DNA from: a virus
Lineage: Duplodnaviria > Caudoviricetes
Virus record (IMG/VR): IMGVR_UViG_3300044614_001923
Strand: one strand, 5' to 3'
DNA: 64,000 nt
In this document: positions 1 through 64,000 of the stretch, in pieces
How the letters are laid out: every line of letters begins with the position of its first letter
How positions within the stretch are numbered: the first letter of the stretch is position 1
Translations under genes and position numbers: made by a program
The notes under the pieces: model-generated
Told to the model about the DNA's origin: nothing
The model's database searches: none
Seen by the model: only the letters and a program-made list of their open reading frames with translations

Positions 1-117
1 TTTACAACCAGAGGTGATTTTCTAACAATGGCACTAGCACTACTTCTGTTTGCTAAAACAATACCACCACCTTTATCTGTAGATCCGAATAGTTTTTGAG
101 AAGAGATTGCCATGATA

Positions 118-2883
118 TTATCCTGCTGCTCCTATCCCATAATATTTTTGTTTAATTTGCTCTCTATGATCCATTCCAAATGGACTATTAGTACTTAAGT
201 TTTCAGATTTTGTTCCTGGAGATGGAGTCGGTGCTTTTGGTCTCATATCAAGAACTTCTGGGGGAAGATTCATCATTTTAACACCAGATCCTGTTGGTAG
301 CGGATTTATTCCTCCATACTTTCCACTTTTCCAAGCATTTGAATTGGGATCTAAACGTGCATTTATTGATTCAACTGCATCAACCCCACCCTTGTCAACT
401 GCATCTTTAGTTAAAGCAACAAGTTTTTCTCCAGGTTGAACTCTTATACCTCCCCCACCAGCAAACGGTAAAAATTGTCTATCCGCACCTTCTCCAGGAA
501 TATTATAACCAGTGTTTTCATTTATATCTATAATTCCTCCACCTTGTTTTTTTGAACTTCTACCTCCTCCCATACCACCACCAGCTGGTTTGTATGCAGG
601 TTTTGCCGCAGGTTTAGGTGGATTTGCTTTTCTCTTATCCGCTGCTGCTTTCGCAGCATTATAGTCTTTATAATATTTACCATCAGAAGATGAATAATAT
701 CTTCCAATTGCTGCAGCCCCTGCTTGTTTTGCTCTTGCTTCTGATGCTTTTTGTTGAGCATCTAATCTTCTATTTGCTTCTGGACCACCAAAAGCTCTTT
801 GACTCCATCTTCCCATTTGTCCAAAAAATCCACCTCTCTTATTGTATTCTTCTCCTCTAGCCCTATTCTCTTCAGAAAATCTTCTTGGCATCATATCTGG
901 ACCAACATCACTCCAAGTCAATCTATTCAATCTCTGCTGAGATTCCAAAGAGGTTAATCTAGATTTTCTAGCAGCCGCTGCGTCATTATAATTTCCATAT
1001 GTCTTTTGATCAGATGATGAATAATATTTACCCTTTGATTCTGCGTAATCCATTCTCGCAGAATTTCTAGGTCCGCCAAATAATCCTCCTGGTTTTAAGA
1101 ATCCTCCTCCACTCTTATCTCTGTGATCTTGAGCAACATAGATAACCTTATCTCCTTGTTTCATTCCATAGTATATTTTTCCAGCAAGAGTTATTTGCTT
1201 TTCATAAGATCCTCCAGGTGGAAGTTTTACCTTAACAGCATCTCTTCCTTTATACTTTGCTCCATATCCTGTGCCTATATTAGTTCCGAGTTGTGCTCCT
1301 TTAATATTAATTCCAGTACCAGATGCAAGTGCTTTTTGCACTTGTAATTGAGATTCTATTCTTTTTACTCTCTGCTCTATTGTTCTGTCTATAGTTGCAG
1401 CAGCAGATCTTGGTCCACCAGAATATGTCCTTCTAGATTCTGGAGCACCAGATCTTAAACTAACTCCAGTTTCTGGAGATTGATTCATTCCCCCAACTAC
1501 TCCACCTTCATGAAACGCCTGGAGTATTCCGCCAAATCTAGCAGCTCTTATGTTACCTGCATATTTTGGTTTATTTGCATTTGGTCCTCCATGCTGAGAG
1601 TTTAATGCGAGTAAATTCTTAGCACCCACTGCATCAACAGTCTTCTTATTAATTACAACCTCTCCAGGTTGAGCTGCGATTAATTGAGTATCTGGACCAG
1701 CGCCAGTAATTCTAACCCCACTATTATTTTTTACTCTACCTCCTTTTTTAAAGGAAATATCTTTTGATCCTATGAGACCACCACTTGCATATGATTTTGT
1801 TTCTCCAGTCTCAAGTCGATGAATCTGCTCATCAATTTCAGACCCCATTCCCTGAACATTTTTTTGGAACCAATTGAGATTTTCTTTTTGCTTCTTTAAC
1901 TTCTCAATCTTTTCTTCAGGAGTGCCAGGTGCTTCTTCTGTTTTTCTTTCTTGCTCATCTACTGTTTTGGGGAAGAGCATTGGTATCACTGCCCCTGCAC
2001 TGAATAAAGCAATTGCGGCAGTTAAAGCAGGATTAATCCTTGCTAACATAAACAGTCCTCTTATTAGAGTACCTGTAATAGTTGCGATAAATCCCCCTAA
2101 AGGTGTGGCAAATGCCAAGAATCCAGTCAATATTGCAGGCCACCAATCCTTTAAGAATCTAAAAATACTTCCTACTTTCTTTTGATTCTTTGGATCATTA
2201 AACCAATCCAACAATTTAAAGAAAGTATTTCCAAGAAGAGTCCAAAATATAAACTTAAAGATCTTATCAAAGATACTTTCGAATGGTTTTACAACCGCAC
2301 TCACCATACTCTTAAGAACTTCACCCCCGCGGGATTCCATTCCCTGTTCTTTTTCAGATCTTCTCTCATTTTCAGCACGTCTCTTATCCGCCAGTAAACC
2401 TTTATCCAAAAGTTTACTGAGAGTTTTTACTGACTGAGCAATAGAGTCTACTGACTTGCGTATAGAAGAAACTAATTTTTCAAGAGAATCTTTAGAATCT
2501 TTTTTAGGTTCTTGTTTTTTTGGTTCTTCTTTTTTATCTTCTTCCTTTTCTTTCTTAACAGCAGTTCCTGGAAGCAATTTTGGAGTATTTGGTACTTTCT
2601 TTTCTTTTAATATATTAAGATTAGTTACAGACTTTGCACTAATCTTTTTACTCTTTGCTTTAAATCTTCCAGACTTTCCTTTTACTTTTTTAAATTCGTC
2701 TCTTAATAATTCAATCTCTTCAGTTGGGATCTTTTGTTTACCTATGACACCATATTTTACTAATGCCTCTTTGAGCAGAGTAGCATAGGTGTCATAGTCT
2801 AAGTCAAATACATCCTCAAGACCAAGCAGCCTAAGAATTCTTTCATCTATAGATTCTGTTTTTGAAGTCTTAGAGGCTGGCAT
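118..2883 (-). CDS. Large baseplate-hub/tail-associated virion protein (tape-measure-like segments)
   Basis: Directly downstream of gp26-gp51. Hydrophobic helical segment, two copies of a G..I.G.G.D.Q...QPGE.V...K..VD..G tail-protein motif, and two YYSSSD(Q/G)K.Y..YN.A repeats. Confidence 0.5.
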   Translation of the reverse strand: MPASKTSKTESIDERILRLLGLEDVFDLDYDTYATLLKEALVKYGVIGKQKIPTEEIELLRDEFKKVKGKSGRFKAKSKKISAKSVTNLNILKEKKVPNTPKLLPGTAVKKEKEEDKKEEPKKQEPKKDSKDSLEKLVSSIRKSVDSIAQSVKTLSKLLDKGLLADKRRAENERRSEKEQGMESRGGEVLKSMVSAVVKPFESIFDKIFKFIFWTLLGNTFFKLLDWFNDPKNQKKVGSIFRFLKDWWPAILTGFLAFATPLGGFIATITGTLIRGLFMLARINPALTAAIALFSAGAVIPMLFPKTVDEQERKTEEAPGTPEEKIEKLKKQKENLNWFQKNVQGMGSEIDEQIHRLETGETKSYASGGLIGSKDISFKKGGRVKNNSGVRITGAGPDTQLIAAQPGEVVINKKTVDAVGAKNLLALNSQHGGPNANKPKYAGNIRAARFGGILQAFHEGGVVGGMNQSPETGVSLRSGAPESRRTYSGGPRSAAATIDRTIEQRVKRIESQLQVQKALASGTGINIKGAQLGTNIGTGYGAKYKGRDAVKVKLPPGGSYEKQITLAGKIYYGMKQGDKVIYVAQDHRDKSGGGFLKPGGLFGGPRNSARMDYAESKGKYYSSSDQKTYGNYNDAAAARKSRLTSLESQQRLNRLTWSDVGPDMMPRRFSEENRARGEEYNKRGGFFGQMGRWSQRAFGGPEANRRLDAQQKASEARAKQAGAAAIGRYYSSSDGKYYKDYNAAKAAADKRKANPPKPAAKPAYKPAGGGMGGGRSSKKQGGGIIDINENTGYNIPGEGADRQFLPFAGGGGIRVQPGEKLVALTKDAVDKGGVDAVESINARLDPNSNAWKSGKYGGINPLPTGSGVKMMNLPPEVLDMRPKAPTPSPGTKSENLSTNSPFGMDHREQIKQKYYGIGAAG

Positions 2884-3052
2884 TTGCGGACTGTTGTTTT
2901 CTTTCTTCTTCGTCTATATGCTGCTTGAGTAACTCAACATAAATGTCTCTTTCCCAAGGAATCAAATTTTCAATCTCAGTTAATGAATATTTATGATACT
3001 GCATTAGAGAAAAATTAAGTTTAAAATAATTCTCAAGATCCATATGAGACAT
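2870..3052 (-). CDS. gp51: Baseplate hub assembly catalyst gp51-like
   Basis: LENYFKLNFSLMQYHKYSLTEIENLIPWERDIY signature; follows gp26. Confidence 0.75.
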   Translation of the reverse strand: MSHMDLENYFKLNFSLMQYHKYSLTEIENLIPWERDIYVELLKQHIDEEERKQQSANASL

Positions 3053-3054
3053 TG

Positions 3055-3774
3055 CTATGCGAAAAAACTTGAGAGTCCCTCCAGCGTTACTTCGCTTTCA
3101 ACTTTTGTATTTGGATTCTTTACCTTGACCTTGTGAGATAATTTTGGCATCGTATCAAAGAACTTTTCAACTTCTTTAAATTGACTTGAGTTCATTTGGT
3201 CCATAAAGTCAACTAGTTCTTTCTTAGTTACATCTGAAGAAGTCCAAACTTCATCTTCTGTAAAAACTTTATCAATACAATCCGCCACAAGTTCAAAAGA
3301 TTTTTCCATAGTATCTCCAGCAGATGAATCAAAATTACTCTTGATAAATTGCTCAAGTGATGGATATCTCATTTCCATCGTAATCTTATCATCAATTTTA
3401 ATTTGTTTATTATGTTCTGGATCTTTAACGACCTTAATATCATCAATATTAATTTTAACTGGAACTGAAGTATCCTCATCATCTGGACAGATGATTCCAA
3501 CTTCAATATCCTCACCAACTGATTTTCCTCTAATGTTCAAAAACAAATACTCAATATCAAAAGTGGGTAAAGATTCTACTTTGATATTTTTTGTTTCTAT
3601 GCAACTTTTAATTACAGTTTTAATTGCATTTGTAATTTGTTTTGTATCTTCACTCTCAAGTGCGATTACGAGAAGTTTTTCTTCTCTAACAAGGAATGGT
3701 CGGTATTTAATCGTTTCCCCAGTTGAGGGAAGTTCCAACTCATATGTTGGCGTAGAAATCTTAGGTAAAGGCAT
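3055..3774 (-). CDS. gp26: Baseplate hub subunit gp26-like
   Basis: MPLPKISTPTYELELPS...YRPFLVREEK...DIEYLFLNIRGKSVGE, typical of cyanomyovirus gp26. Confidence 0.85.
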   Translation of the reverse strand: MPLPKISTPTYELELPSTGETIKYRPFLVREEKLLVIALESEDTKQITNAIKTVIKSCIETKNIKVESLPTFDIEYLFLNIRGKSVGEDIEVGIICPDDEDTSVPVKINIDDIKVVKDPEHNKQIKIDDKITMEMRYPSLEQFIKSNFDSSAGDTMEKSFELVADCIDKVFTEDEVWTSSDVTKKELVDFMDQMNSSQFKEVEKFFDTMPKLSHKVKVKNPNTKVESEVTLEGLSSFFA

Positions 3775-3799
3775 AATCTCCTAAACAATTCATATGGAT

Positions 3800-3807
3800 T
3801 ATTTATT
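3800..3807 (-). promoter_or_regulatory. T4-type late promoter (AATAAATA) for gp26
   Basis: NATAAATA core about 25 nt upstream of the gp26 ATG. Confidence 0.6.
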
Positions 3808-3811
3808 AGGG

Positions 3812-4906
3812 TTATGCAATGTTCATTGATCCAGGTGTTTGCTGGAAATCTCCTACAGAACCAGAAAATGGTTTTGTACTTCCTGTAGGTTGTCCCAAAT
3901 TCAGATCATACGCACCAGTATTATCAACGCCAAATTGTGGGTTTTGGAATTCTTCTGCTCTACCATATGCCTGCTGCATTTCATTTCCAGTAATTTTAAA
4001 TTCTGGACTACCTGGATTTTTAGGATCGGGAGATGCTGTATCTTTAGCTGTTGGGTTTACCCTAGCAAAGTATCTAGAAAAACTAAAAGAAACAGTACAC
4101 TTAAGTAATTGAGATTGATCATAAGTCACTGGCATTGAATTAATAGCAATTGGAAATGCCTCTAAAAAGACATATTCAAGAGGAGGAGTAACATCTGGTC
4201 TTCCTGTGTTTTTTTCAAACTTGGTAATAATTAAAGTATCTGTTTTATATTTTACAGGATAGTTCATTCTATAATAATAATTATTATCAGTAAATCCTTT
4301 TGCCTGCTGTTCATTGACAATATATGTTATCCAACCTTCAAAGAATCTAATAACTGTATATCTAGTATCTACATAAAATGTAAAATCAGCTCTATCGTCA
4401 TAAAGTCTTCTATATGCCATCTTCTGTGATACACCATGATAATCATTATTGACATCATGAGTGGCAAGTGTTGATCCAGGCAATGATGCTTCACTGCATG
4501 AAATTTCAATTAGATCAGAATTTATGGAGTTATAAGGAGCTCCTGCATACTGAGGTTCTTTTTGTTTCTGCCAAGAATCGACAGGAGCAGGTGGTTGAAA
4601 TTTACATATAAAGTGAGATGTTGTTGCTGGTTGTAAAATCTGAGTTTTAATATCTGCAATACTTCTTGGTCTAGTTGATGCACCTTTACCTGGACCATTT
4701 CCTGATGGACCAGGATTTGTTGTTGATCCGTCTCCAGTTTGACTTGTAGGCGTTAAATTTAATCCAGAAGAATATGCTTGCTGAGTATTTACACTTGTTG
4801 TGCTTGGAAGTGTTGCTGTTGAATTAATTGGCGCAGCACTCGAAGTAAAATCCGTTCCACCACCAAACGCAAGAGCAGTATTATTTGAAGATGCTTTTAA
4901 AGCCAT
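3812..4906 (-). CDS. Tail-tube-fold baseplate protein (gp54/gp19-like)
   Basis: CSEASLPG...FTFYVD...FFEGW...AFPIAINSMPVTYD..LLKCTVSFSF tube-protein pattern; baseplate cluster context. Confidence 0.55.
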   Translation of the reverse strand: MALKASSNNTALAFGGGTDFTSSAAPINSTATLPSTTSVNTQQAYSSGLNLTPTSQTGDGSTTNPGPSGNGPGKGASTRPRSIADIKTQILQPATTSHFICKFQPPAPVDSWQKQKEPQYAGAPYNSINSDLIEISCSEASLPGSTLATHDVNNDYHGVSQKMAYRRLYDDRADFTFYVDTRYTVIRFFEGWITYIVNEQQAKGFTDNNYYYRMNYPVKYKTDTLIITKFEKNTGRPDVTPPLEYVFLEAFPIAINSMPVTYDQSQLLKCTVSFSFSRYFARVNPTAKDTASPDPKNPGSPEFKITGNEMQQAYGRAEEFQNPQFGVDNTGAYDLNLGQPTGSTKPFSGSVGDFQQTPGSMNIA

Positions 4907-4907
4907 C

Positions 4908-4915
4908 TATAAATA
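4908..4915 (+). promoter_or_regulatory. T4 late promoter TATAAATA for gp4 operon
   Basis: Exact T4 late consensus 37 nt upstream of the gp4 ATG. Confidence 0.7.
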
Positions 4916-4951
4916 TTCCTAGTTTATATAATATGTATAAGAGATTTTGTA

Positions 4952-5404
4952 ATGCCAAAAGATAGTAAGTATCATCAGGGCAAGTTTAGACCACAAAATC
5001 CTGAGAAGTATGTTGGAAATCCAAACAATATAATCTATAGATCTAGTTGGGAATTAAAGTTTTTAAGGTGGTGTGATAGAAATCCCAGTATTTTAAAATA
5101 TGGTTCTGAAGAAATTTCAATTCCTTATTATGATCCAGTAACAAAAAAAGTGAGAAGATATTTTCCAGATGCTTTTGTCGAAATTGTACATAAAGATGGA
5201 AGAAAGTGCAAATATTTAATTGAGATAAAACCAAAAAAACAAACAATGCCTCCCCAGAAAAAGTCACAAAAAAATAAAACATACATTAATGAAATATATA
5301 CCTATGTGACAAATGAAGCAAAGTGGAAAGCTGCACAAGAATTTTGCAAAGATAATTTACTTGAGTTTAAAATAATAACAGAAGATGAATTGGGTATTAT
5401 ATAA
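4952..5404 (+). CDS. gp4: Head completion protein gp4 (TnsA-like nuclease fold)
   Basis: YHQGKFRPQNPEKYVGNPNNIIYRSSWELKF...RRYFPD...IEIKP...NEAKWKAA. Confidence 0.9.
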   Translation: MPKDSKYHQGKFRPQNPEKYVGNPNNIIYRSSWELKFLRWCDRNPSILKYGSEEISIPYYDPVTKKVRRYFPDAFVEIVHKDGRKCKYLIEIKPKKQTMPPQKKSQKNKTYINEIYTYVTNEAKWKAAQEFCKDNLLEFKIITEDELGII

Positions 5405-5754
5405 TGGCACGTAATAGAATAAGTTCAATTAAAAAGAATTTAGATTCATTTAGCACAAAGGATGAATTAAGAAAAGAAATTCTAAATTCATTAAGTGAAA
5501 CTCATGCCTTACCAGAAATTGGAAACTTCTATACTTTTTTACATATTCCAGAAAAGAAAATAATATATGATCAATATCCTCTTGTCGCAACAATTAAATT
5601 GCAAGAATGGGGATTTGAAGGATTAAATTTTCATTCAAAAAATTATAAAAGTTATAAATGGAAGTCTATAAAGAGTAAATATCATTTGATAAGGAATAAT
5701 GAAATTGATGATCTGTTAGAACTAGAATATGGAAAACATCGTCTAAATAGATAA
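5404..5754 (+). CDS. gp2: DNA end protector gp2-like (short form)
   Basis: IGNFYTFLH..K...YDQYPLV...GFEGLNFH motif; translationally coupled to gp4 (TAATG). Confidence 0.55.
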   Translation: MARNRISSIKKNLDSFSTKDELRKEILNSLSETHALPEIGNFYTFLHIPEKKIIYDQYPLVATIKLQEWGFEGLNFHSKNYKSYKWKSIKSKYHLIRNNEIDDLLELEYGKHRLNR

Positions 5755-5780
5755 AGCAATTTCCTGTCTCCAAATAATTC

Positions 5781-7082
5781 ATGGCTGGATTAGTTAACGG
5801 TCAATTTACAACAAAATCAATACCAAAAACAATTGTAGATAAAAGTGCTACTACAGGAACTAGATCTGTTTCGTATTCATATGGAACAGCTGTAAATCAG
5901 ACTGATTTTAACAATAAAGTTTTGACTGGAGCAAATCCTAATCAAACAGCTATTGATGTTTATGCAACAACTGGCACAGGAAGAGCGGCACAAAGTCTTG
6001 GAAAAGTCGGAACAACAACAGTAGCAGCAAACGGATCTACTCAGTTTGCTCCAAGTGGAAATTTTAATAAATTACCAGAAGCAGTAAGAAACGATATTTC
6101 AAGCACTGCAGGACAAACTGCAGCTAAGAATGCTATCAATGGGGCTGCGGCTGATGCAAAACTTCAAAACAATTTAACAAGTAAAGCAGGATCGGCGCCT
6201 GGTTCTGCTGCTCCTGCTGCAGCTGCAGGAGCTGCTGGTGCCGCTCCAGGCGTAGCGCCTGCATCTGCAGCAAATTTGCCAGGAACTGGATTTGGTGCAG
6301 AAACTGCAAGTGGAGGTGGAGGAAGATATCCGCTAAGAATGAAAGATGATCAAGATTATGTAATGTTTAAAAGTGAGAAGGGTGGATCCGTAGTAATAGG
6401 TATTCAACCAACTATTCAAGATTCAAATAGACAAAACTGGGGAGAAAGTCAATTAAATCCTTTTCAACTTGCAGGTCTTAAATCTGCAAGTAGATTAGTT
6501 GGAGCGGAAGATTATGCTAAGCAAGCTGGAGAGGAAGTTACTAAATTAATGGATGCATTTAAAGCAGCAACTGGAGACCCTATGATGAAGCAAGCTGCAC
6601 AAACATTTTTTGCTGCACAGGCAATGAGTATGGATACAAATCAATTACTTGCTCGTAGTGATGTTGGTATGGGAGTTATTATGAACCCCAACTTAGAATT
6701 AGTTTATACTGGACCATCTCTAAGAACATTTTCTTATACGTTCAAGATGACTCCAAGAGAAGCAGATGAATCTAAAGCAATAAGAAATATTATAAACTTC
6801 TTTAAATCAAATATGGCTCCTAGAGCATCTCAAATGTTCTTCAAAAGACCTTATTATTTTGATATTATATACAAGGGAAAAGGTGCAACAAGTCTTAATT
6901 TAATAAAAGAAAGATGTGCTTTACTAGAATGTAGCGTAAATTACACTCCAGATGGATCTTATATGACTTACGAAGAAGATGGGTCAATGACATCTTTTCA
7001 AGTTACTTTGCAATTCTCAGAGACATCTCCATTAACAGATAAAGATTATGAAGGTGTAAATGATGGACAAATTTTCTATTAA
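5781..7082 (+). CDS. gp48: Baseplate tail tube cap gp48-like
   Basis: C-terminal IQPTIQDSNRQNWG...NPNLELVYTGPSLRTFSYTFKMTPR...CALLECSVNYTPDG..LQFSE. Confidence 0.75.
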   Translation: MAGLVNGQFTTKSIPKTIVDKSATTGTRSVSYSYGTAVNQTDFNNKVLTGANPNQTAIDVYATTGTGRAAQSLGKVGTTTVAANGSTQFAPSGNFNKLPEAVRNDISSTAGQTAAKNAINGAAADAKLQNNLTSKAGSAPGSAAPAAAAGAAGAAPGVAPASAANLPGTGFGAETASGGGGRYPLRMKDDQDYVMFKSEKGGSVVIGIQPTIQDSNRQNWGESQLNPFQLAGLKSASRLVGAEDYAKQAGEEVTKLMDAFKAATGDPMMKQAAQTFFAAQAMSMDTNQLLARSDVGMGVIMNPNLELVYTGPSLRTFSYTFKMTPREADESKAIRNIINFFKSNMAPRASQMFFKRPYYFDIIYKGKGATSLNLIKERCALLECSVNYTPDGSYMTYEEDGSMTSFQVTLQFSETSPLTDKDYEGVNDGQIFY

Positions 7083-7106
7083 TACTAAACTAATCAATTA
7101 ACTAAA

Positions 7107-8171
7107 ATGCCAGGATATTTCGACGGAGTTCCAAATTTTGAATATGTAGATCGTAATCCAGAAAGGAAAAATATTTCTGATTATACTCCTGTGAAAAATT
7201 TATTTAAGCGTGGAAAAATAAGAGATGAAATATTTGGTGATGGGAAATATTTTGATCAGTATATTATTGAGGGAGATGAAAGACCAGATAATACAGCATT
7301 CCAGTTATATGGAGATGACACCTTAGATTGGGTTATTTTACTTTCTAATAATATTCAAAATGTATTATCTGAGTGGCCTATGACTCAGCAAGCACTTGAT
7401 GAATATCTCCTGAGTAAGTACGGAGATTATAATACATTATATAATGGTATTCGTCATTATGAAACAAAAGAAATAAAAAATTCAAAAGATGTTGTTGTTC
7501 TTAAATCTGGAATTAGAACTAGCAATCAGTGGAAAACAAATGGTAGTTGGATAGAGACAAGCACATCTAAACTCCTAGACATTTATTCTGGAAACAGAAC
7601 CAATACATCAACTACTGTAACAGTTGAAGCATATGGTACTGGATTTACTAATCTTAAAGTTGGAGATCAAGTAACTATCGCAAATGTATCTCAAGACATT
7701 TATAACGGACCTCATGTAGTAACTGAACTTGTAGAAGTTAATCAAGTAACTGTCAATGATTATCAAGTTAAAGTTTTCTCATACGAATTGCCAACTGCAC
7801 CTGAAGTACCAGAACCAAAACTGTCTTTTGTTTTAGATAATGAAGGAATACCAGTCGGAAGTCAAGTTGAGGAAATAAGAGTTACCTTATCAAATTCTCC
7901 AATACCTGGAAACGCATACTACTTCGAATATTTTGATAAGATTCTAGAAAAATTAGTACAAGTTCCTTCTACAGAATTTTTAGTTCCAGTGACAAACTAC
8001 GAACATGAAATTCGTTTAGAAGAAAGAAAAAGAATTATCTTTGCATTAAAGAGAGAATATCTTCCAGTATTATTTGATGATATTCAAACTCAGATGGAAT
8101 ATAAAGAAGGGGGAGATCAATATATCAATAGTACCTTGAAACGCGGAGATAACATAAGACTATACGAATGA
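7107..8171 (+). CDS. gp53: Baseplate wedge protein gp53-like
   Basis: YFDGVPNFEY...KNLFKR...YIIEGDERPDNTAFQLYGD..LDWVILLSNNI...EWP; LysM-like N-terminus. Confidence 0.8.
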   Translation: MPGYFDGVPNFEYVDRNPERKNISDYTPVKNLFKRGKIRDEIFGDGKYFDQYIIEGDERPDNTAFQLYGDDTLDWVILLSNNIQNVLSEWPMTQQALDEYLLSKYGDYNTLYNGIRHYETKEIKNSKDVVVLKSGIRTSNQWKTNGSWIETSTSKLLDIYSGNRTNTSTTVTVEAYGTGFTNLKVGDQVTIANVSQDIYNGPHVVTELVEVNQVTVNDYQVKVFSYELPTAPEVPEPKLSFVLDNEGIPVGSQVEEIRVTLSNSPIPGNAYYFEYFDKILEKLVQVPSTEFLVPVTNYEHEIRLEERKRIIFALKREYLPVLFDDIQTQMEYKEGGDQYINSTLKRGDNIRLYE

Positions 8172-8172
8172 A

Positions 8173-8194
8173 AAAGGGGGCATATGCCCCCTTT
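8173..8194. terminator. Bidirectional intrinsic terminator between convergent gp53 and gp32
   Basis: AAAGGGGGCAT-ATGCCCCCTTT inverted repeat with A/T tracts. Confidence 0.75.
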
Positions 8195-8202
8195 CTTGTA
8201 GA

Positions 8203-9159
8203 TCACATATCTACAAGTTTACTGAAGTAAGACAGTGCATCTTCTTCATCTTCGTCTACATCATTTTTAGATGTAGGTTCAGGTACAGACTTACTACGTG
8301 CATAAGAGTCTTCAAGTTCCTTCATGACACGGCTTTCAGACGTTTCATTCTGAGAATACGCCTCATAAGATTCCTCTTCTCGTGCAACAGCAGCAACGGC
8401 GGCAGAAGCAGAACTTGATTTTTGCCCCAGAACACCCTTAAGACGTACTTCCAGTTGCTCATAAGTTTTAAATTGAGAGGGAGAAATAATTTCTTCAAGA
8501 GAGTACTCTTTTTTCCAGAGTGCTTCAAGAGCATCATCATCACTAAGAAGAGCACCAGGAGATTCAAACTCAGACTTGTCGTAGTTCCAGTAACCGTCAA
8601 CCTTACGAATCTTCAGTTTAAAGTTAGCACCTTGCCAGAAGTCAAAGGGATTGATGGGAGTTTCATCTTCAAATTCGGGTTGCATCGCTGCCATGATCTT
8701 ATCAAAGATCTTTTTGCCATACTTGAAGAGGAAAACTTTTCCTTCATTTTGAGGATTTACGGGATCTTTTACAACGTAAATGTTTGAGTAAAAACTCAGT
8801 TTACGCTTTTGCTTACGGACAGTCTCCTTATCTTTATCACTACCACTGTTCCACAGTTCGCGGTTGTGCTCAGAGACAGGATCTTTTTGTCCAATGGTGG
8901 TGAGAGAATTCTCAATATACCATCCACCAGTACCTTGGAAAGCATGAGTGTAGAGTTTCACCCAAGGAAGTTCCTCATTTTCAGGTGCAGGTAGAAAACG
9001 GATAACTGCATATCCATTGCCAGTTTTATCAAGTTCGGGTTTCCAGAGACGCTCATCAGCACCTCCACCAGAAGTGTTATTTACCTTTTCCACTTCTTTA
9101 ACAAGTTTAGCAGTCAAACTGCCAAGAGAAGATTGCTTCTTAAGATTTTCGAAAGACAT
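8203..9159 (-). CDS. gp32: Single-stranded DNA-binding protein gp32
   Basis: DERLWKPELDKTGNGYAVIRFLP...WYIENSLTTIG..DPV...GANFKLKIRKVDGYWNYDKSEF; acidic C-terminal tail. Confidence 0.95.
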   Translation of the reverse strand: MSFENLKKQSSLGSLTAKLVKEVEKVNNTSGGGADERLWKPELDKTGNGYAVIRFLPAPENEELPWVKLYTHAFQGTGGWYIENSLTTIGQKDPVSEHNRELWNSGSDKDKETVRKQKRKLSFYSNIYVVKDPVNPQNEGKVFLFKYGKKIFDKIMAAMQPEFEDETPINPFDFWQGANFKLKIRKVDGYWNYDKSEFESPGALLSDDDALEALWKKEYSLEEIISPSQFKTYEQLEVRLKGVLGQKSSSASAAVAAVAREEESYEAYSQNETSESRVMKELEDSYARSKSVPEPTSKNDVDEDEEDALSYFSKLVDM

Positions 9160-9204
9160 TTGTGTACCTCGGATTAATTGGATTTGGCTTTTGTGTACCC
9201 CGTT

Positions 9205-9233
9205 ATTCTAGGAGTCAGACCCAGTTTTGTCAA
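9205..9233 (-). promoter_or_regulatory. sigma70-type early promoter for gp32
   Basis: TTGACA-N17-TAGAAT. Confidence 0.7.
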
Positions 9234-9552
9234 TCTGTTCGCGCATGACCTGGATCAGGGAGGACATATTGTTAAAGATAACATTCATATCCACATTAGG
9301 GGGTAATCCCATCATGGTCGCTGAATGAGATATCTTTTCTTTCATTTCTTTTGCTTTTGGATCATCAGATAAACTTAATCTAGTGTATAAGATTTTTTGC
9401 TTATCTAAAAGTCTTTGCAAAAGATCAACATGATGAATTTTTTCATCACTATTCATTCTAACAAATTCAAATACATTTTTATAAATTGCCTCTTGAAGTT
9501 CAGATATTTCTGTAAGTTCAGCGCGGACAACCTCAGAATCGAAAAAACTCAT
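9208..9552 (-). CDS. Conserved cyanophage protein (DUF1825-like)
   Basis: MSFFDSEVVRAEL.EI.ELQ...QKILYTRLSLSDDP; usual position between gp59 and gp32. Confidence 0.65.
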   Translation of the reverse strand: MSFFDSEVVRAELTEISELQEAIYKNVFEFVRMNSDEKIHHVDLLQRLLDKQKILYTRLSLSDDPKAKEMKEKISHSATMMGLPPNVDMNVIFNNMSSLIQVMREQIDKTGSDS

Positions 9553-10139
9553 AAAAGAGACTCCTTTAAAATTTTTTTATAACGAAATACATCAATATTT
9601 AGAAATGGCGTGTACTTGTTTAATTTCATAGAAACGATCTGCCATATTGGATCCTCAAGTTTTTTGTCAAAATGTTTTTTATATCCAAGAATTTTCTCAA
9701 GTATAAGCAAAGTCTCTAAAGATAAATTACCTTGAAGGTGTTTTTTTAGAATAATAGGATGTCTGTTGTTTTCTATTTTAAAAAATTCATCAAAATTTTG
9801 ACCCGAAAAAATAGATTCAACCTCTTCTTTAAAAAGATAAGAAAGAGATTGAATCTTTTTAGACCATTCTTTATGCTTTTCTTCCCCGTTTCTTATAATT
9901 TCTCCAATCCATAATGATTGAGGATCACTACAAGAAACAAAATTAGAAACAAAAAATGCTTCTATTTCTTTATCAGTTTTTTGTCTGGATAGTTTTTCAT
10001 AGAAAAATCTATCTTTTCTTTTATAAAAGGATTCTAAACTTGCTCTTGTTTTACCACAATACTTGTGATAATCGTAATTATTTTTAGTAAAATGATTTTT
10101 TAAAGATAAGTATAATTTATAACAATCAAATGGTGTCAT
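9549..10139 (-). CDS. gp59: Helicase loader gp59
   Basis: MTPFDCYKLYLSLKNHFTK..YDYHKYCGK..ASLESFYKRKDRFFYEKLSR. Confidence 0.85.
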   Translation of the reverse strand: MTPFDCYKLYLSLKNHFTKNNYDYHKYCGKTRASLESFYKRKDRFFYEKLSRQKTDKEIEAFFVSNFVSCSDPQSLWIGEIIRNGEEKHKEWSKKIQSLSYLFKEEVESIFSGQNFDEFFKIENNRHPIILKKHLQGNLSLETLLILEKILGYKKHFDKKLEDPIWQIVSMKLNKYTPFLNIDVFRYKKILKESLL

Positions 10140-10436
10140 TTAGAATACTAATTTTGCTCTAGATGTTTTCTTCAAAAAATTTAATTCCATTGCTTCATAT
10201 TTAATTTTTTCTTTCAATGGTTTTGGAATTAGTTTAGGAACTGATTCTAAATCAATACTATTCTTTTCACAGAAAAATACAATGGCATCAATGTAATTCA
10301 TATCCTCATTATTGAGGACAAGCTTTTCAATTTCTTGTGCAAATTTAGACGGGCAAAAAAACTTGCTTTCTAATACCTTTTCTAACTCTTGTTGATTGAA
10401 ATTATTCTCCATAAGTTCTAATAGTGTTATTTGCAA
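10140..10436 (-). CDS. gp33: Late transcription coactivator gp33
   Basis: KFAQEIEKLV....MNYIDAIVFFCEKNSIDLESVPKLI.KPLKEKIKYEA.ELNFLK; true start may be the downstream Met (MENN). Confidence 0.8.
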   Translation of the reverse strand: MQITLLELMENNFNQQELEKVLESKFFCPSKFAQEIEKLVLNNEDMNYIDAIVFFCEKNSIDLESVPKLIPKPLKEKIKYEAMELNFLKKTSRAKLVF

Positions 10437-10462
10437 ATTAATTCACCCGTAATTCTTTTACG

Positions 10463-10491
10463 ATTTTACCAGTTAAGACATATAAAGTCAA
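10463..10491 (-). promoter_or_regulatory. sigma70-type promoter for gp33-gp59
   Basis: TTGACT-N17-TAAAAT. Confidence 0.65.
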
Positions 10492-11162
10492 GAAACCTGA
10501 TTTGTTTTATCAGAAACAAATTTTTTAATATACTTTGTCAAAAGTCTAATGTGTTTTTCTTTGTCCCGCTCTTCATAAACTTCAACTTCTCCATTTTCAC
10601 ATGCCATAATGATTACAAATTTTTTAACTGAAAGACCAGTTAATTCATGAAGCATACACGCATATGCACAACATTGAACAAAATACCCTTCAATCCAATC
10701 TCTTGGCTTTGGTTGTTTTGATGTTTTGAAATCAATGATTGAAAGTTCCCCATCAAATTCTGCAATACAGTCTACTGTTCCTGCGATTCCTAAGAACTTG
10801 CTATAAAGAGATCCTTCAAGAGCGTGAATATTATTTATACGATTTAAAGCTGGCTTAGCAATTTTAAATAACATCTCAGATAAAGGTTGAACTGTAGGAA
10901 GTTCTTCATTTTTAAGATGATGTTCCACAAGTGTGTGCATATCTGTTCCACGACTTGTTGCTTTTTTTGTAATCTTATCTGCTTCCTCTAGACCAACTCT
11001 TTTTCTCCATTTATTAAAGAATTCTTTTTTATAATTACTTGTGACTGAAGTAATAGAAACAAACTCCAGAGGAGAATTTTCCTCTGGAATCTTATAGTAA
11101 CGAACTCCATCAATCAATACCCTCTCAAGAGAAGGAAGATTCAATTCAATATGATTAAACAT
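10488..11162 (-). CDS. PD-(D/E)XK exonuclease (Cas4/YqaJ-like)
   Basis: SITSVT...W...VG...RGTDMH...GTVDCIAEFDGELSIIDFKTS...YFVQ..AYA. Confidence 0.75.
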   Translation of the reverse strand: MFNHIELNLPSLERVLIDGVRYYKIPEENSPLEFVSITSVTSNYKKEFFNKWRKRVGLEEADKITKKATSRGTDMHTLVEHHLKNEELPTVQPLSEMLFKIAKPALNRINNIHALEGSLYSKFLGIAGTVDCIAEFDGELSIIDFKTSKQPKPRDWIEGYFVQCCAYACMLHELTGLSVKKFVIIMACENGEVEVYEERDKEKHIRLLTKYIKKFVSDKTNQVS

Positions 11163-11917
11163 CAGAATCCCAATTCCATTTTTGTAATAAGATATTCTTT
11201 ACAGATTCCTGAGCGTACAATATCCTCAACGCCAAATTCAATAGTATCAAATGATGGCATGATATTAAGAATTCTCATGAAATCGACAATACCATTCTTC
11301 TCGTTTGTTTTGACTAAATCAGTCTGAGTGGCATCTCCACAGAACATAATTTTAGAATCTTCGCCAACTCGAGTAATAATAGAATCAAGTTCATGAAAGT
11401 TTAGATTCTGAAACTCATCTACAATAATAATAGATTTGTCAAGAGTAGTACCTCTGATAAAAGATGTGCTCCAAAAACTAATAGTACCTTGAGTTTTTAG
11501 ACTACCATAAAGCATCTCAAAAGAAGCATCATCTGGCATATAGAACATATACTTGACCATGTTCTTGTATGGTATCTGATAGATATCAGACTTATCTTCA
11601 TGACTTCCTGGAAGAAATCCAATTTCTCTAGTTGCTACTAAAGATCTTACAATATAGATCTTTTCATATGGACTATTCTCATCTAGTACATCTTGAAGAG
11701 CATTGTAGAGAGTGATAAATGTTTTACCTGTTCCAGCGCACCCATATGCCACAATATTTTTATTGTCTGCATATGATTTAAATAAGGATTCTTGATTGTC
11801 TGTGAGAGGTTCAATATCTCTCATCAACTCAAGATTGATTGGTTTTTTGCGCTTCATTTGTTTTGCTGTCATACCAACCCCAATAGGTTGATCAGAACCT
11901 CTCCTTCTTCTTGCCAT
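11162..11917 (-). CDS. phoH: PhoH-family ATPase
   Basis: Walker A GCAGTGKT, REIGFLPG, FIRGTTLD, IIVDEFQN, DIVRSG. Confidence 0.9.
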   Translation of the reverse strand: MARRRRGSDQPIGVGMTAKQMKRKKPINLELMRDIEPLTDNQESLFKSYADNKNIVAYGCAGTGKTFITLYNALQDVLDENSPYEKIYIVRSLVATREIGFLPGSHEDKSDIYQIPYKNMVKYMFYMPDDASFEMLYGSLKTQGTISFWSTSFIRGTTLDKSIIIVDEFQNLNFHELDSIITRVGEDSKIMFCGDATQTDLVKTNEKNGIVDFMRILNIMPSFDTIEFGVEDIVRSGICKEYLITKMELGF

Positions 11918-11925
11918 ACTTTTTT

Positions 11926-12171
11926 TTAGTTAATTGGTTTTACTTTTGATCCAGGAACTTGAGATGCCTTATGAAGAACATCATTCCAACCAGGATTTTT
12001 CTTAATCAATTTATCTTTCCATTCGCCAATTTCACCAACACTGGCACAACCTTTTGACCAATCTTTGTCCCAATCTGGATTATCTTTTCTCCATTGTTCA
12101 TAGGATGCAACTGTCATTACAAGTTCTTGAGTCTCGCCAGTATTGTTATTGATAACAGGATATGTAGGCAT
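11926..12171 (-). CDS. Conserved cyanophage small protein (FmdB-like N-terminus)
   Basis: MPTYPVINNNTGE...W..VL.K....PGS; usual neighbour of phoH. Confidence 0.5.
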   Translation of the reverse strand: MPTYPVINNNTGETQELVMTVASYEQWRKDNPDWDKDWSKGCASVGEIGEWKDKLIKKNPGWNDVLHKASQVPGSKVKPIN

Positions 12172-12195
12172 AATTTTATATGATGTATGTGCTAT

Positions 12196-12897
12196 TTATT
12201 GAATTATAATGGAGGGAGGATCTACACACTCTGAACAACCATCACGGAACCATCCAAGTGCTTCAGATACTGCTGGAAATTGGCATGTAAAGATACACTT
12301 TGCTTCATTCGCAATATCCATGTGTTCCTTCTGTGTACCGTGTCCAGAACGCAAATCAATGTAATGTATCCATGACCTGACTGAGCCTGTCATGTAGAGT
12401 CTTGTGGGCACTGCTAAGGGCAATACAAACCTTGCACACTCCTTTGCAATTCCATCATTCAACATATCTTGATATAGTTTCATTGCTTCACCAAAATGAT
12501 GCTGCATTAGAATTTGATATTTTTGAATAACATATGGATCTACATCATCAATACTATTCTGGCGATTCTTAGTATCTTGGCGACGTAGTTCGGGAACTGG
12601 AATGCTTCCCAGTAAAGAACTATCAGCATACCGCTGTGAAAATTCTTGATATGTAAATGAACGGTGGCGCAAAATTTGAGCTGCCAGACCACGAGTAGTA
12701 TTAATCTCAAGAGTCATTGTTGCCTGCTCAAAAATACTCCAGTGCTGATGCTGAATGCAATACTTAAGCAGTCCAGAAAATTTTTCATTATCCTGATTAG
12801 CAGGGTTACTTACCCGAGCACAATATGCCATATGTTTTTCTGCATCTGGCGTTACAGAAATAAGTTTAACGCTTTGGTTCATTCTTTTTCCTCCCAA
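12196..12897 (-). CDS. thyX: Flavin-dependent thymidylate synthase
   Basis: HWSIFEQ, QILRHRSFTYQEFSQRY (RHRx7S), ECARFVLP, RSWIHYIDLR..HGTQKEH; likely start at MNQS. Confidence 0.92.
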   Translation of the reverse strand: MGGKRMNQSVKLISVTPDAEKHMAYCARVSNPANQDNEKFSGLLKYCIQHQHWSIFEQATMTLEINTTRGLAAQILRHRSFTYQEFSQRYADSSLLGSIPVPELRRQDTKNRQNSIDDVDPYVIQKYQILMQHHFGEAMKLYQDMLNDGIAKECARFVLPLAVPTRLYMTGSVRSWIHYIDLRSGHGTQKEHMDIANEAKCIFTCQFPAVSEALGWFRDGCSECVDPPSIIIQ

Positions 12898-13067
12898 TAC
12901 TCTCTTTCTTTTTTGCGTAGTTTTTTCAATTCCTTCATCATTTCCTTAATCTCTTGATATGCAACTTCGGGAGACATCTTATCTGACACTTCAAGTCCAA
13001 CAATATATTGAACTTTATCTCCAAACCTAGCAAGTGCTCTTTCAAAAGCAGTTAAATCTTCATACAT
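12879..13067 (-). CDS. Hypothetical protein
   Basis: In tandem with neighbours; FERALARFGDKV..I.GLE pattern. Confidence 0.6.
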   Translation of the reverse strand: MYEDLTAFERALARFGDKVQYIVGLEVSDKMSPEVAYQEIKEMMKELKKLRKKEREYWEEKE

Positions 13068-13234
13068 TAGATTTCCTCAGATGGATCATAATACTCAACA
13101 TCATCATCAACATAGGGAGTAATTTCTTCATACTCATAAAGTGAATCAAGATTAGAACCTTCGAGTTCTTCTTTTAAGGCATTAAGATTTGATTCAATTT
13201 CTTCAATTAGTTCAAATACTTTCTTTGTATTCAT
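13067..13234 (-). CDS. Small acidic hypothetical protein (55 aa)
   Basis: Hand-translated MNTKKVFELIEEIESNLNALKEELEG...PSEEI; follows a sigma70 promoter; TAATG coupling to the next gene. Confidence 0.55.
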   Translation of the reverse strand: MNTKKVFELIEEIESNLNALKEELEGSNLDSLYEYEEITPYVDDDVEYYDPSEEI

Positions 13235-13257
13235 CTTGAATTAAATAGTCCCAATAT

Positions 13258-13296
13258 ATTCTACACAAAAAAAGAGGGGGAGTCAATCCCCCCTCT
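13258..13296 (-). promoter_or_regulatory. Terminator hairpin overlapping a sigma70 promoter
   Basis: AGAGGGGG/CCCCCTCT hairpin plus T-tract; contains TTGACT-N17-TAGAAT (13286-13258). Confidence 0.65.
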
Positions 13297-13389
13297 GATT
13301 TAAATATTTTTTCAAACCATTGCACTAGATGAATACGATTGGTCTATTGTCCTTGTCTGTATCATCATAGTGATAATGGTAATCTTGCA

Positions 13390-13488
13390 TTACTTATTTC
13401 CAATAAGTTGTGCAAGTGATGCCTGGTGACGACGATTCTCCTTTTGTTTCTGCTCTTTGATGAGTTGAAGTACGTTGAGTTTTTTCAT
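13390..13488 (-). CDS. Small basic protein (32 aa)
   Basis: MKKLNVLQLIKEQKQKENRRHQASLAQLIGNK; TGATG coupling to DUF4278. Confidence 0.45.
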   Translation of the reverse strand: MKKLNVLQLIKEQKQKENRRHQASLAQLIGNK

Positions 13489-13625
13489 CACTTATGACCC
13501 TCCTTAGTGTACTTAACTCCGCGATAAACTTCGTTGTACTGTTGAGGTTGCTGCATCATTTGCTGTTGATACTCAAGACGCTTTTGCGTATCGTATTCAA
13601 CACCGCGATATACTACTTTAGACAT
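13488..13625 (-). CDS. DUF4278-family small protein (45 aa)
   Basis: MSKVVYRGVEYDTQKRLEYQQQMMQQPQQYNEVYRGVKYTKEGHK: two YRGVxY motifs; GGAGG RBS; downstream of the riboswitch. Confidence 0.8.
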   Translation of the reverse strand: MSKVVYRGVEYDTQKRLEYQQQMMQQPQQYNEVYRGVKYTKEGHK

Positions 13626-13655
13626 TAGGATTTCCTCCAGAATGAGATGATTAGT

Positions 13656-13752
13656 CCCGTTCCTTCGGGCGGTTTGCGTTTGCTATTTGCAAATAGCAAA
13701 TGAACGTTCCGTTCCGCCGTCCTACTTGCGTCCAGTTTCCTGGATGAACGTA
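13656..13752 (-). ncRNA. Glutamine riboswitch (glnA-type) with a nested extra hairpin
   Basis: P1 CGUUC/GAACG, P2 UCCAG-GAAA-CUGGA, GCAAGUAG junction, P3 GGCGG/CCGCC, GAAG before 3' P1; upstream of DUF4278. Confidence 0.8.
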
Positions 13753-13757
13753 AGGTC

Positions 13758-13786
13758 ATTATAGACCCATTACAATATCTATTCAA
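13758..13786 (-). promoter_or_regulatory. sigma70 promoter of the riboswitch transcript
   Basis: TTGAAT-N17-TATAAT; predicted start site about 13751, coinciding with the aptamer 5' end. Confidence 0.7.
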
Positions 13787-13793
13787 GTAAATT

Positions 13794-13809
13794 TGTAAAT
13801 TACGATACA
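13794..13809. promoter_or_regulatory. NtcA-binding site
   Basis: Perfect TGTA-N8-TACA (TGTAAATTACGATACA) just upstream of the -35 box. Confidence 0.65.
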
Positions 13810-13813
13810 AATA

Positions 13814-14140
13814 TTATCTTTCGATATAACTTAAAGTATGACTCTGAGCATAAAGTTGTTGAATGATAATATCACAACCAATTTTAGGATTGCAATCTCC
13901 ACAAGTATAAACATCCACAGCTGCCTTACCATCCTCAGGCCAGGTGTGGATGCTAATATGACTCTCTGAAAGTAAGCAAAGTACGGTAACACCCTGAGGG
14001 TCAAATTTTTTAGATATTGTTTGTACTACGGTAGCGCCACTTGCTACTGCTGCATTTTCCAGTAGATCTATAAGACAACGTTCATCGTCTAAAAGGACAA
14101 ATGAACATCCGTACAGATTTAACAAGTAGTGCTTTCCCAT
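13814..14140 (-). CDS. speD: S-adenosylmethionine decarboxylase proenzyme family (pyruvoyl)
   Basis: MGKHYLLNLYGC...FDPQGVT..CLLSESHISIHTWPE..KAAVDVYTCG. Confidence 0.85.
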   Translation of the reverse strand: MGKHYLLNLYGCSFVLLDDERCLIDLLENAAVASGATVVQTISKKFDPQGVTVLCLLSESHISIHTWPEDGKAAVDVYTCGDCNPKIGCDIIIQQLYAQSHTLSYIER

Positions 14141-14141
14141 C

Positions 14142-14363
14142 TTACTCTTCTATTTTTTCGTCAGTTGATTGTTGATTTTCTTCATCAGTTTCTTCTAAAA
14201 GTTCAGAAACTATTTTTTCATTTCCTTCCATGACCTTTAATGTGTACATGGGAGACTTCATATATTTTTTAATTTTTTTATACTTTTTTAAAAGTTTTTT
14301 AACTTCATCAGTATAGATAGTAACTTTTGCTTTGCTGCTATCACTTTCAAATCCTTGAGTCAT
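14142..14363 (-). CDS. Hypothetical protein
   Basis: ORF in operon with 4-nt overlap to the upstream gene. Confidence 0.55.
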   Translation of the reverse strand: MTQGFESDSSKAKVTIYTDEVKKLLKKYKKIKKYMKSPMYTLKVMEGNEKIVSELLEETDEENQQSTDEKIEE

Positions 14364-14710
14364 TTTCTTTTCTTTTTATTTGGCGCTTTATATCCCCAAA
14401 GTTTGGGACTTACTCTTCCATAACCAAAGTCAATTTTTTTAATTGCTCCTGGTCCATACTTATCATAATACATATCAAAAATTCGAACCCTTGTTCCCCT
14501 CGTCAAATCAACATGATCAGTTTCTCCGATAGTATACCAAACCAAATATGCATCGTTAGGAAAAGAAGTATCTTTTGCTTTTTCTAGAGTTGTTTTTTCT
14601 AGTAAAATTTCACATCCATAATCTGAGGAAAGAACGTTTTTTTCTTCTTTTCCATATTCTGTCATATTTTTCTCCGTATCTACTGCGGATATCATGAACG
14701 ACCACCCCAA
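14360..14710 (-). CDS. Conserved cyanophage hypothetical protein
   Basis: YGCEILLEKT...FPNDAYLVWY...FDMYYDKYG...IDFGYGRVSPKLWGY. Confidence 0.6.
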   Translation of the reverse strand: MGWSFMISAVDTEKNMTEYGKEEKNVLSSDYGCEILLEKTTLEKAKDTSFPNDAYLVWYTIGETDHVDLTRGTRVRIFDMYYDKYGPGAIKKIDFGYGRVSPKLWGYKAPNKKKRK

Positions 14711-15294
14711 GTGATATCGGGATATGCCTCTTTTACATTATCAATTGATAATTTATATTTATCAGTCAATCGTTTGTCCTTTACAAGACACATAATTTCT
14801 GCTTCAAGGGGATGAAGTCCTTGTAGCATGTTAATAAACATTGTCTCTTTTCGAATCTGAGACAATTCATTATTACCACCATTAACAAAAATATAAAAGT
14901 TTTTACATTCGTTTCTAATGGAAGTCTTGGACGTTTCTTCTACAAATTCTTCTGTGCCATAATATCCATTTGATTTTAATCCAGCATTTTTTGCTTTACT
15001 ATCAATCAAATCAGTTAAGTTTCCACCAACAGATGTTTGACCATCTACATTTGCATAAGGAACTGCGCCCTCAGGAACTGCACTAGTGATACTAGGATCA
15101 AAGTTCCAAATTAAAAGAGTCACAAGACCATCATTTCGGTACTCTTTTAGAATTTCAACTTTCTTTGCATTAGATCTTTGTTTTGAAACAAGATCTAAAA
15201 TCTCGTGTTGAAATGGATTTGGTTGAAGTTTTTGAATAGGAGTTTCAGTCTTCCTCTTCGTCGTCGTCTTCGTTGTACTCATAGTCATTCTCAA
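14692..15294 (-). CDS. Conserved T4-like hypothetical protein
   Basis: EILDLVSKQRSNAKKVEILKEY...WNFDPS...RKETMFINMLQGLHPLEAE. Confidence 0.65.
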   Translation of the reverse strand: MRMTMSTTKTTTKRKTETPIQKLQPNPFQHEILDLVSKQRSNAKKVEILKEYRNDGLVTLLIWNFDPSITSAVPEGAVPYANVDGQTSVGGNLTDLIDSKAKNAGLKSNGYYGTEEFVEETSKTSIRNECKNFYIFVNGGNNELSQIRKETMFINMLQGLHPLEAEIMCLVKDKRLTDKYKLSIDNVKEAYPDITWGGRS

Positions 15295-15475
15295 ATCGTA
15301 CTGCTAAAATTTCATCTGGTATTACATTTCCATTTTCGTCAAACATTTCTGGATGAGTATATGCAACGTAATTTTTTTCATAAAAATGCTGTTTTGCCAT
15401 CCACCCAAACATTCCTCCCACAAAGAAAAACATGATAGAAATTAAAGTGGTAATGGTAAGCGTTACTGCTAACAT
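15245..15475 (-). CDS. Hypothetical membrane protein
   Basis: N-terminal TM helix, HPEMFDENGN motif, acidic tail. Confidence 0.6.
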   Translation of the reverse strand: MLAVTLTITTLISIMFFFVGGMFGWMAKQHFYEKNYVAYTHPEMFDENGNVIPDEILAVRFENDYEYNEDDDEEED

Positions 15476-15497
15476 TTTTAAACCTCCACAAAGAGAG

Positions 15498-15728
15498 TTA
15501 CTTTTTTACAATATTAAAAGAAATTTCAAAATGAAAATGTATCTCCCTTTTGAGGAGAGATATCATCTTACCAAACGCAAGTTGAAACGTTCTCGGCTTT
15601 GATGGTTCCTCCTCCTTATTATATTGACGTAACATTAATTCAAATCCTCTATTGATATGAGGATCTGAACTATTTAGACTGTTTTTTGCGTCTTCCTGGT
15701 CGTTTATCATAGTTGTATCTTTGTGCAT
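15498..15728 (-). CDS. Hypothetical protein
   Basis: INRGFELMLR...KREIHFHFE; operon context. Confidence 0.5.
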   Translation of the reverse strand: MHKDTTMINDQEDAKNSLNSSDPHINRGFELMLRQYNKEEEPSKPRTFQLAFGKMISLLKREIHFHFEISFNIVKK

Positions 15729-16029
15729 CCTCTAAGATACCGTGAAGATAGTCTCTTATTTTTCTTGCTTGTGGTTTTGGAATATGACCATATGCTTCTC
15801 TAAGTTGCTTATGATCATTATCCGCCCCACCTTCAATGTAAGAACTAAGGTCTGTTATAAGACTTGTAATATTTAAAGCTGTTGGACTTACAATAAATTC
15901 CTCAACTTCAATTCTTTTAGTTCCTCTTATCTTGAGATAGTCATAAAATTTTAAAACAAACTGACCATTGAATGCAAAATCAATAGCCTTTTCTACATCA
16001 AAATAGACTTCTCGGATAGTGCTGTTCAT
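15670..16029 (-). CDS. Conserved cyanophage hypothetical protein
   Basis: LREAYGHIPKPQARKIRDYL..ILEDA..Y...KRPGRRKK. Confidence 0.6.
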   Translation of the reverse strand: MNSTIREVYFDVEKAIDFAFNGQFVLKFYDYLKIRGTKRIEVEEFIVSPTALNITSLITDLSSYIEGGADNDHKQLREAYGHIPKPQARKIRDYLHGILEDAQRYNYDKRPGRRKKQSK

Positions 16030-16323
16030 TTAGATAATTTTATTTTCTTGAAGGTACTTGATAGTATCGACACATCCGCCAAGATGTTCTTGATCATTCA
16101 AAATAACCTGAGGAAAAGTAGATCCCTCTCCAAATTCAGCATAAAATTGCTGAGGAGTGAAATCATCATGAAGATCATAAATCTTATGCTCAAGGTCAGA
16201 CAACTCTAGCACCTGAGCAATCTTTTGGCAATAGGGGCATCCTTGCTTAGAATAAACTGTGAATCTCATAAAATTATGTAAAGAAATATACCTATATTTA
16301 GAGTATAGTCTTTTACGCATCAA
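16030..16323 (-). CDS. nrdC: Glutaredoxin
   Basis: YSKQGCPYC, FGEGSTFPQV, LGGCVDT; real start probably at MRFTVYSK. Confidence 0.85.
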   Translation of the reverse strand: MMRKRLYSKYRYISLHNFMRFTVYSKQGCPYCQKIAQVLELSDLEHKIYDLHDDFTPQQFYAEFGEGSTFPQVILNDQEHLGGCVDTIKYLQENKII

Positions 16324-16330
16324 AAGTCAA

Positions 16331-19300
16331 TTATGCTTGACTTTCCTTCCAAGATAATCTTGCTGAAATAGACATTGGGGTATTAACAGTAATACCAGTA
16401 GTGTTTAGTGGCGCAGCAGCAATTGTAAGAACATCTGGACCATTTGGATAAACACCATCTCCACCAAGAATACAATTTCCTAAAGAAAGCAGCGATGAAA
16501 TATCAGCAGTAAAAGCATTTGGAGTTCTTCTTCCAGTCGAATCTGGAGGGTTTCCAGTTGCTCTGAATGAAAATACTTGAGTTCCTCCACTAACAATATC
16601 AAATGAGTTATGAGAAATGACTTGACTTAGACTTGGAATTCCTTGACCTTGCCAAGTAACACTATCAACTTGACCATTTAAGATTAGACGAATTTCAACG
16701 TCATGTGTTGTTAACACTCCCAGAGAATCAAGTGCAAGTTGCATTCTATTAATAATGTCTCTCTCTCCCAATAATCCCGTAATTCCACCATCTACAGAAG
16801 GTGCAAGTCTAAGTGAGATTAATGGAATGACATCAGGAACTGGGATTACACCTCCAAAAGTATGACTAATATTAGATGCAGTTTGGTTTGCAATAAAGTT
16901 TGTAGATGCAGTTGGTCCAGACGGTGCGGAACTAAAGAAGAAATCGACGTATGCTTGTCCCCCTCCCGCAGAAATTATACGATAAACATATGCAGTTCCT
17001 TTTGCTGCAATTGCAGTACTAGTAATTTCTGTACCAAAAGAAACGTTTCCTATACTTGCAAATCCACTAGCGTCAGTCAAGAATCTGTGTATGTATCTTT
17101 CACCAAATCCTGTAACATTTGTTGGCGTTATGGCATATGCAAATGAAGATCTAAATGTATGAGTTCCCGTTCCTGCTGAAGTAAAATCAATATAAGCATT
17201 TGCTTGTGCATTCACAAGTGTAGTTGCAAGTCTAAAGGTATTACCATCTCTTCTTACGACATAATAATAATTTGCACTTGTAAGTCCGCCAATTACAGTT
17301 CCTCCAGTATTAATATACTGAACTAATGCACCAGTACTAAGTCCATGATTGTTTATTGTTACATAATCATTTCCTGGACCAAAAAATACGTTTGAAGTAT
17401 TTCTTGCAGTAAATGTTGTAATTCCAGTAGAAGTAGTACCATCGGCACGTACATAGGTATAATTTCCTGCTGTTCCAATACCAGTTGCTGTAGATCCAGA
17501 GAATGTCAAAAATGGAGCAGAGGCTGTAAACAGATAAGCATCATCATCTTCAAATTTACCGTCCATCTGTACGGTTGTTCCCCAGTGAGCAAGTGATGGT
17601 GCAAAGACTGGAGTTCCAACATTCAAAATCTCATACCTTGCAGGAAGGTTACCAGATCTCATAAATGCTTCATTTTTTTTGTTATTGTGCTTATATTGAT
17701 GTACGTAAATAACTTCACCTTCTTGATCTTTAAATCCAAAACGTATTTTTCCAGCGCCATACCAAGAATAATCCATGTATGCCATCTGTATTCTAGTTAC
17801 ATCAAGAACATAACCAGTTTCTCCAGTTCCATCGCAAGGATCAATAGACCAATTTATTTGTGCCGTTTTAGTATCAACTGTCTTAGATGTAATAACATTG
17901 CTATTCGTTGTTCCTCTGTATGCTGGTTGAACATACAATGTAGTATTATTTGGAATATTAACTATTTTATAACTTTGACCACGTATAACGATTCGGTCTC
18001 CAACTTCCAGTTGTTGTAAAAATCTTGTGCCAGATCCAATTATTTCATTTGAATTATAAGTTACACTAATTGTCCCCCCTAACTGACCTGTACTATCTCT
18101 TCTAACGGCATAAAGTTGGTCTCCATCATATTCATAGAACATTCCATTTTGGAAATCATACATTCCAGCTCTAAGTTTAGATCCTCCCCAACCTTGTACG
18201 ACCAATTGAGGGAATCCCCCAACAATTGATTGTGAAGGAGCGGTATCCATATAGTACTCAAAAGTATTTGAGTCAATAACAGACTTTACAATAAATTGCC
18301 CATTATAAGGATTTGGACCATTTGTAACTTCAGCATCTCTAATAGTAATACTTTGTGATGTAGTCAATCCATGTGGATAACGTGTTACTGCAGTTGCTGT
18401 TGTACTAATACCAGAAATAGTTGAAATATCAAGAGGAGGATTAAAGTTAATAGCGAACTGCGACGCCAAACCTTTACCTGATTGATAACGGAAATATCTA
18501 CGAGTTTGTCTTACAATTTGAGAATCTGCATTAAATCCAGCATTTATTTCAACTCCACCATCAAAAGGTCTATGTACACTAAATGAATTAGACTTCACAT
18601 AAATTGAAGTTGGCTTTAAGAAATATGTATTACTAACTGAAGTAGATGGGAGAGTACCATTGACTTGTATCTTAGTATCACTAAGAACACCATAAACTGT
18701 TCCTTCAAAGACAGTTGTACTACTGACTCCTACAACAATTGGATCTCCAGATTTGAATGATCGATTAAATTTAGTATCAAATCCCTCAACAAGATCAGAA
18801 TCTGCAGTAATTCTAATTGTACCAACACCAATATTTTCTCCATTTAGATTTGAAGAAGTTAAAGTATGTTGTGTACCAGATCCAGTTGAACTAAAAGTAA
18901 TTGCAACTCCAGCAGTAGCATTTGCAAAAGAACTAGCGAGTCTAAGACCATCTTTTGCAATTCTGATAACATAATAAGATGATCCACTAGTAAGTCCGCC
19001 TATATTGCTTCCTCCTCCATTATTATAAAGTACTTGAGTGCCAGTTGAAAGTCTATGCGAAGGAATTTCAATAAAATTATCACCACCGACATATAATTTT
19101 GACTGAGGGTTAAATGTCGCCTCAATCTTTGGTACTGTTATATTGGAGTTTGTAAATCTAAATCCCGTTGTTCCAAGACCAACAGATGATACTGAATAAA
19201 CTCCATCAAATGCGCCTGTGGTGGTAGTAAAAAATGTTTGAATTCCAACTCCAGCACTGGTGATATTAATAGCTGCTGATCCTTGTGTCTCAGATAATCT

Positions 19301-21211
19301 AAAACGATCATCAGTTACATCTCGCGTATAATATGTTAGTCCCCCAGTCAATCCTCCAATCGTTGTACCAGATCCCACTTCATAAACAACTTCAAGATTA
19401 TCACTTAAACCATGTCCTGCTATTAAAATAGTATTTTTAATTGGATTATCAACTATTTTTTGGAATGAATGGGCAGCTCCCACTGCACCGTATCCAGTAA
19501 TATCAATTCTACTACCAACTGTAGATGTTTTTAATCCAAATTGATTTGTATCTGCAACATCAATATAATACTGAGTATTGTTTGTTAGATTACTTATAGT
19601 TGTTCCTCCACCGTTATTATATGTCCATAGTTCATCAGTAATAAATCCATGATTAGCAATGTAAAAAGTATTTCTTGAACTATTTGCTATAAGAGGAACA
19701 AAAACATTTTCGGATACTGTAGATGTAGTTGCACTAAAGTTAATTCTGGTTCCACCGCCAGATGCTAATGATAAAGTACGTGAAGTTGTACCTGCTGCTT
19801 GGAAATAATAATAAGTTACAACAGTTGACTCATCATATAACTTTGCTGGATTTTGCGTAGTTACTAAAGTTTGCATGATATTGGTTCCAGAAGTAGGACC
19901 AACGCATAGCAAAGGTGTGTTTATATCAGTAACACTTGTATCCTCATTCCAGTTCACAGCATCTGATGTGGTATTAGTCATACTAAGGGCAGTATAACCT
20001 CTGTAGAATCCCAAAATTCCAGTTCCAGTAGCTGCAGTAATGCTGACTGCAGCACCTCCAGATGTATCTGATAATGAAAAACTATTCGTTGAGGCACTAA
20101 CAATATAATAACGGTTATTTGCCGTTAGTCCAGTTGGAGCAGTGCTATTGGGAGCTACAATAAAAAGAACAACTTGCCCATTAGTAAATCCATGAGAATT
20201 GATGTTGATTGCATTAGTAGCAACATCATCTCCACCTCTAGCAAACTTGGTGCTTAATGTACTGGTATAATCCCAAATATCTGTTTTGCGTATTCCCGTA
20301 CCATTGTTTGAATTATATTGATTTGGTTCAAATGTGTTAGTTGTGACAATTGTATCAGCAACTTCAACACTTGATGCGTTAAATTCAAGAGATTGGGTTC
20401 CTAGTGTATCAACGACATAAAATTCTGTCCCAGAAGTAAATCCATGAGGATAAGGAGTTGTAACTGCAATAGTTGAAGGTGTTGCACCATCAGTAGTTAC
20501 AATATCATATGCGATATCAGACCCAGTATAAAATTTTCCAGGAACTAAGTAAGTATATGCTCCACTAATTGTTCCCGTAGAATTTGCAGTGTTTCTTGCA
20601 GAAAATGTAAATATATCAGTACCAGAAACAGACTCAACAATATAACTACCATCTAAATTTGATTGGTTAAGTCCTCTGACATCAAAAGGAATTCCTACAA
20701 TAAGTCCATGATCTATACAAGTAACTGTTAGAATTTTACTTCCAGAAGTTGATTTTATATAAGTTAAGTTTAAAGCAATATCTCCAGTACTGGAATAAAA
20801 TCCAGGAATATTATTTACTAACTCTAGGGTTTCCCATTTTGTTGACTGAAGACCATATTCAAAGTCCGTATCAATAAGAGTTTGAGCTTCAGATATTCTA
20901 AATTTTGATACAGGGTCAGTATAAGTTGGAGATGGTCTAAATCTTACAGAGTCCTCTTCAATTAAGATTTGAAGGGAATCATTAGTGCTCATTGCCGAGC
21001 AATCAGCTGATAAAACAACAGTTGTTAATTCAGTATCATTATCAAAAGTTACAGATATTGCTGTCAAATTAGGATCAGCAAAATTATAAATTATCTTATT
21101 ACTTGTAACGTTAGTAATAAGAAGTAATCTTCTTCTATGAATATTTCCTTCAATCGAAACAGTATTTGTAGATGGTGTAAAAGTGTAACGATGTAAAAGT
21201 GCTTTTGCCAT
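16331..21211 (-). CDS. Large virion structural/tail fibre-like protein with repeated HG(L/F) beta modules (1626 aa)
   Basis: About 8 repeats such as INSHGFTNGQVVLF, IANHGFITDELWTY, IAGHGLSDNLEVVY, INNHGLSTGALVQY; T/S/G-rich. Confidence 0.6.
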   Translation of the reverse strand: MAKALLHRYTFTPSTNTVSIEGNIHRRRLLLITNVTSNKIIYNFADPNLTAISVTFDNDTELTTVVLSADCSAMSTNDSLQILIEEDSVRFRPSPTYTDPVSKFRISEAQTLIDTDFEYGLQSTKWETLELVNNIPGFYSSTGDIALNLTYIKSTSGSKILTVTCIDHGLIVGIPFDVRGLNQSNLDGSYIVESVSGTDIFTFSARNTANSTGTISGAYTYLVPGKFYTGSDIAYDIVTTDGATPSTIAVTTPYPHGFTSGTEFYVVDTLGTQSLEFNASSVEVADTIVTTNTFEPNQYNSNNGTGIRKTDIWDYTSTLSTKFARGGDDVATNAININSHGFTNGQVVLFIVAPNSTAPTGLTANNRYYIVSASTNSFSLSDTSGGAAVSITAATGTGILGFYRGYTALSMTNTTSDAVNWNEDTSVTDINTPLLCVGPTSGTNIMQTLVTTQNPAKLYDESTVVTYYYFQAAGTTSRTLSLASGGGTRINFSATTSTVSENVFVPLIANSSRNTFYIANHGFITDELWTYNNGGGTTISNLTNNTQYYIDVADTNQFGLKTSTVGSRIDITGYGAVGAAHSFQKIVDNPIKNTILIAGHGLSDNLEVVYEVGSGTTIGGLTGGLTYYTRDVTDDRFRLSETQGSAAINITSAGVGIQTFFTTTTGAFDGVYSVSSVGLGTTGFRFTNSNITVPKIEATFNPQSKLYVGGDNFIEIPSHRLSTGTQVLYNNGGGSNIGGLTSGSSYYVIRIAKDGLRLASSFANATAGVAITFSSTGSGTQHTLTSSNLNGENIGVGTIRITADSDLVEGFDTKFNRSFKSGDPIVVGVSSTTVFEGTVYGVLSDTKIQVNGTLPSTSVSNTYFLKPTSIYVKSNSFSVHRPFDGGVEINAGFNADSQIVRQTRRYFRYQSGKGLASQFAINFNPPLDISTISGISTTATAVTRYPHGLTTSQSITIRDAEVTNGPNPYNGQFIVKSVIDSNTFEYYMDTAPSQSIVGGFPQLVVQGWGGSKLRAGMYDFQNGMFYEYDGDQLYAVRRDSTGQLGGTISVTYNSNEIIGSGTRFLQQLEVGDRIVIRGQSYKIVNIPNNTTLYVQPAYRGTTNSNVITSKTVDTKTAQINWSIDPCDGTGETGYVLDVTRIQMAYMDYSWYGAGKIRFGFKDQEGEVIYVHQYKHNNKKNEAFMRSGNLPARYEILNVGTPVFAPSLAHWGTTVQMDGKFEDDDAYLFTASAPFLTFSGSTATGIGTAGNYTYVRADGTTSTGITTFTARNTSNVFFGPGNDYVTINNHGLSTGALVQYINTGGTVIGGLTSANYYYVVRRDGNTFRLATTLVNAQANAYIDFTSAGTGTHTFRSSFAYAITPTNVTGFGERYIHRFLTDASGFASIGNVSFGTEITSTAIAAKGTAYVYRIISAGGGQAYVDFFFSSAPSGPTASTNFIANQTASNISHTFGGVIPVPDVIPLISLRLAPSVDGGITGLLGERDIINRMQLALDSLGVLTTHDVEIRLILNGQVDSVTWQGQGIPSLSQVISHNSFDIVSGGTQVFSFRATGNPPDSTGRRTPNAFTADISSLLSLGNCILGGDGVYPNGPDVLTIAAAPLNTTGITVNTPMSISARLSWKESQA

Positions 21212-21251
21212 TTTTTAGATTTACCTCTATTTCTTAAAATCTACAAATTTA

Positions 21252-21440
21252 TCAACCACCCAAACCAATTGATAAAGCAACAGCAAATGACTCAGTTGCT
21301 AATGACGTTCCAGATACGGTGGTTCCATCATGAGTCACTACAGTTTTCTTATCAGTATCATAAGTTATTTCACCTTCAGCACCAGTGAAAGAAGCATGTT
21401 GTGTACTAGATCCTCTTCTTATCTGTACTTGCTTAGTCAT
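21252..21440 (-). CDS. Minimal Mtd-N-like domain protein (62 aa)
   Basis: MTKQVQIRRGSSTQHASFTGAEGEITYDTDKKTVVTHDG matches the N-termini of the two fibre genes upstream. Confidence 0.6.
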   Translation of the reverse strand: MTKQVQIRRGSSTQHASFTGAEGEITYDTDKKTVVTHDGTTVSGTSLATESFAVALSIGLGG

Positions 21441-21500
21441 TATACTTTGGGACTACTAAAACTTATTTAGGCTTTGAATCAATAGCAATTAGTCTTGATT

Positions 21501-23264
21501 TTATCCAAAGTTTCCAATTGTTGTACCAGTACCAACGCATGTAACCTTCATATAAGAGTTTGATAATGCTGTTATTGTTGCAGTTGAACTAAAAGCAAGT
21601 AAATCTAATCTTGAGTTTGATGCTGGTTGAACTAAACCTTTAATTGTGATTCCGTGAGATGTGCCAGCAGTAAGAGATGCTGAAGTAAATATAGTTACTG
21701 GACTTACTGTTCCACCAACAACAATTGCGTTTGAAGCAGTATTGGCCTGCAACGTAGCAAACGTAAAGTTACCTGTTGACAATGATGCTTGAACCGTAAC
21801 TGTGCCAGCGTTCGTAACTTTTGTAACAAAAACAACTGCTTCTATTTCATAGATGTACCCGCCCAGTAAAGCGGGTCTATTTGTTGCACCAAAAAATGAT
21901 GTTCCAGGACTTGTCGTGTCATTAATTGATAAATTATCTGGTCTGCGAATAAACTGAATCTCAGGAACTAATGCTCTTCGGTTAGCATTTGTCGTATCAT
22001 CATTTGTATGATATAACAGAACTCTATCATATTCAAAAGCACCAGATTCTGGCGTAGTAAGTAGAGTTGTAGATGCAACTGATATTTTTAATGGAGCTGA
22101 GGATGCTGCAGCAGATCCCGTTCCTTCAATATGCAATTCTGCAGTTGGATTTGTAACACTAATTCCAATATTACCACCTAAAGGTTGTAAAACTATGTTA
22201 TATGTTGCTGTTGATGGAACCGTAAATCCAGATTGTATCCACTGTGCAAAATTATTACTAGAACCATATTGACCTATTGAAAGATAATTTCCACCTTGTC
22301 CCGATAAAATAGTATGGGCATTTACGGTAATATCACTGATTGATGGATTTCCTTGTGCAACTGAATTTCCTAACCTTACCACTCCAGTTACGTCAAGTTT
22401 ATATGATGGATTAGTGACACCAACTCCAAGATTACCAGAAACATAAGCACCACCAGTAACTTGAAGTGGTTGTGATACGGTTCCAGTTAAAACGTCAGAT
22501 CCAATTCCAACTTCACCTGTTGAATGGACTACAACTCTATTGGTTAGATTTGTAGATGTAGCAATACCTTCAAAAGTTCCAGAAGTTGCTGCTGTATAAG
22601 TATCAATTCTAACTTGACCACCAGCAAGTCTTATTCTATCCCACCCATTGGAAGCATCTGCATCATTTCCTTTAAATAGAAGAAGTTCCGATCTTTCTGT
22701 TCCAGTGGTCCAAACTCTTTCACCAATATAGGTGTGATTATAAGAACCAGGACCATCACCAGTTGTTCCATAAAATGCAATATAATTTGAAGTTGTTGAA
22801 ACTCCAAGTCTCAAGTTACCATCAACTTGAAGTCTTTCTCCAGGATTTGTGGATCCTATTCCAAGATTACCAGAAACATAAGCACCACCAGTAACTTGAA
22901 GTGGTTGTGATACGGTTCCAGTTGAAGTTCCAGAACCAATAAAAACTGGTCCATTTGTAAATGTAGAGATTCCAGTTACATTAATTAATGCAAATGTAGA
23001 GACTCCAGTTACATTAATTCTTGATACGTTCGGTAACGTTGTAACACCACTAACTATTAAAGTCGTTGCTTCAATATCTTTATTTGTAATTCTTTGAGTT
23101 GCTGCAACTCCCACAAGTTCATGACCACCTTTAGTGGATCCATCATGAACTCTTAGAGTTTTATTTGTAGTGTCTACAGTTACTTCTGCTAAAGCGCCAG
23201 TAAATCCAACACCAGAAGTATGATCAGAGGTAGATCCTCTTCTAAATTGTACTTCTTTGACCAT
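21501..23264 (-). CDS. Tail fibre/receptor-binding protein with Mtd-N-like head
   Basis: VQFRRGST..H...FTGALAEVTVDT...VHDG N-terminus; GN(L/V)GIG.TNP fibre repeats. Confidence 0.65.
   Translation of the reverse strand: MVKEVQFRRGSTSDHTSGVGFTGALAEVTVDTTNKTLRVHDGSTKGGHELVGVAATQRITNKDIEATTLIVSGVTTLPNVSRINVTGVSTFALINVTGISTFTNGPVFIGSGTSTGTVSQPLQVTGGAYVSGNLGIGSTNPGERLQVDGNLRLGVSTTSNYIAFYGTTGDGPGSYNHTYIGERVWTTGTERSELLLFKGNDADASNGWDRIRLAGGQVRIDTYTAATSGTFEGIATSTNLTNRVVVHSTGEVGIGSDVLTGTVSQPLQVTGGAYVSGNLGVGVTNPSYKLDVTGVVRLGNSVAQGNPSISDITVNAHTILSGQGGNYLSIGQYGSSNNFAQWIQSGFTVPSTATYNIVLQPLGGNIGISVTNPTAELHIEGTGSAAASSAPLKISVASTTLLTTPESGAFEYDRVLLYHTNDDTTNANRRALVPEIQFIRRPDNLSINDTTSPGTSFFGATNRPALLGGYIYEIEAVVFVTKVTNAGTVTVQASLSTGNFTFATLQANTASNAIVVGGTVSPVTIFTSASLTAGTSHGITIKGLVQPASNSRLDLLAFSSTATITALSNSYMKVTCVGTGTTIGNFG
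22425..22923. repeat. 64-bp exact direct repeat (22425-22488 and 22860-22923) inside the fibre gene
   Basis: Both copies encode TGTVSQPLQVTGGAYVSGNLG. Confidence 0.85.
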
Positions 23265-23345
23265 TTATATTCTCCAATTCATTATATTCAATAGACCTTG
23301 TTAAAATTTTTATCTATCAAAATATACTTTAAGTTATTTATTTTA

Positions 23346-24191
23346 CTATACATCTGCAGTATTGGTTGAAGGATACAATCTACTTGGTCCCCATATAATT
23401 CTCACTGCTCCCTGAGCTCCAGCACCTGCCGTAGAAGCATCAGATCCACCGCCACCACCACCATAAGCGCCGCCATTAGATAAAGTTGGTTTTGTACCGC
23501 CAGATCCAGCGTTACCACCCTCTGTTGATGTTGCGGTTGCTGCGCCACTGGTTCCTTCTCCAAGAATTCCTACGCCGCCACCACCGTAACCCTGCGCTGT
23601 ACCGCCACCGCCGCCGCCACCTGCTGCTCCTCCCGTTCCAGCGCCGCCCTGAGCATTGTTTGTTGCTCCATTTCCACCATTTCCAGAATATCCTCCAGCG
23701 CCTCCACCTGCACCATTATATGAAGTACTGTTGTTACCACCAGTTCCACCATCACCACCACCGACTGTTCCACTTACTGGCCCAGCGCCAACCGTTGTTC
23801 CAGTTCCTCCAGCTCCACCAGTCGTCTGAGTACCGCCGCCGCCACCATTTGCCTGAACTAAAACAGTACCAGATCTTAAAATATTAGAAAGGACGCCTGC
23901 GATACCACTAGCAGTTCCAGCAGCTGCAGTACCACCAGATCCAACATTTATAGTTAAAGTTTCGCCAGGTGTAACTGCAAGGTTCACAATATAACGTAAA
24001 CCGCCGCCGCCACCACCAGCTACCTCAGTACCAGATGTTGCGTTTCTAGCTCCTCCTCCTCCACCGCCAACACAAACTGCAGATATTACAAATACATCTT
24101 GAGGAACAACAAAACTAGTTTGTCCAGGAGTAGTAAATAACTGCTGTCCAGCAGGCATTCTTTGATGAAAAAATGATTGTTGTATTGTCAT
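23346..24191 (-). CDS. Glycine-rich virion/fibre-associated protein
   Basis: FTTPGQTSFVVP..V..ISAVCVGGGGGG...L.VTPGETLTI.VG.GG...GA.GAVRIIWG. Confidence 0.65.
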   Translation of the reverse strand: MTIQQSFFHQRMPAGQQLFTTPGQTSFVVPQDVFVISAVCVGGGGGGARNATSGTEVAGGGGGGLRYIVNLAVTPGETLTINVGSGGTAAAGTASGIAGVLSNILRSGTVLVQANGGGGGTQTTGGAGGTGTTVGAGPVSGTVGGGDGGTGGNNSTSYNGAGGGAGGYSGNGGNGATNNAQGGAGTGGAAGGGGGGGTAQGYGGGGVGILGEGTSGAATATSTEGGNAGSGGTKPTLSNGGAYGGGGGGSDASTAGAGAQGAVRIIWGPSRLYPSTNTADV

Positions 24192-24192
24192 A

Positions 24193-25275
24193 TTAAGTTA
24201 AACCAGCTCCAGAAATTATAAATACGGGATTGGCACCTCCAGTGACACAAAGAAGTGTGCAGATACCATATTGAGCAAGCGTTCTAGTGCCCGTAGTTGC
24301 TGTAGCAGCAAGTCTTAAAGTTACGTTTGTACCTTGAGTTATTGTTTGAGATGATCCAGAGTCGTTATATACAGTTACAACATCTCCAACAGAAAAAATA
24401 CTAGCATTAACTGTAACTCCTCCAGTTGTTATATCAATATGTTTTCCAGCATCTGATGCTGCCAGTATATAAGCACCTGTTTGAGCATTTTGAGGAATTG
24501 CTCTTACATCACCCTTACTATCATTAACAGTTGATGAAGTAGTAACTCCAACAACGGTTAGATTTCTTGCAGTAGAGAATCCAGTAACAGCTAGAGTAGT
24601 AGTAGTAACAATACCTGTAGCGGATATACCACCAGTAAAGTTTCCATTACCAGCGACGTCGAGTTTTGATATCGGATTTGTTGTTCCTACACCAACATTA
24701 CCTCCCAAATATTTTAATGTTAAAACATCTAGTGTAGCGCCATCATTTCTAGATCTATAAAATAGATCACTAGATCCTGTAGATACTGATCCGAAAGCCC
24801 AATCAAATAGTCCATTTGTTTGAAAGTCGAATGCATTTGTTCCTGAAGCATCAGGTCTATTTACACGAACTCTTGCTGTTTGTCCCGATACTTGAATATG
24901 ATTAGTAGCACCATTAATGCTTAAGAGATGATCTGGATTTGTGGTTCCTATGCCAAGATTACCACTTATATAACCACCACCAACAACTTGAAAATCTTGA
25001 TCTGCAGTACCTGTTGAAGTTCCAGTACCAATTAAAACTGGACCAGTAGTAAAAGTTGATACGCCACTAACGGTTACATTTGTCGCAGAAATTAAAGTTT
25101 TATTTGTAATTGCCTGCGTTGCTGCAATACCTACAAGTTCTTTTCCGCCAACAGTTGTTCCATCATGAACCACTGCAATATCTTTATCAGTATTAATCGT
25201 TATTTCCCCTTCGGCACCTGTAAAAGCGGCATGTTCTGCAGTAGTACCTCTCCTAAATTTTACACCCTTTACCAT
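24193..25275 (-). CDS. Tail fibre protein with Mtd-N-like head
   Basis: VKFRRGTTAEHAAFTGAEGEITINTDKD..VHDG; GNVGVGTTNP repeats; C-terminal IPQNAQTGAYILAASDAGKHI module. Confidence 0.65.
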   Translation of the reverse strand: MVKGVKFRRGTTAEHAAFTGAEGEITINTDKDIAVVHDGTTVGGKELVGIAATQAITNKTLISATNVTVSGVSTFTTGPVLIGTGTSTGTADQDFQVVGGGYISGNLGIGTTNPDHLLSINGATNHIQVSGQTARVRVNRPDASGTNAFDFQTNGLFDWAFGSVSTGSSDLFYRSRNDGATLDVLTLKYLGGNVGVGTTNPISKLDVAGNGNFTGGISATGIVTTTTLAVTGFSTARNLTVVGVTTSSTVNDSKGDVRAIPQNAQTGAYILAASDAGKHIDITTGGVTVNASIFSVGDVVTVYNDSGSSQTITQGTNVTLRLAATATTGTRTLAQYGICTLLCVTGGANPVFIISGAGLT

Positions 25276-25319
25276 TAATCCAGTACCAGATTACTTTTAG
25301 TTATTTATTATATGATTTA

Positions 25320-28300
25320 TTATATGATAGTTACAAAGACGTATGGTTGCCTATAAACAATGTATGTACCAACTCCAACTCCATTTATTTCAATTAATCC
25401 ACCACCAATCTCAGTTGTAGGAGTATAAGATTCTCGTCCATTACCAACGATTGCAATTGTACCAGTTGCTTTATAGTTTGGTCTAAACTTATCAATAGCA
25501 GTTTCATTAATTGAAACTATTCCAGATCCAGTTATATTTGGAACATAGACTTGTATGTTCTGAGTTATTCCTCCAGAGAATAAAATAGATCCAGACCCAA
25601 TTTCTCTAAAGGTATTCTTCTCTACCTTAGATCCAGAGAACTCAAAGAGAACTGTATTTTCTGGTGGATTTGCACCAAAGACCTCGGCAGATCCTCCAAT
25701 TGCAGAGAATGATCCAGAACCAATTTCTGTAGCTGGAGTAAAGGATTGTGTAGAAGATCCAGAGAATGTGGCTGATCCAGATCCACTATAAATGAATACT
25801 GGTCTATTAAGAGAATCTCCGTTGACCTGGACAGATCCAGATCCAATTTCCCTAAAGGTACTCTTCTCTACCTTAGTACCAGAAACCTCAAAGAGAACTG
25901 TATTTTCTGGTGGATTTGCACCTATGGATTCTACAGAACCAACAATTGCAGAGAATGATCCAGAACCAAGTTCTCTAAAGGTATTCTTCTCTACCTTAGT
26001 ACCAGATACTTGGAATAGAACTGTAGAATCTGGAGGATTGATCAGTGTAGATTCTGCTGCTCCAGTAATTGCAGAAAGTGTTCCAGATCCTTTATATGAA
26101 GGTAATGATTTTTGGATTGCATTACCTGTTACTGATAATGTGCCAGTTCCTTGATGAGCATAAGTTGCCTTCAGATTACTATAAGATCCACTAATTTCAA
26201 AGAGAACTGTAGAATCTGGTGGATTGACTAAGGTAGACTCTGCAGATCCAGAGAACGCAGAGAATGATCCAGAACCAATTTCTGTTGTAGGAATGAACGA
26301 TTGTGGAGCAGATCCAGAGAATGTGGCCGATCCCTCTCCAACATGTATCGCTAGTGCTTCAAGAGCAATTATTGCCTCTCCAGAGAACTCAGCGGATCCA
26401 GAACCAATTTCGCTAAATGTATTCTTCTCTACCTTAGATCCAGAGAACTCAAAGAGAACTGTGGAATCTGGAGGATTAACACCTGTTGCTTCCGCTGATC
26501 CAGAGAACGCAGAGAATGATCCAGAACCAATTTCTGCTGTAGGAATAAATGCCTGAGGAGCAGATCCAGAGAATGTGGATGATCCTCTGCCAGCAAATCC
26601 AGGATTCTTTCTTGCCGTTCCTTCTCCAGAGAACTCAGCAGATCCAGAACCAATTTCGCTAAATGTATTCTTCTCTACCTTAGATCCAGAGAACTCAAAG
26701 AGAACTGTGGAATCTGGAGGATTAACACCTGTTGCTTCCGCTGATCCTCCAATTGTAGAGAATGATCCAGAACCAATTTCTGTAGCTGGAGTAAAGGATT
26801 GTGTAGAAGATCCAGAGAATGTGGATGATCCAGATCCAATTTCAACAAATCTATTCTGAAGATTTGTAGCACTTCCAGAAATTGTAACAAATCCAGTACC
26901 AATTTCTCTAAAGGTATTCTTCTCTACCTTAGTACCAGAAACATTAAAGAGAAGTGTAGAGTCTGGTGGATTAACCAGTGCAGATTCTGCTGCACCTGTA
27001 ATTGCAGAGAGAGTACCAGAACCAAGTTCTCTAAAGGAATTCTTCTCTACCTTAGTACCAGAGAACTCAGCGGATCCAGAACCAACCCATTCTGGAGTAC
27101 TCAGAATAATTGTAGTACCACTAAATGTAGCAGATCCAGAACCAATTTCTCTAAAGGTATTCTTTTCTACCTTAGTACCAGAAACATTAAAGAGAACTGT
27201 AGAATCTGGTGGATTGACACCTATTGCTTCCGCTGATCCAGAGAACGCAGAGAATGATCCAGAACCAATTTCTGTAGCTGGAGTAAAGGATTGTGGAGCA
27301 GATCCAGAGAATGTGACTGATCCAGATCCAGTTATGTATGGAACATATACTTGAACATCCTGAGTAATAGATCCAGATACCTGGATAGTTCCATAAGGAT
27401 ATGTTGTCTCATTAAATGGAGAGCTTAAAGTTCCATAATCTTCATAACCGACTTGATCACTGAGTAATCCATAATCATCGTAATCTTGTACAACGCTTAT
27501 AATGCCATGATCATCATATCCATCAAATATAAATATCGCTCTCTCATTATAAGAATAAGTGTTCTTCTCTACCTTAGTACCAGAGAACTCAAAGAGAACT
27601 GTAGAATCTGGTGGATTGACTAATCTAGATTCTGCTGATCCACTAATTGCAGAGAAAGATCCAGATCCAATTTCAGTAGATGGTATGAATGATTGTGAAG
27701 CAGATCCAGAGAAGGTAAGGACAACTGTAGAATCTGGTGGGTTGACTCCTGTTTCTTCAGCAGCACCTGTGATTGCAGAGAAAGATCCAGAACCAATTTC
27801 CCTTAAGGAACTCTTCTCTACCTTAGTTCCAGAGAAGGTAAGGACAACTGTAGAATCTGGAGGATTGACGCCAACAACCTCAGCAGCACCTGTAATTGCA
27901 GAGAATAATCCAGATCCAAGTTCCCTAAAGGTATTTTTCTCTACCTTAGTTCCAGAGAAATCTCCAGATCCCTCTGCTTTATGAACATAAAGTAATTTTG
28001 GTTCATATAATGCAGATCCAGATATTTCAACAGTACCAAAAGGATATGCATCTGCAGTATTAAAAATATAACGATAATCTTCAACTCCTGTTGTCAATTC
28101 AGAATCAATAATAAATCCATAATCAACAAATACTGTCGCAGTAGATCCTATACTTCCATAGTCATCTGGAGTTTGTGCAAGTATTATTGATCTCTCATTA
28201 TAAGAATAGGTATTCTTCTCTACTTTAGTACCAGAGAACTCAAAGAGAACTGTAGAATCTGGAGGATTGACGCCAGCAACCTCAGCAGCACCTGTGATTG

Positions 28301-30107
28301 CAGAGAATGATCCAGATCCAAGTTCTCTAAAGGTATTTTTCTCTACCTTAGTTCCAGAGAATATAGCAAGACCTGAAGTTGGAGGATTGACTCCAGTTTC
28401 TTCTGCAGCACCTGTGATTGCAGAGAAAGATCCAGATCCAAGTTCTCTAAAGGTATTCTTTTCTACCTTAGTACCAGAGAATATAGCAAGACCTGAAGTT
28501 GGAGGATTGACTCCTGTTTCTTCAGCGGCACCTGTGATTGCAGAGAGAGTACCAGATCCAAGTTCTCTAAAGGTATTTTTCTCTACCTTAGTACCAGAGA
28601 ACTCAGCGGAGCCCTCTGCTTTATGAATAAATTGAGTTAAGAATTCTGTAACTGCAGATCCAGATACCTGGATAGTTCCATAAGGATATGTTGTTTCATT
28701 AAATGGAGGATTTACAGATCCATAATCCTCATAAACGACTTGATCCGTAAGTAATCCATAATCATCATAATCTTGAATAACACTTATAACACCATGATCA
28801 TCGTATCCATCAAATATAAATATTGCTCTTTCATTATAAGAATAGGTATTCTTCTCTACTTTAGTACCAGAGAACTCAAAGAGAACTGTAGAATCTGGTG
28901 GGTTTGCTCCAACAACTTCAGCAGCACCTGTAATTGCAGAGAATGATCCAGAACCAATTTCCCTAAAGGAACTCTTCTCTACCTTAGTACCAAAGATTTC
29001 AAATAGTAAATTTTGATCTGGAGGATTGACTCCAGTTTCTTCCGCTGATCCAGAGAAGGTAGAGAAAGATCCAGATCCAAGTTCTCTAAAGGTATTCTTT
29101 TCTACCTTAGTACCAGAGAATATAGCAAGACCTGAAGTTGGAGGATTGACACCAGCAACCTCAGCAGCACCTGTAATTGCAGAGAATGATCCAGAACCAA
29201 TTTCCCTAAAGGTATTCTTTTCAACTTTGATTCCAGAAAACTCAGCAGATCCAGAACCTACATGGATAAATTGAGTTAAGAATTCTGTAACTGCAGATCC
29301 AGATACCTGGATAGTTCCATAAGGATAGGTTGTCTCATTAAATGGAGAGCTTAAAGTTCCATAGTCTTCATAAACAACTTGATCAGTAAGTAAACCATAA
29401 TCATCATAATCTTGTACAACGTTTATGAAACCATAATCATCGTATCCATCGAAGACAAATATCGCTCTCTCATTATAAGAATAAGTGTTCTTCTCTACTT
29501 TAGTACCAGAGAACTCAAAGAGAACTGTAGAATCTGGTGGGTTTGCTCCAACAACTTCTGCAGATCCAGAGAACGCAGAGAATGATCCAGATCCAATTTC
29601 CCTAAAGGAACTCTTCTCTACCTTAGTACCAGAAAAATCTCCAGATCCCTCTGCTTTATGAATATAAAGTAATTTTGGTTCATATAATGCAGATCCAGAG
29701 AACTCAATAGTTCCGTAAGGATATGCATCTCCAGTATAGTAAATATAACGATAGTCTAAAGCTTCAGTCTGATTATCTGCAATAGATCCATAATCAATAA
29801 AGGATGTTACAGTAGATCCTATGCTTCCATAGTCATCTGGCGACTGTGAAAGAATTATAGATCTTTCATTATAAGAATATGTCCGTTCTTCTAACGCATT
29901 ATCAAGATCAAATATGAATTTGCGCTGATCTTGATAATCTAAAAGTTCTTGTTGAGGTGTAAGTATAGATCCATAATCTTCTCGTTCTGTATCGGGAGAA
30001 GATACTAGACCTAAATTTACAGATTCTGTTGAAGATTGTGTTACTAAACCCCAATCTTCTTGAATATAATATTCAGGATATGAAAACGTCTTCAGGTTAA
30101 ATGTCAT
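25320..30107 (-). CDS. Giant repeat-built protein (1595 aa), probably virion-associated
   Basis: Dozens of ~40-aa units (GSGSFSAITGAAE..GVNPPDSTVLFEFSGTKVEKNTFREI) interspersed with acidic DYG-rich blocks. Confidence 0.7.
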   Translation of the reverse strand: MTFNLKTFSYPEYYIQEDWGLVTQSSTESVNLGLVSSPDTEREDYGSILTPQQELLDYQDQRKFIFDLDNALEERTYSYNERSIILSQSPDDYGSIGSTVTSFIDYGSIADNQTEALDYRYIYYTGDAYPYGTIEFSGSALYEPKLLYIHKAEGSGDFSGTKVEKSSFREIGSGSFSAFSGSAEVVGANPPDSTVLFEFSGTKVEKNTYSYNERAIFVFDGYDDYGFINVVQDYDDYGLLTDQVVYEDYGTLSSPFNETTYPYGTIQVSGSAVTEFLTQFIHVGSGSAEFSGIKVEKNTFREIGSGSFSAITGAAEVAGVNPPTSGLAIFSGTKVEKNTFRELGSGSFSTFSGSAEETGVNPPDQNLLFEIFGTKVEKSSFREIGSGSFSAITGAAEVVGANPPDSTVLFEFSGTKVEKNTYSYNERAIFIFDGYDDHGVISVIQDYDDYGLLTDQVVYEDYGSVNPPFNETTYPYGTIQVSGSAVTEFLTQFIHKAEGSAEFSGTKVEKNTFRELGSGTLSAITGAAEETGVNPPTSGLAIFSGTKVEKNTFRELGSGSFSAITGAAEETGVNPPTSGLAIFSGTKVEKNTFRELGSGSFSAITGAAEVAGVNPPDSTVLFEFSGTKVEKNTYSYNERSIILAQTPDDYGSIGSTATVFVDYGFIIDSELTTGVEDYRYIFNTADAYPFGTVEISGSALYEPKLLYVHKAEGSGDFSGTKVEKNTFRELGSGLFSAITGAAEVVGVNPPDSTVVLTFSGTKVEKSSLREIGSGSFSAITGAAEETGVNPPDSTVVLTFSGSASQSFIPSTEIGSGSFSAISGSAESRLVNPPDSTVLFEFSGTKVEKNTYSYNERAIFIFDGYDDHGIISVVQDYDDYGLLSDQVGYEDYGTLSSPFNETTYPYGTIQVSGSITQDVQVYVPYITGSGSVTFSGSAPQSFTPATEIGSGSFSAFSGSAEAIGVNPPDSTVLFNVSGTKVEKNTFREIGSGSATFSGTTIILSTPEWVGSGSAEFSGTKVEKNSFRELGSGTLSAITGAAESALVNPPDSTLLFNVSGTKVEKNTFREIGTGFVTISGSATNLQNRFVEIGSGSSTFSGSSTQSFTPATEIGSGSFSTIGGSAEATGVNPPDSTVLFEFSGSKVEKNTFSEIGSGSAEFSGEGTARKNPGFAGRGSSTFSGSAPQAFIPTAEIGSGSFSAFSGSAEATGVNPPDSTVLFEFSGSKVEKNTFSEIGSGSAEFSGEAIIALEALAIHVGEGSATFSGSAPQSFIPTTEIGSGSFSAFSGSAESTLVNPPDSTVLFEISGSYSNLKATYAHQGTGTLSVTGNAIQKSLPSYKGSGTLSAITGAAESTLINPPDSTVLFQVSGTKVEKNTFRELGSGSFSAIVGSVESIGANPPENTVLFEVSGTKVEKSTFREIGSGSVQVNGDSLNRPVFIYSGSGSATFSGSSTQSFTPATEIGSGSFSAIGGSAEVFGANPPENTVLFEFSGSKVEKNTFREIGSGSILFSGGITQNIQVYVPNITGSGIVSINETAIDKFRPNYKATGTIAIVGNGRESYTPTTEIGGGLIEINGVGVGTYIVYRQPYVFVTII
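28261..28602. repeat. Three near-identical 120-bp in-frame tandem repeats
   Basis: Units start at 28261, 28381 and 28501 with ggaggattga; in-frame 40-codon period. Confidence 0.85.
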
Positions 30108-30457
30108 CGTACTTTACCTGAAGCTAGATATGGAGATACTATTCTTTCAAGTCCATTTTCTATTTCAAATACTGTACCAAATCCAATCCAGGTCAAAATA
30201 ATCCCAAAGAAGACTATAGAATCTTCATTGAGATCTTCTATGCGAATAAAAATTGTAGTAAAGTTGTTTTTAGATGATCCCTTTATCTTAAAAGATTCTG
30301 TTTTTCCAGTAGAACAATACGAAAAAGAATTTGGAAGAGGTTTATCTTCCTCTTCATCTTCTAAATCATTATCTTTTTTTACGGGAATACTGCCACAATC
30401 TATGATTTCTGTTGGCAAATCAACTATACTGCCATAATCATCGGGAAAATTTTGCAC
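30104..30457 (-). CDS. Hypothetical protein sharing the DYG motif with the downstream giant protein
   Basis: FPDDYGSIVD...IDCGSI; ATGA overlap with the 1595-aa gene. Confidence 0.55.
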   Translation of the reverse strand: MQNFPDDYGSIVDLPTEIIDCGSIPVKKDNDLEDEEEDKPLPNSFSYCSTGKTESFKIKGSSKNNFTTIFIRIEDLNEDSIVFFGIILTWIGFGTVFEIENGLERIVSPYLASGKVR

Positions 30458-30480
30458 TCTCTACCCTCCATATGAAAATA

Positions 30481-30504
30481 GGGATTGCCCCCAAGAGCAA
30501 TCCC
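30481..30504 (-). terminator. Intrinsic terminator-like hairpin
   Basis: GGGATTGC-N8-GCAATCCC followed by a T-rich tract on the minus strand. Confidence 0.55.
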
Positions 30505-30536
30505 CAAAAACTAATCATATAATCTATAAGTATATA

Positions 30537-31583
30537 TCACTCAAGAGTTACGTTAAGAGTAACTTTAATTTCATCACCAGGGTTCTGAATTCTGTAAGGA
30601 CCATTTGTAAATCTTTCAGCGTAGAATACACTATTCAGAAGAGTTGCAGTTCCAGTACCATGAATAGCAGGAGTTGTAAAGAACTCTCTAAGTCCATTTA
30701 CGCTATGAACAGTATAGGTAGATGAAGTAATACCCCAGTTTGCGCCAGTGGTTGTTCCTGACTGATTACCTTGAATAAAGATTACATCTCCTGCAGCCAA
30801 TCCATGGTTTACAGATGTGCTGACCTTTGAGAAGTTAAATCTAACAGTTGATCCAGTAGCAACCTGAATGTTAGCAAGTAGAGGACTATCAAGATAAACA
30901 TATCCAGTCGCTCTGTCGACTCCAACAACCTGTGCGGTAGTAGCAATACCTACAGTGTTACCAGTAATTGCAAGGTGAGTCATTGCCATTCCGACAGTAA
31001 CTTCATCAACACCACCACTATTGATTTGAACGTAACGGTTTCCAATAACTCCAGTTACATCAGTTTTAGTAATAGCTGTTCCAGTACCAACAGTTGCGGC
31101 ATCTTGAACACCAAGTAGAGTAACAGGCATATTATTTGCTCTTGCAAGATAATATCCGTAGATGTAATCTGCGTTTGTATTCAGAGCAACGTCACCACTA
31201 AAGGTAAATGTTTGCTCTGGATATGTTGCAGTCACTGTAGTTCCACCAGTACCAGTTCTTCTAAGAACCCAGCGTGATCCATTTAATAGGATACCATAAT
31301 TTGATGTATAAGACTGATCACTTCTATTGTTTATGCAACTTGGATATCCAGTTACAGGTGCGGTTCCATAACCACATGAAGCAGCAGCTGCACCACCAGC
31401 ATATGGTTCATAATATTTGGTTCTGCTTGGTTCATCACCATCAGCAGGTGTAGTATTACTAGAATATAGTTTAAGAATTAAATTTCTTGGAGAAGTCTCA
31501 GAAAGGGTTGGCACATGATTATTTGCGCCAATCAGATATCTAAGTGATTCTACTTCACCAATAGCTGGTACTAACAGTGCCAT
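30537..31583 (-). CDS. Virion structural protein
   Basis: MALLVPAIGEVESLRYL...ATYPEQTFTF...YGYY...YAERFTNGPY.IQN.GD.IKVTLNVTL; late promoter GATAAATA at 31624-31631. Confidence 0.6.
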   Translation of the reverse strand: MALLVPAIGEVESLRYLIGANNHVPTLSETSPRNLILKLYSSNTTPADGDEPSRTKYYEPYAGGAAAASCGYGTAPVTGYPSCINNRSDQSYTSNYGILLNGSRWVLRRTGTGGTTVTATYPEQTFTFSGDVALNTNADYIYGYYLARANNMPVTLLGVQDAATVGTGTAITKTDVTGVIGNRYVQINSGGVDEVTVGMAMTHLAITGNTVGIATTAQVVGVDRATGYVYLDSPLLANIQVATGSTVRFNFSKVSTSVNHGLAAGDVIFIQGNQSGTTTGANWGITSSTYTVHSVNGLREFFTTPAIHGTGTATLLNSVFYAERFTNGPYRIQNPGDEIKVTLNVTLE

Positions 31584-31629
31584 CTAAAAATCTCCCTCGT
31601 TGGCTTTCGTGTTTAACTAAAGTTATTTA

Positions 31630-32334
31630 TCATAATTTCAATTTAAAGGATATTAGGAATTGCGTAATATCCACAGAATAATTTACCACAAATTTTATAA
31701 TATCCCCAGATAATATTGTAGTATTCCATCCAGTTAACGTATCATCAAATCCCTTATTTGTATTAGATATTGTAGGATAATTGCCAGAAACAATCGACGT
31801 AAAGGTAGGATAACTGGAATAATTTGATTTTTGAATATCAAGTTGAAGATTTCCAGGAGTTTCTGCAAATATCTTCCAAGAATCAATTATACCATTCACA
31901 TCAACTGTTAATAATCCTTTTTCACCTGGCGTCATATTTTGATTTCCGCTATCAACAATAAAATTGACAGTTCTAGTCAGATCAGCAGTTGTTACTAAAG
32001 CAATTACAAATATATCATCCGTTACAAGTGGAGGATTTGTAAAAATGATAGAACTTCCAGAAACAACAAAATCTTCTGAAGGTTCTAAGAAATAATTATT
32101 TTTCCCAACTAATAGTTGCTGATCATTGATTGGAGTATATGGTGTTCCATCATCATATAAAGAAAATGTCCTACCAATGCCATTAAATCCTGAAGAAATA
32201 TCGTCAAGAATAATATTATTATACTGTATTGATTTTGACGGAACTTCAAAGTTAACATCAACTCCATATTTTGGAGGAGTTGATACCGTAACTCTTTTCC
32301 TATTATGAGAAATGGTTACATCGTATTTTGTCAT
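31630..32334 (-). CDS. Virion structural/baseplate-associated protein
   Basis: ILDDISSGFNG...Q.P..DF.VSGS.I.FT.PP motif plus C-terminal beta domain. Confidence 0.55.
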   Translation of the reverse strand: MTKYDVTISHNRKRVTVSTPPKYGVDVNFEVPSKSIQYNNIILDDISSGFNGIGRTFSLYDDGTPYTPINDQQLLVGKNNYFLEPSEDFVVSGSSIIFTNPPLVTDDIFVIALVTTADLTRTVNFIVDSGNQNMTPGEKGLLTVDVNGIIDSWKIFAETPGNLQLDIQKSNYSSYPTFTSIVSGNYPTISNTNKGFDDTLTGWNTTILSGDIIKFVVNYSVDITQFLISFKLKL

Positions 32335-32666
32335 AGAGTAACTCCTGGATTAACTAAGATATTACCCTGTATTACTCTAGTTTTAAATCCAGTACCAGAT
32401 GTCAATAAAACGTCATACATATGCCTACCTTCTTTTAAGGTCTCAGTCACAGAACTTGCCATTGATACTGTAATTTCACCAGCAATTCTATCCACAAAAG
32501 TAACATCAAATGGATAGGAAGTTGTTGATCTTGGATGTTTTTTTAAAAAACATTCAGCAGTATAATCAGTCAAGTTTAAAGGAGTACCATCATCATTTCT
32601 GATGGTAAAATCAACGTCAAAGTCTGAACCTTGCTCAAGCACTAGATTTATATTAATTGCAGACAT
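32331..32666 (-). CDS. Small Ig-like virion protein (BppU-like)
   Basis: INLVLEQGSDF.VDFTI...LNLTDYTA...GEITVSM....T..LKEGR..YDVLL...RVIQG...V.PGVT. Confidence 0.55.
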   Translation of the reverse strand: MSAININLVLEQGSDFDVDFTIRNDDGTPLNLTDYTAECFLKKHPRSTTSYPFDVTFVDRIAGEITVSMASSVTETLKEGRHMYDVLLTSGTGFKTRVIQGNILVNPGVTL

Positions 32667-32698
32667 TAACCTTTTTTACTATTCTTATATCTTATTTA

Positions 32699-33070
32699 TT
32701 AAGTAGCATTGTTCCTTCTGCTGCCATAAGAATACAAATTTTTTGGTTTTTCTGGTTCCATCCATTCTAATATTTTTTGATATCTACCTAGATCAAAAAA
32801 ATACTGAGAGTTGTACCATACTTCCCATGAAGTGTGTCCTTTGTCATGGTTGCAAGTTCGGCAACAACAGACAACATTTTTAGTTTCATCTGGACCTCCT
32901 TTTGATTGAGGAACAACATGGTCCAGAGTTAAATTTTCAGTGGAACCACAATATGCACATTCGTGATTCCACCTTTCTTTTATACTTCGCCTCCACATTC
33001 GTTTTGCTTCTGATGAACTTGTAGTTTGAAGATTGTACAAGTACTGTCTCGGAGAAGCGAAGAGTTCCAT
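32699..33070 (-). CDS. HNH endonuclease (McrA-like)
   Basis: CAYCG...LTLDHVVPQSKGG....NVVCCCRTCNHDKG. Confidence 0.85.
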   Translation of the reverse strand: MELFASPRQYLYNLQTTSSSEAKRMWRRSIKERWNHECAYCGSTENLTLDHVVPQSKGGPDETKNVVCCCRTCNHDKGHTSWEVWYNSQYFFDLGRYQKILEWMEPEKPKNLYSYGSRRNNAT

Positions 33071-33104
33071 AAGATCTTGCGTCTTATGAGTATTTATTTA
33101 CTTT

Positions 33105-33425
33105 TCAAAATAAAAGAGGTTCCGATTGTCCTTCGGGTAACCATACTTGCTGCTGAAGATCTATGGGTGGAAGTTCTTCTTTTGCAGAAGGTAAACCTTG
33201 CTGTCCTGGAAGTTGCTTATCTGTGGTTGATGTTACAGTGATCACTTGATCCATAATGAATTTTTGTTTTCTATAAGATCTTTTATCTGGATCAAATTCA
33301 AACATCATTCTAGCATCCATTTCTTCACCACAGTGAGCAATCACTCTACCTGTAGTTTTTTCTATTACTACCCAATAATCATACATGATGCTGTTTAAGT
33401 TCTGGATTTGGTTGAGAAGGAACAA
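33105..33425 (-). CDS. Hypothetical protein
   Basis: MYDYWVV..KTTGRVIAHCGEE.DA; likely start at MYDYW. Confidence 0.55.
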   Translation of the reverse strand: MFLLNQIQNLNSIMYDYWVVIEKTTGRVIAHCGEEMDARMMFEFDPDKRSYRKQKFIMDQVITVTSTTDKQLPGQQGLPSAKEELPPIDLQQQVWLPEGQSEPLLF

Positions 33426-33636
33426 CAGGATTCCTCGATTTGTTTTTAATTACAATAAAAGCATCATTTTGATAGGACACCGTTCCAAATGGTTTTGCCC
33501 ACTTAGGATTTGCATCTGGGTTTGTAGCAGTTCCTGTGACTGCTACACCACCAATCTCAACAGAGATTTCATCATTGGCGTCCCATCCAAGTTTTTCAAG
33601 GGCAAGAGCAAACTGCCCAAGCATTCCAGCAGTCAC
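33379..33636 (-). CDS. Hypothetical protein
   Basis: [24 protein letters not shown]; ATGA overlap with petF. Confidence 0.6.
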
Positions 33637-33926
33637 AGATTTTCCTCTTGTTCAGTTAGAATTACACAGTCGCTAGTAGGATATGCTACACAAGTCAGCA
33701 CCCATCCTTCAGCAATTTGATCATCATCTAGGAAAGATTGTTCTTCATTATCCACTGTGCCACTAATCAGTTTACCAGCACAAGCACTACAGGCGCCTGC
33801 CTTACAGGATGAAGGGAGGTCAACACCTGCCTCTTCTGCTGCCTCAAGAATATATTGATCATCGGGACACTGAATAGTGGTTTCAGTACCGTCAGGAGAT
33901 TGAAGAGTAACGTTGTAAGTAGTCAT
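33633..33926 (-). CDS. petF: Plant-type [2Fe-2S] ferredoxin
   Basis: [16 protein letters not shown]...[12 protein letters not shown]...[11 protein letters not shown]. Confidence 0.95.
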
Positions 33927-33934
33927 TTTTAATA

Positions 33935-34594
33935 TCAGTTAGTAGTAGAGTTAATAGATTCCCAATCTTTTTGGAAGATTTCAAGACCTTTATCAGTCAA
34001 GACATGCTTGTACATTTCCCAAAAAACATTAGGTGGGATAGTGGCAACTTGAGCACCTTCATGGAATGCCGTAGAAACTTGATGAGCATTTCTGATAGAT
34101 GCAGCAAGAACCATAGTTGGGCATCCATGAATACGATAAACGTTGGCAATGCCAGAGACAAGATCCATTCCACTGAAGGAATTATCATCAAGTCTTCCAA
34201 CAAAAGGAGAAACATAAGTTGCTCCTGCTTTTGCAGCTAAGACAGACTGAGCTGCTGAAAAAATAAGAGTTACGTTTGTTGTGATTTGTTCTTTAGATAA
34301 TTGTCGACAAACTTTTAAACCATCTATAGTGCATGGAACTTTAATTGTAACATTGTTTGAAATTTTATGAAGATCATATGCTTGGGTAAGCATATCTTCT
34401 ACAGTATCTGCAACAACTTCTGCAGAAATACTTACAAGATCAGGAAACTCAGAGGCAATCTCTTTAATTACTTGATCATATTTTTTTCCACTCCTAGCAA
34501 CTAAAGTTGGATTTGTGGTGACTCCATCAATTAATCCTGTATCATATGCTTTGGCAATTTGCACTACATCAGCAGTGTCAAGAAAAATTCTCAT
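33935..34594 (-). CDS. talC: TalC-type transaldolase
   Basis: MRIFLDTAD...[10 protein letters not shown]...IKVPCT...[27 protein letters not shown]...AASIR. Confidence 0.93.
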
Positions 34595-34665
34595 GTCTAA
34601 AACTAAACTCCATCTAATTATAACAGAAAAAAGTTAATACGCAAATAAATGTCATGAAATAATGA

Positions 34666-35214
34666 TCAAACTAAAAGACCTTTAAGTAGATGTGTTGCCT
34701 CAGAAAACCTATCAACATAATGAATGAGTTTTATTTCCTCATTATTCATAAATCCATTATCTAACATTTCATCCTCAATCCAATGCTTCAATGTTCTCCA
34801 CATTCTACCAACACAAATGATTGGTTTTCTATCAATATGATTTACTTGAACTAACTGATAGATCATTGCCATTTCAAGAAGAGTTCCAATGCCACCAGGA
34901 GTTACAATAAAAGCATCACAATTAGCAAAGGTTTTCAACCTCGAGTAAAATGTTTGATGCTTTTCATATTCCTGAACATAAGGATTTACGTCATCTTCAA
35001 ATGGAAGATAGATTGCTTCAGCGACAGAGCAAAGTGAATTTTCTGAGCAGGCACTCATTGCTCCCTTATTAGCTGCTTCCATAGTTCCTGGACCACCCCC
35101 AGTAACTACTACCCATCCCTCAGATGCAATATTTTTTCCAAGTTTTTCTACAGCATTATAAAGACCAGAATCAGGACTTGTTCTTGCCGATCCAAAGATT
35201 GCTACTTTTTTCAT
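34666..35214 (-). CDS. LOG/SLOG-family nucleotide monophosphate phosphoribohydrolase
   Basis: VAIFGSAR, TGGGPGTMEAANKGA, PGGIGTLLE (PGGxGTxxE). Confidence 0.8.
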   Translation of the reverse strand: MKKVAIFGSARTSPDSGLYNAVEKLGKNIASEGWVVVTGGGPGTMEAANKGAMSACSENSLCSVAEAIYLPFEDDVNPYVQEYEKHQTFYSRLKTFANCDAFIVTPGGIGTLLEMAMIYQLVQVNHIDRKPIICVGRMWRTLKHWIEDEMLDNGFMNNEEIKLIHYVDRFSEATHLLKGLLV

Positions 35215-35218
35215 AAGA

Positions 35219-35377
35219 TTAAATTTTATTTTTTACTTTATCATGTTTTTTAGAACATGCATCTCTTGCCCACAATCTAGATAAACTATTCACATAAGAA
35301 CAAGATTTCTTAGATTTTCCACAATAAGGGCACTTTTCATCTGGAGGATCACTAATATATCCATCAGGAGTATACAT
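35219..35377 (-). CDS. Small Cys-rich protein (52 aa)
   Basis: Hand-translated MYTPDGYISDPPDEKCPYCGKSKKSCSYVNSLSRLWARDACSKKH...; AAGGA RBS. Confidence 0.5.
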   Translation of the reverse strand: MYTPDGYISDPPDEKCPYCGKSKKSCSYVNSLSRLWARDACSKKHDKVKNKI

Positions 35378-35535
35378 CCTTTTTCTTTTTTGATTCTCTA
35401 ATTATTTAAGTTTTCTTATGTTCATTTTGATTTTTCTTATTATAAGACACTTTAACAGGTCTATAAAGTTGTGGCCAAGTGTCTCTAATAATCTCAGCAA
35501 GTTTATAAGGTGTTTCTGAACTAATCATTAAAAAA

Positions 35536-35551
35536 GGGAGGTCTCCCTCCC
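35536..35551 (-). terminator. psbD terminator
   Basis: GGGAGG/CCTCCC hairpin followed by a T-tract on the minus strand. Confidence 0.65.
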
Positions 35552-35557
35552 AGTATA

Positions 35558-36619
35558 TCATAGAGCGTTACCTCTAGGCAAGACTTCCTCTGGGAACACA
35601 AAGTTCTCATGAGGTTGGTCTACTGGAGCCATCCAAGCACGAAGTCCTTCGTTGAGTAGAATGTTCTTTGTATAGAACGTTTCAAACTCAGGATCTTCTG
35701 CTGCTCGGATCTCCTGACTTACAAAGTCGTAAGCACGAAGATTAAGAGCCAGACCAATAATACCAATGCTACTAGTCCATAACCCCATGACAGGTACAAA
35801 CAACATGAAAAAATGAAGCCAACGCTTATTACTAAAAGCAATGCCGAAAATCTGTGACCAAAAACGATTTGCTGTAACCATCGAATAGGTCTCTTCCTCT
35901 TGCGTAGGTTCAAATGCTTTGAAAGTGTTTGCTTGATCACTATCTTCAAATAAAGTGTTTTCTACAGTTGCTCCATGAATTGCACAGAGCAATGCTCCTC
36001 CCAGTATACCAGCAACTCCCATCATATGGAAGGGGTTGAGTGTCCAGTTATGGAAACCCTGAAGGAACAGAAGGAACCTGAAGATAGCAGCAACACCAAA
36101 TGAAGGTGCAAAGAACCAACTGGATTGTCCCAGTGGATACATCAAGAATACAGAAACGAATACTGCGATAGGACCAGAGAATGCGATTGCGTTATAAGGA
36201 CGGATGCCTACAAGACGGGCAATCTCAAACTGACGCAGCATGAATCCAATCAAACTAAAGGCGCCGTGGAGTGCCACAAAAGTCCAGAGTCCCCCAAGTT
36301 GGAACCACCTGACGATATCCCCTTGAGCCTCAGGACCCCAGAGCAGAAGAAGAGAATGACCCATAGAATCTGCTGGAGTACTAACTGCCGCAGTAAGAAA
36401 GTTTGCACCCTCAAGATAGGAGGATACAATTCCATGAGTGTACCAACTCGTAACGAAAGTTGTCCCAGTAAGCCAACCACCAAGAGCAAGATAAGCTGTG
36501 GGAAAAAGAAGAAGTCCAGACCAGCCAACAAAAACGAAACGGTCTCTTTTAAGCCAGTCATCGAGTACATCAAACCATCCTCGTTGTGAAATAGGTTGTG
36601 AAAGTGTTGAAGAAGTCAT
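35558..36619 (-). CDS. psbD: Photosystem II D2 protein
   Basis: [23 protein letters not shown]...[10 protein letters not shown]; start set at MTSSTL (GGAGG RBS) rather than the track start at 36673; no intron. Confidence 0.97.
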
Positions 36620-36639
36620 AGCCTCCATTGTATTTCTCA

Positions 36640-36673
36640 TATTTATGTTAACATTCCTTAACAAAAGAGTCAA
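36640..36673 (-). promoter_or_regulatory. Composite psbD promoter (sigma70 plus late)
   Basis: TTGACT-N17-TAACAT (36673-36645) overlapped by CATAAATA (36647-36640). Confidence 0.6.
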
Positions 36674-36682
36674 TGAGTCTTT

Positions 36683-37471
36683 CTACTCAAAGAAATTATC
36701 AAGAGGGAAAAATGATGAGATACGTCGTTGCGCCATATCAATATACTCTTGATGAATCTCAATTCCAAGATAATGACGTTTAAGATCAATACATGAAATA
36801 GCAGTCGTCCCACTGCCCATAAAAGGATCTAAAACTACGTCACCAACGTAGGAATAGTATTTTACAATTTTATCGCTAAGTTCTTTTGGATATGGGGCAA
36901 GATGTTTGGATGCAGTTTCTGGGTTTATCTTCCAAACATTGGATCTCTCATATTCTTCCTTAACCAAAGAACTTTCCAATATATCCCCACCATATGATCT
37001 AACAACTTTATCAATTAAAAAGTCTGCTGGCTTTTGAAAGATAAAAATTGTTTCAGTTACAATATTTGGTTTATATGCAACAGGTTTGCGGTGCTGATAA
37101 AACCCACCATTACGATTAATTGATGCCCCTTCTGGTTTCAACCAGACAATATCATCAATATACTTCCATCCCATAGACTCCATCAAGGAAAAAAAATGAA
37201 ATGGAATAGCAAGTCTTTTACTTTCATGTGATCGAGACTGTCTTGCCTCAATTACAGGAGACAAATTGACAGCACACATTCTTCCTGGTTTAGTAACTCT
37301 TAAAACTTCTTTAAAGACATCAGAAAGAAACTGCAAATATTCACCATATGTTGGCCAAATAGAATATGATCTAGCATTATAATATGGAGGAGAAGTGCAT
37401 GTCAGATGTACGCTTTCTTCCCCAAGAGTTTTTAAAATTTTAGAACAGTCGCCAAGAAGAATTTGATCCAT
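36683..37471 (-). CDS. Orphan N4-cytosine/N6-adenine DNA methyltransferase (beta class)
   Basis: TSPPY catalytic motif N-terminal, VLDPFMGSGTT SAM motif C-terminal, H.APYP..L. Confidence 0.88.
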   Translation of the reverse strand: MDQILLGDCSKILKTLGEESVHLTCTSPPYYNARSYSIWPTYGEYLQFLSDVFKEVLRVTKPGRMCAVNLSPVIEARQSRSHESKRLAIPFHFFSLMESMGWKYIDDIVWLKPEGASINRNGGFYQHRKPVAYKPNIVTETIFIFQKPADFLIDKVVRSYGGDILESSLVKEEYERSNVWKINPETASKHLAPYPKELSDKIVKYYSYVGDVVLDPFMGSGTTAISCIDLKRHYLGIEIHQEYIDMAQRRISSFFPLDNFFE

Positions 37472-37492
37472 TCAATACAACGAGAAGTAAAT

Positions 37493-37521
37493 ATTTTAAC
37501 AATAATTAAAGTAAGTGTCAA
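37493..37521 (-). promoter_or_regulatory. sigma70 promoter for the methyltransferase
   Basis: TTGACA-N17-TAAAAT. Confidence 0.65.
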
Positions 37522-37534
37522 ATTGTCTTATCCG

Positions 37535-37657
37535 TCATCCCCAATAAATTTGCCCAAGAGTGAATAAGACAAATACAAGGACTGTGAATACCATCATACC
37601 TACACCTGCCCAGATTACCCAGTTAGGTACAGGTTCGTGTTGATTATTATGAGACAT
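37535..37657 (-). CDS. Small single-pass membrane protein (40 aa) downstream of psbA
   Basis: MSHNNQHEPVPNWVIWAGVGMMVFTVLVFVLFTLGQIYWG. Confidence 0.55.
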   Translation of the reverse strand: MSHNNQHEPVPNWVIWAGVGMMVFTVLVFVLFTLGQIYWG

Positions 37658-37661
37658 AAAA

Positions 37662-37683
37662 AAGAGGGTTGTTACACCCTCTT
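37662..37683 (-). terminator. psbA terminator
   Basis: AAGAGGGT/ACCCTCTT hairpin plus T-tract. Confidence 0.7.
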
Positions 37684-37707
37684 ATTATATCAGTTATTCA
37701 GTTTTTA

Positions 37708-38787
37708 TCAACCGATGCTAGGAGCAGTGAGAGCAACAGGAGTGTTCTCAGCAGCAGCAAGGTCAAGAGGGAAGTTGTGAGCGTTACGCTCGTGCATGAC
37801 TTCCATACCCAGACCAGCGCGGTTCAGAACGTCTGCCCAAGTGTTGAGTACACGACCCTGACTGTCAATGATGGACTGGTTGAAGTTGAAACCGTTGAGG
37901 TTGAACGCCATAGTGCTAACACCAAGAGCAGTGAACCAGATTCCTACAACGGGCCAAGCAGCAAGGAAGAAGTGCAGTGAACGTGAGTTATTGAAGGAAG
38001 CATATTGGAAAATAAGGCGTCCGAAATAACCGTGAGCAGCTACAATGTTGTAGGTCTCTTCTTCTTGTCCGAACTTGTATCCATAGTTCTGTGACTCATT
38101 TTCTGTCGTCTCACGTACAAGACTAGAGGTGACAAGAGATCCGTGCATAGCAGAGAAAAGAGAACCACCGAAGACACCAGCAACTCCCAACATGTGGAAA
38201 GGATGCATAAGAATGTTGTGTTCTGCCTGGAAAACAAGCATGTAGTTGAAAGTTCCCGAAATCCCAAGAGGCATAGCGTCACTGAAGGATCCTTGACCAA
38301 AGGGATAGACCAGGAACACTGCAGAAGCAGCAGCAACGGGTGCAGAGTAGGCAACACAAATCCAAGGACGCATACCGAGTCGGTAAGAAAGTTCCCATTC
38401 GCGTCCCATGTAAGCATAGATGCCAATCAGAAAGTGGAATACGACCAGTTGGAAAGGTCCACCATTATATAGCCACTCATCTAGGGAAGCAGCTTCCCAA
38501 ATAGGATAAAAGTGTAGTCCAATTGCATTAGAAGAAGGAACAACGGCACCAGAGATAATGTTGTTTCCGTACATGAGTGAACCAGCAACGGGTTCGCGGA
38601 TGCCATCAATGTCTACAGGGGGAGCACCAATGAATGCGATGATAAAACAAGTAGCAGCAGCAAGCAGCGTTGGAATCATTAGGACACCAAACCAACCCAC
38701 ATAAATGCGATTGTCGGTACTGGTGATCCACTCGCAGAATTGTTCCCAAGTATTTGATTGTCGTTGACGTGAAATTGTAGCAGTCAT
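37708..38787 (-). CDS. psbA: Photosystem II D1 protein
   Basis: [21 protein letters not shown]...[13 protein letters not shown]; uninterrupted 359 aa. Confidence 0.98.
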
Positions 38788-38799
38788 TTTTCGTAAAAG

Positions 38800-38910
38800 G
38801 GTAAGTAAAAGTCCAGGGGGGACTGGATGGTTACAGTATTTCCCACAACACCCTCCATTGTGGGTATGAGAGACGTAATTTATACTCCCATAGGTCTCGG
38901 TTAGCGGGAG
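38800..38910 (-). ncRNA. PhotoRC-II-like structured psbA leader RNA
   Basis: CUCCCGCUAACCGAGACCUAUGGGAG hairpin, ACGUCUCUCAUA, CCCACAA/UUGUGGG stem, GUCC/GGAC hairpin in the psbA 5' UTR. Confidence 0.65.
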
Positions 38911-38953
38911 TTACAAAGATTAAGAATGTGTTACATTCCTTAACCTGTTGATG

Positions 38954-38987
38954 TATTTATCATAACATTGTTTCGAAATCCTGTCAA
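38954..38987 (-). promoter_or_regulatory. Composite psbA promoter (sigma70 plus late)
   Basis: TTGACA-N17-TATGAT (38987-38959) overlapped by GATAAATA (38961-38954). Confidence 0.7.
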
Positions 38988-39086
38988 TAGGCCCAATTAC
39001 TCAGGTGGCACAGAGCAACAATTCTTTTAATCAACGTTACTTTTTAGAATCACTCTACTAAATACAGATGAACATAAAAACAAAAG

Positions 39087-39188
39087 ATGTCCAAGTCGCC
39101 AAACAAGAAGGGTAATAAAGGTCCTTCAAAACAAAATCAAGGTAATGCGACTGCGAAGAAAGCAAAGAACGGTGGTAAGAAAAAGTGA
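39087..39188 (+). CDS. Very basic K/G/N-rich peptide (33 aa)
   Basis: MSKSPNKKGNKGPSKQNQGNATAKKAKNGGKKK, downstream of ACTAAATA (39057-39064). Confidence 0.4.
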   Translation: MSKSPNKKGNKGPSKQNQGNATAKKAKNGGKKK

Positions 39189-39194
39189 GGTTAT

Positions 39195-39386
39195 ATGCCA
39201 CGCGAATGGAATACCCCCAAGCGTGAACCTTGGAACGCACCTATACATCAGATTCTCAAAGCAATAGACAATCACACTCACGAGTACTTCAAGAGTGGTG
39301 ATTTGTGGCATCTAGAAAAAGCAGATATGTTGAGACAATATCTTAGAGAACTTAAAAGTTGGATTCATAAACAAGAAGGAAGATGA
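39195..39386 (+). CDS. Conserved cyanophage hypothetical protein
   Basis: MPREWNTPKREPWNAPIH.ILKAIDNH; GAGG RBS. Confidence 0.6.
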   Translation: MPREWNTPKREPWNAPIHQILKAIDNHTHEYFKSGDLWHLEKADMLRQYLRELKSWIHKQEGR

Positions 39387-39526
39387 ATGAAACTGTCTGG
39401 TCAGTTAATATATTGTTAGGTATTGGAATGATTTCAGTTGCTTACATAATCTACTACATACTTAAAGAAGCAACTCATGAGTTAAATGTACCAGTACAAA
39501 ATCAAAAAGATCAACAGAGTGATTGA
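39383..39526 (+). CDS. Small membrane protein (47 aa)
   Basis: MNETVWSVNILLGIGMISVAYIIYYILKEA...; ATGA overlap with the previous gene. Confidence 0.45.
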   Translation: MNETVWSVNILLGIGMISVAYIIYYILKEATHELNVPVQNQKDQQSD

Positions 39527-39824
39527 TGGAGATACTGTTGACGTTGATATTGATTTAGGTTTTAGTATTACAATCAAACAAAGAGTTCGTCTTAAAGATA
39601 TTGATGCTGCAGAAACAAGAACTATAAATCTTGAAGAAAAGCAAGCAGGTATAAACGCAAGACTTTGGTTGGAGAAAGAACTTTCCCGTGAAGGTGAATG
39701 GATTATTGAAACAACAAAAGAGGATAAGTATGGAAGAATACTTGGCACTCTTTATTTTGTCGGAGATCCTGTCACTGTAAATGAAAGAATGTTAAACGAA
39801 GGTATAGCAAAACCATACATCTAA
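39486..39824 (+). CDS. Thermonuclease (SNase)-like nuclease
   Basis: RVIDGDTVDV...RVRLKDIDAAE...EDKYGRILG..VNERMLNEGIA. Confidence 0.8.
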   Translation: MYQYKIKKINRVIDGDTVDVDIDLGFSITIKQRVRLKDIDAAETRTINLEEKQAGINARLWLEKELSREGEWIIETTKEDKYGRILGTLYFVGDPVTVNERMLNEGIAKPYI

Positions 39825-39889
39825 AATGAAATCTACACTTCTCATTGGAGTATTAATTATGAGATTAATAACCAACGAGGGCATTTTCA

Positions 39890-40216
39890 ATGAAGGACGC
39901 AGACCACAACCAAGAAAACAATTCCCAGAACTCATCAGATTCATCAGAAGACCAGCAAAAAGAGGCAAGAAAAAATCGCGGTTCTATCTTGAACAAATTA
40001 ATCTTTGTTATTTGCTGCTCAGTAGTTGCATTTGTCGGAATGAACTTTGTTTCCTGCAACTTTATGCTTCCAGGTTCTATGAATGAAGCAAATGCTAAGG
40101 GAGAATTAAAAAATCCTCCTCCTTTAGATTGCAAAGAATCTGAAAGAAGAGGATATGAAACTTTATTAGCAATTTTAACTACAGTAATTGCACTAAGAAC
40201 TAAAATAGAAGATTAA
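39890..40216 (+). CDS. Hypothetical membrane protein
   Basis: TM segment LIFVICCSVVAFVGMNFV and hydrophobic C-terminus; convergent with the lysozyme. Confidence 0.55.
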   Translation: MKDADHNQENNSQNSSDSSEDQQKEARKNRGSILNKLIFVICCSVVAFVGMNFVSCNFMLPGSMNEANAKGELKNPPPLDCKESERRGYETLLAILTTVIALRTKIED

Positions 40217-40695
40217 GAATTCCAAAGTTTACCTTCAGCAGTTCTTCTACGGGCAAGTCCTTTCTCTACGTTAGTTCCAGGATTGCGATAGAGATATAAA
40301 GCATCAGAAACTTTAGACCATTCTTTATTTTTAAGAACTCTAGTTATGGTATTAAAATTGGAAGACCCGTAAAAACCAGAACCAAGATTATAAGCAAAAG
40401 ATAGAAGAGCTCCTTGTTGATTTTCATTCATCTCATTCCAATAAGGGATTTTTTGAAGTGCAGGAAGAAATCTATGTTCAAGGTCAAATAATAATAATTT
40501 ATCAGCATATTCTTGTGTTATTTTCTTTCCAAGCATAAACGTAGATCCATTAAAATCTTTTGTACTTCCCCACCCAATCGTGATTGGTTCCTTTTTAGTA
40601 AGTGGATCTGGATATGCATATAAATGACACCCCTCAAATTCTCTAATTAAATCAACACCACATTGAGGAATTTTTAATTGTGGTGTTGATTCTAC
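40213..40695 (-). CDS. GH24 phage lysozyme domain, translated only via a -1 frameshift from the upstream gene
   Basis: The frame is open 53 codons beyond the track Met: VESTPQLKIPQCGVDLIREFEGCHLYAYPDPLTKKEPITIGWG (E-x8-D...T catalytic triad). No ATG/GTG/TTG precedes the catalytic Glu and TAA at 40705-40707 closes the frame. C-terminus has ALLSFAYNLG and GLARRRTAEGKLW. Confidence 0.85.
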   Translation of the reverse strand, partial: VESTPQLKIPQCGVDLIREFEGCHLYAYPDPLTKKEPITIGWGSTKDFNGSTFMLGKKITQEYADKLLLFDLEHRFLPALQKIPYWNEMNENQQGALLSFAYNLGSGFYGSSNFNTITRVLKNKEWSKVSDALYLYRNPGTNVEKGLARRRTAEGKLWNS

Positions 40696-40701
40696 TTTTT
40701 T
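40650..40701 (-). promoter_or_regulatory. Programmed -1 ribosomal frameshift signal
   Basis: A_AAA_AAG (40701-40695), then UAG, then a perfect 13-bp stem AAUCAACACCACA/UGUGGUGUUGAUU with a 16-nt loop. Confidence 0.8.
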
Positions 40702-41411
40702 GCATTAAAAATTCTTCCCCATCCATCATTACCATTAGGACACCATCTACGAGCAAGTTCTGAACGCTTGTAGACTGCTCCCTTACCATTTGCTACAGAA
40801 CCTGTATATCCGTCATTAAGACTACCGTAAGGGTCATTAACAACATAATCACCAGATGGAGTCTTACCAATAACTACAACCATGTGCCCACCAGTAGGTG
40901 CAGATAAAGAACCCCTGTGCAGAATACCAATAACGACAGGTCTCCCAGCAGATAAATTACTATCAAGATCAGAAAAAGAAAGACTGTAACTAAAGTGTGA
41001 CTGAATACCATAAGAGGCAAGAACTTTGGTCTGAACCAAATGATCAGTCGTGTCGCCAATTTGGAAAACTTTTTGTACATAGGCGTCATCGCCTTTAGGA
41101 CCTTTTAATGTTCCAGATTTGAAATATTCAAGGCACATTGCACAAGCAGATGAATTACAAGTTCTGTCAGCATCCCTGTAGTTATCTGTTTGTGGGTAAA
41201 AAGGAACTGCTAAGATACTTGCTTGTGGTTTTTCTTCTTTAGTTCTAAAAATTCTAACCCAGTTTGCATCATCTTGCATTAATTCCTGTGCTTTGAGAAA
41301 CAAATCTTTTTCAAATTGCTCTACTGCAGCAACATGCTTTGGATTATTCTCATCAAAGTGTTTAAAGAAGTTGTGAAGATCTATAATCATTGGTATATCC
41401 AAACCCTGCAC
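40692..41411 (-). CDS. C39-like cysteine peptidase domain protein (N-terminal part of the endolysin fusion)
   Basis: Q..C (YPQTDN..RTCNSSACAM), H (GGHMVVV), D (VNDPYG) triad; late promoter CATAAATA at 41414-41421; start GTG 41411 or ATG 41390. Confidence 0.8.
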   Translation of the reverse strand: MQGLDIPMIIDLHNFFKHFDENNPKHVAAVEQFEKDLFLKAQELMQDDANWVRIFRTKEEKPQASILAVPFYPQTDNYRDADRTCNSSACAMCLEYFKSGTLKGPKGDDAYVQKVFQIGDTTDHLVQTKVLASYGIQSHFSYSLSFSDLDSNLSAGRPVVIGILHRGSLSAPTGGHMVVVIGKTPSGDYVVNDPYGSLNDGYTGSVANGKGAVYKRSELARRWCPNGNDGWGRIFNAKK

Positions 41412-41567
41412 TATATTTATGAAAAAAGGAGGGTTTTACCCCTCCTCACTTCAAAGATCTTCTGTTGTTTTATTAATTGCGTATGAAATAAGAACTAAAG
41501 AACCAATACCAATAAGAGTGAAAAGTATTTCGTGAAACATTGTTCTTATCTAAAGGTACATTACTAC

Positions 41568-42080
41568 TTATACAGTTGCTGCAACTTTAGAGTTAAGATA
41601 TTCAAGAACCTTCTCAGGGGTAGTTGCTTCATATGGATCAATTTCAACATTTTCTCCCTTACCTTCTTCAATGGCAATCCATTCAATATCAGTATTATTC
41701 ACAATAGCAGCATATCGCCAAGAACGAATTGCAAATCCAAGATTAAATTTTGGAACAAGCATGTCCATTCCATGAGTAAATTCTCCATTACCATCTGGAA
41801 TCAATTTAACTTTTTCAATTCCAAGTTCTTTTGCCCAAGCATTCATTACAAAAGCATCATTGACAGAAATGCAGTAGATTGCATCAATACCAAGAGCAGC
41901 AAATTCATCATACTTTTCTTCAAATCCAGGCAATTGGTATGTAGAACAAGTAGGCGTAAATGCTCCAGGAAGTCCAAAAAGAACAACCCGCTTTCCAGCA
42001 AAAAGGTCAGTTGTACTGTAAGGTACAAATTTACCGTCTTCACGGAACATCAGATCAATATCAGGAATTTTATTTACCAT
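41568..42080 (-). CDS. Peroxiredoxin (Prx5/Redoxin type)
   Basis: VVLFGLPGAFTPTCS..QLPG...CISVNDAFVMNAW...DGNGEFT...RSWRYA. Confidence 0.9.
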   Translation of the reverse strand: MVNKIPDIDLMFREDGKFVPYSTTDLFAGKRVVLFGLPGAFTPTCSTYQLPGFEEKYDEFAALGIDAIYCISVNDAFVMNAWAKELGIEKVKLIPDGNGEFTHGMDMLVPKFNLGFAIRSWRYAAIVNNTDIEWIAIEEGKGENVEIDPYEATTPEKVLEYLNSKVAATV

Positions 42081-42258
42081 TTTTTAGAATTCTCCAAATT
42101 TGCTTGAGATGAAAGATGATTTGTTTAGATTTAGAAACTTTTTGGTTTTCTTTTTTTGTAGTTTCTACAATTGTCTCTCTATTAGAGTCGGCAGGAACAA
42201 ACTTAATATCTGCCCATATTTCTGCTTTTTTTATTAACTTGTTTTCAAAGACATCCAT
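42070..42258 (-). CDS. Hypothetical protein
   Basis: ORF between hli and peroxiredoxin, overlapping the latter's start. Confidence 0.4.
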   Translation of the reverse strand: MDVFENKLIKKAEIWADIKFVPADSNRETIVETTKKENQKVSKSKQIIFHLKQIWRILKNGK

Positions 42259-42308
42259 TTCTAATACTGATTAGAAAATCAAACACATTATAGCATGTAT
42301 TTTCAAAA

Positions 42309-42416
42309 TTACCAAATACCTGGAATAATTTGACCTGTTAGGGCATAAGCTCCAAAAGCGGCAATAATTCCAATCATTGCTGCCCACCCATTAATACGTT
42401 CTGCGCGTTCATTCAT
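42309..42416 (-). CDS. hli: High-light-inducible protein (35 aa)
   Basis: MNERAERINGWAAMIGIIAAFGAYALTGQIIPGIW; AExxNGxxAMxG motif; missed by the ORF track. Confidence 0.88.
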   Translation of the reverse strand: MNERAERINGWAAMIGIIAAFGAYALTGQIIPGIW

Positions 42417-42427
42417 TGTTTTTCTCC

Positions 42428-42514
42428 TTAGTAAGTTTCAGAAAGTTTTTCTACAGAAATTGCCAACAAAACAAAGAAGGCAATTGAGGTAATAGTCCAA
42501 AATGCTTCAGTCAT
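42428..42514 (-). CDS. Small membrane peptide (28 aa) between the hli genes
   Basis: MTEAFWTITSIAFFVLLAISVEKLSETY; TGATG coupling. Confidence 0.4.
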   Translation of the reverse strand: MTEAFWTITSIAFFVLLAISVEKLSETY

Positions 42515-42723
42515 CAGAAGACGCCGAAGAATAGTTTGCCAGTGAGAGCATAAGAAATAGCCCCAGCAACAATACCGACCATAGCCCAGCGTCCATTCAT
42601 TTTCTCCGCCTTCTCGGCATAAGGTTCAATACCATAACGCTCAAGGTCTTCCTTGGTCATATACATTGATGGTTCTTTGGCAAACATATTCATTTGCCCA
42701 AACTCATTTTTTGTTACAGTCAT
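42514..42723 (-). CDS. hli: High-light-inducible protein
   Basis: NMFAKEP.MY...AEKMNGRWAMVGIVAG..SYALTG.LFFG. Confidence 0.9.
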   Translation of the reverse strand: MTVTKNEFGQMNMFAKEPSMYMTKEDLERYGIEPYAEKAEKMNGRWAMVGIVAGAISYALTGKLFFGVF

Positions 42724-42734
42724 TTTTTCGTTTT

Positions 42735-42752
42735 ATTACAAATTGTTACACA
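42735..42752. promoter_or_regulatory. HLR1 (RpaB-binding) direct repeat
   Basis: ATTACAAA-TT-GTTACACA versus consensus (G/T)TTACA(T/A)(T/A)-N2-repeat; overlaps the predicted start site. Confidence 0.6.
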
Positions 42753-42789
42753 ATTATATAGCAAATATAAAGGGGTGTCAAGCACCCCT
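42753..42789 (-). promoter_or_regulatory. Consensus sigma70 promoter of the hli operon embedded in the pstS terminator
   Basis: TTGACA-N17-TATAAT (42781-42753); AGGGGTG/CACCCCT hairpin at 42771-42789. Confidence 0.8.
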
Positions 42790-42809
42790 CTGTAATATTC
42801 TGTTTATAT

Positions 42810-43772
42810 TTACTGACCGATTCGGTTTACAGCAATCCTTGCTCGGTTGAGAATAGAACCACTCAGGGGAACATATCCAAGATCATCAGCAAGTGATTGT
42901 GCCTTTGAACTCAGAGCATAGTTGAGTGCTTCACGAATAGCAGAAGCATTAGCACCGTTACCAGTCTTATATGCAAGAACCCAAGTCAGAGTTGAAATTG
43001 GATATGCAGTTGCACCAGCAGGATTTGGATTTTCGCCAGCAAGGTTTGCATCTAGTTTGATACCATTCAGAGCAGCAGAACCAGAAGCAGCAGTAGGAAG
43101 AACAAACTTACCTGCCTTATTTTGAATTGCTGCTGCTTGGAGTTTGTTTGCTTTTACAAATCCAGTGTTCACATAACCAATAGAACCTGGAGTTTGACGA
43201 ATGCTACCAGAAACACCCTCATTACCTTTAGCACCAATACCAGTAGGCCACTTTACAGACTTGCCAACTCCAGCAGTCCAACCACCAAAAGCATCTAGAG
43301 AGTTAGTAAATGCAAAAGTGGTTCCAGAACCATCTGCACGATACACAGTGCGGATAGGACCAGCAGCGCACCCAAGTGCTTTCCAGTCTTTAATACGACC
43401 AGCAAAAATATCTACAGTTTGCTTCTGGGTAAGTTTCAGAGTGCATCCAGGTTTGTTATAAGCAACAGCAATCGTTCCACCCACCATAGGGATTTGAACA
43501 ACACCGCGTTTTACTTTGGCGGCGTCTGCTGAACTGATTGGTTCGTCGCTTGCTCCGAAGTTAACTGTGCCCGCAATAAATTGACGAACACCAGCACCAG
43601 AACCAACGGACTGATAATTAACCCTATTCCCAGTAGTTCGTGCATAATCTTGGAACCATCGTTGATAAATTGGAGCAGGGAAAGTAGCACCCGCGCCATT
43701 AATAGTAGGTCCAGCAAGAGCAGCTGCAGGAGCAGCAACTAGACCAACAGCAAAAATTTGTTTCAGTTTCAT
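42810..43772 (-). CDS. pstS: Phosphate ABC transporter substrate-binding protein
   Basis: Signal peptide, GAGATFPAPIY, NYQSVGSGAG, RADGSGTTFAFT, GSIGYV, AYPISTLTW. Confidence 0.95.
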   Translation of the reverse strand: MKLKQIFAVGLVAAPAAALAGPTINGAGATFPAPIYQRWFQDYARTTGNRVNYQSVGSGAGVRQFIAGTVNFGASDEPISSADAAKVKRGVVQIPMVGGTIAVAYNKPGCTLKLTQKQTVDIFAGRIKDWKALGCAAGPIRTVYRADGSGTTFAFTNSLDAFGGWTAGVGKSVKWPTGIGAKGNEGVSGSIRQTPGSIGYVNTGFVKANKLQAAAIQNKAGKFVLPTAASGSAALNGIKLDANLAGENPNPAGATAYPISTLTWVLAYKTGNGANASAIREALNYALSSKAQSLADDLGYVPLSGSILNRARIAVNRIGQ

Positions 43773-43808
43773 AAAAAGTTTTTTGGAAGTGAATTGACTT
43801 CGTAAGTA

Positions 43809-43853
43809 ATCATACTGGAAGTAAACCTTAAAGTCTACTAAGATTTGGTTAAG
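43809..43853 (-). promoter_or_regulatory. Pho-box promoter of pstS
   Basis: CTTAACC / CTTAGTA / TTAAGGT at 11-bp period, 10 nt before TATGAT; no TTGACA -35. Confidence 0.6.
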
Positions 43854-43873
43854 GTTTTCATTACCTAATAAAA

Positions 43874-43895
43874 AACCACCCCAGAAGGGGTGGTT
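43874..43895 (-). terminator. Porin terminator
   Basis: AACCACCCC-N4-GGGGTGGTT plus T-tract. Confidence 0.7.
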
Positions 43896-43918
43896 CCACT
43901 CAACTTATGAGTATGTTA

Positions 43919-45385
43919 TCAGAACTTGAAGGTAGTCTGAATTACGCCACCCCAGTTGGAGGAGTTATCAGCAAGACGCTGATTGTCGCTTCCATAGATG
44001 ATAGCAGGAGTGATGCTGATGTTATCAGACACTTGATACTTATAGAAAATCTCAAGAAGAGTGGACTTCTCAAGGTTCTCTCCAGTAGGTGCTTGACCGA
44101 CAGCAATACCAGCGGTGTTACCCTTAGCAAATACATCTGCCCACTGCAGACCTGCCATCCAAGATTGACTGTTGGTAGCAGCACTTTGAGTACCACTTAC
44201 AGTGTTCCAACCATAACCAGCAGAGATGGAAGGTGCCCAACCAGACTGCTTAGGTTGCCAGTATGCGTTCACGGCATAACCGTTAGAGGTTTGACCTGGA
44301 ACAAGAGCACCAGAAGCACCGTTCAAACCGTTATAGGTGCGAACACGAGTGCCTTCAGTGCCATAACGATAACCAAATGCGATACCGTAGTTAGTACCAC
44401 GATAACCGATTTGTGCCAGAGTGTTTAGAGCGCCAGACTCATCAAACTCACCACGAGTGCTATCTTGACCTGCTTGTGCAACATAGTTGATACCAGCAAT
44501 CAGACCCTTCTTACCATACTGAATACCGAAACCAGAACCAACTGCCTTGTTATAAACACCAGGAGTACCACCTACCTGGAAGAAATCAAGGATCTTGGAT
44601 TCATATGCTGAAGGAACCCAAGCAATTTCAGTGTTACGAACAAGAGCACCAGCAGTCAGAGTTGCTTTATTATTGAAAGCAGGGAACTGATAGTAAAGAC
44701 GATCAATAACTACATTGTTACCAACTTCACTGGTGGTATTATCTGCCTTATCCAGTTTAAAGATTGAAGAACTGGAACCAAAAGGATCACCACTGAAGTT
44801 AGAAGAACGCAGACGAGTGCGAAGCAGATCCTTACCAGTGAATGAAGTATCCAGGTTCAGACGCAGATCGTAGTTAAATGCAGTACGAGTTACATCACCA
44901 CCTTTGGTTTGGTAGTCATCAACACCGCCGAGAACAAAGTTTGCTTCACCACGCAGTTTGGTAGTAGTGGAGAACTGAGTCGCTTCAAGTTCACCAACTT
45001 GTGCTTCCAGTTTATCTACACGACCACGAAGAACAGCGAGTTCTTGAGCGAATTCTGCTTGAAGACGCTTGAGTTCATCTGTAACTTCAGTTACACGGTC
45101 AAGGCAAGCATTCAGAAGTGCTGCTGCCTCATAGCGGGTCATTGCCTTACCGCCACCATAAGTACCGTTAGGATAACCAGCAACGCAACCATAACGTTCT
45201 ACGAGGTTGCTGAGTGCCTGATATGCCCAATCGGTAGGTTGAACATCAGAGAATTGGGTAACGCTTGTGACCTGCTCAGAAGAGTATTGGTTGACTGCTG
45301 CCATATTAAGATCTGCGGCATTCGCAGCAACAGGAGCAACCATTCCCAGAGCAACAGGTGCAAGCATCAGTTGTTTGAGTTTCAT
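43919..45385 (-). CDS. Cyanobacterial SLH-domain outer-membrane porin (Som/OprB family)
   Basis: Signal peptide, FSDVQPTDWAYQALSNLVERYGCVAGYP (SLH), TRYEAAALLNACLD, FSTTTKLRGE, C-terminal GVIQTTFKF. Confidence 0.92.
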   Translation of the reverse strand: MKLKQLMLAPVALGMVAPVAANAADLNMAAVNQYSSEQVTSVTQFSDVQPTDWAYQALSNLVERYGCVAGYPNGTYGGGKAMTRYEAAALLNACLDRVTEVTDELKRLQAEFAQELAVLRGRVDKLEAQVGELEATQFSTTTKLRGEANFVLGGVDDYQTKGGDVTRTAFNYDLRLNLDTSFTGKDLLRTRLRSSNFSGDPFGSSSSIFKLDKADNTTSEVGNNVVIDRLYYQFPAFNNKATLTAGALVRNTEIAWVPSAYESKILDFFQVGGTPGVYNKAVGSGFGIQYGKKGLIAGINYVAQAGQDSTRGEFDESGALNTLAQIGYRGTNYGIAFGYRYGTEGTRVRTYNGLNGASGALVPGQTSNGYAVNAYWQPKQSGWAPSISAGYGWNTVSGTQSAATNSQSWMAGLQWADVFAKGNTAGIAVGQAPTGENLEKSTLLEIFYKYQVSDNISITPAIIYGSDNQRLADNSSNWGGVIQTTFKF

Positions 45386-45446
45386 AAATTGTTTTGTTTG
45401 TACTATAGGACAAATGTTAAGAATTACAACTGAATTCTTAAGTACT

Positions 45447-45480
45447 TATTTAGTGTACCAGATAAAAAATCCCCTGTCAA
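45447..45480 (-). promoter_or_regulatory. Composite porin promoter (sigma70 plus late)
   Basis: TTGACA-N17-TACACT (45480-45452) overlapped by ACTAAATA. Confidence 0.6.
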
Positions 45481-45483
45481 GGA

Positions 45484-46290
45484 TTATTCTTGAGGTTGTT
45501 GAGACTCTTCCCTATGAGGTTCAGAGACTCTCAAGAAGTATGGATCATAATCCATTAGACTACCAATGTCAAGATTTGCTCCGTTTTGTTGCCAAAAATT
45601 AAGAAGTCCGTCATGACTTTGACGATGGAAAATATCAATATGTTCTGGGTGAATTGCAGAACCCATTTCCAAATTATAAAGGAATAGAGGAATGCAATAA
45701 CTCTTACCAGATTCAAAGATCAAATCTTCTGATACTGGTCTGGGTTTAACACCATTATCAAGTTTATATTTCTTATCTCTAATATGATTTTTAACAATTT
45801 TTTCAGCATGATGCCTTGTAATTAAATACACTGCTGCAGAAAAATCATTAACAAATCTATGATGAAGCCTTACATGAATATTGCCAGTACAAATAGTTGT
45901 TAGTTGAACACAATCCCAATCATAAGGAAGAAGATTAAAAAATTCATCCCAAGTAAATGACCAGGATTTAACTGGTTCAAAACTGACATCATCTTCCATG
46001 ATGAGAACATAATCATCATCAGTTTCTTCATAAAAATATTTGATTGCCTTAATATGACTCATTACACACCCGACTTCGTTCTGAGACATATTATCAGGAA
46101 TTCTTCCTTTCAGATAAGTAGAAACATCATCGTCTCTACCATCGTATCCTTGAATTCTTTCATGGTTCTCAATTCCCCAATTCTTAAATTGAGACTCCAT
46201 GTACTCTCTTCGGTGAGTATCATTTTCAAGATTTAACCACAAAATTTTAGGAAGACCTTCAAGTTTGAAGATTGATTTGTTTTTATCCAT
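45484..46290 (-). CDS. Glycosyltransferase family 25
   Basis: WLNLE..THRR..M...RIQGYDG...EVGCVMSHIKA...ILIMEDD. Confidence 0.8.
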   Translation of the reverse strand: MDKNKSIFKLEGLPKILWLNLENDTHRREYMESQFKNWGIENHERIQGYDGRDDDVSTYLKGRIPDNMSQNEVGCVMSHIKAIKYFYEETDDDYVLIMEDDVSFEPVKSWSFTWDEFFNLLPYDWDCVQLTTICTGNIHVRLHHRFVNDFSAAVYLITRHHAEKIVKNHIRDKKYKLDNGVKPRPVSEDLIFESGKSYCIPLFLYNLEMGSAIHPEHIDIFHRQSHDGLLNFWQQNGANLDIGSLMDYDPYFLRVSEPHREESQQPQE

Positions 46291-46948
46291 GATTAATTAT
46301 TGTTCCGTTTGGGTTGTAATCGTAAATAGGGTTATCGTTTTGGTCATATCCTTGACCGATAAAATCATACTGAATTTTTTCTCTGGATTCTTTCATCCAT
46401 TCAACTTCTTCAAATCCATGAATCAAAGAATCATTTTCTGCAATTGGCCAAATCTCTTGAGCAAGATAAATTTGGTCAGATGTATAAAAATGTTGTTTTG
46501 AATATTCAATCATAACATCTTGCTGAGATTCAGTCAGCATACCTTTCATTCCCCACATTCCAGCAAGGATAGGCCAATCATAATGTCTTTCATGATCTCT
46601 AATTATAGAAAATTTCTTATCAGATGTCAACCATTCATTAACTGCTCTCACTTCTCTTTCAGAAATACGAGAATCAGAATCTCTTGATATTGTTACATTA
46701 TCTTCACTTTCAAACATAGAATAGAATCTCCAAAAAGCACCAAAGACTCCATCATCATCAACTTCAGCAACTTCAACATTATCCATATCATGAAGTTGTT
46801 TTGCGTATTTGAAGGGAACGCTTCCATCAAGGAATATTCTACATTTCCAATCTGGCATTAGTTCTTTAGCAATTTCAGCATTTCTAATTGCGCCAATACA
46901 ATATCTGGGACTAGATCCCCATACGCTGATTGATATGATTTTGTTCAT
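46283..46948 (-). CDS. Putative glycosyltransferase-like protein
   Basis: KIISISVWG..PRY..GA..N...FWRF......ISRDSDSR.S.RE...WL...DQ.YL. Confidence 0.55.
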   Translation of the reverse strand: MNKIISISVWGSSPRYCIGAIRNAEIAKELMPDWKCRIFLDGSVPFKYAKQLHDMDNVEVAEVDDDGVFGAFWRFYSMFESEDNVTISRDSDSRISEREVRAVNEWLTSDKKFSIIRDHERHYDWPILAGMWGMKGMLTESQQDVMIEYSKQHFYTSDQIYLAQEIWPIAENDSLIHGFEEVEWMKESREKIQYDFIGQGYDQNDNPIYDYNPNGTIINHG

Positions 46949-47892
46949 ACTGGGTTCTTCCTATACTCTTCGTAAATTTCATTTGCAGAGTATGGAACAA
47001 TATTCTTTGGAGAAATTGGAGCATACTTACAAACAATCTCATGATATTTCTCAAAACACTTTTCTGGAGTGTGATTCTGATAATATGCATCATAAGACTT
47101 TTGAGCAATATCCTTGTATCTATCATTTTCTAATTGATAGATAATTTTTTCTTCTAAATCTGAGTGATCTATATTAATACAAATGTATTCATCATATGGC
47201 ATAAAATCAGATTTGACACTGTGCAATTTAAGTTCTGGTTGAATAGTACAGACTTTTGCACTAGCAAGTTCCCAAATTCTCCAACTATCATAAGAATTTC
47301 CTGGATAATTTAGACCAATCTTTGTTTTATTGACAACATACAAATATTCTTGAGGTGTTCTCACTGGTTGATAACGAATAAACCAACGTAGGTGAGAAAG
47401 TTTATTCTGAGATAAATCTACTATCCTATTAATAAAAGATTGTCTTCTAGGATTACTCGGAGTACCTAAGAAAATAACATCAAATTGTTTATTTTCACTT
47501 TGCAATTTTTCATCATAAACAGAAGGAATTGCAAAGTGATTGGGATAAATGGGGCAATTATATGGGTTAACTGTATCAGAAGTAAGTTCTCTCTGCATAA
47601 TTAGATCAGGAGATCTATTATAATACCTCTGAACATGCTCATTATCAGTATCATCATGCTGAATAATAAATGAGTTCTTACAATACTTTTCTAAGATATC
47701 GTTGATAATAGGAACTGTCCACCCAATACTTAGATAAAGAACTACAACCTTATATTCATTTTCTACAACAAAGTCAATAATATTTCTTTCATCTACAAAG
47801 TCACAAGTATATCCACACTTCTCAAAGCATTTGAAAATATAACTTGAGTTAGGAACCCACGAGTGGTTAAAAAATAGAAAATCTTTAATCAT
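46945..47892 (-). CDS. Putative GT-B glycosyltransferase (GT1-like C-terminus)
   Basis: DVIFLGTPSN.RR...TKIGLNYPGNSYDSWRIWELASAK. Confidence 0.55.
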   Translation of the reverse strand: MIKDFLFFNHSWVPNSSYIFKCFEKCGYTCDFVDERNIIDFVVENEYKVVVLYLSIGWTVPIINDILEKYCKNSFIIQHDDTDNEHVQRYYNRSPDLIMQRELTSDTVNPYNCPIYPNHFAIPSVYDEKLQSENKQFDVIFLGTPSNPRRQSFINRIVDLSQNKLSHLRWFIRYQPVRTPQEYLYVVNKTKIGLNYPGNSYDSWRIWELASAKVCTIQPELKLHSVKSDFMPYDEYICINIDHSDLEEKIIYQLENDRYKDIAQKSYDAYYQNHTPEKCFEKYHEIVCKYAPISPKNIVPYSANEIYEEYRKNPV

Positions 47893-48578
47893 TTTATTAT
47901 AGTGTATTGGATTGAAGAATCAACATAAGTTTTTACTGGAGTTTTATATTCTTCCATATAAAACTGTAGCATATTCACCGCATGGGAAATATCAATATTA
48001 TGCGTAAGATACATGTCATGAAAAGAATCAAACATACTACAATATTTTTTCATGGAATCATAGTTTCCATAAGCAAAATGATCTGAATACGACCAACCAC
48101 CAATATCTTTTGGGATAACGAAATTTTGGTCTTTAATTTCAATATCGATTAAATCAACATCGAATCTCAATCTCATAATTAAATCATATTGACTTGGATT
48201 ATGGATCATAGAAAAAGCATACTTAACAATATGCCATTGATCTCTTAATCTTTCAACCCAAAATGAACCGTGCTCAATTGCTCTAGGATCAACTTTAAAT
48301 ACATCATCTGGACGATCTAAAAATTTAATATTTTCAAATCTATTTTGAACATACTTCTCATAATCAAGAAATATATATGAGGATAATTTTCCAGCATATG
48401 TACTCAGAACGTCAGAGGTATCTACGCCTATAGTAGGTTGACCACTCTTTAATTGACACCTATCCCAACTACAAATATAAGTATCAACATCATGTATATC
48501 TAAAATATTTTTTTTTAGATTTAGATAGGTTCTTCCATAAGTTCTAGGAAATCCTGTCATCAGTAAAGCTATTTTCAT
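47889..48578 (-). CDS. Glycan-island protein (putative sugar transferase)
   Basis: MKIALLMTGFPRT...YDLIMRLRFD...SDHFAYG; pattern common in polysaccharide loci. Confidence 0.5.
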   Translation of the reverse strand: MKIALLMTGFPRTYGRTYLNLKKNILDIHDVDTYICSWDRCQLKSGQPTIGVDTSDVLSTYAGKLSSYIFLDYEKYVQNRFENIKFLDRPDDVFKVDPRAIEHGSFWVERLRDQWHIVKYAFSMIHNPSQYDLIMRLRFDVDLIDIEIKDQNFVIPKDIGGWSYSDHFAYGNYDSMKKYCSMFDSFHDMYLTHNIDISHAVNMLQFYMEEYKTPVKTYVDSSIQYTIIK

Positions 48579-49354
48579 TGATTCACAGATTCATAGAGAT
48601 TTGCATAGGTTTCTTCATCCAAATAACAGGGACAATACTCAGGTTGAAATTCCCAATTCTTGTTGACTGCTTTCATTGTACTCTTAGTATCAAGAACAAT
48701 AAAATTATTAACTATTGCTTCCCACGCAAATTCATTAATATTTGAAGAATCGTAGATATTAATCATATCTCCAAACTTATTTTTAAGCACAGATAAAAAC
48801 CAAAGAGTTTCTGTACATGTCAAATTATTTAATTTTGATTCATCTAATGTTAATACGCTTTCAATAACATTAGACCATTTGAATACGTCATTTCTATATC
48901 CAACTTGAACCCAATCACATACTCTAAAGCAATTTGGATATTCATCAGAGTCTGGTCTAATAGTCATCATATTAGACACAACCAATTTATTTTTAAAAAC
49001 CTTTAGGTCATCAGTAGAATTTGGATACAAATCAACATACTGAAAAAGATCATTCTTATGAATCATATCGGAACGTGTGACCATTACTAGTTCACCTTCT
49101 GAAAATTCTAATCCTTTTTGATAAGAAAGAACTTGCCTCTTCCAATGTTGTATTGGTCCAGGACCAGGATCGGGAGTTAATACAACCTTATCAATTTGTA
49201 GACTTTTATCAATGTATTTTTCTTGACCTTCCCATGTGGAAATTATAAGTTCATCAGAGAACCAAGATCTAATAGATTCAACAACTTCATTAATAAAGTT
49301 TTGAGGATGTTTATCATATAAAACAGATCCTCTAATAATTACGCTTTTTTTCAT
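48575..49354 (-). CDS. WavE-like LPS synthesis protein
   Basis: SVIIRG...ELIISTW...DPG...RQVLS...GL......TRSD...DWVQVG. Confidence 0.55.
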   Translation of the reverse strand: MKKSVIIRGSVLYDKHPQNFINEVVESIRSWFSDELIISTWEGQEKYIDKSLQIDKVVLTPDPGPGPIQHWKRQVLSYQKGLEFSEGELVMVTRSDMIHKNDLFQYVDLYPNSTDDLKVFKNKLVVSNMMTIRPDSDEYPNCFRVCDWVQVGYRNDVFKWSNVIESVLTLDESKLNNLTCTETLWFLSVLKNKFGDMINIYDSSNINEFAWEAIVNNFIVLDTKSTMKAVNKNWEFQPEYCPCYLDEETYANLYESVNQ

Positions 49355-49812
49355 TTTAGTCTAGAAATAAAATCGCTACAAACTCCAAAACAATTATAAA
49401 CTCTCAAAGAATCAAAATCTTGTTCTAATTTCCATTCTGGCATCACAATAACAGACTTAGACGTATATGATTTTCCAGGATAAGTCCAAATATAATTTTT
49501 ACTAGTAAGTGTAAAATCGTCTTGTTGATGCCAAAAATAATTGTATCCGCCAGTTTTTGATACAAAGTGATAAAGTGCTTCAATATTTTTACAATGAATC
49601 CACAATTTATCCATACGTTTTGCTAACCAATATGAGGTAACAACATATTGAGGATCATCATGTCCAAGATAAAATCTATCATCAACTATATCATAGCGAA
49701 TATCAATCTCAACATCATATCCCAACTCTATCGCAGTGTCAATATATTCGGGTCTGTTTTCTTCTAATGAATTAGGACCTTCAATATTTCCCCTATGAGC
49801 AATTAGTCTCAC
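49351..49812 (-). CDS. PLC/GDPD-like phosphodiesterase (short)
   Basis: IAHRGN...EN.......GYDVEIDI...LGHD...LWIHCKN. Confidence 0.65.
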   Translation of the reverse strand: MRLIAHRGNIEGPNSLEENRPEYIDTAIELGYDVEIDIRYDIVDDRFYLGHDDPQYVVTSYWLAKRMDKLWIHCKNIEALYHFVSKTGGYNYFWHQQDDFTLTSKNYIWTYPGKSYTSKSVIVMPEWKLEQDFDSLRVYNCFGVCSDFISRLK

Positions 49813-50522
49813 AATAGATCACTCCTTACATAAATTGTGTTACCTTCACAATCACTTCCATTGTATTCAAAGGAATCAGTAATTTCAACAAAACCTGCTT
49901 CTTTTCTTAGGAAATGATCAATATCAACTTTAAGTGCTTGACCTTCATAATAAGGCTTTAGTCCAACTTCAGTAAAAATGCACTTAACATCTTTAAGAGT
50001 TTCCTTTGCTCCCTCAAAAACATCAAGTTCAGCACCTTGAACATCAATCCAAATAATATCAACCTTGTCAATATTATTTTCAACGCGCCACAAATCTAGT
50101 GTGGTAGCATCTACTTTGATTTCTTTTTGTTTCCAAGATTTATCAAAATATTCTTCAGTAAGACCTTTCATGAATTTATACTTTGAAGAAGCACCAGGAT
50201 TTTCATCAATCACTGGATAAAAATTAATTTTTCCAGGTACATCATTTAGAGCAATATTGTATAGACTCAAATTCTTTTTAAAATATCCACTGAGTCTAGA
50301 ATAAACTTCTTCGCAGTTTTTATAATTTTCTGGATTTGGTTCAAAAGCATGAACCTTTGCATCTGGAAGCAGTTCCATAAATTCAATGCTTTGCCCCAAA
50401 TGCCAACTACCAATATCACAAATAGTTTCTATAGAGTCCCAGTCAATAATATCAACTACGTACTCCATTCTATTTGCAACAATAGTATGTGTGTTTAAAA
50501 TAAGTTCTTTAACTGAATTCAT
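49809..50522 (-). CDS. FkbM-family methyltransferase
   Basis: DIGS..GQS...AFEPNP...IDVQGAELDVFEGA...FTEV. Confidence 0.8.
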   Translation of the reverse strand: MNSVKELILNTHTIVANRMEYVVDIIDWDSIETICDIGSWHLGQSIEFMELLPDAKVHAFEPNPENYKNCEEVYSRLSGYFKKNLSLYNIALNDVPGKINFYPVIDENPGASSKYKFMKGLTEEYFDKSWKQKEIKVDATTLDLWRVENNIDKVDIIWIDVQGAELDVFEGAKETLKDVKCIFTEVGLKPYYEGQALKVDIDHFLRKEAGFVEITDSFEYNGSDCEGNTIYVRSDLL

Positions 50523-51109
50523 TTTTCTCCTCTAAAAACATCATTTCTAATACAAACTCTATCTCCTTCTCCGTGAATACATTGAGCAACAACATATTTT
50601 TGAGATCTAAGAAACTTTTGTAGAGATTTATTATCTAAAATATGGGGATATTCGTACCTAATAACTTTAGGTCGAATATTTGTATTATTAAAAAGTTGTG
50701 AAATTATTACATCTTCCACACCTTCAACATCTAAAAATAAAGCATCAATATTTTCTATCGAATTTTCATTTAAAAACGAATGAAATGTTTGCGTTTTAAC
50801 TTTTATAGATTGGCAATCTTCATGTCTAACAAAACTACTTTCTGTTCCATGCAAATAAAAATCACATTCTCCATCCTTATCATAAATTGCTAAGTTATAA
50901 AAATTAATGTCATTTATAGAAGACTTATAATTTTCTTTGAGTTTTTCAAAAACATCTGGCAATGGTTCTACCAAATGACATTCATGCTTAGCACTCATTA
51001 TGATTTCACGTAATCCATAATGTTCCTCACATTCAACTCCGTCATATGCACCAACTTGCACAATAACATCATTTTCACCAATATACTTATGATAATCTAA
51101 AATAATCAT
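50519..51109 (-). CDS. FkbM-family methyltransferase
   Basis: VQVGAYDG...VEPLP..F..L...LDVEGVED.I...PKVIRYE. Confidence 0.78.
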   Translation of the reverse strand: MIILDYHKYIGENDVIVQVGAYDGVECEEHYGLREIIMSAKHECHLVEPLPDVFEKLKENYKSSINDINFYNLAIYDKDGECDFYLHGTESSFVRHEDCQSIKVKTQTFHSFLNENSIENIDALFLDVEGVEDVIISQLFNNTNIRPKVIRYEYPHILDNKSLQKFLRSQKYVVAQCIHGEGDRVCIRNDVFRGEK

Positions 51110-51444
51110 TAGGATTTCTTTTTTTCTAAAACAATTTTATCATTAGTAATTCCAGGAAGTTTAACACAAACAATTTCACAATCTTCCAAAAAGTTTGGAT
51201 CGGCAATTTCAAAAGGATTCAATACAAAAATATCACCAGACACAAGTTTTTTTCCTTGGAGTATCATTTCTCCACGTACAAGAAGATTTACCTCTGTAAC
51301 ATGTTCATGATAATGAAGATCCCAAATTTCACCCTTTGGATGCTTTTTATAAGATACTTCTACATTTTCAGTTGTAAATGCTGTTGGGGAAAAATTACCA
51401 ACAAACCATCCACCAATCATTTCCTCCAGTCTATATAGGTTCAT
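51109..51444 (-). CDS. Cupin-fold protein
   Basis: GGWFVGNF.P...HYHEHVTEVNLLVRG.M...GDIFVL.P.E. Confidence 0.65.
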   Translation of the reverse strand: MNLYRLEEMIGGWFVGNFSPTAFTTENVEVSYKKHPKGEIWDLHYHEHVTEVNLLVRGEMILQGKKLVSGDIFVLNPFEIADPNFLEDCEIVCVKLPGITNDKIVLEKKKS

Positions 51445-52541
51445 AAATCATACTCCTCCCAATCAATACTATCAAATCCACTGTCAGTAATCAAGTTAAC
51501 ACAGATTGCACGATTTTTATCAGCATCTCTCAATTTATCATTGATTAAAACTCTCACACCACTACTAACTCCCATAATTAAATGATCCCAACAAATTCCT
51601 AAAGAATGAAGATGTGCTTCTGTCATTTCTCTTGCAGATTCTTTTCTAGCAGTTGTTAGAATAATCTTATATCCCTTAGAGTCCCATTCATTAAATTTAG
51701 CATTTACTCCAGGCAATAACTCTGGATCAATTTTATTAAGATCACTGAATTTATGACAATGCTTTAACACTGTACCATCTAAATCGCAAAAAATAGTTTT
51801 AGGTTTCTCAGTGTAAAACTCCTTCAACTTTCCCATATAAATGGAAACGTCTTCTGGAGTTCCTAGTGGAATATATGAGTTTTTGGGAATAAAGAAAGGA
51901 ATGATACTTTTACCTTTTTCAATAAGATAATTATAAGTTTCAGAAATATAACATTCTGGTAATCCAGTTACTCTAAAATGAGTCAGAAGATTTTCTGAAG
52001 ATTCTACAAAATCTTTTCCGCGTTTCCAATAATGAATTCCCACAAGAGCATTATCACTTATTGGTTTCTTTTCTACAATATTTGTTACTGCCCCATTCGT
52101 AATCTCAGCAAAACTATTTTTGGGATCTTTAGACTTAAACAAGACAATAGCACCATCAACTGCAAGCGGAGACACAGATTCTATAAAAGAATTTGCATCC
52201 CAATTCATTAATTGATCGCAGTTAGTGATAATTAATTCTTCATCATTATCAATATATTCTTTTGCATATAAACAAGTTTCACTACATCCACTTGTAACTT
52301 TATCAATTTGAATTTCAACAGATGAGGGATCCAGTTTCTTCAATATAGAACTTAATCTTGAATTATATTCAGGATCATCGTACTTTCTAGTAATAAAAAT
52401 ATATCTACCAGAAATTCCCAAAGACTCTACTGAGTGTTCAATAAGAGTCTTTCCATTTACTTCAATTAAAGGTTTAGGAGTCTTGATTCCATTCTTGGAA
52501 AATCTACTTCCAAGACCTGCCATAGGAATAATAATGTTCAT
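51441..52541 (-). CDS. Sugar nucleotidyltransferase with C-terminal HAD-like domain
   Basis: IIIPMAGLGSRF...KPLIEV..K...NCDQ...LGTPED, then IFCDLDGT; start set at MNIII (ATGA overlap). Confidence 0.78.
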   Translation of the reverse strand: MNIIIPMAGLGSRFSKNGIKTPKPLIEVNGKTLIEHSVESLGISGRYIFITRKYDDPEYNSRLSSILKKLDPSSVEIQIDKVTSGCSETCLYAKEYIDNDEELIITNCDQLMNWDANSFIESVSPLAVDGAIVLFKSKDPKNSFAEITNGAVTNIVEKKPISDNALVGIHYWKRGKDFVESSENLLTHFRVTGLPECYISETYNYLIEKGKSIIPFFIPKNSYIPLGTPEDVSIYMGKLKEFYTEKPKTIFCDLDGTVLKHCHKFSDLNKIDPELLPGVNAKFNEWDSKGYKIILTTARKESAREMTEAHLHSLGICWDHLIMGVSSGVRVLINDKLRDADKNRAICVNLITDSGFDSIDWEEYDL

Positions 52542-53908
52542 GGTTGATAGTGCTCCAAGAAATAATTCAAGTCTTCTGGGGTTCCAATACCCCACATTTT
52601 TTTAATATCTTTGATACGGATTTTCTTCCCATCTTGAATTGCTTCATTATAGACTGGGCAAACATAAAATTCATTATTAACACGAATATTTTTTTCAATC
52701 ATTTGCTCAGCATATTTTACATAATCAGATCCTTTTGTCCAGAAGTAGACACCAACAGTAGCATTGTCACTGATTGGTTTCTTCTCAGCAACTTCAGATA
52801 CAAACCCATCGTCCCCAATTTTAGCATATGACCACTTAGGGTGAGTAGATTTAAAAGTTAAAATTCCACCATCGACACCATCAGCATTAAATGCATAGAG
52901 ACACTCATTACTACTCCATTCTACAAATTGATCAGAGTTTGCCATCAACAGCGGATAATCATTATTGATATACTCTTTTGCAAGAAGTGTAGTACATGCC
53001 GCACCTTCCGTAAGACCATCAACTTGAACAATAGTACAATTTGGAGCAATTAGATTCAGAAGATATTGAAGACTGTATTTCTCATAATGATCTTTCTGAA
53101 CAATGAAAATATAATTTGCTTCAATGTTTAGATTCTCAACCACCACTTGAATCATAGGTTTTCCATCAACCTCAATAAGGGGTTTAGGAAATGTATATCC
53201 AGCATTTGCAAATCTACTACCTGCTCCAGCCATAGGAATCAGAACATTCATCTTATCAGATTTCCAAGGAACAACAGTTAATTTCTTGGAGGCAAATGTC
53301 TTGAAAACTATATTCATTTTATCTTGATTTAAGTCATCTCTATTTTCAATTGCAATAAGAGTTGCTCCACTATCCAGAGCACCTTGTCTTCCGATATGAC
53401 TATCTTCAAAAATTATAGTATCTTTAGGAAGTGCATTACATGCGGTCATGCATTTCCAATACATTTCGGGAAAAGGTTTATTTCTAGTTACATCTTCATT
53501 ACTGACATAGTAATCAATAAACTCAAGAATACCAAGTTTTAAAAGAACCAATTTTACAGTATTTCTAATACTATTAGATGCAACTGCAACTTGATAACCT
53601 CTCTGTTTAAGTTGCTGAAAATAATGCATTAACTCATAATCATGTTCCAATTCAGAAAAGATTTCAAGAGTTGCTTTTTGCTTATCTTCCCAAATTTGCT
53701 GATGTTTATCTACTGGAAGACCTTTTCTTTCAGTAAGCATTGCAAGTTTTCTGGACGTAGGAAGTCCATCATAAAGACTTAGATGTTCTTCTCTATTGAT
53801 AATATAATCCCAAGAAACTCTTTCTAAAGCACGGTTGAGTGCTTCATAGTGCATTTCTCTACTGTCAATCAAGACGCCATCAAGATCAAAAATTACTAGA
53901 TTATTCAT
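52538..53908 (-). CDS. HAD phosphatase fused to a sugar nucleotidyltransferase
   Basis: IFDLDGVL...ASNS...NKPFPEMY..IFEDS, then VLIPMAGAGSRF..GY.FPKPLI...NSDQ...GIGTPEDL. Confidence 0.8.
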   Translation of the reverse strand: MNNLVIFDLDGVLIDSREMHYEALNRALERVSWDYIINREEHLSLYDGLPTSRKLAMLTERKGLPVDKHQQIWEDKQKATLEIFSELEHDYELMHYFQQLKQRGYQVAVASNSIRNTVKLVLLKLGILEFIDYYVSNEDVTRNKPFPEMYWKCMTACNALPKDTIIFEDSHIGRQGALDSGATLIAIENRDDLNQDKMNIVFKTFASKKLTVVPWKSDKMNVLIPMAGAGSRFANAGYTFPKPLIEVDGKPMIQVVVENLNIEANYIFIVQKDHYEKYSLQYLLNLIAPNCTIVQVDGLTEGAACTTLLAKEYINNDYPLLMANSDQFVEWSSNECLYAFNADGVDGGILTFKSTHPKWSYAKIGDDGFVSEVAEKKPISDNATVGVYFWTKGSDYVKYAEQMIEKNIRVNNEFYVCPVYNEAIQDGKKIRIKDIKKMWGIGTPEDLNYFLEHYQP

Positions 53909-53909
53909 A

Positions 53910-54581
53910 TCAATCTCCAAACAACTGACTCATTTCTTCAAAAGTTTTAATATAATGATAAGAAATCATTTTTGAAATTTCTTCATCACTGTGACCATAA
54001 AACTCTGGATTTTGAGAATTAAAAAGATCACTGTTTACTTGCTCAACTTGATTAAAATAAAAATTTAACCCCGCAGATACATCGCCACAAACAGTATGAT
54101 AGTTACTAAAAGAACCAATACCTTTAATGATTTTAGTACTTACAAGAAATCCAGCGCCGCCAGATGGAAACTTTGCATCTAAAGGAATTACTTTATTAAC
54201 ATACATTGGATTTTCAGCATCTTTAGAAGAATCAAAGACAGATCCATATACATTATCTTCATCAAAAGAATCTATATGAGACTCAAGGTTTTCTACATTA
54301 ACGAAAGTATCATCATCAACAAAGAAAATCCAATCATAAAGATCTAACAAACTATTATCATTACCGTCAGTGAGTTCTGAAATTTTATTCAAAACATTAA
54401 TTTGCTTTTCTTCACCGCTTGCATAATCATCTCTATTAGAAACCTTAATTACATTATTCTCAGGATCATTGTGGTCAGAATAGAAAACTGTATCAATCTT
54501 TTCTGCCCAAGTCTTTGAGATGTTGTTAATTCTGTCAAGATGCTTTTTTGTTGTATTGACAAAACATATTACTTTTTTCAT
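53910..54581 (-). CDS. Fringe-like/GT31 glycosyltransferase
   Basis: TWA...WIFFVDDDTFVNVENL...Y G...FPSGGAGFLVS...DVSAG. Confidence 0.72.
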   Translation of the reverse strand: MKKVICFVNTTKKHLDRINNISKTWAEKIDTVFYSDHNDPENNVIKVSNRDDYASGEEKQINVLNKISELTDGNDNSLLDLYDWIFFVDDDTFVNVENLESHIDSFDEDNVYGSVFDSSKDAENPMYVNKVIPLDAKFPSGGAGFLVSTKIIKGIGSFSNYHTVCGDVSAGLNFYFNQVEQVNSDLFNSQNPEFYGHSDEEISKMISYHYIKTFEEMSQLFGD

Positions 54582-55672
54582 GCAATGCTCCGAAACTTAT
54601 TAAACGCAGACTCAATTACTACGTGCATGTCCATATACTTATACTCAGAAAGTCTACCACCAAAAATAAAATTGGTCAATAATTTTGACTTCTCTTTATA
54701 TTTTGAATATTTTTCTTGGTTTAATTTATCATTGATTGGATAGTAAGGAATCATACCTTTTTTATATTCTTCAGGATATTCATATGTAACTACTGTCTTA
54801 TCAGAATCAACCTTTTCAAAATGCTTATGCTCTATTGTTCTTGTATATTTTGGATACTTCTGACAATAGTTGATTACCGCATTTCCTTGATAGTTATCAG
54901 TGTTTTTTACTTGCTCATCAAATCTCAAAGATCTATAATTTAACTCGCCAAATTCATAATCAAAAAACTCATCTATGCATCCAGTATAAACAACTTCTTT
55001 TGCAATACTATTAAAATATTCTCTATCAGAAAAATAATCAGTATCCAATTTAACTTCAATACCGTCAAGCATCTTATTAAACATTTCAGTGTATCCTCCA
55101 ATAGGAATACCCTGATACTTATCATTGAAATAATTATTGTCAAATGTAAATCTTAAGGGAAGACGTTTAATAATAAACTTTGGCAATTCAGATGGAGGTC
55201 TCCCCCACTGTTTTTCAGTATAATCTCTTATCAAAGTTTCATAGATATCAACCCCAACTAGAGATAAAGCTTGCTCTTCTAAGTTAGTTGGAATACCTAC
55301 AAACCTCTGAGATTCAATTATTTGTTTTGCATGATCTGGACTTCTTGTTTCCCAAAGTTCATAAAATGTATTCATATTGAAGGGCAATGAATACAACTTC
55401 CCATCATTAGATATTGCTTTTGGAGAATTGATATAGTTATTAAATTCTGCAAATCTATTTACAAAGTCCCATACAAACTTATTACTTGTGTGGAAAATAT
55501 GAGCGCCATACTTATGAACATTGATATTTTCAATTTTCTCAGTGTAACAATTTCCAGCGATATGTGAACGCTTATCAATAATCAAACAAGACCTACCAGC
55601 ATCTGTGGCAAGTCTTGCAAATGTTGTTCCGAATAATCCACACCCAACAATTAAATAATCGTACTTCATCAA
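54578..55672 (-). CDS. glf: UDP-galactopyranose mutase
   Basis: YDYLIVGCGLFG...HIAGNCY...HKYGAHIFHT...YTEKQWG...EHKHF..PYYP...GGRLSEYKYMDMH. Confidence 0.93.
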   Translation of the reverse strand: MMKYDYLIVGCGLFGTTFARLATDAGRSCLIIDKRSHIAGNCYTEKIENINVHKYGAHIFHTSNKFVWDFVNRFAEFNNYINSPKAISNDGKLYSLPFNMNTFYELWETRSPDHAKQIIESQRFVGIPTNLEEQALSLVGVDIYETLIRDYTEKQWGRPPSELPKFIIKRLPLRFTFDNNYFNDKYQGIPIGGYTEMFNKMLDGIEVKLDTDYFSDREYFNSIAKEVVYTGCIDEFFDYEFGELNYRSLRFDEQVKNTDNYQGNAVINYCQKYPKYTRTIEHKHFEKVDSDKTVVTYEYPEEYKKGMIPYYPINDKLNQEKYSKYKEKSKLLTNFIFGGRLSEYKYMDMHVVIESAFNKFRSIA

Positions 55673-56028
55673 TCTCCTTTAATAACTCTATAACTATCTT
55701 CCTCAAAATGTTGAGTTGAGAATTCAAACAGTTCAGTATCCTCTAAAGCAATCATCTGATGACGAAGACCAGGATAAACGTGAAACTTATCACCTTTCTT
55801 TAAGAAGATTATATTGGCGAGTTCTATATTATCATCTTCAGAATATAGTAACTTTATACATCCAGATTGAATATAAAAAGTTTCATCTTTCAACTTGTGA
55901 TAATGCCAGGAGCATTTCCTTCCCTGTGCAAAGTACAGTAGTTTACCGCAGTATTGCTCATTATTTACAATCCATTTTTCAAATCCCCAACCCTTAGGGA
56001 CAAAATTAATTGAAGAAGTCATTTGCAT
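55669..56028 (-). CDS. Cupin sugar isomerase-like protein
   Basis: VPKGWGFE.WI.N...YCGKLL.....SWHYHKLKDETFY. Confidence 0.7.
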   Translation of the reverse strand: MQMTSSINFVPKGWGFEKWIVNNEQYCGKLLYFAQGRKCSWHYHKLKDETFYIQSGCIKLLYSEDDNIELANIIFLKKGDKFHVYPGLRHQMIALEDTELFEFSTQHFEEDSYRVIKGD

Positions 56029-56338
56029 TAATTCCTTTATCGTCTATGTAGATATCACCAGATGGTTTTCCAAGTATGAGTTCATGGTATTTGCATCCCC
56101 ATAAATTTAATTGCATTTTTGTGAGAGCATAAAATTTTTCTTTTGCTTTATCTCCATTATCATTATACCTTCCCATACCGCGAGCAGTAAAGTATTTAAT
56201 GATATGCCCATCATCATATAATTGATTGATCTTATCAATCCTATCTAAGTGGGGAGAACTCCCTTCATATTTGCATGAACTACAATCCCCATTCTCACAG
56301 ATTGTGCCGTCAATATCAATTACATATTGCATGAACAT
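56006..56338 (-). CDS. Small HAD phosphatase (capsule-biosynthesis type)
   Basis: YVIDIDGTIC...YFTARGM...LILGKP..DIYIDDK. Confidence 0.75.
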   Translation of the reverse strand: MFMQYVIDIDGTICENGDCSSCKYEGSSPHLDRIDKINQLYDDGHIIKYFTARGMGRYNDNGDKAKEKFYALTKMQLNLWGCKYHELILGKPSGDIYIDDKGINANDFFN

Positions 56339-57071
56339 CCTCCTGAGTTAAAACATAAGTTCCTTGATGTGCTACTGCTATAGCAGCTGCTTTATTTGCT
56401 AAAGGAATTGATTCTTGAATTTTTTTTGTTTTTAAAAATCCATAAACAAGTGCGGAAAGAAAAGTATCCCCCGCACCAACAACGTCATATACACTTACTT
56501 CTTGTCCTGGATATAAAATTCCATCATATTCAGCTCCCTTCCCACCCTTTGTGATAATTAAATTATCATAGTCATTTTTATCTTTTAACTTCGAATACTC
56601 TACATCGTTAATTTTAATGTAGCAATTGTACTTAGGAAGAAGTTGTTTTTTACTATCAATAAAAACTGGACACTTTGATTGATATGCAATATCAAATAAC
56701 ATTTGGGAAGTTATGAATCCTTTATCATAATCAGAAATTACAATAGCATCATAAGAATCTTCTGGAATTTCGTATTTCATTGGTTTTAAGTTGATCTCAT
56801 TATCAACTCTCAATATCTGTTGATTTGACTTTTCATCAATATAACGAGTCTTTATTATCTTCTCTTCATTTGTTAGCATATAGACCTCTATACCAAAAGA
56901 ACGAAGATTTTCTCTGACATTCCAAGCCATTCCTTGCTTAGTAACTGTCCTAGTATAGTTTAAGATTGGAACAGGTGCCTCTGGATTTAAACGATTGCAA
57001 TTTCCATAGATGTAAACATCTGTACAACTATCACCTATTAGCAATACTTTTAATGATGTTTGTTGTTGCAT
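56316..57071 (-). CDS. PfkB-family heptose kinase (HldE domain I/HldA-like)
   Basis: LIGDSC.D.Y.YG...RLNPEAPVP..GMAWNV..N...ISDYDKG...YDVVGAGDTF. Confidence 0.82.
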   Translation of the reverse strand: MQQQTSLKVLLIGDSCTDVYIYGNCNRLNPEAPVPILNYTRTVTKQGMAWNVRENLRSFGIEVYMLTNEEKIIKTRYIDEKSNQQILRVDNEINLKPMKYEIPEDSYDAIVISDYDKGFITSQMLFDIAYQSKCPVFIDSKKQLLPKYNCYIKINDVEYSKLKDKNDYDNLIITKGGKGAEYDGILYPGQEVSVYDVVGAGDTFLSALVYGFLKTKKIQESIPLANKAAAIAVAHQGTYVLTQEDVHAICN

Positions 57072-57438
57072 AACCTTGAACTCTATTAAAAAACTTTAGA
57101 TCTTTTGCATGTTGAGATCCAACAACTCTCTTATTTTCATAATCAGATCCAACTATCATTATATCAGGAGAAACATTTTCTACCAATCTTTCAAGTTCAT
57201 GCTCTGTATAAAATATTTTCACTTTGTCAACATATTTAATAGATGACAACATGTACATTCTGTCAGACTGATTATTAATTGGACGAGAGCATCCTTTTAG
57301 TTCTTTAACTCTACTGTCAGAATCAATAGCAACAATCAAATAATCTCCAAGTGATTTAGCATACTTAAACATTTCTATATGACCGCGATGAAGAATATCA
57401 AAGCACCCATTAATAAAAACTACTTTACAATTTTCCAT
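57031..57438 (-). CDS. Heptose-1-phosphate adenylyltransferase (HldE domain II/HldC-like)
   Basis: FINGCFDILHRGH...L.VAIDSD..VK.LKG..RPIN...GSDY...TTNII. Confidence 0.82.
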   Translation of the reverse strand: MENCKVVFINGCFDILHRGHIEMFKYAKSLGDYLIVAIDSDSRVKELKGCSRPINNQSDRMYMLSSIKYVDKVKIFYTEHELERLVENVSPDIMIVGSDYENKRVVGSQHAKDLKFFNRVQGYATTNIIKSIANR

Positions 57439-58076
57439 TTATCAGAAATCCTAAAACTTGATCCATCATTTGGGCGTACATCATGATAATAAAGTTTATC
57501 AGTTATTCCCGTTAAACTATCAATGAGATGAAATACAGAACTATTAATACAATGAATTTCCTTCGCGCCCTTAATTACTTCAATAAAAGAAAATAGATTA
57601 TTAGAAATCCCACTTTCTATACGGACTATCTTTAAATCTGTTTCCAACTTTAAATCTAATTTTCCAATACTTGCTTGGTCATGAACAAGAATGTAGTCTT
57701 CATCTGGAGGTTCTACAACCATAGATGGAGGATTGCTTGGAAGATAAAAAGAATTATATCTTTCTGAAAAATCAATATTCAATTGAGAATAAAAAGACCT
57801 ATCCCAATCTTGGGGATTGTGATGAACAAATCCAACTAAGATTATTGGAAGATCTAATATAGATGCAAATGCATCAACTTCTCCAAATTCATTTGCATCA
57901 ACCTTGAATACATTGATGTTTGAATCCTCAGAATACAAATAATTTACAGTGTCGTAGTTATGAGTTTTGCACGGCAAGTACACAGTATCATATGATTTAG
58001 ATACTTTATGAACCAATCCATTACAAACAAAATGATCACCAAGACCAAGATGGTGATATACAATCACATTATTCAT
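57420..58076 (-). CDS. Putative glycosyltransferase-like protein
   Basis: HHLGLGDHFVCNGLV...AKEIHCINSS. Confidence 0.5.
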   Translation of the reverse strand: MNNVIVYHHLGLGDHFVCNGLVHKVSKSYDTVYLPCKTHNYDTVNYLYSEDSNINVFKVDANEFGEVDAFASILDLPIILVGFVHHNPQDWDRSFYSQLNIDFSERYNSFYLPSNPPSMVVEPPDEDYILVHDQASIGKLDLKLETDLKIVRIESGISNNLFSFIEVIKGAKEIHCINSSVFHLIDSLTGITDKLYYHDVRPNDGSSFRISDKWKIVK

Positions 58077-58777
58077 TTAAAATACTTAGAAATCTTTTCT
58101 CTATCACCTTTAATATAAGAAACAATCTCTTTAATATCTTGATCTAAAGAGTTCCACAATTCAAGCATTTCTTGTCCTGCTTTTTCTGAATTATAGTTTG
58201 TTCCCATTGGATGATCAATAGTGTGATTGTAATCACGAATAACAGGTCTGCCATTGGCAAAACAAATTGCGGCAAGAACTAAATCCCATCCCCAACCCAT
58301 AGTATTATTTGAGAAATCAATCTTACGGTCTAACATCTCCTGAATGATCTCTTTGCGGATAAACCAAACAGTTTCATCTGTAGATGCAACCATTCTGATA
58401 TTTGGGTGATCGGATTCAAGACTACTAATGTCAGAGTTTTCTGCAGAGTACCAAGTATAGTCAATATTTGGCGCATAGATCCCTGCATCATAATATTCAA
58501 GATACTCTTTAGCATCTTCAATTAATTTTTCCCAATTATCATAAGAAACGTCTCCTTGAATATGAAAAAGAATGTCTCCATCAAACAGTTCTAATGCTTT
58601 TCTAAACTGATCACTAAAATAACATTCGTCTCCAATATCAACCCAACCGTCTCTAGTATTATTATCATCACTATTAATAACAGTGACTTTTCCAAAGATT
58701 GGAGTTAATGCATCTTCAATTGCACATGTTTTTTCAAACTGGCGGTTCCAGTTAAAAATGAAAGGTTGAATATTCAT
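58073..58777 (-). CDS. Putative glycosyltransferase-like protein
   Basis: FIFNWN...FHIQGD...GWGWDL; glycan-island context. Confidence 0.45.
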   Translation of the reverse strand: MNIQPFIFNWNRQFEKTCAIEDALTPIFGKVTVINSDDNNTRDGWVDIGDECYFSDQFRKALELFDGDILFHIQGDVSYDNWEKLIEDAKEYLEYYDAGIYAPNIDYTWYSAENSDISSLESDHPNIRMVASTDETVWFIRKEIIQEMLDRKIDFSNNTMGWGWDLVLAAICFANGRPVIRDYNHTIDHPMGTNYNSEKAGQEMLELWNSLDQDIKEIVSYIKGDREKISKYFK

Positions 58778-59826
58778 GAATTTTTCTCAGCAATTTTTTC
58801 TTCAATCCATGCATAGGTTTTTGCAATACCTTCTTCTAGGGTCATTGCATAGTCCCATCCAAGTTTCTCACGAATAAGATCATTATTAGAATTACGTCCT
58901 CTAACACCTAAAGGTCCATCAATATGATTCTTTTTAACTTCCTTGTTAGCAACTTTAGCAGCAGTTTCCACAAGTTGATTGATAGTTACCATTTCTTCTG
59001 AACCAATATTTACTGGTCCAATGAAATCAGAATCCATCATTCTACGGGTCGCTTCGATGCATTCATCAATATACAGGAACGACCGAGTTTGTTTTCCATC
59101 ACCCCACACATCAATAACTCCTCCCTCCTTTGGGAGGTAGGCGACTTTGCGGCAGATTGCGGCAGGTGCTTTTTCTCTTCCACCTTCCCAAGTTCCCTCT
59201 GGTCCAAAGATATTATGATACCTAGCAACCCGAACAGGAATCCCATAATTACGATGATAAGCGAAAAACAACCGCTCTGAGAACAGTTTCTCCCAACCAT
59301 ATTCAGAATCTGGTGCTGCTGGGTATGCGGATTCTTCACGGCAATCTGGGTTATCGGGATCAAGTTGATTATGTTCTGGATACATGCAAGCAGACCCAGA
59401 ATAGAAGATCTTAGTCTTATTAACTTCCTTTAAGTCATTTAATATATGCTGTGCCTCAAGAACATTGAGATTGATTGTAGCAGAGTTATGCATAATATCA
59501 GCATCATTCTCTCCAGTAAAAACAAATCCAGCACCACCCATATCAGCAGCAAACTGATAGATTTCGTCAAATGTATCAGTATGCCTAAAAGGAACTGAAT
59601 TGTAAAAATTTCTATATGGACCTTTATATTGGATAACTTTTTGAACAAAAGAAAGGTCTCTTAAGTCTCCTACAATAAATTCGTCTGCTTCAGTTTCTGA
59701 AAACTCTGAATACTTTAAATCTACACCACGTACCCAATAACCTTCGGAGCGTAGTCTTTTAACCATGTGACTTCCAATAAATCCACCAGCACCAAGCACA
59801 AGTGCTGTCCTTTTATATTCAGACAT
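58774..59826 (-). CDS. NAD-dependent epimerase, GDP-mannose 3,5-epimerase-like
   Basis: GAGGFIGSH, AADMGGAGF, SACMYP, DSEYGWEKLFSE (YxxxK), RYHNIFGP, GGREKAPAAICRK, WGDGKQTRSF. Confidence 0.85.
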   Translation of the reverse strand: MSEYKRTALVLGAGGFIGSHMVKRLRSEGYWVRGVDLKYSEFSETEADEFIVGDLRDLSFVQKVIQYKGPYRNFYNSVPFRHTDTFDEIYQFAADMGGAGFVFTGENDADIMHNSATINLNVLEAQHILNDLKEVNKTKIFYSGSACMYPEHNQLDPDNPDCREESAYPAAPDSEYGWEKLFSERLFFAYHRNYGIPVRVARYHNIFGPEGTWEGGREKAPAAICRKVAYLPKEGGVIDVWGDGKQTRSFLYIDECIEATRRMMDSDFIGPVNIGSEEMVTINQLVETAAKVANKEVKKNHIDGPLGVRGRNSNNDLIREKLGWDYAMTLEEGIAKTYAWIEEKIAEKNS

Positions 59827-59851
59827 AAAAAATAATTATTGCATAGTATAT

Positions 59852-59890
59852 ATTATACAAAAAAAGGTGGGTTTATGCAACCCACCTTTT
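59852..59890 (-). promoter_or_regulatory. Terminator hairpin overlapping the sigma70 promoter of the glycan island
   Basis: AAAAGGTGGG/CCCACCTTTT hairpin (59862-59890); TTGCAT-N17-TATAAT (59880-59852). Confidence 0.65.
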
Positions 59891-59899
59891 GCAATTATT

Positions 59900-60022
59900 T
59901 CAGGCTCGCCACCAATTCTTTGGCTGGAAATTGGAAACCAGGCGGGAGAGAGTCCCATCCGCACCACTTGCTTTTTAATGGAAAAGCAAGAAACCAAAAT
60001 GAGGGTCAAATTGACTCCACCA
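59900..60022 (-). ncRNA. wcaG-like structured RNA (manA motif is the alternative)
   Basis: Two UGGUG motifs; stems CUUGCUUUU/AAAAGCAAG, GCGG/CCGC, CUGG/CCAG, GUCA/UGAC; upstream of an NAD-dependent epimerase. Confidence 0.6.
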
Positions 60023-60029
60023 CTTAGTT

Positions 60030-60257
60030 TTAAGAAACTAAGAAAAGTTGGGATAACTTTGATATTTCGGAGATACCAAAGAATGCACATAAGAATAATA
60101 CATCCCAAAGTTTAAGTTTAATAGCAAAAGGAACTGTGAGTAACCCCCCAACAACTTTTATCATTAAACCATATTTAAATTCTCCCCATAACATAGTTTG
60201 ATACCCTATCATAAGGAGAATATTTCCAATCCACCTAAGCAAATCGGTTTTAGACAT
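60030..60257 (-). CDS. Small membrane protein
   Basis: Three hydrophobic segments; LRWIGNILL..GY...WG. Confidence 0.55.
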   Translation of the reverse strand: MSKTDLLRWIGNILLMIGYQTMLWGEFKYGLMIKVVGGLLTVPFAIKLKLWDVLFLCAFFGISEISKLSQLFLVS

Positions 60258-60305
60258 AAGGGGTTTTGCTCCCGACCAGTGCTGTTAAAGTCCATCCGTG
60301 ACTAT

Positions 60306-60545
60306 TTACTCATCATCATCCTTTACATAACAAGGAACACGATCTGGATCTAACCATTTCGCATATTCAATGTCTTCCATAGCAAGAGAACATTGCATTA
60401 CATTATCAAAAAGATAAATGTCATTCCAGCGTTTTGTATATTCGTTTTGTTTTTGCATTCGATAATCGGGTTTACCGTTTATCTCCAAAATACCTGCTTC
60501 TACAAAACGATATCCTTCACGTTCAAGAAGAACTTTGGTTTTCAT
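60306..60545 (-). CDS. Conserved cyanophage hypothetical protein
   Basis: GYRFVEAGILEINGKPDYRMQKQ...WNDIYLFDN.MQ...AMED.EYAKWLD. Confidence 0.6.
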   Translation of the reverse strand: MKTKVLLEREGYRFVEAGILEINGKPDYRMQKQNEYTKRWNDIYLFDNVMQCSLAMEDIEYAKWLDPDRVPCYVKDDDE

Positions 60546-60757
60546 GCAACCTCAACGGATTGAAGATCAGAAAGAACATAGTCCATAAGCATTTCGTAAT
60601 CATCAAGAGGATCACCAGAAAATACTACACCTTCATTCTCATAAAACCGACGAACTTTCTTATAGAGTTTTGGGTTTTTTACATCAAGATAAAAATCCCC
60701 ATTTGCTGCGCCGCGGAGAGTCTGAACGTCTTTCTTGAATTTTGCTGTAAGAGTCAT
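60542..60757 (-). CDS. Conserved cyanophage hypothetical protein
   Basis: MTLTAKFKKDVQTLRGAANGDFYLDVKNPKLYKKVRR; start placed downstream of the promoter at 60780-60808. Confidence 0.6.
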   Translation of the reverse strand: MTLTAKFKKDVQTLRGAANGDFYLDVKNPKLYKKVRRFYENEGVVFSGDPLDDYEMLMDYVLSDLQSVEVA

Positions 60758-60779
60758 TGTTTTGAATGTTGACCTTGTT

Positions 60780-60808
60780 ATTATAAAAGTTTGACTTAAA
60801 GAAGTCAA
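60780..60808 (-). promoter_or_regulatory. sigma70 promoter with the -35 inside an inverted repeat
   Basis: TTGACT-N17-TATAAT; TTGACTT-N4-AAGTCAA palindrome at 60791-60808. Confidence 0.65.
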
Positions 60809-60832
60809 GTAGGACAGTTTCACATCTGCCCA

Positions 60833-60905
60833 TGCTCCTTGCGTGGATCGAACACGCCTCAGGCGAATTATGAGTTCGCTGCATTCACCAGATTGCTAAA
60901 GGAGC
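60833..60905 (-). tRNA. tRNA with CAT anticodon (Met or Ile2)
   Basis: GCTCCTT/AAGGAGC acceptor stem, GCGAA-CTCATAA-TTCGC anticodon arm, GTTCGATCC T-loop. Confidence 0.9.
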
Positions 60906-60908
60906 AAG

Positions 60909-60980
60909 TAGGACTGCGGGGAATTGAACCCCGTTCACACCGTTATAAGCAGTGGGCCTTAACCAATAGGCGACAGTCCC
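60909..60980 (-). tRNA. tRNA-Ile(TAT)
   Basis: GGGACTG/CAGTCCT acceptor stem, CACTG-CTTATAA-CGGTG anticodon arm, GGTTCAATTCC T-arm. Confidence 0.88.
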
Positions 60981-61023
60981 ATGAAGACAGATCAATTATA
61001 GGGGACCTGAAACCCTATGACAA

Positions 61024-61227
61024 TTAAGAACCTTCTTCGTGATCGGTGTGAATACGTATTATATCATCGTCTAAACCAGCACCTTTGAATATTTGTGACA
61101 CTTCTTTATATGGCATCATAACTGCATTTCCATATTCACTAGTAATCATAAAAGATTCTCCGTTTTCTACTCTTTCCATTAGATTATCAAAATCTGATTG
61201 AAATTGTTCTACAGTAAATGATTTCAT
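61024..61227 (-). CDS. Phd/YefM antitoxin-like protein (orphan)
   Basis: MKSFTVEQFQSDFDNLMERVENGESFMITSEYGNAVMMP resembles the Phd N-terminal fold. Confidence 0.5.
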   Translation of the reverse strand: MKSFTVEQFQSDFDNLMERVENGESFMITSEYGNAVMMPYKEVSQIFKGAGLDDDIIRIHTDHEEGS

Positions 61228-61260
61228 GATTAAATTAAAAAAATTGATATTAAATAAAAG

Positions 61261-61334
61261 TCGGAGTGATAGGATTTGAACCTACGACCGCCCGCTCCCA
61301 AAGCGGATGCGCTACCAAACTGCGCTACACTCCG
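61261..61334 (-). tRNA. tRNA-Pro(TGG)
   Basis: CGGAGTG/CACTCCG acceptor stem, TTTGGGA anticodon loop, GGTTCAAATCC T-arm. Confidence 0.92.
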
Positions 61335-61603
61335 TTACTAGAATTTTTAATTATAAGTTCTGGGGAATTTGCATTTGCTTCCTCAAGCAAAAATTTTTTA
61401 ACATCATCAAACTTAAAATAAGTTTTTATGATGTCTTTAAACTCTACGTACCAAACAACATCATCATCAGAAGCATCTTCCATTTCAGAAGGTGAATCTT
61501 TATGCTTAGGAACTGCCTCAATTACCATATGTGTATCAATACCGTGCTTTTCTTCAGCGGCAAGAATAACTTCCATGATTGGCAGATCTGCTAGACGAGT
61601 CAT
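61325..61603 (-). CDS. Hypothetical acidic protein
   Basis: Follows TTGACT-N17-TATAAT (61655-61627); stop codon lies inside the tRNA-Pro 5' end. Confidence 0.5.
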   Translation of the reverse strand: MTRLADLPIMEVILAAEEKHGIDTHMVIEAVPKHKDSPSEMEDASDDDVVWYVEFKDIIKTYFKFDDVKKFLLEEANANSPELIIKNSSNGV

Positions 61604-61626
61604 TTGTTTGCTTTTGGAACTTAATT

Positions 61627-61670
61627 ATTATAAGAGGGGTTCTTGAAAAAGTCAACCCCCCCCCTCTTAT
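61627..61670 (-). promoter_or_regulatory. gnd terminator overlapping a sigma70 promoter
   Basis: ATAAGAGGGG/CCCCTCTTAT inverted repeat enclosing the -35 box of TTGACT-N17-TATAAT. Confidence 0.6.
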
Positions 61671-61690
61671 GTGATGTTATATTTATTAAC

Positions 61691-62713
61691 CTATCTAACG
61701 TGGTGTCCACCAAACATATAACGCATTCCGTTCAAGATTTTTGCTCCGAACGATCCGAGATTGCGTGAGTTAAATCTTTCAAATAGTGCAGTAGTAATAA
61801 CAGGAGCGGGAACCCCCAAGTCCACAGCGGCAGAAACAGTCCAACGACCCTCACCGCTGTCGGATACGCCTCCAGAGAACTGTTTAAGGCTACCATCCCT
61901 GCGTAGCACATCAGCAGTAAGATCGAGTAACCAAGACCCAACCACGCTACCACGACGCCATAGCTCAGCAACCTCAGCAACGTCAATGTCATAGCAATAG
62001 GATTCTGGATCTGCCATCGGGGCAACTTCTGCGTCACCTTCTCTAACATATTGGGCACCTGCGTTAGCATTCTTTAAAATATTGAAACCTTCGGCATATG
62101 CTTGCATAATACCATACTCAATACCATTATGCACCATCTTTACAAAGTGTCCTGCACCTGGACCGCCACAATGTAACCAACCATATTCGGCAGAAGTCAC
62201 ATCAGATGTTGGATCCGTTCTATGGCAGGAGTGAATATCTGGGGAGAGGGCGGAGAATATCTTTGAACAAGTGGTGACTGCAGTATTTCCACCTCCAACC
62301 ATAAGACAGTATCCACGATCCAAACCATAAACACCACCGCTAGTGCCACAATCAATATATTGGATACCCATTTTTGCCAGACGTTCTGCTCTCTTCCGAC
62401 TGTCTTTAAAATTGCTATTGCCATGATCAATAATAATATCTCCTTCACTACAATATCGTAGTAACTCATTGATTGTCTCCTCTACTGTTTCGGCAGGCAC
62501 AACCATTTGAAAAATGCCTGGTTGGTCATTTGTTTTAACTGCTTTAACAAGATTTTCAATTGTATCTTCTACACCAGAAACATATCCTTTTTCAAATGCT
62601 TCTTTTGCTTTTTCATAATTTCTACGATAACCCCAGACTTCAATACCTGATTTCATCATACGACGGGACATTCCTTCTCCCATGCGACCCAATCCAATTA
62701 ATCCAACTTTCAT
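61691..62713 (-). CDS. gnd: 6-phosphogluconate dehydrogenase (short decarboxylating type)
   Basis: IGLGRMG, IIDHGNS, DCGTSGG, GHFVKMVHNGIEYG.MQAYAEG, DSGEGRW, MRYMFGGH. Confidence 0.93.
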   Translation of the reverse strand: MKVGLIGLGRMGEGMSRRMMKSGIEVWGYRRNYEKAKEAFEKGYVSGVEDTIENLVKAVKTNDQPGIFQMVVPAETVEETINELLRYCSEGDIIIDHGNSNFKDSRKRAERLAKMGIQYIDCGTSGGVYGLDRGYCLMVGGGNTAVTTCSKIFSALSPDIHSCHRTDPTSDVTSAEYGWLHCGGPGAGHFVKMVHNGIEYGIMQAYAEGFNILKNANAGAQYVREGDAEVAPMADPESYCYDIDVAEVAELWRRGSVVGSWLLDLTADVLRRDGSLKQFSGGVSDSGEGRWTVSAAVDLGVPAPVITTALFERFNSRNLGSFGAKILNGMRYMFGGHHVR

Positions 62714-62920
62714 TTAATACTCCCAAGATTCGTACTGTTGTCTAAAATAAACATCCACTTTATTCAAACTATCAAGATGAATATCGCATTTATAATTATG
62801 TTCATCACACCACTCTAATGCAAATGCATGAAATCTTTCTTCACTTTTGACTTTGTTTACTCCATAAATTCTAGCAAAAGAAGACATTACAAAATGCCAA
62901 CATTGATGCTCTGGTTTCAT
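62714..62920 (-). CDS. Hypothetical protein
   Basis: HQCWHFVMSSFARIYGV; abuts gnd. Confidence 0.55.
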   Translation of the reverse strand: MKPEHQCWHFVMSSFARIYGVNKVKSEERFHAFALEWCDEHNYKCDIHLDSLNKVDVYFRQQYESWEY

Positions 62921-63116
62921 TGCGAATAAGCATGGTTAAGTCCCCATACTATAAAATATCCAATAAGACCAAAAATGGTTACACTTGATAAGATTAGTTT
63001 AATCATCCTCCTCGTCCTCGTAAGTTGATGGTTCCTCGAATAGTTCTTCCATTTTTTGTTGCAGAACCCTTTCTTGCAATCCTTTTAAATCTTCTTCTGT
63101 AAATCTAAACACCATA

Positions 63117-63383
63117 CTAATTTAGAGTAACATTAAGCCATGGAAATATTGGAGGAATTACTCCAATAAGTCTAAGAAGACCTTCAGCGAAAAGTGCAAG
63201 AACAACCCAACCAACACACATTGAAATAATCGCAGCATTACGATTGTGTTTGCGTATTGCATCATCAATCATCTCTTTGCATTCTTCCTGAGTGATTAGT
63301 CTTTCTGGGTTCGATTTGTTCATTTGGCAATTCATGAATTTTGGCGATACCAATAACGGGAAGCATAACAAGGGAAAATCCAA
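63117..63383 (-). CDS. Small membrane protein
   Basis: ECKEMIDDAIRKHNRNA.IISMCVGWVVLALFAEGLLRL; likely start at MNKSN. Confidence 0.55.
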   Translation of the reverse strand: MDFPLLCFPLLVSPKFMNCQMNKSNPERLITQEECKEMIDDAIRKHNRNAAIISMCVGWVVLALFAEGLLRLIGVIPPIFPWLNVTLN

Positions 63384-63455
63384 GAATTCCCAAACACACT
63401 TGATTATTTAATATTTCAACTACCAATTTAGCGATCATTATGATGATCTCCTGAC

Positions 63456-63722
63456 TTAATCTTCTGTGGTGAATTTATTTTCTAAACTATAAAGTCTTTT
63501 TTCCCAAGTATCTCCACCTTCTCTTCCTTTGCAAGGATTAATACAGGTAGAATCTCCATGTTTATTGCAAACAAGACCTGCAAGATCTAATTCAGATCCA
63601 TCCTTACTAACTCCTGTTCCTGTCCAAACGTGCTTACCATTTAACCAAACGGCGCCGCACTTTGGACATTCTTTTCTCTGTAAGGAGAGATCAGAAAGTT
63701 CTCTATCGGAATTTGATTGCAT
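63456..63722 (-). CDS. Cys-rich (Zn-ribbon-like) hypothetical protein
   Basis: ECPKCGAVWLNG.H.W...DLAGLVCN.....CINP..G..GGDTWEKR. Confidence 0.6.
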   Translation of the reverse strand: MQSNSDRELSDLSLQRKECPKCGAVWLNGKHVWTGTGVSKDGSELDLAGLVCNKHGDSTCINPCKGREGGDTWEKRLYSLENKFTTED

Positions 63723-63841
63723 GAGATACCTCTATTTAAACTTTTGCATTTACGCCCAGTATATCTCATCTTCCACCAAATATATATTATCAATAACAAA
63801 TCTCAATATTAGATTGTTATGAGACGATAACATTTTTAAAA

Positions 63842-63925
63842 CGGAAAGGGTGGGATTCGAACCCACGGTGCTCATCACACGGCAGTTTTCAAGACTGCTG
63901 CCTTAAACCACTCGGCCACCTTTCC
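63842..63925 (-). tRNA. tRNA-Ser(TGA)
   Basis: GGAAAGG/CCTTTCC acceptor stem, GCAGT-CTTGAAA-ACTGC anticodon arm, long variable arm, GGTTCGAATCC. Confidence 0.92.
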
Positions 63926-64000
63926 AATATTGGAGGTTGTTTATTAACGAACCTCAAAGTCTAGTTTACGGACTTTACGTTGTCTTCTTGCCTCTTGCCA

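Follow-up and report, generated by a model that had tools for sequence, protein, structure and literature searches.

The window, that is, the whole stretch of 64,000 nt of T4-like cyanophage DNA analysed here, carries on its minus strand a peptidase gene whose end overlaps, in the -1 frame, a reading frame for a phage lysozyme (Table 1). Just ahead of this lysin gene the upstream unit is closed by a terminator-like hairpin, followed by a late-promoter-like motif whose promoter function is inferred; the order of hairpin and then promoter is also found in relatives, and among 59 distinct related loci, 29 have the motif 20-24 nt 5' of the ATG and 32 have it at no more than 80 nt. The peptidase ORF, which measures 239 aa when read from the alternative GTG (41411..40692), consists of an N-terminal helical module of about 50 aa, matched by no Pfam family, and a papain-like C39_2 peptidase domain. 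The assignment to C39_2 requires a profile match above cut-off, a Cys-His pair, the oxyanion Gln with an Asp and a papain-like fold, and all of these are met: the match to PF13529 (Peptidase_C39_2) has an E-value of 6e-13 and 50 bits (cut-off 24), and Q67, C78, H169 and D186 show no variation among 90 homologs. Searching the PDB by sequence gave nothing useful for the peptidase, and the domain was poor in the first model of the fusion; modelled separately with AF2 on a deeper alignment, it reached a pLDDT of 91 and retrieved with Foldseek the C39-like peptidase 3erv as top match, followed by Alr0975 and by ComA/PCAT domains. The substrate is presumably the stem peptide of peptidoglycan, in the absence of activity data.

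Table 1. Positions of the features discussed at the lysin locus.
Feature	Position	Strand	Remarks
Intrinsic-terminator-like hairpin with T run	41426..41447	(-)	8-bp stem, 5 GC pairs, T tail
ATAAATA, T4-type late-promoter-like motif	41414..41420	(-)	23 nt 5' of peptidase ATG
0-frame peptidase ORF	40692..41390	(-)	232 aa + TAG; start at ATG 41390 by homology; GTG 41411 alternative start
SD-like GGGGA	40716..40720	(-)	14 nt 5' of heptamer; stimulatory role not shown
TAA closing the -1 frame upstream	40705..40707	(-)	overlap window 10 nt, holding the heptamer only
-1 frame ORF, complete GH24 lysozyme	40213..40704	(-)	163 codons + TAA; PF00959 match
Slippery heptamer A_AAA_AAG	40695..40701	(-)	0-frame phase GC[A AAA AAG]
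0-frame stop TAG	40692..40694	(-)	abuts heptamer; ends peptidase-only product
3' stem-loop	40649..40692	(-)	14 pairs (13 Watson-Crick + closing G-U), 16-nt loop

From 40704 to 40216 the -1 frame reads CKKVESTPQLKIPQCGVDLIREFEGCH... and continues, uninterrupted by a stop codon, into an ORF annotated as 107 aa long. The whole 163-aa ORF matches PF00959 (Phage_lysozyme) at 1e-21 and 78 bits (Pfam cut-off 22.3), over positions 2-125 of the 125 in the profile. No ATG, GTG or TTG occurs in this frame ahead of the codon for the catalytic Glu (40635-40633). Across 48 start-less relatives the catalytic residues Glu, Asp and Thr never vary, and the lysozyme ORFs are under purifying selection, with a median dN/dS of 0.16. 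As for the fold, the lysozyme domain of a natural in-frame homolog (L167) was modelled with a pLDDT above 90, and the model aligns with P22-type and Acinetobacter endolysins at a TM of 0.8. The -1 ORF thus satisfies what is asked of a GH24 phage lysozyme, namely the profile, the catalytic Glu/Asp/Thr and, through this homolog, the T4/P22 fold.

The peptidase ORF ends with AAT GCA AAA AAG TAG. A first-pass annotation, made from the sequence alone, had proposed that a programmed -1 frameshift at this point fuses the peptidase to a GH24 lysozyme lacking a start codon ahead of its catalytic Glu; the 0-frame end, the heptamer, the upstream TAA and the start-less lysozyme frame have all been recovered exactly as described when checked on the minus strand and, for the lysozyme, with Pfam. 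The fused protein would read ...NAKK followed by VESTPQ..., with translation continuing from the Val codon at 40695-40693, and its predicted length of 232 + 160 = 392 aa, like the 232 aa (239 from the GTG) of the short product, agrees with the ~392-399 and ~232-239 aa that had been put forward. The hairpin had been described as a perfect 13-bp stem; the 13 Watson-Crick pairs are indeed there and form the centroid structure, but the additional closing G-U extends the stem to 14 pairs (40692-40679 with 40662-40649). An SD-like GGGGA upstream of the heptamer had also been pointed out. The element is present at the distance given, but the conserved Trp-Gly codons of a GWGR motif dictate it, and its G run also occurs in in-frame and peptidase-only loci; being inseparable from these codons, it is not independent evidence for a frameshift, and a role as an upstream stimulator is not shown by it.

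The arrangement was compared across 78 distinct peptidase-lysozyme junctions, drawn from the best 80 matches per query among over 400 loci of IMG/VR and 105 records of isolates; the counts in this paragraph refer to that best-80-per-query set. In 65 of the 78 the frame of the lysozyme is -1 and overlaps the peptidase stop; 48 of these 65 offer it no plausible start. All 48 start-less junctions carry a 0-frame heptamer (46 A_AAA_AAG and two U_UUU_UUU); over the 65 -1 junctions as a whole A_AAA_AAG is found in 59, accompanied by two cases of U_UUU_UUU and one of A_AAA_AAA. The stop follows directly 3' of the heptamer in 47 of 62 heptamer-bearing junctions, and the overlap window measures 10-19 nt in 23/23 junctions that lack ATG, GTG and TTG ahead of the catalytic Glu, as well as in 36/42 of the others. 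The codon that precedes the heptamer varies in the amino acid it encodes (GCA 31, GTA 27, also GAA and ACA), with a third base that is always A. Furthermore, the two lysines at the heptamer are always written AAA AAG, yet AAG makes up only 33% of the Lys codons elsewhere in these genes. Among the matches listed, none of about 16 peptidase-only loci, with no lysozyme downstream, has the heptamer. Since heptamer, -1 offset and 3' hairpin recur in 48/48 start-less junctions, the arrangement exceeds what chance would produce.

The hairpin is supported by covariation and by replacement. When the stem is compared with 22 relatives in the window's family, 98.7% of the cells are paired and four pairs change on both sides; slid controls pair at only 30-48%, and none of 500 shuffles matched the observed paired cells, double changes or covariation score. 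In other lineages unrelated stems take the place of the hairpin (GCCAACTAA/TTAGTTGGC, AACTCTACTCC/GGAGTAGAGTT and CCCCACTAT/ATAGTGGGG), with GCTCTAC/GTAGAGC at this position in S-PM2 and GTAGAACC/GGTTCTAC in S-CAM7. The 101-nt stretch around the hairpin of the window folds with a z of -2.1, and two start-less groups reach about -4 and -2.9, compared with about 0 in true in-frame fusions, in which the same stretch of peptide is encoded. In this comparison, which leaves out L095 and L098, the hairpin is absent from five of six correctly placed in-frame junctions (z ~0), ACG-2014f itself having -1.8. Three features of the structure count against a frameshift. The distance from heptamer to stem is 2-8 nt across junctions and only 2-3 nt in the window's own sub-family, shorter than the usual 5-8 nt, and only the GC-containing core of the stem begins 6 nt past the heptamer; the stability is moderate, about -16 to -19 kcal/mol; and, ranked against the native 66-nt windows of their own loci, only 56% of the start-less junctions come within the lowest tenth.

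The same protein also occurs in nature without any frameshift. In a sister clade formed by ACG-2014f-like sequences it is an in-frame fusion devoid of the heptamer, and ACG-2014f and marine contigs read ...GWGRIFDAKVEE...FEG in a single frame. In L167 and L188 the run has seven A, so that the frame reads ...KKVE..., identical to the predicted trans-frame junction, and the hairpin is kept. Moreover, the two ORFs of the window match positions 1-235 and 243-405 of one PHROG profile of 405 residues. Where peptidase and lysozyme are separate genes, the N-terminal module is found a second time on the lysozyme, an argument that the lysozyme needs this module. The U_UUU_UUU lineage of S-CAM7 is nested within the in-frame clade of the peptidase tree, a position from which a second origin of the frameshift site appears probable. 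S-PM2 and S-CAM7 have the same layout as the locus in the window, and their annotations list a truncated 'lysin' beside a 'hypothetical protein', just as had been expected of standard annotation; S-PM2 is counted by a T4 review among the phages without apparent gene e (PMC3014915).

Conservation in relatives had been suggested as a check on the proposal, and the outcome is favourable, the heptamer being kept at synonymous positions, the -1 offset being invariant and the stem showing compensatory changes. In-frame homologs without heptamer or hairpin had been named as a possible refutation that would imply an assembly indel; such homologs do exist in the ACG-2014f-like clade, but this clade shows an ancestral or alternative state and not an indel in the assembly of this phage. 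A programmed -1 frameshift that joins peptidase and lysozyme is accordingly upheld by comparative evidence of several kinds, i.e., the heptamer, the offset, stems that covary or are replaced, selection, the junction peptides of in-frame relatives and assemblies free of indels. What the comparison of sequences can establish, and does, is the signal with its conservation and covariation, the selection acting on the start-less ORF and the existence of natural in-frame equivalents.

Among the other explanations, the one that survives best, while still very improbable, is transcriptional slippage, in which RNA polymerase would add one A (or U) within the homopolymer and some mRNAs would encode the fusion in frame without any slip of the ribosome. 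The outcome at the protein level would be the same, the site is a homopolymer (A6 here, T8 in S-CAM7, the latter long enough for RNA polymerase to slip), and DNA variants with A7 are known from L167 and L188. Slippage of this type in bacteria is typical of runs of about 8-9 or more, for which A6 is short; the hypothesis gives no reason for the conservation of the final G and of the codon phase of the heptamer, and no role to a covarying 3' stem placed at frameshift spacing.

Even less credit can be given to a separate translation of the lysozyme, either by re-initiation past the peptidase stop or from a rare codon (ATT, ATC, CTG or an internal TTG/GTG), with heptamer and hairpin serving, for example, coupling or mRNA stability. 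Some lineages do lend themselves to coupled initiation: in 14 junctions of the best-80-per-query set an ATG, GTG or TTG overlaps the stop (ATGA type), and three junctions (L047, L080 and L177) have lost the heptamer, so that in some phages the lysozyme can work without fusion. In the window's family the KIP motif contains an ATT or ATC, and a TTG or GTG lies 5-15 codons ahead of the catalytic Glu in 21 junctions of the same set. Over its 48 start-less junctions, however, no start codon is conserved, and the internal TTG and GTG merely encode Leu and Val within the stem's 3' arm, where no SD accompanies them. Separate translation also leaves unexplained why, in this set, the heptamer accompanies 48/48 start-less junctions and no peptidase-only locus, its loss being limited, among the matches listed, to the three junctions with a start of their own; in addition, a lysozyme that is a separate gene is equipped with the N-terminal module as well.

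The junction was further compared with contigs from seven lake metagenome runs of 2016-2025 (X1, X7, X10, X14, X15, X17 and the RNA run X20), five of which carry no flag as a potential source; the sample of origin may be X1. Six of the seven contigs read through the junction with 0 gaps, no indel being listed, and that of the metatranscriptome X20 ends at 40700, within the heptamer, and shows only the lysozyme region in an RNA library. At the junction nothing distinguishes the S-PM2 record of 2005 from that of 2015, and the T8 run is common to three S-CAM7 isolates and two contigs; an assembly or homopolymer error is ruled out by these independent sequences. The least credible explanation, that there is no recoding at all and that the locus is a pseudogene in decay since a 1-nt deletion, an A6/A7 phase-variable DNA switch or a homopolymer sequencing error, can appeal to a break within a homopolymer, to the A7 in-frame versions and to a sister clade in frame, but fails against a conserved and covarying heptamer and hairpin, the same offset in Sanger and Illumina-era isolates and in many metagenomes, a ratio of A6 to A7 of 59 to 2 among the distinct junctions (best 80 per query) and, for a pseudogene, the low dN/dS with invariant catalytic residues in 48 distinct loci, by which that possibility is excluded.

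The locus is therefore best read as a -1 programmed ribosomal frameshift of the dnaX/IS3 type, which very probably yields a peptidase of 232 aa together with a peptidase-lysozyme of 392 aa, probably the late endolysin, a reading drawn from sequence data with no evidence at the protein level. A late gene would thus encode a two-enzyme cell-wall hydrolase. With Lys tRNAs on AAA-AAG, most ribosomes would enter the TAG and release the 232-aa peptidase, and a fraction, held by the downstream stem-loop, would slip by -1 on A_AAA_AAG and continue with GTA GAA..., producing a 392-aa protein composed of module, peptidase and GH24 lysozyme; the lysozyme of this phage would have no other route of expression. 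The slipperiness of AAG is determined by the tRNA-Lys set of the host. The slip itself, its efficiency and the ratio of products, the late timing, the role as an endolysin (or virion enzyme) and the muralytic activity are all inferred, without MS, Ribo-seq or reporter data and with no partner holin identified. Indirect support for the endolysin role comes from PHROG lysis families that match the lysin ORFs and from the late-promoter-like motif ahead of them, and PET-C39-2 has been reported among endolysin domains and as enriched in cyanophages (PMC5017753).

The proposed frameshift resembles several known systems. E. coli dnaX (tau/gamma) has the identical 0-frame A_AAA_AAG, a 3' stem-loop a few nt downstream, a G-rich element 10-14 nt upstream and two products per gene at a set ratio, the ratio being inferred here; in dnaX, however, the shift leads to a near-immediate stop and a shorter protein, whereas here it would add a catalytic domain of 160 aa, the 0-frame stop abuts the heptamer and selection on the SD-like element is not demonstrable. 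The OrfA-OrfAB genes of IS3/IS911 combine A_AAA_AAG and a 3' structure with a start-less -1 ORF expressed only as a fusion, and the short product and the fusion have their N-terminal part in common; they encode a transposase instead of a phage cell-wall hydrolase, many IS3 members use a pseudoknot, and the overlap window of only 10-19 nt sets the present case apart. The G/GT-type tail assembly chaperones of tailed phages are likewise late gene products, short and long, with a common N-terminus, whose -1 frameshift is conserved over diverged phages while the slippery sequence varies; they usually lack a strong 3' structure, and no lysis enzymes are joined. In Ms6 LysA, and as proposed for CMP1, one lysis gene gives two polypeptides with a common part, presumably for setting a ratio or building a complex (PMC3111421), but the Ms6 isoforms share the C-terminus through an internal in-frame start and not the N-terminus through recoding. 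Finally, the ACG-2014f-like in-frame proteins (PHROG 3617) and the S-CREM1 protein with lysozyme and peptidase in reversed order (PHROG 10051) have the same domains, the junction region GWGRIFDAK-VE... and a peptidase identity of 55-61%; unlike the locus in the window, they are single ORFs without the heptamer and would give only one product.

No published description of a peptidase-lysozyme frameshift, or of a frameshift in any endolysin, was found in the literature searched. A further idea, tentative and at present rather doubtful, is that the frameshift is a stoichiometry device of a two-enzyme lysis machine and arose from in-frame fusions on two or more occasions, with A_AAA_AAG in the S-PM2/freshwater clade and with U_UUU_UUU in S-CAM7. 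Both catalytic domains would need the same ~50-aa module in cis, as suggested by its duplication on both genes where these are separate, and module-peptidase would be made in bulk and the fusion at a fixed lower dose, possibly in a mixed oligomer that times lysis.

For the frameshift as such, the support from phylogeny is of unusual clarity, comprising conservation of the heptamer, covariation and replacement of the stem, derivatives that are in frame or have their own start, and a probable second origin. For a widespread cyanophage gene the annotation would be corrected, in S-PM2, in S-CAM7 and in hundreds of metagenomic contigs with a truncated 'lysin'. S-PM2 on Synechococcus WH7803 offers a tractable system for frameshifting in cyanobacteria and for the dosing of muramidase versus endopeptidase, and lysis enzymes would join tail chaperones and capsid and tail extensions on the short list of phage functions served by frameshifting.

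The window is DNA of a T4-like cyanophage (Kyanoviridae); the site is flanked by psbA, hli, pstS and a peroxiredoxin gene, the closest isolates are the Synechococcus phages S-SRM01, S-PM2 and S-CREM1 (70-73% DNA identity), and the runs containing the stretch are lake-water metagenomes. The first-pass annotation had proposed that a programmed -1 frameshift builds a peptidase-lysozyme lysin here, and its coordinates are all right: the heptamer A_AAA_AAG adjoining the stop of the C39-like peptidase ORF, the 3' hairpin, the TAA closing the -1 frame upstream and the lack of any ATG, GTG or TTG ahead of the catalytic residues of the GH24 lysozyme were confirmed. It is very probable, though without protein-level proof, that -1 ribosomal frameshifting produces two proteins, since termination at TAG would give a 232-aa peptidase and slippage into the -1 frame a 392-aa peptidase-lysozyme with the junction ...IFNAKK/VESTPQLK.... 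In its anatomy, with A_AAA_AAG, a stem-loop on the 3' side and a -1 ORF that lacks a start and is expressed only as a fusion, the site corresponds to those of dnaX and the IS3 family.

Features of the lysin locus and of related loci
Feature	Position	Strand	Remarks
29-aa ORF	41451-41540	minus	MFHEILFTLIGIGSLVLISYAINKTTEDL
Terminator-like hairpin	41447-41426	minus	upstream of peptidase ORF
ATAAATA, late-promoter-like motif	41420-41414	minus	upstream of peptidase ORF
Peptidase ORF	ATG 41390 (by homology) to 40692	minus	N-terminus MIIDLHNFFKHFD...; 3' end AAT GCA AAA AAG TAG; Peptidase_C39_2 match 6e-13
N-terminal module	41241-41390	minus	
TAA closing -1 frame	40707-40705	minus	
Lysozyme -1 frame	40704 to 40216	minus	Phage_lysozyme match 1e-21, whole profile covered
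Stem-loop	40692-40679 with 40662-40649	minus	13 Watson-Crick pairs and one G-U, 16-nt loop; centroid fold
Catalytic Glu codon	40635-40633	minus	
Module copies, locus L004	1510-1660; 2283-2430		
Module copy, locus L005	2340-2490		
C-terminal lysozyme piece, S-PM2 (L002)	NC_006820, 116499-116717		
C-terminal lysozyme piece, S-CAM7 (L006)	NC_031927, 156765-157037		
-1 ORF region, loci L080-L082	2166-2801		

The annotated 107-aa ORF starts downstream of the catalytic Glu, Asp and Thr, and the suspicion that annotation splits off a truncated lysozyme is borne out by public records: under the names 'putative lysin', 'lysin' or 'hypothetical protein' they annotate no more than a 72-90-aa C-terminal piece, and they leave the N-terminal part with the catalytic residues unannotated between the two genes (L002, L006, L190, L191). 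A T4 review has S-PM2 in its list of phages without an apparent gene e (PMC3014915). Directly upstream of the lysin gene, the 29-aa ORF contains one hydrophobic span and terminates at the terminator-like hairpin; its product is possibly a small membrane protein, and a holin-like role would be pure speculation.

Related junctions were collected from 181 IMG/VR loci, obtained with three peptidase queries (the best 80 per query, of >400 loci), and from ten further stretches of eight isolate phages; classes were assigned by script, with 78 distinct junctions carrying both domains. The heptamer and the -1 offset recur in homologous pairs: all 48 junctions whose -1 frame lysozyme has no plausible start carry a heptamer (46 A_AAA_AAG, 2 U_UUU_UUU), as do all 14 of the ATGA type, in which an ATG, GTG or TTG overlaps the stop, as in S-SRM01 (13 A_AAA_AAG, 1 A_AAA_AAA). 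The heptamer has been lost from three -1 frame junctions where the lysozyme has its own start (L047, L080, L177), and it is missing from eight in-frame peptidase-lysozyme fusions (ACG-2014f, marine contigs; junction peptide ...GWGRIFDAKVEEKKS...FEG), one reversed in-frame lysozyme-peptidase (S-CREM1), two pairs of separate genes (DSL-LC02, DSL-LC03) and all of the ~16 distinct peptidase genes without a downstream lysozyme, which end in ...GWGRVFQTP*, ...IFN*, ...DVK* and similar. In the two remaining junctions (L167, L188) the run is one A longer (A7) and the fusion is in frame; they read ...AAA AAA GTA GAA..., exactly the predicted trans-frame peptide KKVE, and retain the hairpin. The 0-frame stop directly follows the heptamer in 47 of 62 heptamer-bearing junctions; in the other 15 it is one or two codons further on. 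Peptidase-only relatives have a conserved TATAAATA...CCTTGACAAC block ~5-40 nt past the peptidase stop (L120, L125, L133-L136, L142, L153, L160, L163, L175), which looks like late-promoter-like and sigma-70-like motifs replacing the lysozyme.

Compensatory changes in the stem were found as well. In the stem family to which the window belongs (22 sequences), 98.7% of cells are paired and four pairs have changed on both sides; none of 500 shuffles matched the observed paired cells, double changes or covariation score, and pairing falls to 30-48% when the partner is slid by 1-3 columns. A caution is that in this family the first paired base lies 2 nt past the heptamer, although the GC core begins at 6 nt. 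Unrelated stems occupy the same position in other lineages (GCCAACTAA/TTAGTTGGC, AACTCTACTCC/GGAGTAGAGTT and CCCCACTAT/ATAGTGGGG; GCTCTAC/GTAGAGC in S-PM2; GTAGAACC/GGTTCTAC in S-CAM7), and in each the lysozyme domain's conserved beginning (CGVDL, LVGI or GVEL) is encoded by the 3' arm; the variable linker holds the 5' arm, which has evolved to match. For the 72 nt preceding the FEG codon, fold z averages -4.0 and -2.9 in the two start-less groups, ranges from -0.04 to +1.1 in five true in-frame fusions and is -1.8 in ACG-2014f (L095 and L098 excluded). As a second caution, the stems stand out only moderately when compared with native 66-nt windows of their own loci (median 9th percentile).

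Among the rival readings, transcriptional slippage in the homopolymer run would also place the lysozyme in frame, and is most credible for the T8 run. The codon giving the first A of the heptamer is GCA (31), GTA (27), GAA or ACA, so that the third base is constant and the amino acid variable, and the heptamer KK is always AAA AAG, Lys codons elsewhere in these genes being 67% AAA and 33% AAG. Independent or coupled initiation of the lysozyme does occur in the ATGA-type lineages; for the 48 junctions without a start, the sole candidates are occasional Leu/Val TTG or GTG codons within the stem 3' arm. In L080-L082, the -1 ORF ATG overlaps the peptidase TGA, the heptamer is missing and ~50 additional residues (MTIKFIDAAENHKGLPHQND...) precede the lysozyme domain. 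As for DNA-level phase variation, decay or error, in-frame homologues lacking the heptamer, which the first-pass annotation would have taken as a sign of an assembly indel, do exist (the eight fusions), but such an indel is ruled out here: contigs of six runs span the junction with 0 gaps, whether they are identical or belong to diverged relatives, the two S-PM2 records (2005; 2015 deletion mutant) are identical at it, and the homopolymer run is the same in three S-CAM7 isolates and two metagenomic contigs. The junction is not an error. The contigs compared, in which no insertion or deletion was listed there, came from seven runs dated 2016-2025 (X1, a possible source sample of the window, X7, X10, X14, X15, X17 and the RNA run X20). 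The 151-nt contig of X20, a lake metatranscriptome, exactly matches 40550-40700 (lysozyme 5' region and hairpin); it ends inside the heptamer, and DNA carry-over in the library cannot be excluded.

Across the 48 start-less loci, median dN, dS and dN/dS of the lysozyme ORF are 0.22, 1.36 and 0.16, and the FEG Glu, YPDP Asp and ITIGWG Thr are invariant. In the model of the natural A7 fusion L167, the lysozyme half has pLDDT >90, its matches being P22-type and Acinetobacter GH24 endolysins (TM ~0.8). The peptidase model (pLDDT 91), built with 90 diverse homologues in which Gln67, Cys78, His169 and Asp186 are invariant, best matches the C39-like peptidase 3erv, Alr0975, a gamma-glutamyl-peptide-cleaving enzyme, and ComA/PCAT C39 domains; given these residues, model quality and matches, the ORF is predicted to be a competent papain-like peptidase, its inferred substrate being the peptidoglycan stem peptide. 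Both window ORFs match one 405-residue profile, PHROG 3617 (positions 1-235 and 243-405).

In the peptidase model, the N-terminal ~50 residues (IDLHNFFKxYDExNPxH...W..IYR) fold into a small helical module, for which no Pfam family was found. In DSL-LC03 and DSL-LC02 the separate peptidase and lysozyme genes are each headed by their own copy (44% identical over 52 residues), and in S-CREM1 it stands between lysozyme and peptidase; across these architectures the enzymes therefore occur together with the module, to which any lysozyme made from its own ATG, GTG or TTG in ATGA-type lineages would be an exception. By inference, the lysozyme may gain the module through the frameshift.

In the peptidase tree, the S-CAM7 U_UUU_UUU lineage is nested inside a marine in-frame clade, and A_AAA_AAG dominates a large clade of S-PM2, the window and freshwater contigs with scattered secondary start-codon gains, lysozyme losses and A7 versions, L188 being nested among frameshifting relatives. 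This pattern points to at least two putative origins of frameshifting and repeated exits, the tree root and the direction of change being untested. In 29 of 59 distinct loci the late-promoter motif precedes the ATG by 20-24 nt, and PET-C39-2 is among the listed endolysin domains (PMC5017753); from these and the PHROG lysis families, an endolysin is the likeliest role, muralytic or lysis function being inferred and a virion-associated role not excluded. The first-pass annotation knew of no earlier description, and full-text literature likewise yielded none of a cyanophage lysin, or of any endolysin, with a frameshift, most subscription journals being outside its scope and absence not being proof. 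Pending protein-level proof, this recoding site counts as real and conserved; its mechanistic kind is known, and the class of genes in which it lies is new.
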